From Bacteroidales bacterium (lineage in GTDB: Bacteria; Bacteroidota; Bacteroidia; Bacteroidales; VadinHA17): a stretch of DNA of 46,667 bases. Shown in pieces: positions 1-46,667 of this stretch. Position numbers and translations under genes: made by a program. The stretch is taken from positions 1 to 46,667 of the forward strand of contig JAMOUS010000112.1 in the NCBI GenBank assembly GCA_027067975.1, in the 5' to 3' direction. A model generated the notes under the pieces. That model searched no databases. It worked only from the letters and a program-made list of their open reading frames with translations, and was not told where the DNA came from. Each line of letters starts with the position of its first letter. Position 1 is the stretch's first letter.

Positions 1-560
<560 letters not shown>

Positions 561-587
561 TCCGGAAATATTTACCGAGGATACAAT

Positions 588-616
588 GCTGCGCACGCCG
601 GTGCGTGGCTTTTATC
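588..616 (+). terminator. Possible intrinsic terminator after ahcY
   Basis: GCGCAC-GCCG-GTGCGT hairpin at 591-606 followed by GGCTTTTAT. The stem is short and the T-run weak. It abuts the stop of the convergent gene at 615. Confidence 0.35.
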
Positions 617-1091
617 AATTATATACGTGAAGGATCTGACCGTCAAAGGCGACGCGGTATCGTTTCAAAGGGTAGCGGGAAGGGCTGTCGGAGGTGGGAT
701 AGCCGTAGTTGGGGAGGACGTATTTTGAATGACATTTCGGGCATTCGGGGGTGATGTCTCCGGTGTTCTTCAGAACCACGGCCTGATCGAGGGTTTCTTC
801 AAAGGGGCAGGTGCGGTCGAAGGCGAAGAACTCGTTCTCCGAGGCGCGGTACACGATGATGCCATGGTCATTGTAGCCTGCCGAAGCGCTCCCCGCGTAA
901 CTTTTATCGATCACGACGGCGTTCCCTGCTACCTGCAGGTCGTTGAACATCGGATCGCTGAGATTGATGGTGAAGTCGACAAACACATTGGGGATCCGTT
1001 GATTTTCTTCACTTTTGCACCCCGGCAGAAGGAGGAGCACACCGAACAATGTTCCCGTAAAAATGTTTATCTTTGAATGAAGGTATCGCAT
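615..1091 (-). CDS. Hypothetical lipoprotein with a Cys-containing beta-rich domain
   Basis: 158-aa ORF with signal peptide and lipobox (LLLLPGC). It has paired Cys motifs (RTCPF ... CPKCH). I recognise no family with confidence. Confidence 0.7.
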   Translation of the reverse strand: MRYLHSKINIFTGTLFGVLLLLPGCKSEENQRIPNVFVDFTINLSDPMFNDLQVAGNAVVIDKSYAGSASAGYNDHGIIVYRASENEFFAFDRTCPFEETLDQAVVLKNTGDITPECPKCHSKYVLPNYGYPTSDSPSRYPLKRYRVAFDGQILHVYN

Positions 1092-1118
1092 GATGATGAT
1101 CCTGAGGTTGCAAAGCTA

Positions 1119-1586
1119 ATGAAATTTATCCGGACAAGGTGGTTTTTTTTGTGGATCCTGGCCCTGACCCTGGCGGTGCAGGTGCCGGCCGAGGCACAGA
1201 ATGCATCCAAGGGCAAAAGCCTTACGGTTCGGCAGAAACGAAAGGTTTCCAGAAAGAACCATAAAAAACCGGCCAAGCCGGGGTTGGATAAGAATAGCAA
1301 GCTCACGCGCGCCGACAAGCAGAAGATGAAGGCGAACCATCGGGAGCCCAAGCCGGTGAAAGAAGCGCGCAAAAAAGAGAAACAAAAAAAGAAAGCTTAT
1401 GAGAGGGCCAGGAAAAAAGAGATCAAACGGCGCTACAAAATGCAAACACCGGAAACCCAGAAGCGGATGAAGCAAACCCGTAAAGAGGCCAATCGTTACA
1501 ACCGCGGAGGCCCCACTTTCTGGGAGCGGTTGTTCGGAGGAGGAAAAAAGAACAAAAAGAAAAAAAAGGAGAAAAATGAAAGGTGA
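1119..1586 (+). CDS. Secreted, extremely Lys/Arg-rich low-complexity protein
   Basis: ORF 1077-1586. The internal ATG at 1119 gives MKFIRTRWFFLWILALTLAVQVPAEAQ, a signal-peptide-like N-terminus. The rest is dominated by K/R/E/Q. Starting at 1077 would overlap the divergent gene's 5' end. Confidence 0.5.
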   Translation: MKFIRTRWFFLWILALTLAVQVPAEAQNASKGKSLTVRQKRKVSRKNHKKPAKPGLDKNSKLTRADKQKMKANHREPKPVKEARKKEKQKKKAYERARKKEIKRRYKMQTPETQKRMKQTRKEANRYNRGGPTFWERLFGGGKKNKKKKKEKNER

Positions 1587-2067
1587 TTGGGGAACCATTC
1601 TTTATGTCGTTTTTTTGATCCTCTTCTCCGTTGCCGGTGCTCTCAACAAAAAGCGCAAGAGTGAAGAAGAGCTGCACAAGAGAAGGGCCCGGCAGCAAGC
1701 ACAGGCAGAGGAAGAACCCTTCTTCACGGGCGATCCTTTGGTGGATGCTTTGCTGGGGAAAGATGAAGAGGAAACCGGAACGAGGACTTCCAAGGAGGGA
1801 AAGCCTGCTCCCAGGGAGGCCCAACAGGGAACAGAAACAAAGGATCGGGCCTTTTACGAAAAGAACCAGCCTGTTCTTTCTCCCGAACAAGAAGGACGGT
1901 CTGCCTTGAAAAAAGAGGAGGACAACAATCGCATTGTGGCCGACCATCCCGACTGGAGAAAGTTTATCCGGGAGCAGCAACAGGAACCGGTGAATCCGGT
2001 GTTGGAAGATTTTGATCCCGTCAAGGCGGTGATCTATTCAGAGATCATGGAACGAAAGTATTTTTAA
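1576..2067 (+). CDS. Membrane-anchored charged protein (N-terminal TM helix, acidic/basic linker, amphipathic C-terminal motif)
   Basis: 163-aa ORF that overlaps the previous ORF by 11 nt. It has an N-terminal hydrophobic helix (ILYVVFLILFSVAGAL) and a C-terminal ...FDPVKAVIYSEIMERKYF. Confidence 0.55.
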   Translation: MKGDWGTILYVVFLILFSVAGALNKKRKSEEELHKRRARQQAQAEEEPFFTGDPLVDALLGKDEEETGTRTSKEGKPAPREAQQGTETKDRAFYEKNQPVLSPEQEGRSALKKEEDNNRIVADHPDWRKFIREQQQEPVNPVLEDFDPVKAVIYSEIMERKYF

Positions 2068-2211
2068 GTGTTTATGTGCTGTGATACTTTGATTTAAACA
2101 AAAAATATTTTTATCTTTACGCCGAAAATAATGGCTGATTTCGGAAAAAAGAGTTCCCGTTGTGTGGAATTCTTTTTGTTTTTATCTGAAGGGTCAAAAA
2201 GTTGAGGAAAT

Positions 2212-2685
2212 ATGGGAGAAGTATCGTACATGACCGAAGAAGGGCTGCGGAAGCTGAAAGAGGAGTTGGACCGTCTCACGCGGATCGAGCGGCCCGCCAT
2301 ATCGCGGCAGATTGCCGAAGCGCGAGACAAGGGAGATCTTTCGGAAAATGCTGAATATGCTGCGGCCAAAGAGGCCCAGGGCATGCTGGAGATGCGCATC
2401 GCCAAACTGGAAAACCTCATCGCCAATGCCCGGGTCATCGATGAGTCGAAAATCAATACCTCGACCGTACAGATGATGAACAAGGTGAAACTTAAGAACC
2501 TTGCCACAGGGCAGCTGATGGAGTACACCCTTGTCTCGGAGAACGAGGCGGATCTTAAAACGGGCAAGCTTTCCATTCAAACCCCTATAGGCAAGGCACT
2601 CATCGGAAAGAAGGCTGGCGAGAAAGTCGAGGTAAAGGTACCCTCGGGGACCATTTCGCTTGAGATTCTTGAGATCTCCATTTAA
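2212..2685 (+). CDS. greA: Transcription elongation factor GreA
   Basis: 157 aa. It shows an N-terminal coiled-coil (GDLSENAEYAAAKE) and a C-terminal globular domain typical of GreA. Confidence 0.95.
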   Translation: MGEVSYMTEEGLRKLKEELDRLTRIERPAISRQIAEARDKGDLSENAEYAAAKEAQGMLEMRIAKLENLIANARVIDESKINTSTVQMMNKVKLKNLATGQLMEYTLVSENEADLKTGKLSIQTPIGKALIGKKAGEKVEVKVPSGTISLEILEISI

Positions 2686-2696
2686 TTTTACAGATC

Positions 2697-3095
2697 ATGG
2701 CATCCGTTTTTTCCAGGATCGTGAAGGGGGAGATCCCCTCGTACAAAGTGGCCGAGGATGAGCGCTATTATGCTTTCCTTGACATCAATCCTCTTGCAAA
2801 GGGCCACACGCTGGTTATCCCGAAGGAAGAGATCGATTATCTCTTTGATCTTCCGGATGAGTTGTTGGCGGGGATGATGGTCTTTTCGAAGAAGGTGGCC
2901 CGGGCCATTGAGAAGGTGGTGCCGTGCAAGCGGATCGGCGTGGCGGTGCTGGGGTTGGAGGTGCCGCATGCGCACATCCACCTGATCCCCATCAACAGCG
3001 AGGCCGATATCAGTTTTTCACGGCCCAAGCTGCGTCTTTCTGACGAGGAGTTCCGCGACCTGGCCGGACGGATCGCGGCGGAGGTGCGGCTATAA
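2697..3095 (+). CDS. HIT (histidine triad) family protein
   Basis: 132 aa with the histidine triad HAHIHLIP and the N-terminal FSRIVKGEIPSYKV motif. Confidence 0.9.
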   Translation: MASVFSRIVKGEIPSYKVAEDERYYAFLDINPLAKGHTLVIPKEEIDYLFDLPDELLAGMMVFSKKVARAIEKVVPCKRIGVAVLGLEVPHAHIHLIPINSEADISFSRPKLRLSDEEFRDLAGRIAAEVRL

Positions 3096-3112
3096 TTGTA
3101 CGCAGCGATTCA

Positions 3113-3679
3113 TCATTTGGTGAGGCGGCCGGGGTTTCTCCGGATGAAATCTTTCCATGAGGAAGAGGAGCCGCTTTTTTTTACCCCCTGGTTCTCGAAG
3201 TAGTGGCATACGGCGGCGGCGAGGGCGTCGCTGGCGTCGAGCTGGTGCGGCATCTCGCGAAAATGCAGGATGTGGGTGAGCATGGCCGACACCTGTTCTT
3301 TGGAGGCGCTTCCCTCGCCGGTGATGGCCATCTTGATCTTCGTCGGGGCATATTCGAAGACCGGCACCTCCCGGTAGAGGCCGGCGGCGATGGCGGCTCC
3401 CTGGGCACGGCCCAGCTTTAGCATCGACTGGACATTCTTGCCGTAAAAAGGAGCTTCAATGGCCAGCTCGTCGGGATGGTAAGCATCCACCAGGCCCAGG
3501 ACCCTTTCGAAGATATGTTTGAGTTTCAAAAAGTGGGAACCGTATTTCCGCAGGTCGATCACCCCGATGGCCACGACATGCAACTCCCTTCCTTTCACTT
3601 GCAAGATGCCGTAACCGGTGAAGTTGGTGCCGGGGTCAACCCCGAGGATCACCTTCTCTTTTTTGGGCGTGTCAGCCAT
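3113..3679 (-). CDS. ruvC: Crossover junction endodeoxyribonuclease RuvC
   Basis: 188 aa. ILGVDPGTNFTGYGIL at the N-terminus and the overall pattern match RuvC. Confidence 0.95.
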   Translation of the reverse strand: MADTPKKEKVILGVDPGTNFTGYGILQVKGRELHVVAIGVIDLRKYGSHFLKLKHIFERVLGLVDAYHPDELAIEAPFYGKNVQSMLKLGRAQGAAIAAGLYREVPVFEYAPTKIKMAITGEGSASKEQVSAMLTHILHFREMPHQLDASDALAAAVCHYFENQGVKKSGSSSSWKDFIRRNPGRLTK

Positions 3680-3691
3680 GATCGTACTGCA

Positions 3692-4984
3692 TCATAAGGC
3701 TCCGATTTCCCGGTAGATGCCTTTCCAGGCGGGCAGGCGGGAGGAGAATGACTTTCGCTGGCCGGGATGGGGGAAGATCCCGGTCTCGAGGTATTCGATC
3801 GCATCCTTCAGACGGGGTTCCCGCCGGTCGGTGAAAGCGTACTGCAAGCCATCTTCGGCATAGTCGTCGGCCGGAATGCCGTCGAAATAGTCGCCTTCGC
3901 CGTTGGCATTGACCAGCTTGAAACATACCGGAACAAAGACATATTTGTCGTATATCCAAGAATGCATGCCCACTGGCTTGCCGTAGGTGCGGTCGCCGAT
4001 GAGGGCGACGGTCATGAAGGGTTTCAGGCCGTTGATGACCACCTCGCTGGCGGAGGCGCTCCCCCGGCTGGTGATATAGATAACCCGGGAGAGGTTCAAG
4101 GCCTGGTCCTGTTTCGTGAAAGGAATGTTCTCGTCCTGGTTGCGGCGTTTGTCGTTATGTTCAAGACGGCAGAGGGTCTTGCCTTCGTTGGCATTGCCGG
4201 CGATGAGACTGCCCAGCTGCTGGGCTACGTCGAGGCTGCCGCCGCCGTTATACCGCAAGTCGACGATCAGCTCGGTCGCATTCACCGACCGGAAGAAAGC
4301 AAAGGCGCTGTCCAACTCGGCCTTGGCCGTCCGCACAAAGGTCTGGAAGACCAGGTGTCCTACCACCTGGCCGTTCACATGGAGCGTGTCGGTCACCAGC
4401 ACCGCATTGATCTGGATGGTGTCTTTGACAGCCGTGAAAGAGACCTCCGTGCTGTCGGGTTTGACAAAGGTGAACTTTCTCTCCACGCCGGCCACCGGCT
4501 CGCCCATCAGGGGTGCCAGCTCCTCATTGGGTGCCAGCTCATGGTCGTCGACCGCCTTGAGACGCCAGCCACGCCGGACACCATCCGGATAGAGGGGCGA
4601 ATCCTTAAAGACAAAAGTGATCCAGATCCTTCCTTCGGCATCATAGGCATAGCCGTAGCCAAACCCCAAATATTGTCCGGCACCGAAGTAGCTTTCGAAA
4701 AGCGACTTCTCCGCTACAAAGCTCCATTTGTCCAGTTCCTTGTAACGCAGGGCCTCAAGAAGATCTTCGGGGCCTTTGTAATCGGAAGGATTGATCTTGG
4801 GCATCTTGTCGTACCAAAGATACCAGTCGTTCATAATCTTGTAGAGCTGGTCACGTGCCCGTTCTTCGACGGTGGATTCCCGTTCCGGCGGGAGAGGTTC
4901 CTCTTTGCGGCAGGATAACAGCAAGACAACCGTGGCGGCCATCACCAGGATTACACTTGCCCGTCTTTCAAGGATCTTCATCAT
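3692..4984 (-). CDS. S41 family peptidase (lipoprotein)
   Basis: S41 motifs RYNGGGS and TSRGSASASE are present. The track ORF extends to 5236, but that extension overlaps eamA. The ATG at 4984 gives MMKILERRASVILVMAATVVLLLSC (lipobox) and forms an ATGA overlap with the eamA stop. Confidence 0.85.
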   Translation of the reverse strand: MMKILERRASVILVMAATVVLLLSCRKEEPLPPERESTVEERARDQLYKIMNDWYLWYDKMPKINPSDYKGPEDLLEALRYKELDKWSFVAEKSLFESYFGAGQYLGFGYGYAYDAEGRIWITFVFKDSPLYPDGVRRGWRLKAVDDHELAPNEELAPLMGEPVAGVERKFTFVKPDSTEVSFTAVKDTIQINAVLVTDTLHVNGQVVGHLVFQTFVRTAKAELDSAFAFFRSVNATELIVDLRYNGGGSLDVAQQLGSLIAGNANEGKTLCRLEHNDKRRNQDENIPFTKQDQALNLSRVIYITSRGSASASEVVINGLKPFMTVALIGDRTYGKPVGMHSWIYDKYVFVPVCFKLVNANGEGDYFDGIPADDYAEDGLQYAFTDRREPRLKDAIEYLETGIFPHPGQRKSFSSRLPAWKGIYREIGAL

Positions 4985-5898
4985 CTTTCGTTTTTGTCCG
5001 GCCCGACCCGGTCGGGGGTCAGGGGACGATAGTTCTGTACAAATATACCACCAATTATCAAGAACAACCCGGCCAGGGTGGTCAGGTGGATCTTTTCTCC
5101 AATGAAAAAGTGCAGAAAGAAGAGGGACAAAAAGGGTGCCAGATAGACCAGGTTGCTGATGGTGGCGGTATTGCGGGCTGTCTGGAGGGCTTTCAGCCAC
5201 AGGAGGAAGGTGATGCCCATCTCGAAAAAGCCGCAATAGAGGCTGGCGAGCAGAGCTTTGGGGGAGGGAAGAAGGGACTCATGACGAAAGAGCATAAAAA
5301 GGGAGATGTAGAGGAAGGCAAATAGGAAGTTGGTGAAGAGTCGGATCACCTCTTCCCTTTTGTCTTTCATTTGCAGCACCCAGAATAGGGCCCAGATCAC
5401 CGAGCTGCCGGCAGCGAGAAAGACGGCGGGCAGGTCGGTATCGCGGAAGTCGAACGGCCTGCCCTGCGACGAAACAAAGAAAATGCCGGCAAAGCTGATC
5501 AGCAGGGCAAGATAGCTGCGTGGAGGGATCTTTTGGCGCAGGAGCAGGGCGGAGAGGTAGACCAACACGAGCGGCCAGATCATGTTGAGGGGCTGGGCCA
5601 CCTGCCCCGGCAGACGGGAATAGGCTTCGAAGAGGATCAGGTAGTAGGCGAAAGGGCTCAACACCCCCAGCATGGCAGAACGGAACCATTCCTGTTTGGA
5701 TTGCCGGAGGATCTGCCGGCTCTTGTCCCCGGCAAGGATGATCACGGCAAAGATCCCCAGCGAGGTGGCATTGGCCCAGAAAAGAAAAAGGGGTGGAGAG
5801 GTATCGGCCAGTCCCGCCTTGAACGCGGTAGGAATGGTGGCCCAGAAAAAGATGGCGGTGAGGGCCGGCACATAAGGACGGTAGCGGGACCGTTCCAT
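4981..5898 (-). CDS. EamA/DMT family transporter
   Basis: 305 aa with about 10 hydrophobic helices and a two-fold EamA-like repeat architecture. It starts 3 nt after the serS stop. Confidence 0.85.
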   Translation of the reverse strand: MERSRYRPYVPALTAIFFWATIPTAFKAGLADTSPPLFLFWANATSLGIFAVIILAGDKSRQILRQSKQEWFRSAMLGVLSPFAYYLILFEAYSRLPGQVAQPLNMIWPLVLVYLSALLLRQKIPPRSYLALLISFAGIFFVSSQGRPFDFRDTDLPAVFLAAGSSVIWALFWVLQMKDKREEVIRLFTNFLFAFLYISLFMLFRHESLLPSPKALLASLYCGFFEMGITFLLWLKALQTARNTATISNLVYLAPFLSLFFLHFFIGEKIHLTTLAGLFLIIGGIFVQNYRPLTPDRVGPDKNER

Positions 5899-5901
5899 CG
5901 T

Positions 5902-7176
5902 TCAGCGGATCATCTCGAAGCCGGTATAAGGCACCAGCGCCGGCGGTATGCGGATGCCTTCGGACGACTGGTTGTTCTCGAGCAGGGCGGCGATGATACG
6001 GGGCAGGGCCAGCGCACTGCCGTTGAGGGTATGTGCCAAGCGGGTGTGTTTGCTGCCTTTCTCGCGAAAACGTAGCTTCAGACGGTTGGCCTGGAACGAT
6101 TCAAAGTTGGACACCGAGCTCACTTCCAGCCATTTCCTCTGGGCAGCCGCAAATACCTCGAAATCGTAAGTGAGGGCCGAAGTGAACGACAGATCGCCGC
6201 CACATAGCTGGACGATACGGTAAGGCAGTTCCAGTTTTTTCACCAGATTTTCCACGTGAGCCACCATCCGCTCCAGGGTTTGGTAGGATCGGTCGGGATG
6301 ATCGATCTCAACGATCTCCACCTTGTCGAACTGATGGACGCGGTTGAGACCGCGCACATCTTTGCCGTAAGAGCCGGCCTCGCGACGGAAACAGGGTGTA
6401 TAGGCGGTGTTGCGTACCGGCAGTTGTTCCTCGTCGAGGATGACGTTGCGGTAGATGTTGGTGACGGGCACCTCAGCGGTGGGGATCAGATAAAAGGGAT
6501 CGGCCTCCAGCTTGTACATTTGGCCCTCTTTGTCAGGCAACTGGCCGGTGGCGAAAGCGGAGTCTTCATTGACCATCAAGGGGGGCAGCACCTCGCGGTA
6601 TCCGGCAGCCACCGCTTCGTCGAGGAAGAAACTGATCAGTGCCCGTACAAGCCGTGCTCCCAGGCCGGTGAAGAGGGGGAAACCTGCGCCCGTGAGCTTG
6701 TTGCCTGTCTCAAAATCGATCAGGCCGTATTTTTTCCCCAGCTCCCAGTGAGGAAGGGCATCCTCCTCCAGCTCGGGCAAAGAGCCGCCACGCCTTACCT
6801 CAACATTGTCTTCTTCCCCCTTGCCGGGAGGTACGGACGGATGGGGAAGATTGGGAAGGGTTACCAGCAAGGCTTCCAGCTCCTGTTCAGCCTCGTGAAG
6901 ACGGGCATGCAGCCCTTTGATCTCTTCCTTCAGACGGCTCATCTCTTCCCGCGCCCGGTTGGCCTCGTCGACCTTTTTTTCGCGGAAGAGTGCGCCGATC
7001 TCTTTCGAGCGTTTGTTGAGCTCCGCCTGTTTCTGATCGGCAGAGGTCTGCAACTGCCGTCTTTCCTCGTCGAGCTTCAGGATCGAAGCCAGCGTCCCGG
7101 CAGCGTCGAAGTTCTTGATCCTGAGACGTTCAACAACCTCTTCCGGATTTTCCCGGATCTGTTTCAGTGTGAGCAT
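5902..7176 (-). CDS. serS: Serine--tRNA ligase
   Basis: 424 aa with an N-terminal coiled-coil arm and class II core motifs (FRREAGS..., TLNGSALA). Confidence 0.97.
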   Translation of the reverse strand: MLTLKQIRENPEEVVERLRIKNFDAAGTLASILKLDEERRQLQTSADQKQAELNKRSKEIGALFREKKVDEANRAREEMSRLKEEIKGLHARLHEAEQELEALLVTLPNLPHPSVPPGKGEEDNVEVRRGGSLPELEEDALPHWELGKKYGLIDFETGNKLTGAGFPLFTGLGARLVRALISFFLDEAVAAGYREVLPPLMVNEDSAFATGQLPDKEGQMYKLEADPFYLIPTAEVPVTNIYRNVILDEEQLPVRNTAYTPCFRREAGSYGKDVRGLNRVHQFDKVEIVEIDHPDRSYQTLERMVAHVENLVKKLELPYRIVQLCGGDLSFTSALTYDFEVFAAAQRKWLEVSSVSNFESFQANRLKLRFREKGSKHTRLAHTLNGSALALPRIIAALLENNQSSEGIRIPPALVPYTGFEMIR

Positions 7177-7204
7177 GGCGGCTAGGTTTAAGGACGGGTC
7201 AAAT

Positions 7205-7244
7205 TAAAAAAAATCCCGGAACATGAGGCTTCATGTTCCGGGAT
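7205..7244 (-). terminator. Intrinsic terminator after rpmA
   Basis: Perfect 14-bp inverted repeat ATCCCGGAACATGA/TCATGTTCCGGGAT (7213-7226 / 7231-7244) with a 4-nt loop. On the minus strand a T-run (A-run 7205-7213 on plus) follows it. Confidence 0.75.
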
Positions 7245-7262
7245 CCCTAAGATATCTTTGGG

Positions 7263-7532
7263 CTAATTTTGGGCCTCTTCGACGGGGATCACCGAGACGT
7301 AGGATTTGTTGTTACGTCTTTTTTTGAATTGTACGATGCCGTCGACGAGGGCGAAGAGGGTATGGTCATTGCCCATGCCCACGTTCTCGCCGGGGTGATG
7401 GCGTGTACCGCGCTGCCGTACGATGATGTTGCCCGCTTTGGCGAACTGTCCGCCAAATAGCTTGATTCCCAGTCGTTTGCTTTCCGATTCGCGGCCGTTT
7501 CTAGAACTACCTGCTCCTTTTTTGTGTGCCAT
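7263..7532 (-). CDS. rpmA: 50S ribosomal protein L27
   Basis: 89 aa. [24 protein letters not shown]... is the canonical L27 N-terminus. Confidence 0.97.
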
Positions 7533-7552
7533 GGTGCTGAAATATTAAGTCT

Positions 7553-8155
7553 TTATTTTTCTTCTTTTTTCTCTTTGTCGTCGCGCTTCTTGGCTGTACT
7601 GCCTTTGGCAGTGGCGCTGTTTTTCTTGGCCGTGGCGGCCTTGGTGGTCTTTTGGGCCGTTGCCTTGGGCTCTTCTTTTTTCTTTTCCGTGCCGCTTTTG
7701 GCCGTAGCCTTCTTGGGAGCGGCTTTGGTTTTGCTGTCGGCGGCCGCTTCGTTCTTGGCCTTGGGAGCGGTCTTGGCGGCAGGCTTCTCTTCTGCGGAAT
7801 CTTCTTTCTTCTTAGCGGTGGCTTTGGCCTTCGGAGCCGCCTTGGCTTTTCCGATCGACTCGATCAAGATCTCGGTGAAAAGCTGACGATGACCGTTCAG
7901 TTTCTGATAGCCTTTTCTCCTCTTCTTCTTGAACACTTTCACCTTGTCACCCTTCAGGTGGGTGATCACCGTCGCCTTCACTTCATAACCTTTCACCACC
8001 GGCGTTCCGACGAGTGTTTTGCCACCGTCTTCCACCAGCAGCACCTTCTCGACCGTGATCTTTTCCCCTTCTTTTTGCGGCAGACGGTTCACAAAGATCT
8101 TGTCATCTTTCTCCACCTTGAACTGTTGCCCGGCAACTTCGACAATCGCAAACAT
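7553..8155 (-). CDS. rplU: 50S ribosomal protein L21 with a long Lys/Ala-rich C-terminal extension
   Basis: The core MFAIVEVAGQQFKV...KVFKKKRRKGY is L21. I chose the start at ATG 8155 because the GTG at 8215 lies inside the predicted promoter. The last ~95 residues are K/A/T/E/P low complexity. Confidence 0.9.
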   Translation of the reverse strand: MFAIVEVAGQQFKVEKDDKIFVNRLPQKEGEKITVEKVLLVEDGGKTLVGTPVVKGYEVKATVITHLKGDKVKVFKKKRRKGYQKLNGHRQLFTEILIESIGKAKAAPKAKATAKKKEDSAEEKPAAKTAPKAKNEAAADSKTKAAPKKATAKSGTEKKKEEPKATAQKTTKAATAKKNSATAKGSTAKKRDDKEKKEEK

Positions 8156-8196
8156 ATCTTCTTGCATTAAAGAGTTGTAACTGAAATTTGGGACTG

Positions 8197-8226
8197 CAAA
8201 AATATAAAAATTCACTTAGATTCAAA
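8197..8226 (-). promoter_or_regulatory. Bacteroidota-type promoter for rplU-rpmA
   Basis: On the minus strand: TTTG (8226-8223), an 18-nt spacer, then TATTTTTG (8204-8197). This matches the -33 TTTG / -7 TAnnTTTG consensus, about 45 nt upstream of ATG 8155. Confidence 0.5.
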
Positions 8227-8330
8227 TATTTTGGTCAAATAATTATTTCCGGCCCCGAGGGGGTCAGTATTTATATACGGAATCATTATATTTGTGAACC
8301 CCTGAGGGGGAGCTAAAAAAAAAATCAGGT

Positions 8331-8930
8331 ATGGCGAGAATCAGATTGAACGTACTGGGTTTGTCCCTCAGCCATGCGCAGACAGGGGCCTATGCACTGG
8401 TTTTGTCCGAGCAGGAGGGGCGACGGCGAATACCCATCATCATTGGGCAATGTGAGGCGCAGGCGATCGCCATTGCCCTGGAAAATCTGCAGGCACCCCG
8501 TCCGCTTACGCACGATCTTTTTTACAATTTTGCCAAGGCATTCGATATCGTCCTCGAAGAGGTTGAGATCTACAAACTGGAAGAAGGGGTCTTTTTCAGT
8601 AAGCTGATCTGCCGTCAGGATGACCGGCAGGTGGTCATTGATGCACGTACCTCCGATGCGATCGCTTTAGCGGTACGTTTTGTTTGTCCGATATACACCA
8701 CTGAAGAGATCATGGCGCGTGCCGGGATGGTGATCGAGCCCGACGAGATGGAAGAAGAACTGGAAGAACAGGAAGGGACGACCATCGAGGAAGATCCGGC
8801 GGCAGAGTTGCGCCGCTATACCCTGAAAGAGCTCAACGAGATGCTCAACAAAGCGATCGAAGAAGAAGCTTATGAACGGGCTTCGCTGATCCGTGACGAG
8901 ATCAAACGCCGGAAGCAGCAGCGGCAATGA
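8331..8930 (+). CDS. Bifunctional nuclease family protein (DUF151) with C-terminal UVR motif
   Basis: 199 aa. The pattern ...IPIIIGQCEAQAIAIAL...RPLTHDL...IDARTSDAIALAVR is DUF151-like. The C-terminal LNKAIEEEAYERASLIRDEI is UVR-like. Confidence 0.85.
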   Translation: MARIRLNVLGLSLSHAQTGAYALVLSEQEGRRRIPIIIGQCEAQAIAIALENLQAPRPLTHDLFYNFAKAFDIVLEEVEIYKLEEGVFFSKLICRQDDRQVVIDARTSDAIALAVRFVCPIYTTEEIMARAGMVIEPDEMEEELEEQEGTTIEEDPAAELRRYTLKELNEMLNKAIEEEAYERASLIRDEIKRRKQQRQ

Positions 8931-8971
8931 CCTTCGCGGCTGCATGATCCGAATAAACCCTGAAAAATCCG

Positions 8972-10474
8972 ATGATGAGGAGAGTGATTTTCTTGCTGGC
9001 GGTCTTTTTATTTTTCTGGTTATCCTTTTCCCCTCTTTCTGCACGGCCGCAGGGTGATACCTCCCTTGTGCAGGACACCGTGGCGACGGTGGCAACTCCT
9101 GTTCGGGCCGATAGCGGCGGCAGTGCCTCCCTGGTGGACCGAGGCTCGGGACAGGTGATCTCCTCATCGATGGGGAAAGGTTTTTCCCTCACCTCTTTCT
9201 TGCGGGGGATCCTGGGCATGGCCGTTCTCATCTTTATCTCCTGGATTTTCAGTACCGACCGCCGTGCCATCTCCTGGCGGGTGGTCTTCACCGGCCTTCT
9301 CATCCAGGTGCTCCTGGCGGTGAGCATCCTTTACGTGCCGTTTATCCGGAGCATTTTCGAATATACCGGAAAGATCTTCGTGAAGATCCTCGACTTCACG
9401 GGGGAGGGGACCACCTTCCTCTTCGGAAGCCTGACCGATACCTCCCGGTTCGGGACGATCTTTGCCATCCAGATCCTGCCGACGATCATCTTTTTTTCGG
9501 CCCTGACCTCTTTGTTGTTCTACTGGGGTGTCATCCAGGTGGTGGTGTATGCGCTGGCGTGGATGATGACCAAGGCGCTGAAACTTTCGGGTGCCGAGAG
9601 CCTTTCGGTAGCCGGCAACATTTTTCTGGGGCAGACCGAGTCGCCGCTGATGATCAAGGAGTACATCCCTTTCATGAACAAGTCGGAGATCCTGCTGGTG
9701 ATGATCGGCGGCATGGCCACCCTTGCCGGGGGCGTGCTGGCCGCCTACATCGGCTTTTTGGGGGGATCTGATCCGGTGCAGCGGCTGATCTTTGCCAAAC
9801 ACCTGCTGGCCGCCTCGGTGATGGCCGCCCCCGGGGCAGTGGTGGTGTCGAAGATCCTCGTGCCGCAGACCGAAGAGATCAACTCCAACATCCAGATCAC
9901 CAAGGAGAAGGTGGGCAACAACGTGCTGGATGCCATCTCCAACGGCACCATTCAGGGGCTGAAGCTGGCGGCCAATGTGGCGGCCATGCTGCTGGTGTTC
10001 CTGGCTTTCATCGCTTTTATCAATTACATCCTCATGAAGGTAGGGGCCTGGACCAGCCTCAATGAGTTGATCGACCGCATCACCCAGCACCGCTACCATG
10101 AGCTCTCGCTGCAGTTTATCCTGGGTTATCTGATGGCCCCGCTGATGTGGCTCATCGGCGTGGCCAAGGAGGACATCGCCCTCGTGGGGCAGCTGCTGGG
10201 GGAGAAGATCATCATGACCGAGTTCGTAGGGTACATCAGTCTGGCCAAGATGAAGGCGGCGATGGTCTTCCATGATCCCAAGTCGATCATCATGGCCACA
10301 TACATGCTCTGCGGCTTTGCCAACTTTGCCTCCATCGGTATCCAGATCGGGGGGATCGGTTCGCTGGCGCCCAACAAGCGGTCGCTGCTGGCGCGGTACG
10401 GTATGCGGGCCCTGTTGGGCGGGTCGGTGGCCTCGCTCCTCTCCGCCACGATCATCGGGATGATCCTGGGATAA
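8972..10474 (+). CDS. nupC: NupC/CNT family nucleoside transporter
   Basis: 500 aa. CNT motifs are present (GQTESPL, FANFASIGIQIGGIG). A ~66-aa N-terminal extension carries a signal-like segment. An alternative start at ATG 9170 is possible. Confidence 0.9.
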   Translation: MMRRVIFLLAVFLFFWLSFSPLSARPQGDTSLVQDTVATVATPVRADSGGSASLVDRGSGQVISSSMGKGFSLTSFLRGILGMAVLIFISWIFSTDRRAISWRVVFTGLLIQVLLAVSILYVPFIRSIFEYTGKIFVKILDFTGEGTTFLFGSLTDTSRFGTIFAIQILPTIIFFSALTSLLFYWGVIQVVVYALAWMMTKALKLSGAESLSVAGNIFLGQTESPLMIKEYIPFMNKSEILLVMIGGMATLAGGVLAAYIGFLGGSDPVQRLIFAKHLLAASVMAAPGAVVVSKILVPQTEEINSNIQITKEKVGNNVLDAISNGTIQGLKLAANVAAMLLVFLAFIAFINYILMKVGAWTSLNELIDRITQHRYHELSLQFILGYLMAPLMWLIGVAKEDIALVGQLLGEKIIMTEFVGYISLAKMKAAMVFHDPKSIIMATYMLCGFANFASIGIQIGGIGSLAPNKRSLLARYGMRALLGGSVASLLSATIIGMILG

Positions 10475-10484
10475 GAGAACCGTG

Positions 10485-11618
10485 ATGGAGCAGCAAAAAA
10501 AGATCATTGTCCTTGGAGCCGGACGGGTGGGCAGCGCCATCGCCCTCGACCTGGCCGGCGACTGTGAGGTGACGGCCGTCGACGTCCGGAAGGAGGTCCT
10601 GCAGCCCCTGGTCCGGCGGGGGATCACCCCCCTGTGGGCCGACCTGGCCATGCCGGGTCGCATCGCTGCCCTGGTGGAGTCGTTCGACCTCGTCGTTGGA
10701 GCCCTGCCGGGGTTCATGGGATACCAGGTGGTGAAAGAGGTGATCCGTGCCGGCAAGGACATGGTCGATATCTCTTTCTTCCCCCAGGATCCTTTTACCC
10801 TGGATGAGGAGGCCCGCCAACAGGGGGTGAAGATCGTCATCGACGCCGGCGTGGCCCCCGGCATGAGCAACATCTTCCTGGGGTACTACGACACCCTCAT
10901 GGAGGTGGAGCGGTATGCCTGCTATGTGGGCGGTTTGCCGGTCGTGCGGCAATGGCCTTTTGAATACAAAGCGGTCTTTTCACCTCTCGACGTCATTGAA
11001 GAATATGTCCGTCCGGCCCGTTATATCGAGAACGGCCATCCTGTGGTCAAACCCGCCCTCTCGGACAGCGAGCTCCTCGACTTTGCAGGCATCGGCACCC
11101 TGGAAGCGTGGAATTCCGACGGTCTGCGTACCCTGCTGGTCACCATGAACCACGTGCCCAACATGATCGAGAAGACACTCCGTTATCCGGGGACGGTGGA
11201 GTATCTGAAAGTGTTGCGCGAAAGCGGTTTCTTCTCGTATGAGGAGGTGGAGGTGAACGGTAAGAAGATCCGGCCCGTCGACCTCACGGCCCGTCTCCTT
11301 TTCCGGCAGTGGGAGCTGAAGCCCGGCGAGGAGGACTTTACCGTGATGCGTGTGGAGATCCGGGGCCGTCAAGAGGGGGAGGAGAAGAAGTATGTCTATA
11401 CACTTCTCGACCGTTACGACCGCCGGCAGGGGATGACCTCCATGGCCCGCACCACCGGCTTCACCTGTACCGCCCTGGTGCGGCTGATGCTGGAGGGTAA
11501 GATCGAAGGGAGCGGCATCCTCCCGCCGGAAAAAGTGGCGCGAAAGGGAGAGAATTTTTCATTCATCCTGGATCATCTCGAAGAACGCGGGGTGCATTAC
11601 GATCTGAAAACCGAATGA
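10485..11618 (+). CDS. Saccharopine dehydrogenase family NAD(P)-binding protein
   Basis: N-terminal Rossmann motif IIVLGAGRVGSAIA, with length and pattern typical of the saccharopine dehydrogenase-like family. The substrate cannot be called. A GTG at 10482 precedes the ATG at 10485. Confidence 0.8.
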   Translation: MEQQKKIIVLGAGRVGSAIALDLAGDCEVTAVDVRKEVLQPLVRRGITPLWADLAMPGRIAALVESFDLVVGALPGFMGYQVVKEVIRAGKDMVDISFFPQDPFTLDEEARQQGVKIVIDAGVAPGMSNIFLGYYDTLMEVERYACYVGGLPVVRQWPFEYKAVFSPLDVIEEYVRPARYIENGHPVVKPALSDSELLDFAGIGTLEAWNSDGLRTLLVTMNHVPNMIEKTLRYPGTVEYLKVLRESGFFSYEEVEVNGKKIRPVDLTARLLFRQWELKPGEEDFTVMRVEIRGRQEGEEKKYVYTLLDRYDRRQGMTSMARTTGFTCTALVRLMLEGKIEGSGILPPEKVARKGENFSFILDHLEERGVHYDLKTE

Positions 11619-11621
11619 ACC

Positions 11622-13568
11622 ATGAAAAAGACACTGATCCTTCTGTTTGCATTGATGATGCCTTTTCCGTGGGCGATGGCGCGCGACCGGGTGGTGCTTT
11701 CGCCCGACGGCCATATGAAGCTGGTCATCCACACCGCGGGCACGCTTTCTTTCACGCTCTTGCGGGATGACAGCCTGGTGGTGCAGGTGCCGGCCCTCTC
11801 CCTGCAAGTGGGCGAACAGTTGATCCCCCAACTCAACGACCGTCTGCGCAAGGTGGTGAAGACCTCCCGGGACGAGATCCTGCATCCCGTCGTGCCGGTG
11901 AAGAACCGTGCAGTGAGAAACCGCTACCACGGGGTGGTGTTGCAGTACCGCAGTGGCTATGCGGTGGAGTTCCGTCTCTTCGACGACGGTGTGGGCTACC
12001 GTTTTATCACGCACTTCCCCGACACGGTTGAGGTACGTGAGGAGACGGTGCGTTTTCTCTTCCCTGCCGGGACGATGGCGTGGTATCCGCGCGAGGAGGG
12101 CTTTTTCTCGCACAACGAACGGCTGTATGACCATCTTCCTGTGACGAAGATCGGCCGGGGGGAGTTGGCCAGTCTGCCGGCCCTTTTTGCGGTGCCGCAG
12201 GGGACGTATGTGGTGGTGTGTGAGTCGGACCTGCGGGACTATCCCGGCATGTGGCTGCAGGGGACGGGCGAAGAGGCTGTCGAGGCGGTCTTTCCGCGCT
12301 ATCCCCTGAAGACCGAGCAGACACGCGACCGCAACGTGAAGCCGGTGGTGCGGGCCGACTACCTGGCGCGTACGGCCGGCAGCCGCACCTTCCCCTGGCG
12401 TGTGCTGGCCGTGGCCCCCCATGCGGCCGACCTCCTGGAGAACGAGATCGTCTACCGCCTGGCGTCCCCCAACAAACTGGACGATGCCTCCTGGATCAAA
12501 CCCGGCCTGGTGGCATGGGACTGGTGGAACGCCCTCAACGTCTACGGCGTCGATTTCAAGTCGGGAGTCAATACGGAGACCTACAAATATTTTGTCGACT
12601 TTGCCTCCGGTCACCATATCCCTTACATCATCCTCGACGAAGGATGGTATAAACTGGGGAACCTGCTTGACATCAATCCCGATGTCGACCTGCAGGAGCT
12701 GCTGCGCTATGCAAAGCAAAAGGATGTGGGGATCATCCTGTGGGTGGTGTGGAAGACCCTGGATGACCAGCTGCAGGAGGCTCTTGACAGCTTTGCCGTC
12801 TGGGGTGTCAAGGGCATCAAGGTCGATTTCATGCAGCGCGACGACCAGTGGATGGTGGATTATTACCGCAAGGTGGCCCGTGAGGCGGCCAAACGGCATC
12901 TGTTGGTCGACTTTCACGGCGCATACAAGCCTTCCGGTCTGCGGCGCGAGTATCCCAATGTGCTCACCCGCGAGGGGGTGAAGGGGTTGGAGAACAACAA
13001 GTGGTGCGATTGCATCACCCCGCAGCACAATGTCACCCTTCCCTTCATCCGTATGGTGCCGGGACCGATGGATTATACCCCCGGGGCGATGGTCAATGCC
13101 CATAAGAAAAACTTCCACGTCTCTTGGGATCGCCCCATGAGCATGACCACCCGCGTACAACAGCTGGCGATGTACGTGGTGTACGAAAGCCCATTGCAGA
13201 TGCTGGCGGACAATCCTTCTAACTATTTGCGCGAGCCCGAATGCCTGGGGTTTCTCTCCTCCGTGCCGACCACCTGGGATGAGACGCACGCCCTCGCCGG
13301 CGAGGTGGGGGAATATGTGGCGGTGGCCCGCCGCAAGGGAGAAAAGTGGTACGTGGGGGTCATGAACGGAGAAAAACCGCGCGATCTCGATCTCGACCTC
13401 TCCTTACTTCCCGAAGGGAAATGGAAGGTCACGGTCTATGAGGACGGTATCAATGCCGACCGTTATGCCCAAGATTACCGGAAAAGAACCCTCACTTTCA
13501 CCGGAGGGGAGCTCAAGGTGCATCTGGCCGAAGGTGGCGGCTGGGTGGGGGTCTTTGAAAAAGAATGA
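11622..13568 (+). CDS. Glycoside hydrolase family 97 (alpha-glucosidase/alpha-galactosidase type), secreted
   Basis: 648 aa with a signal peptide. GH97-typical blocks are present: WDWWN, GIKVDFMQRDDQ, TREGVKGLE, DYTPGAM. Confidence 0.9.
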   Translation: MKKTLILLFALMMPFPWAMARDRVVLSPDGHMKLVIHTAGTLSFTLLRDDSLVVQVPALSLQVGEQLIPQLNDRLRKVVKTSRDEILHPVVPVKNRAVRNRYHGVVLQYRSGYAVEFRLFDDGVGYRFITHFPDTVEVREETVRFLFPAGTMAWYPREEGFFSHNERLYDHLPVTKIGRGELASLPALFAVPQGTYVVVCESDLRDYPGMWLQGTGEEAVEAVFPRYPLKTEQTRDRNVKPVVRADYLARTAGSRTFPWRVLAVAPHAADLLENEIVYRLASPNKLDDASWIKPGLVAWDWWNALNVYGVDFKSGVNTETYKYFVDFASGHHIPYIILDEGWYKLGNLLDINPDVDLQELLRYAKQKDVGIILWVVWKTLDDQLQEALDSFAVWGVKGIKVDFMQRDDQWMVDYYRKVAREAAKRHLLVDFHGAYKPSGLRREYPNVLTREGVKGLENNKWCDCITPQHNVTLPFIRMVPGPMDYTPGAMVNAHKKNFHVSWDRPMSMTTRVQQLAMYVVYESPLQMLADNPSNYLREPECLGFLSSVPTTWDETHALAGEVGEYVAVARRKGEKWYVGVMNGEKPRDLDLDLSLLPEGKWKVTVYEDGINADRYAQDYRKRTLTFTGGELKVHLAEGGGWVGVFEKE

Positions 13569-14911
13569 TCATGAAAAGAAGATTTTCCTTTCTGTTCTTC
13601 ATTATTGTCATTGTCTGTCTGCTGTTACCGGAAAGGTTGGCTGCCCAGCTGCCGGATCTGCGGGTGCTGGAGGCCGAACATTTCCTGGAGTTGTTAGTGC
13701 AGGGACGTTATGATGAAGCGGCGAGTCGTTTCGACTCGGTGGTGGCGGCACGTTTGCCGGCGGTGATGTTGCAACAGGTGTGGGAGAGCCTGCAACAACA
13801 GGTGGGGAGATTTGAGAAGTATGAGCATTTTACGGTGACCCGTTCCGATCCCTATTTTTCCGTACGGCTCACCCTGCGTTTTGCCAAGGGTGTCTTGCTC
13901 GACCTCAAGCTGGTGTACGACGACCGGGATCGGATCACGGGGATCTTTTTTTTACCGGCGAAGCAGCAACCCTATCAGTTGCCGGACTACGCGGACACAT
14001 CGGCTTTTCATCGCGAGCCGCTGAAAGTCCGTACCGGTCGGTATGTCTTGCACGGGGAGCTGACCACCCCTGCCGGGCCGCTCATTTATCCGGTGGTGGT
14101 GATGGTACAAGGCTCCGGTCCCGCCGATATGGATGAGACCATCGGCCCCAACCGCATCTTCCGGGACATTGCCTATGGCCTCTCTTCCCACGGCATTGCG
14201 GTGATCCGGTACAACAAGCGCACGTATGAATATGCGGGCAGGCTGGATCCCGATTCCCTGACGGTGTGGGAGGAGACCATCGACGATGCGGTGTCGGCGG
14301 TGCGGTTGGCGAAAGCGATCCCCGGGGCGAGCGGGGTCTTTTTGCTGGGTCATTCACTGGGGGCTTACCTGGCCCCCCGCATTGCCACGAAGGTGCCGGG
14401 GCTTTCCGGCCTCGTGCTTATGGCCGGCAACACACGGCCGCTTCCGCGCCTCATCCTCGACCAGATGGAGTACCTCTATTCCCTGGATACCCTCACGGCT
14501 GAGGAGCGAGCCCGTCTCGACACATTGCGCAAAAAGGTGGAACGGGTACTGAAAGGCGATTTCGACACGACCACCCCCGCAGCGGACCTGCCCTTGGGCA
14601 TCCCGGCACGTTACTGGCTCGACCTTCGGAATTACGATCCCGTGGCCACCGCACAAAGCCTCGAGCTGCCCATGTTGATCATGCAGGGAGGGCGCGACTA
14701 CCAGGTGACCACCTTCGACTTCAACGAGTGGAAACATGCCTTGTCCCACCGAAACAACGTCGACTTCCGCATGTACCGTAACCTTGACCACCTCTTCCTC
14801 CCCGGCGAAGGGAAAAGCCGTCCTTCCGACTACCTCATCCCCTCCCATGTGCCGGAAAAGGTGATCCTCGATATCGCCGAATGGATCAAGACGGTGCCGT
14901 CAAAAAAGTAA
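13565..14911 (+). CDS. Alpha/beta hydrolase with N-terminal DUF3887-like domain, secreted
   Basis: 448 aa with a signal peptide and the nucleophile elbow GHSLGA. It has an ATGA overlap with the GH97 stop. Confidence 0.8.
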   Translation: MIMKRRFSFLFFIIVIVCLLLPERLAAQLPDLRVLEAEHFLELLVQGRYDEAASRFDSVVAARLPAVMLQQVWESLQQQVGRFEKYEHFTVTRSDPYFSVRLTLRFAKGVLLDLKLVYDDRDRITGIFFLPAKQQPYQLPDYADTSAFHREPLKVRTGRYVLHGELTTPAGPLIYPVVVMVQGSGPADMDETIGPNRIFRDIAYGLSSHGIAVIRYNKRTYEYAGRLDPDSLTVWEETIDDAVSAVRLAKAIPGASGVFLLGHSLGAYLAPRIATKVPGLSGLVLMAGNTRPLPRLILDQMEYLYSLDTLTAEERARLDTLRKKVERVLKGDFDTTTPAADLPLGIPARYWLDLRNYDPVATAQSLELPMLIMQGGRDYQVTTFDFNEWKHALSHRNNVDFRMYRNLDHLFLPGEGKSRPSDYLIPSHVPEKVILDIAEWIKTVPSKK

Positions 14912-14973
14912 ACCGGAACGGTGCGAAATTTTGTAAGTTTGAAGCGGATTGAACGTGAAAAATACCGGACGAT

Positions 14974-15768
14974 ATGCAGCAATACCTGCAATTATGTGAA
15001 CATGTGCTGAAACACGGGGTGCGGAAACACGACCGCACCGGAACGGGGACCCTCAGTGTCTTCGGCCACCAGATGCGTTTCGACCTCTCCCGGGGGTTTC
15101 CGCTGCTGACGACCAAGAAGCTTCATTACAAGTCGATCCTTTATGAACTTTTATGGTTTCTGCGGGGGGATACCAACATCAAGTATCTGAACGATCATGG
15201 GGTGACGATCTGGGACGAGTGGGCCGACGAAAAGGGAGACCTGGGACACATCTACGGGTATCAATGGCGTTCGTGGCCCACGCCCGACGGCAAAGGCATC
15301 GATCAGATCTCGCGGGTGGTCGAGTCGATCCGGAACAATCCCGATTCACGCCGCCACATTGTGAGTGCGTGGAACGTGAGCGACCTCGACAAGATGGCGT
15401 TGCCGCCCTGCCATATCCTCTTTCAGTTCTACGTGGCCGACGGAAAGCTTTCGGTGCAATTGTACCAGCGCAGTGCGGACATCTTCCTCGGCGTGCCGTT
15501 CAACATCGCTTCGTACTCACTCTTGCTGCTGATGATGGCCCAGGTGACGGGGTTGCAGCCGGGCGAGTTCATCCACACCTTAGGGGATGCCCATATCTAC
15601 CTTAACCACATTGAGCAGGTGAAACTCCAACTGACGCGCAAACCCTATCCCCTTCCCACAATGCGTCTCAACCCGGAGAAAAAGTGTATCTTTGATTTTG
15701 AATATGAGGATTTTGTGCTGGAGAACTACCAGGCGCATCCGCATATCAAAGGGGAGATCTCGGTATGA
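14974..15768 (+). CDS. thyA: Thymidylate synthase
   Basis: 264 aa with [12 protein letters not shown] and the overall ThyA pattern. Confidence 0.97.
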
Positions 15769-16265
15769 AGGAAAAGACCCTCTCGATCATTGTGGCGGTG
15801 GCCGAGAACATGGCCATTGGCAAGGATAATCAGCTCTTGTGGTACATCTCCGATGATCTGAAGCGTTTCAAGCGCATCACCTCCGGCCATCCGGTGATCA
15901 TGGGGAAGCGTACATGGGAGTCGTTGCCGGTGCGGCCGTTGCCGGGGCGGATGAACATCGTCCTCACGGATGTGCCGGGCGAGGAGATCGAAGGAGCCGT
16001 GACCGTGCATTCCCTGGAAGAGGCGGTGGAGCGCTGCCCGGCGGGGGAGGAGTGCTTCATCATCGGCGGCGGGTCGGTGTACCGCCAGTTCCTGCCCTTT
16101 GCCGACAAGCTCTATATCACCCGGGTGAACCGGGCTTTCGAGGCCGACACTTTCTTCCCGGAGATCAATGAAAAAGAATGGAAACTGGTCTCGCGCGAGG
16201 AGATCCGCGATGACCCCTCCGTGCCCTTTACCTACGACTACCTCATCTATGAGCGGTACGGGTAA
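15765..16265 (+). CDS. folA: Dihydrofolate reductase
   Basis: 166 aa with [18 protein letters not shown] and GRKTWESL motifs. It overlaps thyA by 4 nt. Confidence 0.95.
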
Positions 16266-16368
16266 TTTTTTTCTTCCCCATTAAACCTTTTTTGTTTTCG
16301 GGAGTCCAAAGGGTGGTTGCCTGGAAAAAGGGCAATGTATGAGATGTGTACCTAAAAAAAAGAAAACT

Positions 16369-17253
16369 ATGAGAACGAGAAATTGGATCTTCATGATGTT
16401 GCTGGCGGCAGGGACCGGGTTTTTGTTCACCTCCTGCCAGAAGGAAGAGGGCACGGATGCACCTTCCATTTCGAAAGACGAGGTGGCCACGGTGGAAGAT
16501 AACACCCTGATGGAAGCCTTGCTGGATGATGCGATGGACGAGGCCGACCGTGCCGTGATGACGGTGGACGACTGGATTTTCAACAGCGAAGGGTCGACCC
16601 TCAAGTCGGCCATGGTCGACACCTGTCCCAAGATCACGGTCGACCGGCCGGACAGTACGCGGTGGCCGAAGGTGATCACCATTGATTACGGGGATCTCTG
16701 TACCGGTTTTAACGGACACACCCGCAGCGGCAAGATCGTCATCACCATTTGGGGCCGTTATATGAAGCCGGGTTCCAAACGGGTGGTAGAGCTGGTCGAT
16801 TATTATGTCAACGGCATCCATGTGGAAGGCACGCGTACCGTGATGAACGAAGGCCGCAACGACAACGGGAATCTGGTGTTCAGTGTCGAGCTGAAGGATG
16901 GCAAGATCACACGGAACGACACCACTTTCATGACGCGTGAATATGTCCGGTTCCGTGAATGGGTCAACGGCGAGAAGACACGCAACCGCTGGGACGATGT
17001 CTTCTTCATCACGGGAGAGTCGTCGGGAGTGAACTTCCGCGGCCACACCTATCACAAGACCATCGTCAACCCGCTGGAGTGGGCTCGTAGCTGCCGTTTC
17101 ATCAAGAGCGGGACGGTCTCCATCCGCATCGACGACCGTCCGCCGGTGATCCTCGACTATGGTGACGGTACCTGTGACAACAAGGCCACCCTCACCCGCA
17201 ACGGCGTCACCAAAGAGATCCTCCTGAAATACCACAGGAAAAGAAAACCCTGA
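16369..17253 (+). CDS. Hypothetical lipoprotein
   Basis: The ORF starts at 16339. The ATG at 16369 gives MRTRNWIFMMLLAAGTGFLFTSC (lipobox). I recognise no family. Confidence 0.65.
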   Translation: MRTRNWIFMMLLAAGTGFLFTSCQKEEGTDAPSISKDEVATVEDNTLMEALLDDAMDEADRAVMTVDDWIFNSEGSTLKSAMVDTCPKITVDRPDSTRWPKVITIDYGDLCTGFNGHTRSGKIVITIWGRYMKPGSKRVVELVDYYVNGIHVEGTRTVMNEGRNDNGNLVFSVELKDGKITRNDTTFMTREYVRFREWVNGEKTRNRWDDVFFITGESSGVNFRGHTYHKTIVNPLEWARSCRFIKSGTVSIRIDDRPPVILDYGDGTCDNKATLTRNGVTKEILLKYHRKRKP

Positions 17254-17277
17254 TGATCAGGTAGTGAAAAAGTAAAG

Positions 17278-17311
17278 AAAAACCGGTCTTTTGAAGACCG
17301 GTTTTTCTTTT
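17278..17311. terminator. Bidirectional intrinsic terminator between the lipoprotein gene and trpA
   Basis: Perfect 13-bp inverted repeat AAAAACCGGTCTT / AAGACCGGTTTTT (17278-17290 / 17294-17306) with a 3-nt loop. T-runs follow it on both strands. Confidence 0.8.
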
Positions 17312-17338
17312 TGATATTCAGCAGAGGAAGAGGATGTA

Positions 17339-17371
17339 GCTACGTAGTTGGCTACGTAGGCAGCTACGTAG
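17339..17371. repeat. Three direct copies of GCTACGTAG (palindromic core CTACGTAG) at exact 12-bp spacing
   Basis: Copies lie at 17339-17347, 17351-17359 and 17363-17371, in the non-coding gap downstream of trpA. Confidence 0.9.
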
Positions 17372-17445
17372 ATAATGGTTTTGGTGCTGTAAGGGTATGT
17401 TTGTCAGATGGTTGTGGGGGATCGTGCGGGAAGGGTGAACGGAGG

Positions 17446-18231
17446 TCAGGAGGAAGGGTCTGCGCGGAGGTTTCGGAGGAAGTTCCGTGTGGCCTGCTCG
17501 ATATCGGAGGCTTTTTCAAGGGCTTTGATATAGGCGCTCCCGACGATGGCGCCGTGAAGATGGCGGGTGGCCTGGCGGTATGTGATCGCGTTGGAGATGC
17601 CGAAACCCGCCACGAGGGGGGTCTTCAGCCCCAGGGTGGCCAGACGTTTGAAATAGGCAAGTTGCTCTTCGGAGAAGGTGTCACGGACCCCCGTGGTCGC
17701 CCGGGAAGAGACGACGTACAAAAATCCTTCGCCGTGTTCGTCGAGGAAGCGGATCCGTTCTTCCGGTGTCTGAGGGGTGAGGAGGAAAATGTTCTTCAGA
17801 TCGTGTTCCCGGAAGATCTTCAGGTGTTTTTCAAGGTATTCTTCGGGGGGAAGGTCGGGGATGATCAAGCCGTCGATGCCGGCGGCGGCCGCGTCGTGGC
17901 AAAGGCGTTCCAGACCGTAGCGGAGGATGGGGTTCAGGTAGCTCATCAGCAGCAGGGGGACCGTGTTCCCGTTGCGGACTTCTTCCAGTTGTTCAAGGAT
18001 CCTGTGCAAGGTGATGCCGTTGTCGAGGGCGCGGCGGCTGCTCTGTTGGATCACCGGACCGTCGGCTACGGGATCCGAAAAGGGGACGCCCACTTCGATC
18101 ATGTCGGCCCCGTGGCGTCCCAGGGCCCGGATCACGCTGGCGGTGCTCTCCCGTTCCGGAAAGCCCGCCGTGAAATAGACGGAGAGGATGTTCTGCTTTT
18201 TTTCCCGGAAAAGGCGGTCGATTCGGTTCAT
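17446..18231 (-). CDS. trpA: Tryptophan synthase alpha chain
   Basis: The track ORF runs to 18729, but the upstream part overlaps trpB. The ATG at 18231 gives MNRIDRLFREKKQNILSVYFTAGFP..., 261 aa, a canonical TrpA. Confidence 0.95.
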   Translation of the reverse strand: MNRIDRLFREKKQNILSVYFTAGFPERESTASVIRALGRHGADMIEVGVPFSDPVADGPVIQQSSRRALDNGITLHRILEQLEEVRNGNTVPLLLMSYLNPILRYGLERLCHDAAAAGIDGLIIPDLPPEEYLEKHLKIFREHDLKNIFLLTPQTPEERIRFLDEHGEGFLYVVSSRATTGVRDTFSEEQLAYFKRLATLGLKTPLVAGFGISNAITYRQATRHLHGAIVGSAYIKALEKASDIEQATRNFLRNLRADPSS

Positions 18232-18262
18232 AGGGCAGGAAATTTTTTTTGCTGTGCAGGGG

Positions 18263-19456
18263 TCATTCCCCGATGTGTTTGAGGATGGTTTCCATGTCTT
18301 TGTCTCCCCGTCCGGAGAGGTTGATGATGATATGGTCGTCGGCGGTGAAGGGGATCTTTTCGAGGAGGGCGAGGGCGTGGGCCGACTCGAGGGCTGGGAT
18401 GATGCCTTCGAGGCGGGCGAGGAGGCGGGTGGCGGCGAGGGCTTCGTCGTCGGTGACGGCATAGAAGGCGGCGCGGCCCGTGGCGTGCAGGTGGCTGAGC
18501 AGGGGGCCGATGCCGGGGTAGTCGAGGCCGGCGGAGACGGAGTAGGGTTCGGTGATCTGGCCGTCGTCGTCCTGGATGACGTAGGAGCGGCAGCCGTGGA
18601 GGATGCCGGTGCGGCCGAGGGCGATGGTGGCGGCGGTGTGGCCGGTGGCGACACCCTGGCCGCCGGCCTCGGCGGCGAGAAGGCGTACCTGCGGCTTGTC
18701 GAGATAATGGTAAAAGACGCCGGAGGCATTGCTGCCGCCGCCGACGCAGGCCAGCACGGCGTCGGGAAGGTCGCGTCCGCTCTGGCGGGGGAATTGCCAC
18801 AGCAGCTCTTCGCTGATGACCGACTGCAGACGGGCCACCAGGTCGGGATAGGGATGGGGCCCTACCGTCGAGCCGATGAGGTAGTAGGTCTCTTCGGGGT
18901 GGGTGATCCAGTCGCGCAGCGCCTCGTTGACGGCATCCTTGAGGGTTTGGTTGCCCGAATGTACCGGCACCACGGTGGCGCCGAGGAGCTTCATCCGCTC
19001 GACGTTGGGACGTTGGCGCTGCACGTCGAGGGCGCCCATGTACACCGTGCAGCTCATGCCCATGCGGGCGCAGACGGTGGCCGTGGCGACGCCGTGCTGG
19101 CCTGCGCCCGTCTCGGCGATGATGCGGCGTTTGCCCAGACGCTGCGCCAGGAGGATCTGTCCCAGCGCATTGTTGATCTTGTGGGCGCCCGTATGGGTGA
19201 GGTCCTCGCGCTTGAGATAGACATGAGTGCCGTAATGAGAAGAGAGCCGTGCGGCCGGGTACAAGGGGGTGGGCCGTCCGGCATAGTCGTTCAACAGGCG
19301 GCGGTACTCTTCCCGGAAAGCCGAGTCTTCAAGGATATCCAGATACTTCTCCTGCAGCTCTTTCACATTGGGATAGAGCATTTCCGGCACATAAGCGCCG
19401 CCGAAGTCACCGTAAAAGCCTTTCTCGTCGGGATGGAAAGAGGTTTGGGTTTTCAT
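18263..19456 (-). CDS. trpB: Tryptophan synthase beta chain
   Basis: 397 aa. HTGAHKINN holds the PLP lysine, with GGGSNA and the overall TrpB pattern. Confidence 0.97.
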
Positions 19457-20100
19457 GCACGCAGTTGGTTGAGGAAGTTACGGAGTTTTTCGATGTCTTT
19501 GATGCCCGAGGCGGTCTCGAAACGGCTGTTCAGGTCGAGGCCGGTGAGGCCGGGGAGGGTGAGGTGGGGCAGGGTCTCGAGGATGTTGCGGTCGATGCCG
19601 CCGCTGAGCAGCCAGGGGGTGTGGAGGGGGTATGTGGCCAGCAGACGGTGGTCCCAGGCGGTGCCGCTGCCGCCGCGGGCGGCGGTGGCCGTGTCGAAAA
19701 GGAAGAGATCGACGACCTCCTCGTAGTGGGCCAGCTCGTCGTAGTCGGGAGGGCCTTTCACGGCGATCGCCTTGATGATGCCGGCATGGCTCTCCTCGCG
19801 GATGCGGCGGCAGTAGGCGGGGGTCTCGTCACCGTGCAGCTGGACGTAGTCGAGACCGTAGCGTTCGGCACGACGGGTGACGGTGCAGGGGTTCTCGTCG
19901 ACGAACACCCCCACCTTCTTCACCCCCTCGGGGACGGCAGCCAGCGCCTCCGGCGGCAGCGGCACCGCATAGCGCGGCGAAGGGGGATAGAAAACGAAAC
20001 CGACATAGTCGATGCCGAGGGCCGCCACCTGCCGGATGTTCTCCGGATCGCGCATGCCGCAAACCTTGATACGTAGGGAACGGATCTCTTCTTGGGTCAT
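19453..20100 (-). CDS. trpF: Phosphoribosylanthranilate isomerase
   Basis: [12 protein letters not shown] motif. The ATG at 20100 lies one nt after the trpC stop. An alternative ATG at 20124 would overlap trpC by 23 nt. Confidence 0.9.
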
Positions 20101-20101
20101 T

Positions 20102-20920
20102 TCATGTTTCTTTTTGGGGTTCATGGATCACCTTTTCGCATTGACGGAGGAAGGTGCTGCAGGCTTCTCCCGGGTCGCTTTCACGCATAAAGGCTTCGCC
20201 GATGAGGAAGCCGTGGTATCCTGCCTGGTGGAGGCGGGCGACGGTGTGGGGGTCGTCGAGGCCGCTCTCGCTCACGCGCACAAGACCGGCAGGAATGACG
20301 GCAGCGGCCTCGAGCGAGCGTTCGATCCCGACGGAGAAAGTGGTGAGGTCGCGGTTGTTGACGCCGACGATCACCTCTTCGTCGGGCATCTTCACCAGTT
20401 CGAGCGGGTTGTGGATCTCGAAGAGCACGTCGAGCTCAAGGCTGAGGGCGAGGCGGGTGAGAGTATGGAGTTGTTTTTTCTCGAGGGCGGCGGCGATGAG
20501 CAGGATGGCGTCGGCGCCGAGGGCGCGGGCCTCGACCACCTGGTATTCGTCGAGGAGGAAGTCCTTGCGCAGCAGGGGGAGGGAGGTATGGTCGCGCGCT
20601 TCACGCAGGTCGTCATCGTGGCCGCCGAAGAAGGGGGTGTCGGTGAGGACGGAGACGGCGGCGGCACCGGCGGCCTCGTAGGCGGGGACGATGGCCGCGG
20701 CGCGGGCGCCCTCGTGGATCATCCCGCGCGAGGGGGAGGAGCGCTTGAACTCGGCGATCACCGCCGGCGGCCGGTGTGTGGCGAGGGCTTCCCGCAGGGA
20801 ACGCCGCGCGGCCGAAAAGAGGGGGGAACGCTCGAGCGTGCGGTAGGGGATCTCCTTCTTGCGGCGCCAGACCTCTTTTTCCTTTTCCCGGAGGATGGTG
20901 GTGAGGATGTCTTTCATCAT
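20102..20920 (-). CDS. trpC: Indole-3-glycerol phosphate synthase
   Basis: 272 aa with VIAEFKRSSPS, LRKDF and NNRDL motifs. Confidence 0.95.
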   Translation of the reverse strand: MMKDILTTILREKEKEVWRRKKEIPYRTLERSPLFSAARRSLREALATHRPPAVIAEFKRSSPSRGMIHEGARAAAIVPAYEAAGAAAVSVLTDTPFFGGHDDDLREARDHTSLPLLRKDFLLDEYQVVEARALGADAILLIAAALEKKQLHTLTRLALSLELDVLFEIHNPLELVKMPDEEVIVGVNNRDLTTFSVGIERSLEAAAVIPAGLVRVSESGLDDPHTVARLHQAGYHGFLIGEAFMRESDPGEACSTFLRQCEKVIHEPQKET

Positions 20921-21909
20921 TGCAGGTTCATGAGGGTTTCGAACTTTTTCAGGGCTTTTCCGCCGAGGAGGCTGTCGCGGGCGTGCTGCAGCGCCTCGTC
21001 ACGGCTGAGGGCGGGGAAGTAAGCTTGCAGGGCCACGGCGCTGTTGGCGATGACCACCTCCTCCTGGGCGGGGGTGCCTTTGCCGCGGAGCACGTTCACG
21101 AAGATGCGGGCGTTCTCTTCGACGTTCTTTCCTCCGGCCAGCTCTTCGGGGCGGTGTGGGGAGAGGGTGAGCGTCGCCGGCGTGAGCTGTTCCTCGCCGG
21201 CGGGGGTGAGGAGGCGGGTGCGGCCGGTGAGGCTGATCTCGTCATAGCCGTCGTCGCTGTGCACGACGGCATAATCGATACCCGCTTTGCGGAAGACGCC
21301 GCGGTAGAGCTCCTGCACCGTGCGGTCGAAGACGCCGGTGAGCTGGGCCTGCGGCCGCGCGGGGTTGACCATCGGCCCGAGGATGTTGAAAAAGGTCTTC
21401 ACCTGCAGCGTACGGCGTACGGGTGCCACCTCTTTGAGTGCGGGGTGGAAGAGGGGGGCGTGCAGGTAGGTGATGCCGGCGGCGTCGAGTTCGCGCCGCA
21501 GCTTGGACGGGTCGTTCGAGAAGCGGTAGCCGAGGTGCTGCAGCACGTCGGACGAGCCGGCCGCCGAGGTGGCGGCGGCATTGCCGTGTTTGGCCACGAG
21601 GGCGCCCGCGCCCGCACAGACGAAGGCCGTGAGGGTGGAGATGTTGAAGGTGTTCTTGCCGTCGCCGCCGGTGCCGCAGACATCCAGCAGCCGCATCCCA
21701 TCCAGGTCGACGGGCACGGCCAGCGCCAGCAGCGCCTCACGGAAGCCGGCCAGCTCCGCCGCCGTCACCGGCCGCATCACATAGGCCATCAGGAAAGCAG
21801 CCACCTGCAAGGGATCATATTTCCCCGTGCCGATGTTGTGCATCACCGTGCGGGCTTCCTCCTGCGTGAGGAGCTCTTTCCTGCCCAGTCGTTCGAGGAT
21901 CTCTTTCAT
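20917..21909 (-). CDS. trpD: Anthranilate phosphoribosyltransferase
   Basis: 330 aa with LDVCGTGGDGKNTFNIST and KHGN motifs. Confidence 0.95.
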   Translation of the reverse strand: MKEILERLGRKELLTQEEARTVMHNIGTGKYDPLQVAAFLMAYVMRPVTAAELAGFREALLALAVPVDLDGMRLLDVCGTGGDGKNTFNISTLTAFVCAGAGALVAKHGNAAATSAAGSSDVLQHLGYRFSNDPSKLRRELDAAGITYLHAPLFHPALKEVAPVRRTLQVKTFFNILGPMVNPARPQAQLTGVFDRTVQELYRGVFRKAGIDYAVVHSDDGYDEISLTGRTRLLTPAGEEQLTPATLTLSPHRPEELAGGKNVEENARIFVNVLRGKGTPAQEEVVIANSAVALQAYFPALSRDEALQHARDSLLGGKALKKFETLMNLQ

Positions 21910-21921
21910 AATATCCGGGTT

Positions 21922-22488
<567 letters not shown>

Positions 22489-22500
22489 GGCGGATGACGT

Positions 22501-23898
22501 TTACAGTTGTTCGGCGATGCGGATGGCTTTTTTGAGGGCGGCCAGTTTGTTGTTGACCTCCTGCAGTTCGTTCTCTTCGTGTGAGCGGCTGACGATGCCG
22601 GCGCCGGCCTGGTAGAAGAGGGTGTTGTCTTTGCTGAGGAAGGAGCGGATCATGATGGCATGGTTGAGGTTGCCGTTGGCGTGGAGAAAGCCGATGGCGC
22701 CGCCGTAGAAGCCGCGGGCGGTGGGTTCGTAGTCGTCGATGAGCTGCATGGCGCGGTACTTGGGAGCGCCGGTGAGGGTGCCGGCGGGGAAGGTGGCACC
22801 GAACATGGCGGTAGCGGAAGCCTCGTCGTCGAGGCGGGCCGAGACGGTGGAGACCATGTGGATGACGTGGGAATAGAACTGGATCTCACGCAGTTGTTCC
22901 ACGCGCACATCACGGCCGTAACGGCTCAGGTCGTTGCGTGCCAGGTCGACCAGCATGATGTGTTCGGCATTCTCTTTCTCGTTGCCGGCCAGCTCCAGGG
23001 CTCTTTTCTTGTCCTCTTCGTCATTGCCGGTGCGGCGGAAGGTGCCGGCGATGGGGTTGATGTAGGCCCGGCCGCCGGCGATCTTCAGGTGTGTCTCGGG
23101 CGAGGAGCCGAAGATACGGTAGTCGCCATAGTCGAAATAAAAAAGGTAGGGAGAGGGGTTCACCGACCGCAGGGCACGGTAAAGGGTGAAATCGTCCCCC
23201 TCGAAAGGTTGCTCGAAACGGCGCGAGAGGACGATCTGGAACACGTCGCCGCGGTAACAGTGTTGCTTGCCCTTTTTGACCATCTCCAGGTACTGTTCGT
23301 CGGTGAGGTTGGAGCGTTCCGGCCCGGTGGTGCGGAAGGAGCCGGTGGTGACGCTCATCTTGGCAATGAACATGGCCAGTCGGTCGATGCCGGGCTCATC
23401 CCCATCAAAAAGGTTCTCCGCCAGCGTCATGGTGTTGTTGAAGTGGTTGATGGTGATGACATAGCGGTAAAGAGTGTAACGTATGTCGGGGATACGGCTC
23501 TTGGGGTCGGCGGGGGCACGGAGGCGGAGGGTCTCGAAATACTGCACGGCATCGTAGGCGGTGTAGCCGAAGAAGCCGTTGGCGGGGGAGGCGTCGTCGC
23601 CGGCAAAGTCGAAACGCCGCATGAAACGGTCGAGCAGCGGAGCAAAGGAGCCTTCCACTTTCTGTTCGGGCAGCAGCGCTCCGCGTATCTCCTCCTGCAG
23701 GGTGAAGTCTTTCACCGTTACCGACGCCAGGGGTTCGAGGCAGAGGATCGAGAGGCTGTCCTCGCTGCTGTGGTAATCGGAGCTCTCCAGGAGGATGGTG
23801 CGGGGGAAGATCTCCCGCAGCTGCAGGTAAAGCGCCACCGGCGTGGTGGTGTCGGCAAGCAGTTGCCGGATGTGGGTCGTGATGCGGTATCTTTCCAT
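22501..23898 (-). CDS. trpE: Anthranilate synthase component I
   Basis: 465 aa with chorismate-binding motifs (SPETHL, GTLTGAPK, GGAIG). LLESS near the N-terminus resembles the Trp-feedback site motif. Confidence 0.95.
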   Translation of the reverse strand: MERYRITTHIRQLLADTTTPVALYLQLREIFPRTILLESSDYHSSEDSLSILCLEPLASVTVKDFTLQEEIRGALLPEQKVEGSFAPLLDRFMRRFDFAGDDASPANGFFGYTAYDAVQYFETLRLRAPADPKSRIPDIRYTLYRYVITINHFNNTMTLAENLFDGDEPGIDRLAMFIAKMSVTTGSFRTTGPERSNLTDEQYLEMVKKGKQHCYRGDVFQIVLSRRFEQPFEGDDFTLYRALRSVNPSPYLFYFDYGDYRIFGSSPETHLKIAGGRAYINPIAGTFRRTGNDEEDKKRALELAGNEKENAEHIMLVDLARNDLSRYGRDVRVEQLREIQFYSHVIHMVSTVSARLDDEASATAMFGATFPAGTLTGAPKYRAMQLIDDYEPTARGFYGGAIGFLHANGNLNHAIMIRSFLSKDNTLFYQAGAGIVSRSHEENELQEVNNKLAALKKAIRIAEQL

Positions 23899-23916
23899 AA
23901 TGATCCGTTTTCCAAC

Positions 23917-23949
23917 AAAAAAGGCTTACCGTAAATCCGGTAAGCCTTT
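23917..23949 (-). terminator. Intrinsic terminator 18 nt upstream of trpE (attenuator terminator)
   Basis: Minus-strand RNA reads AAAGGCUUACCG-GAUUUA-CGGUAAGCCUUU followed by UUUGUUGG. The core 9-bp arms lie at 23938-23946 and 23923-23931, and the U6 tract at 23922-23917. Confidence 0.7.
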
Positions 23950-23976
23950 CGTTGCGTTTGCATGCCAGCTTCCTCT

Positions 23977-24036
23977 TTACGGTAAAGGATCTTTATCGTA
24001 AAGCCACCACCAGCATGTATTTTTTGCAAAGGTCAT
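23977..24036 (-). CDS. trpL: trp operon leader peptide, 19 aa: MTFAKNTCWWWLYDKDPLP
   Basis: My own translation of the minus strand gives ATG at 24036-24034, TGG TGG TGG at 24012-24004 and TAA at 23979-23977. It is too short for the ORF track. It sits between a promoter-like element and the terminator. Confidence 0.65.
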   Translation of the reverse strand: MTFAKNTCWWWLYDKDPLP

Positions 24037-24057
24037 CGTTCGTGTGCTTGACAGGAG

Positions 24058-24087
24058 CAAAAATAGAAAAAATCTCAAAAGACCAAA
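24058..24087 (-). promoter_or_regulatory. Bacteroidota-type promoter for the trp leader/operon
   Basis: On the minus strand: TTTG (24087-24084), an 18-nt spacer, then TATTTTTG (24065-24058). It begins right after the clpX stop and lies about 20 nt upstream of the leader ATG. Confidence 0.5.
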
Positions 24088-24089
24088 TC

Positions 24090-25328
24090 TCAGGCCACTT
24101 TTAATTTCCGCAAGTTGACCCCTTCGAGTTTCTCTTTGGCGTATTTGAGGGTGATGGTAAGTTTTTTCTTGTTGGTACCGGGTACGTGGAACATGGCGTC
24201 GGTCATGATGGTTTCGCAGATGGAGCGCAGGCCGCGGGCGCCGAGTTTGAACTCGATGGCTTTGTCGACGATGTAGTCGAGCACTTCCTCTTCGAAGGTG
24301 AGTTCGATGCCGTCCATCTTGAACAGTTTGATGTATTGTTTGATGATGGCGTTCTTGGGTTCGGTGAGGATGCGGCGGAGGGCGGTACGGTCGAGGGGGT
24401 GGAGGTAGGTGAGCACCGGCAGGCGGCCGATGATCTCGGGGATGAGACCATAGGCCTTGAGGTCTTGCGGGGCGATGTATTGCAGGAGGTTTTCCTTGTC
24501 GATCTGGTTGCGTTGTTTGGAGGCGCCGAAGCCCACCACCTGGGTGTTGAGACGCTGGGCGATCTTTTTCTCGATGCCGTCGAAGGCGCCGCCGCAGATG
24601 AAGAGGATGTTCTTGGTGTCGACGGGGATCATTTTTTGTTCGGGGTGTTTGCGTCCTCCCTGTGGGGGTACGTTGACCACCGAACCTTCGAGCAGTTTGA
24701 GGAGGCCCTGCTGCACGCCCTCGCCCGAGACATCGCGGGTGATGGAGGGGTTGTCGCTTTTGCGGGCGATTTTGTCGATCTCGTCGATGAAGACGATCCC
24801 TTTCTCTGCGGCCTTCACGTCGTAGTCGGCTGCCTGGAGCAGGCGTGTGAGGATGCTCTCGATGTCTTCACCCACATAACCGGCTTCGGTCAGCACTGTG
24901 GCATCGACGATGGTGAAGGGCACATGCAGCATCTTGGCGATGGTGCGAGCCAGCAGCGTCTTGCCCGTGCCGGTCTCTCCCACCAGCAGGATGTTCGATT
25001 TTTCGATCTCGATGTCATTGTCGTCGGCCGGTTGCAGCAGCCGCTTGTAGTGGTTGTACACCGCCACCGAAAGGTATTTTTTTGCCTCTTCCTGTCCGAT
25101 GACATACTGGTCGAGAAACTTCTTGATCTCGGTGGGCTTGAGTAGTTGTATATCACTGAGGTTGAAGTCGCTGCGGCCTTTCATCTCCTCCTGGAGGATG
25201 CTGTAGGCCTGCTCGATACAGTGATCGCAGATGTATCCGTTGATCCCTGAGATCAGGAGGTTCGTGTCCTTCTTTTCGCGTCCGCAGAATGAACACCGTT
25301 CCACCATCTGGTTTTGGTTTGGTTTCAT
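24090..25328 (-). CDS. clpX: ATP-dependent Clp protease ATP-binding subunit ClpX
   Basis: The ATG at 25328 gives [21 protein letters not shown]... with the zinc-finger C4 motif, Walker A GETGTGKT and the rest of the ClpX pattern. The longer track ORF overlaps the clpP 3' end. Confidence 0.95.
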
Positions 25329-25380
25329 GACAAAGTTATAAAGAATATGGCGGGAGGGAGGTGAAATGGTAAGAAAAGGA

Positions 25381-26067
25381 TCACTTTTTATTTTTTCGGA
25401 CAAGGACTTCGTCGATCATCCCGTATTTTTTGGCTTCTTCTGCGGTCATCCAGAAGTCGCGGTCGGCGTCTTTGGCCACTTTCTTCTTGGGGTTGCCGGT
25501 ATGCTCGGCGATGATGGCATAGAGTTCGTCGCGCAGTTTGATGATCTCGCGTGTGGTGATCTCGATGTCGGAAGCGGGTCCCTGGACTCCGCCCATGGGC
25601 TGGTGGATCATCACGCGGGAGTGTTTCAGGGCCGAGCGTTTGCCTTTGGTGCCGGCGCACAGCAGGATGGCGCCCATCGAGGCGGCCATGCCCGTACAGA
25701 TGGTCCCCACATCACAGCCGATGTATTGCATCGTGTCGTAGATGCCCAGGCCGGCATAGACCGAGCCGCCCGGTGTGTTCAAGTAGATCTGGATATCCTT
25801 GCCCGGATCGGACGATTCCAGATAGAGCAGCTGCGCTTCGACGATGTTGGCCACATAATCGTCGATGGCCAACCCGATGAAAATGATGCGGTCCATCATC
25901 AGTCGGGAGAAAACATCCATCGAAGCGACATTGAGCTGACGCTCCTCGATGATCGTGGGAGAGATGTAGTTGTTGTAGACCCGGGCATACTGGTCGAACG
26001 CCAGTGGGCTGATGCCCTGGTGCTTGACGGCATATTTCCTGAAGTCTTCCTGGATGTTCGTTTTCAT
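25381..26067 (-). CDS. clpP: ATP-dependent Clp protease proteolytic subunit
   Basis: 228 aa. The Ser-His-Asp context is present ([13 protein letters not shown]). Confidence 0.97.
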
Positions 26068-26100
26068 GGTAAGTTCGCTTTTTGTGCCTGTAAAATAAGG

Positions 26101-27486
26101 TTATTTTTTCTCTTTTGCTGCTTTTTCCTCTTCTTCTTCGATCATCTTGCGGAACTTCTCGCGTGAGATCTCTTTCTCGTCGAGTTTGATCACGCCTTTG
26201 AGGTGGTCGAACACTTTTTTATTGAGGATGGCCGCGACGATGCGGTTGTATTCGTCTTCTTTTTTGAGGATCTCGTTGGCATACTGCTCGACCTGTTCAT
26301 CGGGCAGGTTGCCGAGGCCGTACTGGCGGAACTGGTCGCGGGTGAGGGCCATGGCATATTCCTTGATCTCCTCATAAGTCACCTGCAGGCCGGCCTCTTT
26401 GGCGATCTTGTCACGGATGATCTGCCAGCGAAGGTCCTCGAGGAAGAGATCGAACTCTTTGTCGATCTGTTCGGGGGAGAGTTTACCCTTGTTGGCCTCG
26501 ATGAGCCACCGCTTGAGAAAGTCCTCCGGCAAAGGAACCTCGATCAGGGAGAGAAGCTTTTTCCGTACGTCTTTCTGGTATTTGGAATCGCTCTCCAGGT
26601 CGAGCTGGTAGCGGAGCGATTCGCGGATCTTTTCGACGAAAGTTTCGTGATCTTTGACGGCATCCTTTCCGAAGAGACGGTCGTAAGTCTCCTGGTTCTC
26701 CTCGGCCTTCATGAAGCGGCGGACATCCTTGATCTCGAGCAGGAAATAGGGGCTGACCTCGTTCAGCTTTTCCTTGTCGGTCTTAAGGGTATTGGCCCTT
26801 TCTTCTTCGTCGGGGAGGATGTCGGCGATGGGGACGAGCACTTTGTCACCCTTTTTCTTTCCGAGGAGTTCCTTGCGGGTCTTTTTCTCCTTCACCGCCG
26901 GCATGTTGATCACGGCGTTTTCGACCCGGATGCCGTTTTCGCGTGGCTCTCCCTCCTCGGTGGTTTCGGTGAGAACGCCCTCGATCATGTCTTCCTCGCC
27001 CACTTCGTCGACACTTTCCATACGTCCCAGTTGGGTGAGGTAGTTGTCGATGGTCTCCCGGAGGAGGTCATCATCGATCTTGATTTTGTAATAAGGAACT
27101 TTGATGCGTTTGGAGAGGTTGATCTCCGGATCGGGGAAGAGTCCCAGGTCGACGTAAAAGCGGAAGACCGTATCCTTGGTCCAGTCGAACTCTTCCTTTT
27201 TTTCTTCGTTGGGGAGGGGGTCTCCCAGGACGTTGAGTTGGTTGTCGCGGATATAGTTGGTAACGGCCTCGTTGAGGATCTTGTTGACCTCGTCGACGAG
27301 CACCGGTGTGTGGTACATTTTCTTGATGAGGCTGAGGGGAACATGGCCGGGACGGAATCCGTCGAAACGGGCCTTCTTGCGGTAGTCGCGCAGGATCTTC
27401 ATCACACGTTCCTCATAATCCTCGGGGCCGATCTCGACGGCCAGGGTCACGTTCAGATCGTCGTTGTTCTCCTGTGTAATGTTCAT
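26101..27486 (-). CDS. tig: Trigger factor
   Basis: 461 aa. The N-terminal ribosome-binding motif GFRPGHVP, the domain order and the tig-clpP-clpX synteny all fit. Confidence 0.95.
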   Translation of the reverse strand: MNITQENNDDLNVTLAVEIGPEDYEERVMKILRDYRKKARFDGFRPGHVPLSLIKKMYHTPVLVDEVNKILNEAVTNYIRDNQLNVLGDPLPNEEKKEEFDWTKDTVFRFYVDLGLFPDPEINLSKRIKVPYYKIKIDDDLLRETIDNYLTQLGRMESVDEVGEEDMIEGVLTETTEEGEPRENGIRVENAVINMPAVKEKKTRKELLGKKKGDKVLVPIADILPDEEERANTLKTDKEKLNEVSPYFLLEIKDVRRFMKAEENQETYDRLFGKDAVKDHETFVEKIRESLRYQLDLESDSKYQKDVRKKLLSLIEVPLPEDFLKRWLIEANKGKLSPEQIDKEFDLFLEDLRWQIIRDKIAKEAGLQVTYEEIKEYAMALTRDQFRQYGLGNLPDEQVEQYANEILKKEDEYNRIVAAILNKKVFDHLKGVIKLDEKEISREKFRKMIEEEEEKAAKEKK

Positions 27487-27506
27487 TGTAAAAGATTTAA
27501 CATGTT

Positions 27507-27529
27507 AAAAAAACCGCACAGCGGCGGTT
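27507..27529 (-). terminator. Possible terminator after tRNA-Leu
   Basis: Minus strand reads AACCGC-CGCTGT-GCGGTT followed by T7. The stem is short (6 bp). It lies only about 20 nt upstream of the tig ATG, so readthrough or processing is possible. Confidence 0.45.
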
Positions 27530-27559
27530 CCTGTTACTCATTTTTCTTTTACGGTGTTG

Positions 27560-27641
27560 TGCGGATGAAGGGACTCGAACCCCCACGCCCGAAGGCATCA
27601 GATCCTAAATCTGACGCGTCTACCAATTCCGCCACATCCGC
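27560..27641 (-). tRNA. tRNA-Leu (anticodon TAG)
   Basis: Hand fold of the minus strand: acceptor GCGGATG/CATCCGC, anticodon arm TCAGA-TTTAGGA-TCTGA, long variable arm GCC-TTCG-GGC, T-loop TTCGAGT. CCA is not encoded. Confidence 0.88.
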
Positions 27642-27651
27642 AAAAGCGGCG

Positions 27652-27659
27652 CAAAGATA
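27652..27659 (-). promoter_or_regulatory. -7 box TATCTTTG upstream of tRNA-Leu
   Basis: It matches TAnnTTTG and ends 10 nt before the mature tRNA 5' end. I found no clean -33 TTTG at the expected spacing. Confidence 0.35.
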
Positions 27660-27775
27660 CAAAAAAAATTCATGCCTTGTGTGTTCAAGGGAATGATAAT
27701 GAAAGAAAAGGCATCTGTCGTGAAAGATTTTCGTAATTTTATACAGTCTATAATAATTTGTCAAAAAAGTGGCTT

Positions 27776-28666
27776 ATGAGGACGAGGTATTGGATTTTGG
27801 GAGTGATGCTGTTCCTGGCGGCTGCCTGCGGTCGTTCCCAGAGCAGGGAGCACAAGGCAGGGCAGGTGGCGTACATCAACGACACCTTGCTGGAGAAGAT
27901 CTGGGTGAGCGAGCCGGTGCTGAAGGTGCCGGAGAGTGTTTTGTATGACGGCGCGCGGAATGTGATCTATGTCTCGAACATTGAGGGCAAGCCTGCCGAG
28001 CATGACGGTCGCGGCTTCATTGCGCGGCTGGGCCCCGACGGAAAGGTGCTGCAGCGGGAATGGGTGAGCGGACTGGATGCCCCGAAGGGGCTGGGGTTGC
28101 ATGCGGGACGGTTGTACGTCTCGGACATCAACGCACTGGTGGTGATCGACGTGGCGGCGGCCAGGGTGGTGGCGCGCTACGAGGCACCGGAGGCGGTGTT
28201 TCTCAACGATGTGGCAGTGGCTTCCGACGGTACGGTATATGTCTCGGACATGGGGGCTTCGGCCGTCTACCGCCTGCAGGGGGATCGTTTTGAACGGTGG
28301 TTGCACGACGCCCGCCTGAACGGTCCCAACGGCCTCTTCGTCGAAAACGGCGCTCTCCTGGCGGGATTGAAAGACCGTATTGTGCGGATCGACACGGCCC
28401 GCCGGACGATCACCGACCTGGTGCTGCATACCGGCAGCATCGACGGCCTGGAGGGTGACGGCCGGGGAGGTTATCTCATCAGCGACTGGCGCGGCCATGT
28501 GTACCGGGTGACACCGCAAGGGGAAAAGGTGCTGCTGCTCGACACAACCCCCATCCATATGCAGGCTGCCGACATCGACTATGTCCCTTCTTCGGCAACC
28601 TTGCTGGTGCCGACATTTAACAGCAACCGTATCGTGGCCTACCGCGTGAAGTGGGGCGACCGTTAA
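27776..28666 (+). CDS. Beta-propeller-like lipoprotein (SMP-30/gluconolactonase/NHL-like)
   Basis: The ATG at 27776 gives MRTRYWILGVMLFLAAAC (lipobox). The track start at 27758 is TTG. Repeated ...YVSD.../...NG... strands suggest a propeller. The family call is tentative. Confidence 0.7.
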   Translation: MRTRYWILGVMLFLAAACGRSQSREHKAGQVAYINDTLLEKIWVSEPVLKVPESVLYDGARNVIYVSNIEGKPAEHDGRGFIARLGPDGKVLQREWVSGLDAPKGLGLHAGRLYVSDINALVVIDVAAARVVARYEAPEAVFLNDVAVASDGTVYVSDMGASAVYRLQGDRFERWLHDARLNGPNGLFVENGALLAGLKDRIVRIDTARRTITDLVLHTGSIDGLEGDGRGGYLISDWRGHVYRVTPQGEKVLLLDTTPIHMQAADIDYVPSSATLLVPTFNSNRIVAYRVKWGDR

Positions 28667-28680
28667 AGTAAAGAGCTTCC

Positions 28681-29100
28681 TTATTGAATGAACCTGATCG
28701 CAAGCGGGTAGTTCCAGAGTTCTCCCTGGGAAGCTTGTACGGCACCGACAATGGGGAAAACGATGGACATCACAGCCACTGCGATCAGTAAGGGGAGCCC
28801 GATCAGCAGGAGGGTGAGGAGCAGGCTGATGACAAGATAGATGATCATGCTGATGATCCAGTTCATGACCATCTTTCCGTGACGGTCGACTTCCGGGAAC
28901 TCTTCCCGGTTGGTGAGCCACATCACCAAAGGCAGGATCAGCCCGGCGAGGGGGGCCAGCCATCCGGCGAGCTGGCTCAGATGGAGGAGCGTCAGGAAAG
29001 AATTCATCTCCATCCCCCACGGCCTGGCCCCGGAAGGGGAGACGGGGTTTTGTGTTTCGCGGGTTTCCTGTGGGGGGGTGGGTCGTCCGGCATTTTCCAT
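28681..29100 (-). CDS. DUF4870-type small membrane protein
   Basis: The C-terminal two-thirds are hydrophobic helices with a pattern like DUF4870 (…MNWIISMIIYLV…FPIVGAVQASQGELWNYPLAIRF). ATG lies at 29100. The track start at 29130 is a TTG that would overlap lptB by 4 nt. Confidence 0.75.
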   Translation of the reverse strand: MENAGRPTPPQETRETQNPVSPSGARPWGMEMNSFLTLLHLSQLAGWLAPLAGLILPLVMWLTNREEFPEVDRHGKMVMNWIISMIIYLVISLLLTLLLIGLPLLIAVAVMSIVFPIVGAVQASQGELWNYPLAIRFIQ

Positions 29101-29126
29101 GGTCGAGGAAGTTTGGTCATGAGAGA

Positions 29127-29858
29127 TCAAGGGTTTTTCCTCAATTCAAAGTTTTTCCCGAGATAGACTTTCCGGACATGTTCATCTTCGGCCAGTTCTT
29201 CGGCTGTGCCGGCTTTCATGATGCGTCCTTCGTAGAGGAGGTAAGCGCGGTCGGTGATGGAGAGGGTTTCGTGAACGTTGTGGTCGGTGATGAGGATGCC
29301 GATGTTCTTGTCCTTGAGGTGGGCGACGATCTCCTGGATATCTTCGACGGCGATGGGGTCGACGCCGGCGAAGGGTTCGTCGAGGAGGATGAAGCGGGGT
29401 TTGAGGGCGAGGGCCCGGGCGATCTCGGTGCGGCGTCGTTCGCCGCCGGAGAGCTGGTTGCCCTTGTTTTTACGGATCTTTTGCAGGCCGAACTCTTCGA
29501 TGAGCGACTCGAGCCTTTCGCGCTGTTCCTCTTTCGGCATATTCGACATCTCCATCACCGAGAGGATATTGTCTTCGACGCTGAGGCCGCGGAAGACGGA
29601 AGCTTCCTGGGCAAGGTAGCCGATCCCCAACCTTGCCCTTTTGTAGACGGGAAGGTTTGTGATCTCCATCTCGTCGAGGAAGATCTTCCCGGAGAGGGGC
29701 CGGATGAGGCCGACGATCATGTAGAAGGTGGTGGTCTTGCCGGCGCCGTTGGGGCCCAGGAGGCCGACGATCTCGCCCTGCTCAAGGGCGATGGAGACGT
29801 GATCCACCACCGTGCGCTTGCGATATTTTTTTACAAGATCCTGTGTCCAGAGTTTCAT
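29127..29858 (-). CDS. lptB: LPS export ABC transporter ATP-binding protein LptB
   Basis: 243 aa with Walker [10 protein letters not shown], signature LSGGERRR, Walker B ILLDEP and an LptB-type C-terminus. Confidence 0.92.
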
Positions 29859-30979
29859 GATTGTTTTTCTTGTTGATCCTCTTCTTCATGGCTGCCGGGG
29901 GGAGGACTTTTTTTCCGTGACCTGGGGGTTTCATCACTGCCCACCACTTCTTGTTCTTCCTCATCCGGAACGCTCCCCTCGCCGGTCATTTCACTGTAGG
30001 GAGGATAGGGGTTGTCGTCAGGCATATCCTGGTTCTCTTCTTCAGGTTCTTCAGGGGTTTGGGGTGGCTCCCCCTGGGAGGGTGTGGCGGCCGGTCCTGC
30101 GGGGGAAGGATCGTGGTTGTGGGGGGCTTCCCCGCCGGACGGGGGTCCGGAGGTGCCCCCGTCCCCACCGTAAAGGCCGTGCTTCTTCATTACGCGGGAG
30201 GAGATCCAGATGCTCACCTCGTAAAGGATCACCAGGGGGATGAAGACAAGGATCTGGCTGAAGACATCGGGAGGGGTGATGATCGCGGCCAGCAGCAGGA
30301 TTACTACGATCGCATGGCGGCGGTAGCGCCGCAGGAAGTCGGGAGTGATCAAACCGATGCGGGTGAGGAAATAGACGATCACCGGCAGCTCGAAGGTGAT
30401 GCCGCCGGCCAGCGTGACGGTGGTGACCGTGGAGATGTAGGAACGCAGGTTGATGCGGTTGATCACCTCCTGGCTTACCGAATAAGAACCCAGGAAATTC
30501 ACGGACAGGGGGGCGATGATATAATAACCGAATAGCACCCCCAGGAGGAAAAGGAGGGAGCTGTAAAAGACCGCCCCGCGGGCATAACGTTTCTCCTTTT
30601 CGTAAAGGGCCGGCCGCATAAAACGCCAGAACTCCCAGAAGACATAGGGGATGGCGACGATCAGACCGGCCAGCAGGGAGACCATGATGTGGGTGGTGAA
30701 CTGCCCTGCCATGTTGATGTTGATGATCTCCAGCGGTTTGCTGTTGATACAGAGCTTGGGGACATGGACAAGCTGCCCCAGCCGGCAGAGCATACGGTTG
30801 GTGAAAAAAGAAGGATCTTTCGGGGCCAGAATGATCCGATCGAAGATGATGTTGTGATAGATGAAAGCCACCACCGCCATGATGAACACCGCCAGGGTGG
30901 AGCGGATCAGGTGCCACCGCAACTCTTCCAAATGTTCCAGAAAGGACATCTCATTGGGATCCTTGCGTTTTCGGGCCAT
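29855..30979 (-). CDS. tatC: Twin-arginine translocase subunit TatC with acidic/Pro-rich C-terminal tail
   Basis: The N-terminal ~260 aa form a six-helix TatC core ([17 protein letters not shown]...). The last ~110 aa are P/E/G/D-rich low complexity. It overlaps lptB by 4 nt. Confidence 0.9.
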
Positions 30980-31167
30980 CGTGACGGGTAAATTGTGGCG
31001 TTTCGGGTTATTGCCTACAAAGAAAAGAAACTTATGAGAATTTCCGGGAGGGTTATTTGAAAATTAGGATCATCTTGTTATATTTATAGTTTTAAGGGAG
31101 ATTTTTTTGTAATTTTGCAGGCTTTTTGGAAAATACAGAAATTTTTGAGGAGGAGGCGAAGAGGAAA

Positions 31168-33360
31168 ATGAGTGTGAGTGCTGAGATCTCATTGCAGGGT
31201 TATTTGAAGAAGTATTTTGGGTTTGACACGTTCAAGGGGAACCAGGAGGTGATCATCCGGAACCTGTTGGACGGCAGGGACACCTTCGTGCTCATGCCTA
31301 CGGGAGGGGGCAAGTCGTTGTGTTATCAGCTGCCTTCTTTGATCCTTCCGGGGACGGCCATTGTGATTTCGCCGTTGATCGCGTTGATGAAGAACCAGGT
31401 GGATGCGATGCGTAACTTCGTGAGTACGGAGGACGGGATCGCCCATTTCCTGAACTCGTCCCTTTCGAAGGCGGCGATTCAGCAGGTGAAACAGGATGTG
31501 CTGGAGGGAAGGACCAGGTTGCTGTATGTGGCGCCGGAATCGCTTACCAAGGAGGAGAACGTTGAGTTTCTACGGCAGGTGAACATTTCGTTCTATGCCG
31601 TGGACGAAGCCCATTGTATCTCGGAATGGGGACATGATTTTCGTCCGGAGTATCGGCGCATCAGGCCGATCATCGAAAAGATCGGGCGGGCCCCGGTGAT
31701 TGCCCTCACCGCGACGGCCACCCCCAAGGTGCAACATGATATTCTGAAGAACCTGGGCATCTTGCATGCCAATGTCTTCAAGTCGTCGTTCAATCGGCCC
31801 AACCTTTACTATGAGGTACGGCCCAAGGTGAACGCTACGAAGGAGATCATTAAGTTCATCAAGGCCAATCCCGGGAAATCGGGGATTATTTACTGTCTGA
31901 GCCGAAAGAAGGTGGAAGAGCTGGCCGAGACACTGCAGGTGAACGGCATCAAGGCGTTGCCTTACCATGCGGGGATGGATTCGGCCACGCGTTCGGCCAA
32001 TCAGGACAAGTTCCTGATGGAGGAGGTGGATGTGATCGTGGCCACGATCGCCTTCGGCATGGGGATTGACAAGCCGGATGTTCGGTTCGTGATCCATTAT
32101 GACATTCCCAAGAGCCTGGAAGGATACTACCAGGAGACGGGGCGGGCCGGCCGCGACGGCGGGGAAGGCAGGTGTATTGCCTTTTACAGCTACAAGGATA
32201 TCCAGAAGCTTGAAAAGTTCATGCAAGGCAAGCCGGTGGCCGAACAGGAGATCGGCAAGCAACTCCTGCTGGAAACCACTGCCTATGCCGAATCGGCTGT
32301 GTGCCGCCGGAAAATGCTGCTTAATTATTTTGGTGAAGATTATACCGAAGAGAACTGTGGTGCTTGTGACAACTGCCTCCACCCCAAAAAACAATTCGAA
32401 GGGAAAGAGTATGTGCTGAAGGCCTTGAAGGTGATCCTTGCGGTGAACGAGAAGTTCAAGGCCGAACATATTGCCAGTATCCTCAGTGGCAAGGCCACTT
32501 CCGGTGTGAAATCCTACCGTCATCATCATCTTGATGTTTTTGGCATCGGCAAGGAGAAGGATACCAAGTTCTGGGGAGCGGTGCTCCGGCAAATGCTGGT
32601 TGCCCACCTGATCGAAAAAGAGATTGAGAATTATGGGTTGCTGAAGGTGACGAAGAAGGGACGGGAGTTCCTTGAGAAGCCGGTTTCGTTCCTGTTGGTT
32701 GAGGACCATGATTATGAGGCGATCGATGAGGACAATGCGGCTGCATCGGGGAAGACGGCCGCGGTGGACGAGGAGTTGCTGAGCATCCTGAAAGACCTCC
32801 GCCGCGACATCGCCAGAAAGAAAAATCTCCCGCCATTTGTGATCTTTCAGGATCCTTCGCTCGAAGACATGGCCATCCAGTATCCGGTGTCGATCGACGA
32901 GCTCAAGAACATCACCGGTGTCGGTCAGGGCAAGGCCCTGCGTTATGGCAAGGAGTTCGTCGAGGTGATCAAAAAGTATGTGGATGAGAAAGAGATCATT
33001 CGGCCCTCCGACATGGTGGTCAAGTCGATCGTCAACAAATCGGGTTTGAAAGTATACATTATCCAGAGCATCGACCGCAAGATCCCGCTCGAAGACATTG
33101 CCAATGCGAAGAACCTGGAAATGGACGAGCTGCTCTCCGAGATCGAGTCGATCGTGCATTCCGGCACCCGGCTCAATCTCGATTATTACATTGACCAGGT
33201 ACTCGACAAGGAGCACCAGGATGAAGTGTTCGAATATTTCCGGGAGGAGGCGGAGGACGAATCGGTGGAGGCCGCCCTGCGCGAATTGGGGGAAGATGAA
33301 TACACCGAAGAGGATATCCGGTTGATGCGGATCAAGTTTTTTTCCGAAATGGGAAACTGA
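31168..33360 (+). CDS. recQ: ATP-dependent DNA helicase RecQ
   Basis: Motifs present: MPTGGGKS, DEAH, the RecQ-Ct zinc-binding Cys cluster (CRRK...CGACDNC) and a C-terminal HRDC-like region. The track start at 31126 is TTG. The first ATG is at 31168. Confidence 0.95.
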   Translation: MSVSAEISLQGYLKKYFGFDTFKGNQEVIIRNLLDGRDTFVLMPTGGGKSLCYQLPSLILPGTAIVISPLIALMKNQVDAMRNFVSTEDGIAHFLNSSLSKAAIQQVKQDVLEGRTRLLYVAPESLTKEENVEFLRQVNISFYAVDEAHCISEWGHDFRPEYRRIRPIIEKIGRAPVIALTATATPKVQHDILKNLGILHANVFKSSFNRPNLYYEVRPKVNATKEIIKFIKANPGKSGIIYCLSRKKVEELAETLQVNGIKALPYHAGMDSATRSANQDKFLMEEVDVIVATIAFGMGIDKPDVRFVIHYDIPKSLEGYYQETGRAGRDGGEGRCIAFYSYKDIQKLEKFMQGKPVAEQEIGKQLLLETTAYAESAVCRRKMLLNYFGEDYTEENCGACDNCLHPKKQFEGKEYVLKALKVILAVNEKFKAEHIASILSGKATSGVKSYRHHHLDVFGIGKEKDTKFWGAVLRQMLVAHLIEKEIENYGLLKVTKKGREFLEKPVSFLLVEDHDYEAIDEDNAAASGKTAAVDEELLSILKDLRRDIARKKNLPPFVIFQDPSLEDMAIQYPVSIDELKNITGVGQGKALRYGKEFVEVIKKYVDEKEIIRPSDMVVKSIVNKSGLKVYIIQSIDRKIPLEDIANAKNLEMDELLSEIESIVHSGTRLNLDYYIDQVLDKEHQDEVFEYFREEAEDESVEAALRELGEDEYTEEDIRLMRIKFFSEMGN

Positions 33361-33371
33361 AGCTCCCCAAT

Positions 33372-36300
33372 ATGTGTTATAAGTTGAAAAAAAAACTCGT
33401 TCTAATTTTTATCGGGTGGTTTTCTCAATTTTCCGTTGCATACTCGCAAAAGTATCCGGCCTTTTTGTTAAATGAAAAAGACGGATTGGATGATAATGTC
33501 GTTCAGTCGATAGCCGTCGACCACAAGGGTTTTTTATGGATAGGAACCAAACGGGGTCTGTCACGTTATGATGGAAACGGGTTCAAAAACTATCATAAGA
33601 GCGACGGGTTGGCGGGAGAGAACATTAAAGCGATTGCCGTCGACGACAATAATCGGATTTTTGTTGGGTGTTGTTCCGAGGGAATCACGATATTGAAAGA
33701 CGGGAAAGTTCAGAGAACCATTAAAATAAGCAATCCCCATGAAAACTCTATAAGAAACTTTCTTTGGGATTCAAAAGGTCAATGTCTTGTATTCGGAACA
33801 GAATGGGGGCTTTATCTTCTGCGTGACAGTGCGTTCACAAAAGTCAAAGTGTCATGTGAACACGAACAGGACGACAAAGGCTGGAAAACGTCGATCGTTA
33901 CGCTTAAACGGTATAAAGGACGGATATTCTTCACGGTCTACGGGAAACACTCCCCCGGATTGTATGAACTGATCCTCGACCCGGATTCTTTAGAAAATTC
34001 AAAAAGCGTTCCTTTTTATTGCCGAAAAGATTTCTGGGCACTGACTTTTTACAAGGATAAAATATTGGCTACCAGTGATACCTTCCTGTATTGTTTTTCA
34101 TTGTCGGGAGAGAAAGCGGGCAATGAGATCCTGTATGCCGATAAGAATCTGAAAAAATGGAGAAATTTATTTTTGCTTCCGGACAATGGGATTATGGTGA
34201 GCAGATTCTTCCCCCCTCATGACCGTTCCGTGATTTTCAATGTTGCCGAGAAAAAAATTGAAGAATTTCCCTGGATAATGCCGGACGAACATATTTACAC
34301 CGTTTTCGTCGACAGCACCCAGAAAATTGTCTGGGTAGGTACCAGTAATGGGATTCTGGCCCTGGAGAAGTCGCCGTTCTCTTACTATGAAACGGTGGGA
34401 TTGGGGGATGTGGTTGACAAAGGTTTTTGGAAAGGGAACCTCTATATTCTCCAAAAAGATGGAATTTATGTTTTGAAAGACGGAGGTGTTGAAAAAATAA
34501 TTTCACGGGAACAGATTCGCCGGGTGTTAAGGGAAAAAGTGAGGAGATATTTTCGGAACAATAAAGGGCGGATGGATTCCATCCTTGCACGGCCCTTAAG
34601 CTTACGAAACTTCGTAACGGATGAAAACATTCTTTATTTAAACACGAGTATCGGATCCATTGAGATCCCCGACATGATGACTTATCAACCTTTTTGTTGC
34701 GGTCGTTTCATTACGACGGACGAGGGGGTGTATCATTTTCGCGATTACAAAAATATATATTTCTACCAGAACGGGGATTTGAGCAAGAAAAGAAAATTCT
34801 TTCCGAAGGATAAGGTTATGTTAAATGTGTCCTTGTTGAGAGGGAGGGATGGTATGGTATACATGCCTACGTATTTTCATGGAATTTTTGCTGCCCGCGG
34901 GGACCGTCTTTATCATTTGGATAAGAACATAGGGGAAGTGGATGCCACACTCAAGGATGCCGATGTCGATTCTAAGGGAGACTTATGGGTCATTTCGGGG
35001 GAAGGAAATCTGTTTCATCTCACCTTTCACGATTCTTTGATCTTGCTTAATATGTTCAACCGATTTAATTCTCCGCTTGTTGGAGAAGATCTAAAATGGC
35101 TGAAATTTCGGAACGGATTATTGTATTTAGCAACGAATAAGGGGCTGAATGTTTTTTCCGAAGAGGATTTGCATTCGGAGAAATTGCAGAAATATTGGTT
35201 TTATAATAAAAATAACGGCTATTTAGATTATTCTACATACAATCCCGTGCCGGGGGAAGGTGAATACATCTTTGTCAATACGAAAAAACAGTTGTTGCGC
35301 ATTGGTCCGCCCGATTTTGAGGAAAAAGATGAAAAGATCGTGATTCGGGAAGTGAGTGTGGACGGTGAGAAAATGAATAATGAACTTTTCCTGGAAGGAA
35401 AAACCAATAACTATTCCCATAAGACACGGAACATCCATCTTGTTTTCTTCCTGATGAAATATCCTTCCGACAGAAATGTGAAATATAAATATCGGATCAA
35501 TAACGGGCCTTGGATCGACAATAACCACGTGACGATTTCTTATCCCAAACCGGGAGAGTATCGGATTTCGTTGGCTGCTAAAGACCTTGAGACAAATAAG
35601 CTATACCACAAAGAATTAAGTGTGGGCATTTCCAGCCCGCTGTGGCATCGATGGTGGTTTGACGTTTTTTCGTTAATTGTTGCTTTCGGGGGAGTCGCTT
35701 TTTTCTTCAAAAAACGTTATGAACATGTTCGAAAGGAAGAAGAGGAAAAAAATCGAATGAGGCGGGAAAGTGCAGGATTGAGGATTCAGGCTCTTCAAAT
35801 GCAAATGAATCCTCATTTTATCTTTAATGCCCTGAACACCATTCAATCTGCAGTATTGCAAAAGGAAAAGGAGGATGTTCTCAATTTCATTGGGGATTTA
35901 TCAATCGTGATCAGGGAAAACCTGGAGAATGTATCGAAAGATTATATTCCCTTGTCCGAAGAAATTGCTTTCCTTCAGAAGTATGTTTCCATAGAACGAT
36001 TCATATTGGGCAAAAAGTTGGATGTTGATTTTTATATTTCGGTTCCGGATCCCGACAATTTGTTGATTCCTCCCATGCTGATTGAGCCGTTGGTGGAAAA
36101 CAGCATCAAACATGGCATACAACCCAAAAAAGAAGGAGGAGAGATAGATATCTGGATTGAGGAAAGAGTAGGCTTTTTGTTGGTTACCATCAAAGATAAT
36201 GGGATCGGTCGGAAGAAGGCGATGGAATTTTCACAACAAACCCATAGGGGTAAAGGGATCTTGTTATTGAAGACCCGACTCCGATATTTAAATCAAAAAA

Positions 36301-36419
36301 ACAATACTTCTACGTATCGAATAGAGTACGAGGATTTGTACGAGAAAGGTAAGCCTGCTGGCACCGAGGTGCGGCTCTATCTTCAGATCATTCAGCGGGA
36401 AGGGAGGCCGAAAGAGTGA
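33372..36419 (+). CDS. Sensor histidine kinase, LytS/YehU type, with periplasmic two-component-regulator propeller repeats and a Y_Y_Y domain
   Basis: 1015 aa with a signal peptide. It has Reg_prop-like repeats (GFLWIGTKRGLSRYDG), a Y_Y_Y-like block (KYKYRINNGPWID...GEYRI) and one TM helix. It also has MNPHFIFNALNTIQ (PF06580-type His kinase motif) and HATPase N/G boxes (EPLVENSIKHG, DNGIG). Confidence 0.9.
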   Translation: MCYKLKKKLVLIFIGWFSQFSVAYSQKYPAFLLNEKDGLDDNVVQSIAVDHKGFLWIGTKRGLSRYDGNGFKNYHKSDGLAGENIKAIAVDDNNRIFVGCCSEGITILKDGKVQRTIKISNPHENSIRNFLWDSKGQCLVFGTEWGLYLLRDSAFTKVKVSCEHEQDDKGWKTSIVTLKRYKGRIFFTVYGKHSPGLYELILDPDSLENSKSVPFYCRKDFWALTFYKDKILATSDTFLYCFSLSGEKAGNEILYADKNLKKWRNLFLLPDNGIMVSRFFPPHDRSVIFNVAEKKIEEFPWIMPDEHIYTVFVDSTQKIVWVGTSNGILALEKSPFSYYETVGLGDVVDKGFWKGNLYILQKDGIYVLKDGGVEKIISREQIRRVLREKVRRYFRNNKGRMDSILARPLSLRNFVTDENILYLNTSIGSIEIPDMMTYQPFCCGRFITTDEGVYHFRDYKNIYFYQNGDLSKKRKFFPKDKVMLNVSLLRGRDGMVYMPTYFHGIFAARGDRLYHLDKNIGEVDATLKDADVDSKGDLWVISGEGNLFHLTFHDSLILLNMFNRFNSPLVGEDLKWLKFRNGLLYLATNKGLNVFSEEDLHSEKLQKYWFYNKNNGYLDYSTYNPVPGEGEYIFVNTKKQLLRIGPPDFEEKDEKIVIREVSVDGEKMNNELFLEGKTNNYSHKTRNIHLVFFLMKYPSDRNVKYKYRINNGPWIDNNHVTISYPKPGEYRISLAAKDLETNKLYHKELSVGISSPLWHRWWFDVFSLIVAFGGVAFFFKKRYEHVRKEEEEKNRMRRESAGLRIQALQMQMNPHFIFNALNTIQSAVLQKEKEDVLNFIGDLSIVIRENLENVSKDYIPLSEEIAFLQKYVSIERFILGKKLDVDFYISVPDPDNLLIPPMLIEPLVENSIKHGIQPKKEGGEIDIWIEERVGFLLVTIKDNGIGRKKAMEFSQQTHRGKGILLLKTRLRYLNQKNNTSTYRIEYEDLYEKGKPAGTEVRLYLQIIQREGRPKE

Positions 36420-36425
36420 GTCACA

Positions 36426-37082
36426 TCACTGCAACCCGGCCTTCACGACATGCAGGTGAAGGGAGTCTCCCTCTTTTTTCAGTTGATAGTGAACGACCGC
36501 TTCACCCCCCGTGGGATCTGCATTGGGATCCCCTGTGCGGTATAGGGGGAAAATGACGGTGATCTCATTTTTACCGACGGTGATCCCTTCATGGCCGCGG
36601 TAACCTTCGCGCACTTTTCCGGGGATGTCGGGATCGTCGATGAAGTTGTCGACCGTCATTCTTTTCAGCTTTTGTGGCAGGATCTGATAGGCCAGGAGGG
36701 TGGCATACGCCCCTGACCCGGCACTGCGGAGGAGGATGTAAAGTTCCGGGATGGAATCACTGTCGAGGTCGCTGATCACCACTTTTTCGACCGGGTCGGA
36801 GCCGTCCATTCGGATGGTGTCTTTCGATGCTTGTCCGGAGAAAACGATAAGCAGATTGCCGATACTGCACCCCAATGACTTATCCTCGTGGATTCTGAGA
36901 TCTCCCGAGCCGGGGAAGGAGGCCTGCCAGATCAGTGTGTTGCCTGCTGTGTCGGGCTGTATGGAGACCGGATAAGAGGACACGGGAGATTGTGCGGGTT
37001 TATCATTGTTTTCCTTGCAGGCCTGGGCAAAAAGAAATATGGAAAGGAAAACGAGAGGGATGGCGGGACGAAGTTTTTTCAT
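36426..37082 (-). CDS. Hypothetical lipoprotein
   Basis: The ATG at 37082 gives MKKLRPAIPLVFLSIFLFAQAC (lipobox), 218 aa, with an FG-GAP-like DLDSDSIPELY segment. The longer track ORF reads through the tRNA gene and is an artefact. Confidence 0.7.
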   Translation of the reverse strand: MKKLRPAIPLVFLSIFLFAQACKENNDKPAQSPVSSYPVSIQPDTAGNTLIWQASFPGSGDLRIHEDKSLGCSIGNLLIVFSGQASKDTIRMDGSDPVEKVVISDLDSDSIPELYILLRSAGSGAYATLLAYQILPQKLKRMTVDNFIDDPDIPGKVREGYRGHEGITVGKNEITVIFPLYRTGDPNADPTGGEAVVHYQLKKEGDSLHLHVVKAGLQ

Positions 37083-37160
37083 GTCATGGCAGGATCTTTC
37101 CGTTTTTTCGAAAGATACAAAAAAGCAAAAAAACCCGCCAGCACTCTGACGGGTCTCTCG

Positions 37161-37234
<74 letters not shown>

Positions 37235-37247
37235 ATGTTTCGGACCA

Positions 37248-37278
37248 CAAAGATAGGATCTTTTTGCAAAATTGCAAA
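37248..37278 (-). promoter_or_regulatory. Bacteroidota-type promoter for the initiator tRNA
   Basis: On the minus strand: TTTG (37278-37275), a 19-nt spacer, then TATCTTTG (37255-37248). The -7 box ends 13 nt before the tRNA 5' end. Confidence 0.5.
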
Positions 37279-37391
37279 ACCTTTCCCGGTAAAAAATGCA
37301 ATGATTCAAAGGGATATTCCCCGAGGAAGAAGATATCCAAGCTAAGGAAAAATTGTTTAGGTTTGTTGGTTCATTCATAAGTCCCTGAACG

Positions 37392-38255
37392 ATGGACAAA
37401 GAGAAGAAAAAGCAGAGGAGTTGGACCGAGAAGCTCCGGCTCACGCTCTCGAGGGAAGAGACCTTTGAGGAGATCTGGAACATCCGCGTGACGCGTGCCG
37501 GTTTCACGGCGGCCCTTTTTTCGTTCATTTTGGGTATCGTAATGATCGTCTCCCTGTTGATTGCCTTTACGGATCTGCGGGAGTTGATCCCGGGCTATCC
37601 GGATGTAACGGTACGGGAAGACATTGTCCGCAATGCGATCCTGCTTGATTCGCTGGAGCATGAGATCAAGTTGCGGGATATGTATCTGGAGAACATCCGC
37701 AAGATCATTTCCGGGGAGACGCCTGACAACTTCACCAGTGATGCGGACACGTTGGTGAGTGTGGACAAGATCGATTTCACCCGGTCGCCGGAGGATTCCC
37801 TGTTACGCCAGCAGATCGAATCGGAGGAAGAGTTCAACCTCTCGGTGATGCGCGAGCCGAAAGGGCGTCAGATCGATCTTTCCCGCATTGCGTTCTTCCC
37901 CCCGGTGAAGGGGATCGTTTCGGCCCACTTTGACCCGGCCCGCGGACATTTCGCCACGGATATTGTAGGCAGTCCCGGCGATGTGGTTCATGCCGTATTG
38001 GATGGGACGGTGGTGTTCACCGGCTGGACGCTGGAGACAGGGTATGTGATGGTGATCCAGCATGCAGGCAATTTGCTCTCGGTCTATAAACACAACAGCA
38101 AATTATTGAGAAAAAGCGGGACGGTGGTGACCGCCGGGGAAGATATCGCGCTGATCGGAACCACGGGGGAGTTGTACACGACCGGCCCGCATCTTCATTT
38201 TGAGCTGTGGTATGAAGGGCGGCCGCTCGATGCCGAGAAATACATTGTTTTTTAG
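37392..38255 (+). CDS. M23 family metallopeptidase (membrane-anchored)
   Basis: 287 aa with an N-terminal TM helix. M23 motifs are present: HFATDIV... and GTTGELYTTGPHLHFELW. Confidence 0.9.
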   Translation: MDKEKKKQRSWTEKLRLTLSREETFEEIWNIRVTRAGFTAALFSFILGIVMIVSLLIAFTDLRELIPGYPDVTVREDIVRNAILLDSLEHEIKLRDMYLENIRKIISGETPDNFTSDADTLVSVDKIDFTRSPEDSLLRQQIESEEEFNLSVMREPKGRQIDLSRIAFFPPVKGIVSAHFDPARGHFATDIVGSPGDVVHAVLDGTVVFTGWTLETGYVMVIQHAGNLLSVYKHNSKLLRKSGTVVTAGEDIALIGTTGELYTTGPHLHFELWYEGRPLDAEKYIVF

Positions 38256-38260
38256 GAGCG

Positions 38261-39418
38261 ATGACGGAGAAGCGGATCTGTATATTGGGATCTACCGGTT
38301 CGATCGGTACGCAGACGCTGGAGGTGGTTCGGCGTCATCCCGCTCGTTTCCGGGTCACGGGGCTCACTGCTGGCTCCAATGCCCGTTTGCTGATTGCGCA
38401 GGCGCGTGAGCTATTGCCGGAGAAGGTTGCCATTGGGGACGAAAACAAATATCACGAAGTAAGGGAAGCCCTCGCGGGACGGCCGGTGCAGGTGCTGGCG
38501 GGGGAAGAGGGGATCCGTGAAGTGGCCGGCGACCCTTCGTCGGAGATGGCGGTGGTGGCTTTGGTGGGTTTCTCGGGGTTGTTGCCCACGCTGGCCGCCT
38601 TGGAGGCGGGCAAGGAGATCGCCCTGGCAAACAAGGAGACCCTCGTCGTCGCCGGGGAACTGGTGATGCATAAGGCCCGGGAGAAAGGTGTGACCATCCT
38701 GCCGGTCGACTCCGAGCATTCGGCCGTCTTTCAGTGCCTGATGGGGGAAAGCAAAGCGTCGGTCGAAAAAATCATCCTGACGGCTTCGGGAGGACCTTTC
38801 CTACATTTGGCCGTGGAGGATCTGGAACATGTCACACCCGCTGCGGCCTTGAAACATCCCAACTGGAAGATGGGGAACAAAATCACCATCGACTCGGCTT
38901 CGTTGATGAACAAAGGATTTGAGGTGATCGAGGCCCGCTGGCTTTTTGATATGCCTCCCTCAGCGATCGAAGTGGTGATCCATCCTCAAAGTGTGGTGCA
39001 CTCGATGGTGCAGTTCCGGGACGGGTCGATCAAAGCCCAACTGGGCGACCCCGACATGCGTCTCCCCATCCTGCTGGCCCTTTCCTGGCCGGAACGCCTG
39101 GAATCCCCTTGGGGAGGGCTCGACCTGACAAGACCGGCTGAGCTTACTTTTCTTCCGGCAGATAAGAAAAAATTTCGTAACCTTGCGCTCGCATATGAAG
39201 CCTTGCAAAGGGGAGGAAACATGCCTTGTATCCTCAATGCGGCCAACGAAGTGGCCGTCCGGGCTTTCCTGAAAGGGACGACCGGCTTCCGGAAGATGTC
39301 GGAGATCATGGAACATGCCATGGCAAGGGTTCCCTTCTTGCAGGAGCCTACACTGGACGACCTGATGGAAACCGACCGGCAGGCACGACGGATCGCGGAA
39401 GAATTGATCGGAAAATAA
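38261..39418 (+). CDS. dxr: 1-deoxy-D-xylulose 5-phosphate reductoisomerase
   Basis: 385 aa with ILGSTGSIGTQTL, LANKE, VDSEHSA and NAANE motifs. Confidence 0.97.
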   Translation: MTEKRICILGSTGSIGTQTLEVVRRHPARFRVTGLTAGSNARLLIAQARELLPEKVAIGDENKYHEVREALAGRPVQVLAGEEGIREVAGDPSSEMAVVALVGFSGLLPTLAALEAGKEIALANKETLVVAGELVMHKAREKGVTILPVDSEHSAVFQCLMGESKASVEKIILTASGGPFLHLAVEDLEHVTPAAALKHPNWKMGNKITIDSASLMNKGFEVIEARWLFDMPPSAIEVVIHPQSVVHSMVQFRDGSIKAQLGDPDMRLPILLALSWPERLESPWGGLDLTRPAELTFLPADKKKFRNLALAYEALQRGGNMPCILNAANEVAVRAFLKGTTGFRKMSEIMEHAMARVPFLQEPTLDDLMETDRQARRIAEELIGK

Positions 39419-39436
39419 CGAGCAGAGATAACAAAT

Positions 39437-40762
39437 ATGGATATTCTGGTTAGAGTTACGCAGCTTCTCCTGAGCCTTTCGATCCTGGTGATCCTCCATG
39501 AGATGGGACATTTCATCTTTGCCAAGATCTTCAAGACCAGGGTGGAGAAGTTCTACCTTTTTTTCAATCCCGGTTTTTCCCTTTTTAAGTTCAAAAAGGG
39601 GGAGACGGAATATGGAATAGGTTGGTTGCCTTTGGGGGGATATGTAAAGATTGCGGGGATGATCGATGAGTCGATGGACCGTGAGCAGATGAAACGTCCT
39701 CCGCAGCCTTGGGAGTTCCGGGCCAAGCCTGCCTGGCAGCGTCTGTTGATCATGCTGGGAGGGATCATTGTCAATTTCCTGCTGGCGTTTGTGATCTATA
39801 TTGCGGTGTTGTATGTCTGGGGCGAAGATTATCTTCCCACCGAAAATGTGAAATACGGGATCGTGGTGGATGAGGTGGGACGCCAGATGGGCTTGCAGAA
39901 CGGAGACAAGATCATCGCAGTGGATTCCGAACGGGTGGAAAACTTCAACATGATCCTGCCGGAGATCCTGCTCAACCATGCCCGTACGATCACGGTCGAA
40001 AGGAACGGTCAGCGGATCACGTTACCCATACCCGATTCGATCTTTCCCAAGCTGGTGAAAGGACAGGGGATGATCCAGCCGCGTCTGCCCTTCGACCCAT
40101 TCATCGTTCAAGGTTTTACGAAGCACTCCCCCGGCAGGGCTGCCGGTCTTCAGAAAGGCGACCGGATCGTTGCGGTGGACAGCTTGCATTTTACCTATTA
40201 CGATGAGTTTCGGGAGTATCTGCGACAGCACAGGGGCCAAAAGGTGGTGCTCACCGTCGAACGTGACTCGTCACTGTTGCAGGTGCCGGTGCAGTTGACA
40301 CCGGAAGGGATGATCGGAGTGACAACGGACTTCTCCAACGTCTTCCAGTACCGTCACGTGGATTATTCGTTCTGGGAATCGATCCCGGCGGGAATCCGGA
40401 AGGGGATCAAGACCACAGGGGATTATCTGAAGCAGATGAAACTGCTTTTCCAGCCCCGCACCAAGGCGTACGAATCGGTGGGAGGCTTCATCACCATCGG
40501 CAAGATCTTCCCCACGGTATGGGATTGGCGTTCTTTCTGGACACTGACGGCATTCCTTTCGATCGTGTTGGCGATCATGAATCTGTTGCCGATCCCTGCA
40601 CTGGACGGTGGACATGTCCTGTTCATCCTGTACGAAATGATCACGGGTCGTAAACCGGGGGAGAAATTCCTCGAGTATGCCCAGATCGCCGGGATGCTCT
40701 TTATCTTGGCTTTGTTGTTATACGTCAACGGGAATGATATCATCAAGCTTTTTCATAAATAA
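39437..40762 (+). CDS. rseP: RIP metalloprotease RseP (site-2 protease, M50)
   Basis: 441 aa with HEMGHF (HExxH), PDZ-like middle region and NLLPIPALDGG. The dxr-rseP synteny also fits. Confidence 0.92.
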   Translation: MDILVRVTQLLLSLSILVILHEMGHFIFAKIFKTRVEKFYLFFNPGFSLFKFKKGETEYGIGWLPLGGYVKIAGMIDESMDREQMKRPPQPWEFRAKPAWQRLLIMLGGIIVNFLLAFVIYIAVLYVWGEDYLPTENVKYGIVVDEVGRQMGLQNGDKIIAVDSERVENFNMILPEILLNHARTITVERNGQRITLPIPDSIFPKLVKGQGMIQPRLPFDPFIVQGFTKHSPGRAAGLQKGDRIVAVDSLHFTYYDEFREYLRQHRGQKVVLTVERDSSLLQVPVQLTPEGMIGVTTDFSNVFQYRHVDYSFWESIPAGIRKGIKTTGDYLKQMKLLFQPRTKAYESVGGFITIGKIFPTVWDWRSFWTLTAFLSIVLAIMNLLPIPALDGGHVLFILYEMITGRKPGEKFLEYAQIAGMLFILALLLYVNGNDIIKLFHK

Positions 40763-40832
40763 GGGGGAAGCAGGAACACTTTGGGAAATAATAAGTAACT
40801 TTGTTAGATAGTAACGGATAAAAGTGAAAATC

Positions 40833-41045
40833 ATGACACTGGAGCTGGTTTTAGCAGGATGGTTCGGGCCTACGGAGATCGTCCTGACCCTTTTGATCGT
40901 GGTGTTGTTGTTTGGCGGACGTAAGATCCCCGAGCTGATGCGCGGTCTGGGGCAGGGAATGAAAGAGTTCAAAAAAGCATCCAAGGAGGATCCCGAGCCC
41001 CAGGGGGGCGATGCCCATGCGGAAGGAAGCACGAAAGCTTCATGA
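40833..41045 (+). CDS. tatA: Twin-arginine translocase subunit TatA/E
   Basis: The ATG at 40833 gives [49 protein letters not shown], the typical TatA TM plus amphipathic helix. The track start at 40824 is GTG. A TAACTTTG -7-like box lies at 40796-40803. Confidence 0.9.
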
Positions 41046-41171
41046 TGCAGGTGGGTTTCGGCGCATCCCTTCTGGGAAGATAAAGGAATCAGGCACAGTT
41101 TTTGTGCCGTGGAAGCCGGATCGTGTGCCGAAGAAACAGGGTCCGGAGATGAACCATTAATGGAAGGAAAA

Positions 41172-42173
41172 ATGAAAAAGATCATAATCATAGCTTCTTT
41201 ATTGCTTGCGGTGGTGGCAGGATGCAAGCAAATGAAACAAGGTGAGACGCTACGGCCGAAAGTGTCCGGGTCGGCGGGGGAGGTGCTGGTGGTGGCACCC
41301 GACCATGTGTGGAAAAGCGCTGCGGGTGACACGTTGCGCAAGCTTTTTTCCCAGGAAGTGCCTTTTCTCCCTCAGCCGGAGCCGATGTTCAATGTGTTGC
41401 ATGTTACACCCGCCAACTTTGACAAGATGTTCCATACCCACCGCAATATTCTCTTCATGCGGACGGGCAGTCAGTTCAAGGAGCCTCGGATCTCGGTAAG
41501 TTACGACCGCTGGGCCACCCCGCAACTGCTGATCACCGTCGAAGCACCCAATGTCACGGCCATGGCCGAGGCCCTGCATGAGGGCGGACCCGAGCTGGTG
41601 AAGCGGATCAATGATATGGAGAAAAAGCGGATCGTCGAATATTACAAACACTATCTTGCGACCGACGTATATAACAAGATTAAGGCGAAATATCACATTA
41701 CCCTCGATATTCCCAAAGGTTACACATTGGATGTGGATTCTGCGGACTTTGCCTGGATCTCGAGCGAGACACCCCGCACCAGTCAAGGGATCCTGATCTT
41801 TACGTATCCTTACCGTTCGGATAAGATCTTCAATGTCGACAGTCTGGTGGAGATCCGGGATCGTTTCCTGAAGAAGTATGTTCACGGGCAGATCGAGGGG
41901 ACCTATATGGCCACCGAACGGCGGATCACGCCGGATTTCCGGGCTTTTGAGAAGGACGGGCAATACTATGCCGAGCTGAGAGGATTATGGAAGCTGGAGA
42001 ACGGTTTCATGGGAGGGCCTTTCGTGAGCCTGACCACCGTGGACAAAGCCCGCGGACGGGTGGTGACCGTCGACGGGTATGTGTATGCTCCGGGGCAGAA
42101 AAAAAGGGAACTGATGCGCCAGGTCGAGAGTATCGTCCATTCGTTGAAGATCGTTCCTCCGGCAGGAGAATGA
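41172..42173 (+). CDS. DUF4837-like lipoprotein
   Basis: The ATG at 41172 gives MKKIIIIASLLLAVVAGC (lipobox). Length and pattern resemble the Bacteroidota DUF4837 family, which is a tentative family call. Confidence 0.7.
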   Translation: MKKIIIIASLLLAVVAGCKQMKQGETLRPKVSGSAGEVLVVAPDHVWKSAAGDTLRKLFSQEVPFLPQPEPMFNVLHVTPANFDKMFHTHRNILFMRTGSQFKEPRISVSYDRWATPQLLITVEAPNVTAMAEALHEGGPELVKRINDMEKKRIVEYYKHYLATDVYNKIKAKYHITLDIPKGYTLDVDSADFAWISSETPRTSQGILIFTYPYRSDKIFNVDSLVEIRDRFLKKYVHGQIEGTYMATERRITPDFRAFEKDGQYYAELRGLWKLENGFMGGPFVSLTTVDKARGRVVTVDGYVYAPGQKKRELMRQVESIVHSLKIVPPAGE

Positions 42174-42196
42174 TCCCTCTCCCGGAAAAAGATATT

Positions 42197-42233
42197 GCCA
42201 CTCCCCATGCGGATGAGGAGTGGCTTTTTTTTT
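42197..42233 (+). terminator. Intrinsic terminator after the DUF4837-like gene
   Basis: GCCACTCC (42197-42204) / GGAGTGGC (42217-42224) form an 8-bp stem with a 12-nt loop, followed by T9 (42225-42233). A TACCTTTG -7-like box follows at 42233-42240, ahead of pepA. Confidence 0.8.
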
Positions 42234-42262
42234 ACCTTTGTATGACCTAAACCCGGAAGATC

Positions 42263-43720
42263 ATGTATCATTTCGATATAGTGAAAAAGAAGGCGGCGGA
42301 GGAAGGAATGTCGACCCTCCTCGTGGCTGCTGATATGAAGGTTCTGTCAGAACATCTTTCTGACGAGAAAGAGAAGCTTTTTGTGACCGGCCGTCTGGAA
42401 GAGGGCAAGGAGGGGCATGTGCTGTTGAACCGTTACGACCATTTTTTATGGGTGGTGAAGGTCCCTCAAGAGGGGGAGGTCTGGGAGCGGGCCGAAAAGC
42501 TTCGGAACACGGCTCACCGGGTTGTGGAGGAGATGGCGCATCTTCAGGTGGAGAGGGTGCAGGTGTTGGATGCCGGCGCGGGAGGGGACTACTTGGAGGC
42601 GATCCTTGAAGGTCTTCTTTTGAGTGCTTATCGTTTTGACAAGTACAAGACCTCCAACGGGGATCCTTCCGAGGAGTGTGTGCGGCTCGGGCGTGTGGAG
42701 GTGGTGGCCGGGTCTCTTCCGGCCGGCCGGTTGCAGGAGCTGGCTACGGTGGTGCGGGCGGTAGGTTATGCTCGTGATCTGGTGAACGAGCCTGTGTCGT
42801 GGCTCAACGCCGTACGTCTGGCCGAGTCGTTCGAAGCCCTTGGGCGGGAGGCCGGTTTTTCGGTGGAGGTGTTCCACAAGCAGAAGATCGAGGCCATGCG
42901 GATGGGAGGGTTGCTGGCCGTCAACCGCGGCAGCATCGATCCGCCCACCTTCACGGTGATGGAGTGGAAGCCGGAAAATGCTGTGAACGACAAACCGATC
43001 GTTCTGGTGGGTAAAGGGGTGGTGTTCGATACGGGGGGGCTGAGCCTCAAGCCCACCAAGGACAGCATGGACCAGATGAAGTCGGACATGGCGGGGGCCG
43101 CCGCCGTGGGAGCGGCCATGTATGCCCTGGCAGCCAACAAGGTGCCGTGCCATGTGATCGCCCTGGTGCCGGCCACTGACAACCGGCCCGACGGGAATGC
43201 CTATACGCCCGGCGACGTGGTGAAAATGTATGACGGTACCACGGTCGAGGTGCTGAACACCGATGCCGAAGGGCGTATGATCCTTGCCGATGCTTTGGCG
43301 TATGCAAAACAGTTCGATCCGGAGTTGGTCGTGGAACTTTCCACCCTCACAGGGGCAGCGGCGGTAGCCATCGGAAAATACGGGATCGTGGGAATGGGCA
43401 CCGCCCCGGAAAATGAGTTCGAAGCCCTGGAGGAGAGCGGCCGCCGTACCTATGAACGGGTCGTACGTTTCCCTTTTTGGGATGAATACAAAGAGCTGCT
43501 CAAATCCGATATCGCCGATATGAAAAATATCGGCGGTCGGGAGGCAGGAGCCATCACTGCAGGGAAATTCCTTGAGCATTTCACGGATTATCCGTATATC
43601 CATCTGGACATTGCCGGGCCGGCTTTTGTACCGGGCAACAACTCATACAAGGGCAAAGGCGGTACCGGCGTGGGGGTGCGGCTGCTGTACGACCTGCTAC
43701 GGCACCGTTGCGGGAAGTGA
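42263..43720 (+). CDS. pepA: Leucyl aminopeptidase (M17)
   Basis: 485 aa with the M17 signature NTDAEGRMILADAL and VGKGVVFDTGG. Confidence 0.93.
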   Translation: MYHFDIVKKKAAEEGMSTLLVAADMKVLSEHLSDEKEKLFVTGRLEEGKEGHVLLNRYDHFLWVVKVPQEGEVWERAEKLRNTAHRVVEEMAHLQVERVQVLDAGAGGDYLEAILEGLLLSAYRFDKYKTSNGDPSEECVRLGRVEVVAGSLPAGRLQELATVVRAVGYARDLVNEPVSWLNAVRLAESFEALGREAGFSVEVFHKQKIEAMRMGGLLAVNRGSIDPPTFTVMEWKPENAVNDKPIVLVGKGVVFDTGGLSLKPTKDSMDQMKSDMAGAAAVGAAMYALAANKVPCHVIALVPATDNRPDGNAYTPGDVVKMYDGTTVEVLNTDAEGRMILADALAYAKQFDPELVVELSTLTGAAAVAIGKYGIVGMGTAPENEFEALEESGRRTYERVVRFPFWDEYKELLKSDIADMKNIGGREAGAITAGKFLEHFTDYPYIHLDIAGPAFVPGNNSYKGKGGTGVGVRLLYDLLRHRCGK

Positions 43721-43740
43721 CCATCCAAATTTGAAAGAGC

Positions 43741-44793
43741 ATGGCAGAGAAAAAGATAAAAGTAGGGATCACCCACGGAGACATCAACGGGATCAGTTAC
43801 GAGGTGATCATCAAAACGCTGATGGATCCCCGCATTTTGGAGTTGTGTACGCCGGTGGTGTATGGTTCTCCGAAGGTGGCGGCATATCACCGGAAGGTGT
43901 TGAATATCAATAATTTCAGTTTTAATCATATTCGGTCGGCTTCGGAGGCCAATCCGCGGCGGGCGAACATCATCAATTGTGTGAGCGATGATGTGCGGGT
44001 GGATCTGGGCAAGCCTTCGCGGGAGGCGGGGCAGGCGGCTCTGGCAGCGCTGCAGCGGGCTATCGCCGACTTGCAGGACAACCTGATCGATGTTCTGGTG
44101 ACGGCGCCGATGAACAAGGCGACGATCCATTCGGAGGAGTTTCCCTTTCCAGGACATACCGAGTACATTGAGCAGTCGTTCGGTGAGACGGGCGACAGCC
44201 TGATGATGATGGTGGGGGAGCGGTTGCGGGTGGCATTGGTGACGACGCACCTGCCGATTGCCGAGGTGCCCGAACAGATCACAGCGGGGAAGGTATATGC
44301 CAAGGCCCGCACGTTGGAGGAGTCGCTCATGCGCGATTTCGGCATCCGCAAACCCCGGATCGCCGTGTTGGGATTGAACCCTCATGCGGGAGAGAGCGGG
44401 CTGCTCGGCAGGGAAGAAGAAGAGCAGATTATTCCTGCCATTCGGCGCCTCCGGGAAGAGAACCGTCTCGTATTCGGGCCTTATCCTGCCGACGGTTTCT
44501 TCGGGGCGGGAGATTTTGCCCGCTTCGACGCAGTGTTGGCGATGTATCACGACCAGGGGCTGACCCCTTTCAAGTCGATCTGTTTCGAACGGGGTGTCAA
44601 TTTCACCGCCGGCTTGCCGGTGGTGCGCACCTCCCCCGACCATGGTACGGCCTATGAGCTGGCAGGAAAAGGGAAAGCGTCGCCCGACTCATTCCGCCAG
44701 GCGCTTTATCTGGCTCTCGATATCTACCGGAACCGGCAGATGCACGATGAGCTCACAGCCAATGCCCTGGCCGATGCCGAAGAGGAAGAGTAA
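43741..44793 (+). CDS. pdxA: 4-hydroxythreonine-4-phosphate dehydrogenase
   Basis: 350 aa with ITHGDINGISYEV, GHTEY, GLNPHAGE and SPDHGTA motifs. Confidence 0.95.
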   Translation: MAEKKIKVGITHGDINGISYEVIIKTLMDPRILELCTPVVYGSPKVAAYHRKVLNINNFSFNHIRSASEANPRRANIINCVSDDVRVDLGKPSREAGQAALAALQRAIADLQDNLIDVLVTAPMNKATIHSEEFPFPGHTEYIEQSFGETGDSLMMMVGERLRVALVTTHLPIAEVPEQITAGKVYAKARTLEESLMRDFGIRKPRIAVLGLNPHAGESGLLGREEEEQIIPAIRRLREENRLVFGPYPADGFFGAGDFARFDAVLAMYHDQGLTPFKSICFERGVNFTAGLPVVRTSPDHGTAYELAGKGKASPDSFRQALYLALDIYRNRQMHDELTANALADAEEEE

Positions 44794-44801
44794 GATCAAT
44801 T

Positions 44802-45383
44802 ATGTTTGAATATCTCAAGGGAAAAATCACCGACCTGGCGCCCACCTATGTGGTGGTGGAAACCGGCAGTATCGGCTTCCATCTGAACATTTCTCTCACC
44901 ACCTATACGCATATCAAAGACCGGCAGGAGGTGCAGTTGTATGTGCATCATGTCATTCGGGAGGATGCCCATCTGTTGTTCGGGTTTTACGATCCGGCCG
45001 AGCGGGAGCTTTTCCGGCAGCTGGTGAGTGTTTCGGGTATCGGGGCCAACACGGCGCGGCTGATCCTTTCGTCTTTGGGCCCCGACGATCTGCGCAGAGC
45101 CATTGTGTCGGAGAACGTCGCCCTGCTGCAGGGCATCAAAGGCATTGGTGCCAAAACGGCACAACGGGTTATCGTCGACCTGCGCGACAAAGTGGGAAAA
45201 GTGCCTGCGGAAGGTGAGATTTTGGTTCCCCAAGACAATAGCATAATGGAAGAATCGTTATCTGCATTGGTGACCTTGGGCTTCCCCAAAGCCCGGGTGA
45301 AGAAGGTGGTGGAGAAGATCATGCAGGGCGGTCCGTCCCTGCCTGTGGAGGAGATCGTCAAAGAAGCTTTGAAGGTGTTGTAG
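44802..45383 (+). CDS. ruvA: Holliday junction branch migration complex subunit RuvA
   Basis: 193 aa with MFEYLKGKI at the N-terminus and HhH motifs (VSGIGANTA, IKGIGAKTA). Confidence 0.95.
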   Translation: MFEYLKGKITDLAPTYVVVETGSIGFHLNISLTTYTHIKDRQEVQLYVHHVIREDAHLLFGFYDPAERELFRQLVSVSGIGANTARLILSSLGPDDLRRAIVSENVALLQGIKGIGAKTAQRVIVDLRDKVGKVPAEGEILVPQDNSIMEESLSALVTLGFPKARVKKVVEKIMQGGPSLPVEEIVKEALKVL

Positions 45384-45403
45384 GATATTCAAACTCTTCC
45401 CTG

Positions 45404-46667
45404 TTGGATAAAACGAATAAATATGCATTTGTTCTGTTGTCCGCGTTTCTGTTCCTTTTGCAGGGAGGGGTTCTGTTTTCCCAGGTGAGTACGGCGACTT
45501 CCGACACCGCGCGGACGGGTCGGGTGCCGTTGCGTTATCCATTCCGTGACGAGGGAGTGGTGCCTTCGCTCAATCCTTCCACGTCGGGCCTTTACCTTCG
45601 CTTGCCTTCGAACATCCAACGCACCATAGAGTACGATCCCGAGACCAACCAATACATCATCTATGAGAAAATGGGGGATCTGAATTACCGTCTCCCCATT
45701 GTGATGACACCGGAGCAGTTTCGCAAGTGGCAGTATGATGAGGCGATGCGGCAATACTGGCGGGAGAAGGCCAGCGGGAATGCGGTGAGCTACCGCTCCT
45801 CGCTCATTCCCAAGCTGTACGTGGGCGGAGAAGCCTTCGACCGCATCTTCGGCAGCAACACGGTCAACATCGTCCCGCAGGGATCGGCCGAACTGATCTT
45901 CGGCATCAACACTTCCCGGATTGACAACCCTGCCCTTTCGGAGAAACTTCGCAAGGTGACCACTTTCGATTTCAAGGAGAAGATCCAGATGAACGTCTCG
46001 GGAACGGTCGGGGACAAACTGAAGCTGGGGATCAATTACAATACCGAGGCCACTTTCGATTTTGAGAACCAGGTGAAGCTGGAATATACGGGCAAAGAGG
46101 ATGAGATCATCAAGAAGATCGAGGCGGGGAACATCAACTTTCCTTTGAACGGGACACTCATCAGTGGCAGTCAAAGCCTTTTCGGCCTGAAAACCGAACT
46201 GCAGTTCGGGAAGCTGACTGTCACAAGTGTCTTTTCCCAACAAAAGGGACAAACCTCCGAGATCGAGGTGAAGGGAGGAGCCCAGATCCAGGAGTTTGAG
46301 GTGGAGGCCGATGATTATGAAGCCAACAAGCACTTTTTCCTCTCGCAATATTTCCGTGACCAATACGACCGGGCCCTGGCCCACCTGCCGGTGATCAACT
46401 CCGACATCGTCATCCAGCGGGTGGAAGTATGGGTGACCAACAAGACCAACCGTTTTGAAAATTCCCGGAACATTGTGGCTTTCCAGGACCTGGGGGAGGG
46501 ACAGAAGCACATCTATAACGATATCCCGGCATTTCAGCAGACCGGCCAGGGGCCCTATCCTTCGAACGACCTGAACGGCCTGTACCAGGAGATGAATACC
46601 ACGTACAGCGGCATCCGGGATATCAGTCAGGTGACGCAGACCTTGGGCGTGCTCGATCCCGATTTTG
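45404..46667 (+). CDS. sprA: T9SS/gliding cell-surface protein SprA, N-terminal part (continues past the window)
   Basis: This gene is not in the ORF track because it has no stop in the window. My own translation of the frame containing 45482 gives ...VPLRYPFRDEG...LYLRLPSNIQRTIEYDPETNQYIIYEKMGDLNYRLP...ANKHFFLSQYFRDQYDRAL...VEVWVTNK, which is typical SprA. There is no in-frame ATG. The best candidate start is TTG at 45404, which yields a signal-like LDKTNKYAFVLLSAFLFLL. Confidence 0.85.
   Translation, partial: MDKTNKYAFVLLSAFLFLLQGGVLFSQVSTATSDTARTGRVPLRYPFRDEGVVPSLNPSTSGLYLRLPSNIQRTIEYDPETNQYIIYEKMGDLNYRLPIVMTPEQFRKWQYDEAMRQYWREKASGNAVSYRSSLIPKLYVGGEAFDRIFGSNTVNIVPQGSAELIFGINTSRIDNPALSEKLRKVTTFDFKEKIQMNVSGTVGDKLKLGINYNTEATFDFENQVKLEYTGKEDEIIKKIEAGNINFPLNGTLISGSQSLFGLKTELQFGKLTVTSVFSQQKGQTSEIEVKGGAQIQEFEVEADDYEANKHFFLSQYFRDQYDRALAHLPVINSDIVIQRVEVWVTNKTNRFENSRNIVAFQDLGEGQKHIYNDIPAFQQTGQGPYPSNDLNGLYQEMNTTYSGIRDISQVTQTLGVLDPDF

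Follow-up and report, generated by a model that had tools for sequence, protein, structure and literature searches.

The window, a 46,667-nt stretch of a Bacteroidales contig, carries on its minus strand trpE followed in order by trpG, trpD, trpC, trpF, trpB and trpA (profile matches), with clpX upstream. The clpX stop codon TGA occupies 24092-24090, and the trpE ATG lies at 23898, 18 nt past a run of six T at 23922-23917. The features of the two genes and of the interval between them are as follows, in the direction of transcription:

24090-25403, minus strand: clpX (NF003745, 610 bits), upstream neighbour of the trp leader
24084-24087, minus strand: TTTG, putative -33-like box of a Bacteroidota-type promoter (direct read)
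24058-24065, minus strand: TATTTTTG, putative -7 box matching the consensus TAnnTTTG, with the leader ATG 21 nt further on
23977-24036, minus strand: leader ORF MTFAKNTCWWWLYDKDPLP, 19 codons plus TAA, with ATG at 24036 and TAA at 23979-23977 (direct read and homologues)
24004-24012, minus strand: TGG TGG TGG, putative regulatory codons (direct read)
23997-24017, minus strand: region 1, CAUGCUGGU (24017-24009) and CUUUACG (24003-23997), the 5' strands of a leader hairpin in minimum free energy (MFE) folds
23961-23986, minus strand: region 2, with the leader stop codon, predicted by folding to pair with region 1 or with the terminator
23926-23946, minus strand: predicted antiterminator 3' strand, GGCUUaCC (23946-23939) plus UUUACGGUAA (23935-23926), from nascent-transcript folds with a ribosome at the third Trp codon (W3)
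23920-23949, minus strand: hairpin of an intrinsic terminator (−20.1 kcal/mol), whose 12-bp stem includes 6 G-C pairs and closes a 6-nt loop
23914-23922, minus strand: U-tract UUUUUUGUU (direct read), whose first three U can pair with AAA at 23949-23947
22501-23898, minus strand: trpE (TIGR00564, 407 bits), first gene of trpE-G-D-C-F-B-A and putative regulated target

An initial annotation had proposed the promoter boxes, the ORF with its three Trp codons, the hairpin with six U and the short spacing to trpE, and our read of the minus strand found every one of them where it had been placed.

Farther upstream, the minus strand reads tRNA (27641-27560), trigger factor (27486-26101), clpP (26067-25381), clpX (25403-24090) and then the trp leader. 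At the distal end of the operon, the trpA ORF (17446-18729, minus strand) measures 427 aa mechanically; since the TrpA match spans residues 174-415 only, the true trpA start should be internal, near the trpB end at 18263. Two minus-strand ORFs flanking the region, 16243-17235 (330 aa) and 27761-29020 (419 aa), have no Pfam match, and the 330-aa ORF has no NCBIfam match. A 103-aa ORF starting with TTG (23718-24029) and an antisense ORF of 424 aa (22660-23934) overlap trpE and were rejected as artefacts. TrpE homologues put the window in an uncultured Bacteroidales lineage, its nearest neighbours being Rikenellaceae and Bacteroidales MAGs; the best TrpE identity, 79%, is to a MAG labelled Rikenellaceae.

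Folding of the 152-nt leader RNA gave an MFE of −51.1 kcal/mol (z = −5.5), a stability that none of 200 dinucleotide shuffles attained. The unconstrained fold consists of a leader hairpin, with an outer and an inner stem, plus the terminator. Region 2 enters the leader hairpin through CGUAAAG (23981-23975), which pairs with CUUUACG to form the inner stem that the initial annotation had proposed, and through GCUGGCAUG (23969-23961), which pairs with CAUGCUGGU to form the outer stem. Toward the terminator, the same region presents UUACCGUAAA (23985-23976) or GGAAGCU (23973-23967) as pairing strands. The terminator is built from AAAGGCUUACCG (23949-23938), the loop GAUUUA and CGGUAAGCCUUU (23931-23920), with a 9-bp core formed by 23946-23938 and 23931-23923. 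Within the antiterminator 3' strand, GGCUUaCC is the terminator 5' arm, and UUUACGGUAA comprises the loop and the early 3' arm. The perfect complementarity initially claimed for a strand spanning the leader stop codon was confirmed, UUACCGUAAA being the exact reverse complement of UUUACGGUAA. A terminator scan listed the hairpin on the plus strand only, most likely because the G-U extension of the stem consumes the T-tail; the minus-strand hairpin was confirmed by eye and by its energy.

We compared the window with 80 loci from Bacteroidota genomes, 80 metagenome loci and 10 close contigs obtained by exact-protein look-up. No relative above 59% TrpE identity emerged from the metagenome scan, and the close relatives (67-79% identity) came from the exact-protein look-ups. 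Short ORFs were defined as starting with ATG, spanning at most 45 codons and containing WW, and were counted in loci with enough upstream sequence. A conserved Trp-rich ORF in relatives, on which the initial annotation had made its reading depend, was found: of 161 Bacteroidota loci, 138 carry a short ORF with WW, WWW or WWWW ahead of trpE; the reverse complements of these 161 regions yielded none, and the 596 control windows yielded 20 (3%). The stricter WWW form was present in 109 of the 161 related upstream regions and in a single one of the 596 control windows. Of 147 loci with TGGTGG, 142 have it inside an ORF that starts with ATG and is read in the Trp frame, compared with 1 and 36 loci for the other two frames, which argues for translation rather than for an RNA motif. 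Homologous leader ORFs include MTFIKNTCWWWLYDKETLP (L004) and MKRNYTYWWWLYGNLTLP (L001), and the leader peptides of the close clade follow the form ...NTCWWWLYDK..LP.

Several loci depart from the WWW arrangement. In one close relative (L168, about 1290-1500), WCW (TGG TGC TGG) replaces WWW and the leader is otherwise conserved; the leader of L065 has WYW, and several Rikenellaceae-like loci have WCWW or WRWW. Tandem complete leader units, each with its own W-rich ORF and terminator, precede trpE in L054 (2190-2503), in L021 (2170-2503, Maribellus maritimus) and in L022. The tandem ORFs are MIIQNTNWWWLIYNSDKS and MKAIVNTKFWWWHIFVRNKVVR in L054, and MKKLNTIWLPWWGLLT and MKLINKNIWWWQSNFLQNREEK in Maribellus maritimus. 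Such tandem attenuators would sharpen the response to Trp. In addition, a Bacteroidales small SRP RNA match (RF04183, 75.6 bits) lies upstream of the trp locus of an Ohtaekwangia MAG (L034, 1171-1273).

The same arrangement of clpX, promoter, leader, terminator and trpE recurs in 13 distinct sequences of the close clade, and the clpX-leader-trpE linkage is kept in 37 loci, window included. The spacer between TTTG and TATTTTTG is 18 nt in the window. Close relatives also carry TTTG 17-19 nt upstream of the -7 box, and the TAnnTTTG motif of this box has no mismatch in 11 of the 13 distinct sequences. At 63 of 147 loci TAnnTTTG occurs no more than 70 nt upstream of the leader start, compared with 34 of 2205 background windows. 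Conservation of this motif ahead of the leader indicates that the leader has its own promoter, and transcription most likely starts a few bases downstream of 24058, from the TTTG/TAnnTTTG pair. A sigma-70 promoter scan found nothing; its model is irrelevant to Bacteroidota promoters.

Base pairing is well conserved in the close clade. Among the 13 relatives, the terminator is paired in 97.4% of alignment cells, with one compensatory pair (AU, GC, CG), and the inner leader helix in 96.7%. For the 10-bp antiterminator the paired fraction is 95.8%, and it drops to 25-52% when the partner strand is slid by 1-3 columns. The compensatory stem changes anticipated by the initial annotation were thus borne out by one pair in the terminator but not in the 10-bp antiterminator, where the 13 closest relatives show no two-sided change and only wobble-compatible single ones. 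The close-clade data on this helix are conservation, not covariation.

Since covariation of the antiterminator within the clade was uninformative, we turned to complementarity tests that need no alignment and span the phylum. In the duplex test, the leader segment left free past a ribosome on the last Trp codon was paired with the terminator 5' arm, loop and half of the 3' arm, for the 142 loci that possess a hairpin of −10 kcal/mol or lower and a U-run between leader and trpE. The median antiterminator duplex energy was −17.2 kcal/mol, compared with −10.9 kcal/mol for dinucleotide-shuffled leaders, and 77% of the 142 loci reached p <= 0.05. Leaders paired with the terminators of unrelated loci gave a median of −12.5 kcal/mol (Wilcoxon p = 1e-24). 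The sequences themselves differ by clade while their complementarity is kept, as in UUACCGUAAA:UUUACGGUAA of the window, UACCGUGAG:CUCACGGUA of L009, CCGCUGUGUAGCAG:CUGUACACAGCGG of a Chitinophaga locus (L041) and UAAUUGUGUCG:CGACACAAUUG of L148. At 126 of the 142 loci, the 5' strand of the antiterminator shares nucleotides with the leader stop codon. By contrast, the corresponding test for region 1 against region 2 is weak across the family, with 22.5% of loci at p <= 0.05 and p = 0.12 for the window; within the close clade, window included, the hairpin they form is evident from the MFE fold and from the pairing of the 13 relatives.

For the folding of nascent transcripts, 24021-23992 were masked to represent a ribosome whose A site is occupied by the third UGG. 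With RNA out to 23942-23932, pairing of GGAAGCU (23973-23967) with GGCUUaCC (23946-23939) is already the predicted MFE structure. When the RNA extends to 23930-23924, the UUACCGUAAA:UUUACGGUAA helix is added together with one G-U pair, and the antiterminator reaches 11 + 7 bp by 23924. The terminator overtakes it in energy only once its whole 3' arm is out, at 23922. In folds without a ribosome, region 2 stays locked in the persisting leader hairpin, and nucleation of the terminator is immediate. The 10-bp UUACCGUAAA:UUUACGGUAA helix alone accounts for −9.1 kcal/mol, and the composite antiterminator duplex of the window for −20.3 kcal/mol, compared with −10.7 kcal/mol for shuffled leaders (p = 0.01). 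The 10-bp antiterminator put forward initially is therefore correct but incomplete, as the 5' arm is captured first by another helix, formed by 23973-23967 and 23946-23939.

Masked nascent folds of the 142 loci behaved in the same manner. At least half of the terminator 5' arm was captured in 101 loci with the ribosome at W, in 28 with the ribosome at the stop codon and in 29 without a ribosome. Together with the stop-codon overlap, these folds support the initial proposal that a stalled ribosome would free the antiterminator and that a ribosome at the stop codon would mask it; with the stop codon inside the antiterminator strand, a ribosome finishing the peptide would cover that strand. A comparison of the two states, which the initial annotation had suggested, came out differently with transcript length: the antiterminator is preferred in nascent RNA with a stalled ribosome, but the full-length RNA still favours the terminator (−20.1 kcal/mol) with region 1 masked, a result we counted against the model. 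As the terminator wins at equilibrium even with a simulated stalled ribosome, the switch would have to be kinetic, and a purely thermodynamic switch was rejected in favour of a co-transcriptional one.

We conclude that the element is very probably a ribosome-mediated transcription attenuator of trpEGDCFBA and a member of the Bacteroid-trp family. In the proposed mechanism, the 19-codon leader would be translated while RNA polymerase moves on. When Trp-tRNA is plentiful, the ribosome would reach UAA at 23979-23977 and sit on region 2 (23986-23961), and after its release region 2 would re-pair with region 1. With region 2 unavailable, the 12-bp hairpin (23949-23920) and the U-tract would halt transcription 18 nt ahead of trpE. 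If Trp-tRNA runs short, the ribosome would stall at UGG UGG UGG (24012-24004) and cover region 1, which falls under a ribosome stalled on these codons, and region 2 would be freed. Free GGAAGCU (23973-23967) would then catch the emerging 5' arm GGCUUaCC (23946-23939), and UUACCGUAAA (23985-23976) would next zip onto the loop and early 3' arm (23935-23926), so that the terminator is pre-empted and polymerase reads into trpE. In these predicted structures the antiterminator is mutually exclusive with the terminator and would be available only upon a stall at the Trp codons. Underlying the model are sequence elements read directly, the extent to which they are conserved and alternative structures predicted by folding; from this model we infer a coupling of translation to transcription and a response to Trp.

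Attenuators in Bacteroidetes/Chlorobi were reportedly predicted by Vitreschak et al. in 2004. In the literature searched, we found no study that tested Trp attenuation experimentally in Bacteroidota. The Bacteroid-trp leader motif (Rfam RF01692) was described upstream of trpB and trpE in Bacteroidetes, with at least two UGG codons conserved, a structure termed 'a loosely conserved hairpin' and presumed attenuation, and with neither a consensus drawing nor an antiterminator (Weinberg et al. 2010, Genome Biol 11:R31, PMC2864571, Additional file 1). The element is thus not new in kind. The initial annotation was right that ORF callers miss it, as no gene is called between clpX and trpE in any of the 10 related contigs, but its suggestion that such leaders had been overlooked does not stand beside RF01692. 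On the window, RF01692 gives no match at its gathering threshold (49 bits), nor at E <= 10 on 23800-24200. It passes threshold in 7 of 40 related loci tested (L009, L119, L125, L130, L137, L156 and L158), mostly A+T-rich ones. A covariance model made from the window's 13-sequence clade, termed R1, matches 72 of 79 other loci directly before trpE (E < 0.01) and recovers all seven RF01692-positive loci with 39-57 bits, indicating that the window element is a divergent member of the same family. In a Rikenellaceae MAG (L076), the R1 match lies 1.2 kb upstream, before trpB. There, at 1140-1330, a WWW leader MNLYFSNIWWWRLQLLKS and a terminator precede a trpB-like gene upstream of trpE, in agreement with the trpB association noted by Weinberg et al.

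The window shares with RF01692 the phylum, the position before trpE (or trpB), at least two UGG codons in a short ORF, a hairpin with the UGG run in its 5' strand and a terminator arm of the form AAAGGCUU... with a U-run after it, and its leader architecture matches the RF01692 consensus alignment of L009. It differs in that the Rfam model gives it no score, and in that the antiterminator with its embedded stop codon has been worked out here. The enterobacterial trpL (RF00513) follows the same logic: Trp codons occur in tandem, translation stops near region 2, and antiterminator and terminator exclude each other. However, the family has three or four Trp codons rather than the two of trpL, its predicted antiterminator spans the terminator 5' arm and loop and continues into the 3' arm, an extension that trpL lacks, and the window promoter is of the TTTG/TAnnTTTG type, unlike that of trpL, with no TrpR-type operator evident. 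The RF00513 (Trp_leader) covariance model gave no window match at E <= 10, and no sequence similarity to trpL was seen either. The window element thus appears to work like E. coli trpL, and none of the tests run indicated homology between the two. Rfam scans of the window at gathering and permissive settings found no Trp-leader, T-box or riboswitch match; weak matches to SNORA12, STnc390 and PART1_3 (E = 0.8-2.4) were dismissed as chance. The trpL of Sinorhizobium meliloti (rnTrpL/peTrpL) also has a WWW leader upstream of trpE(G) and a terminator, and its released attenuator RNA and leader peptide have demonstrated functions in trans (PMC6614838, PMC7298713).

Three other readings of the locus were weighed. 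The hairpin lies 140 nt past the clpX stop, there is no other terminator between clpX and trpE, and clpX-trpE synteny holds in 37 loci, window included, all of which would fit a mere intrinsic terminator of the tig-clpP-clpX unit with a fortuitous WWW mini-ORF. We give this reading, which the initial annotation had named as its own alternative, a negligible chance. The leader ORF and hairpin precede trpE in 99 loci without clpX upstream, of which 50 have their closest upstream ORF on the other strand and 49 a co-directional one; a conserved promoter motif separates clpX from the leader; and WWW ORFs are as rare in control windows as noted above (1 of 596). Because no other terminator intervenes, the window hairpin probably also stops clpX transcripts, as an added role that does not explain the element.

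It is very improbable, too, that the leader is a translation-independent regulatory RNA, read by a TRAP-like protein, a T-box-like uncharged tRNA or a small ligand, in which the UGG run is an RNA motif. Against such a reading stand the strong preference for the Trp frame (142 of 147 loci, versus 1 and 36 in the other frames), the stop codon within the antiterminator strand in 126 of 142 loci, the lack of a match to the T-box covariance model or any other such Rfam family and the absence of a (G/U)AG repeat array, even though the UGG run forms part of a conserved hairpin strand in the window fold and the Rfam alignment, and nucleotides near it (AUACAU) are conserved as well. Leader translation might instead act on trpE mainly through Rho access or trpE translation initiation rather than the intrinsic terminator. 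Bacteroidota generally initiate translation without strong Shine-Dalgarno sites, and with trpE starting just 18 nt past the T-run the hairpin could also affect ribosome loading. However, a 12-bp G+C-rich stem with a U-tract is a canonical intrinsic terminator, and the distance from terminator to trpE ranges from 13 to about 200 nt while hairpin and U-run are kept, so we regard this reading as improbable and retain transcription attenuation.

Beyond attenuation of the operon itself, we see a small chance that three further propositions hold jointly: that the stop codon in the antiterminator strand and the invasion from 5' arm through loop to 3' arm constitute a shared Bacteroidota design not formally described; that the hairpin of the clpX clade also ends tig-clpP-clpX, readthrough adding to trp expression in starvation; and that the leader RNA of about 130 nt or the WWW peptide could act in trans like Sinorhizobium rnTrpL/peTrpL.

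The understanding of attenuation itself is unchanged by these results. Detection by RF01692 in a minority of loci (7 of 40) indicates that genome annotations systematically miss Bacteroidota Trp leaders, and a broader model such as R1, combined with the antiterminator architecture, could improve annotation. That architecture is concrete and testable in a phylum that differs from E. coli in translation initiation and coupling. Computational support from sequence comparison and predicted folds indicates that trp operons across Bacteroidota, including those of uncultured Rikenellaceae-like Bacteroidales, are very probably governed by leader-peptide attenuation.
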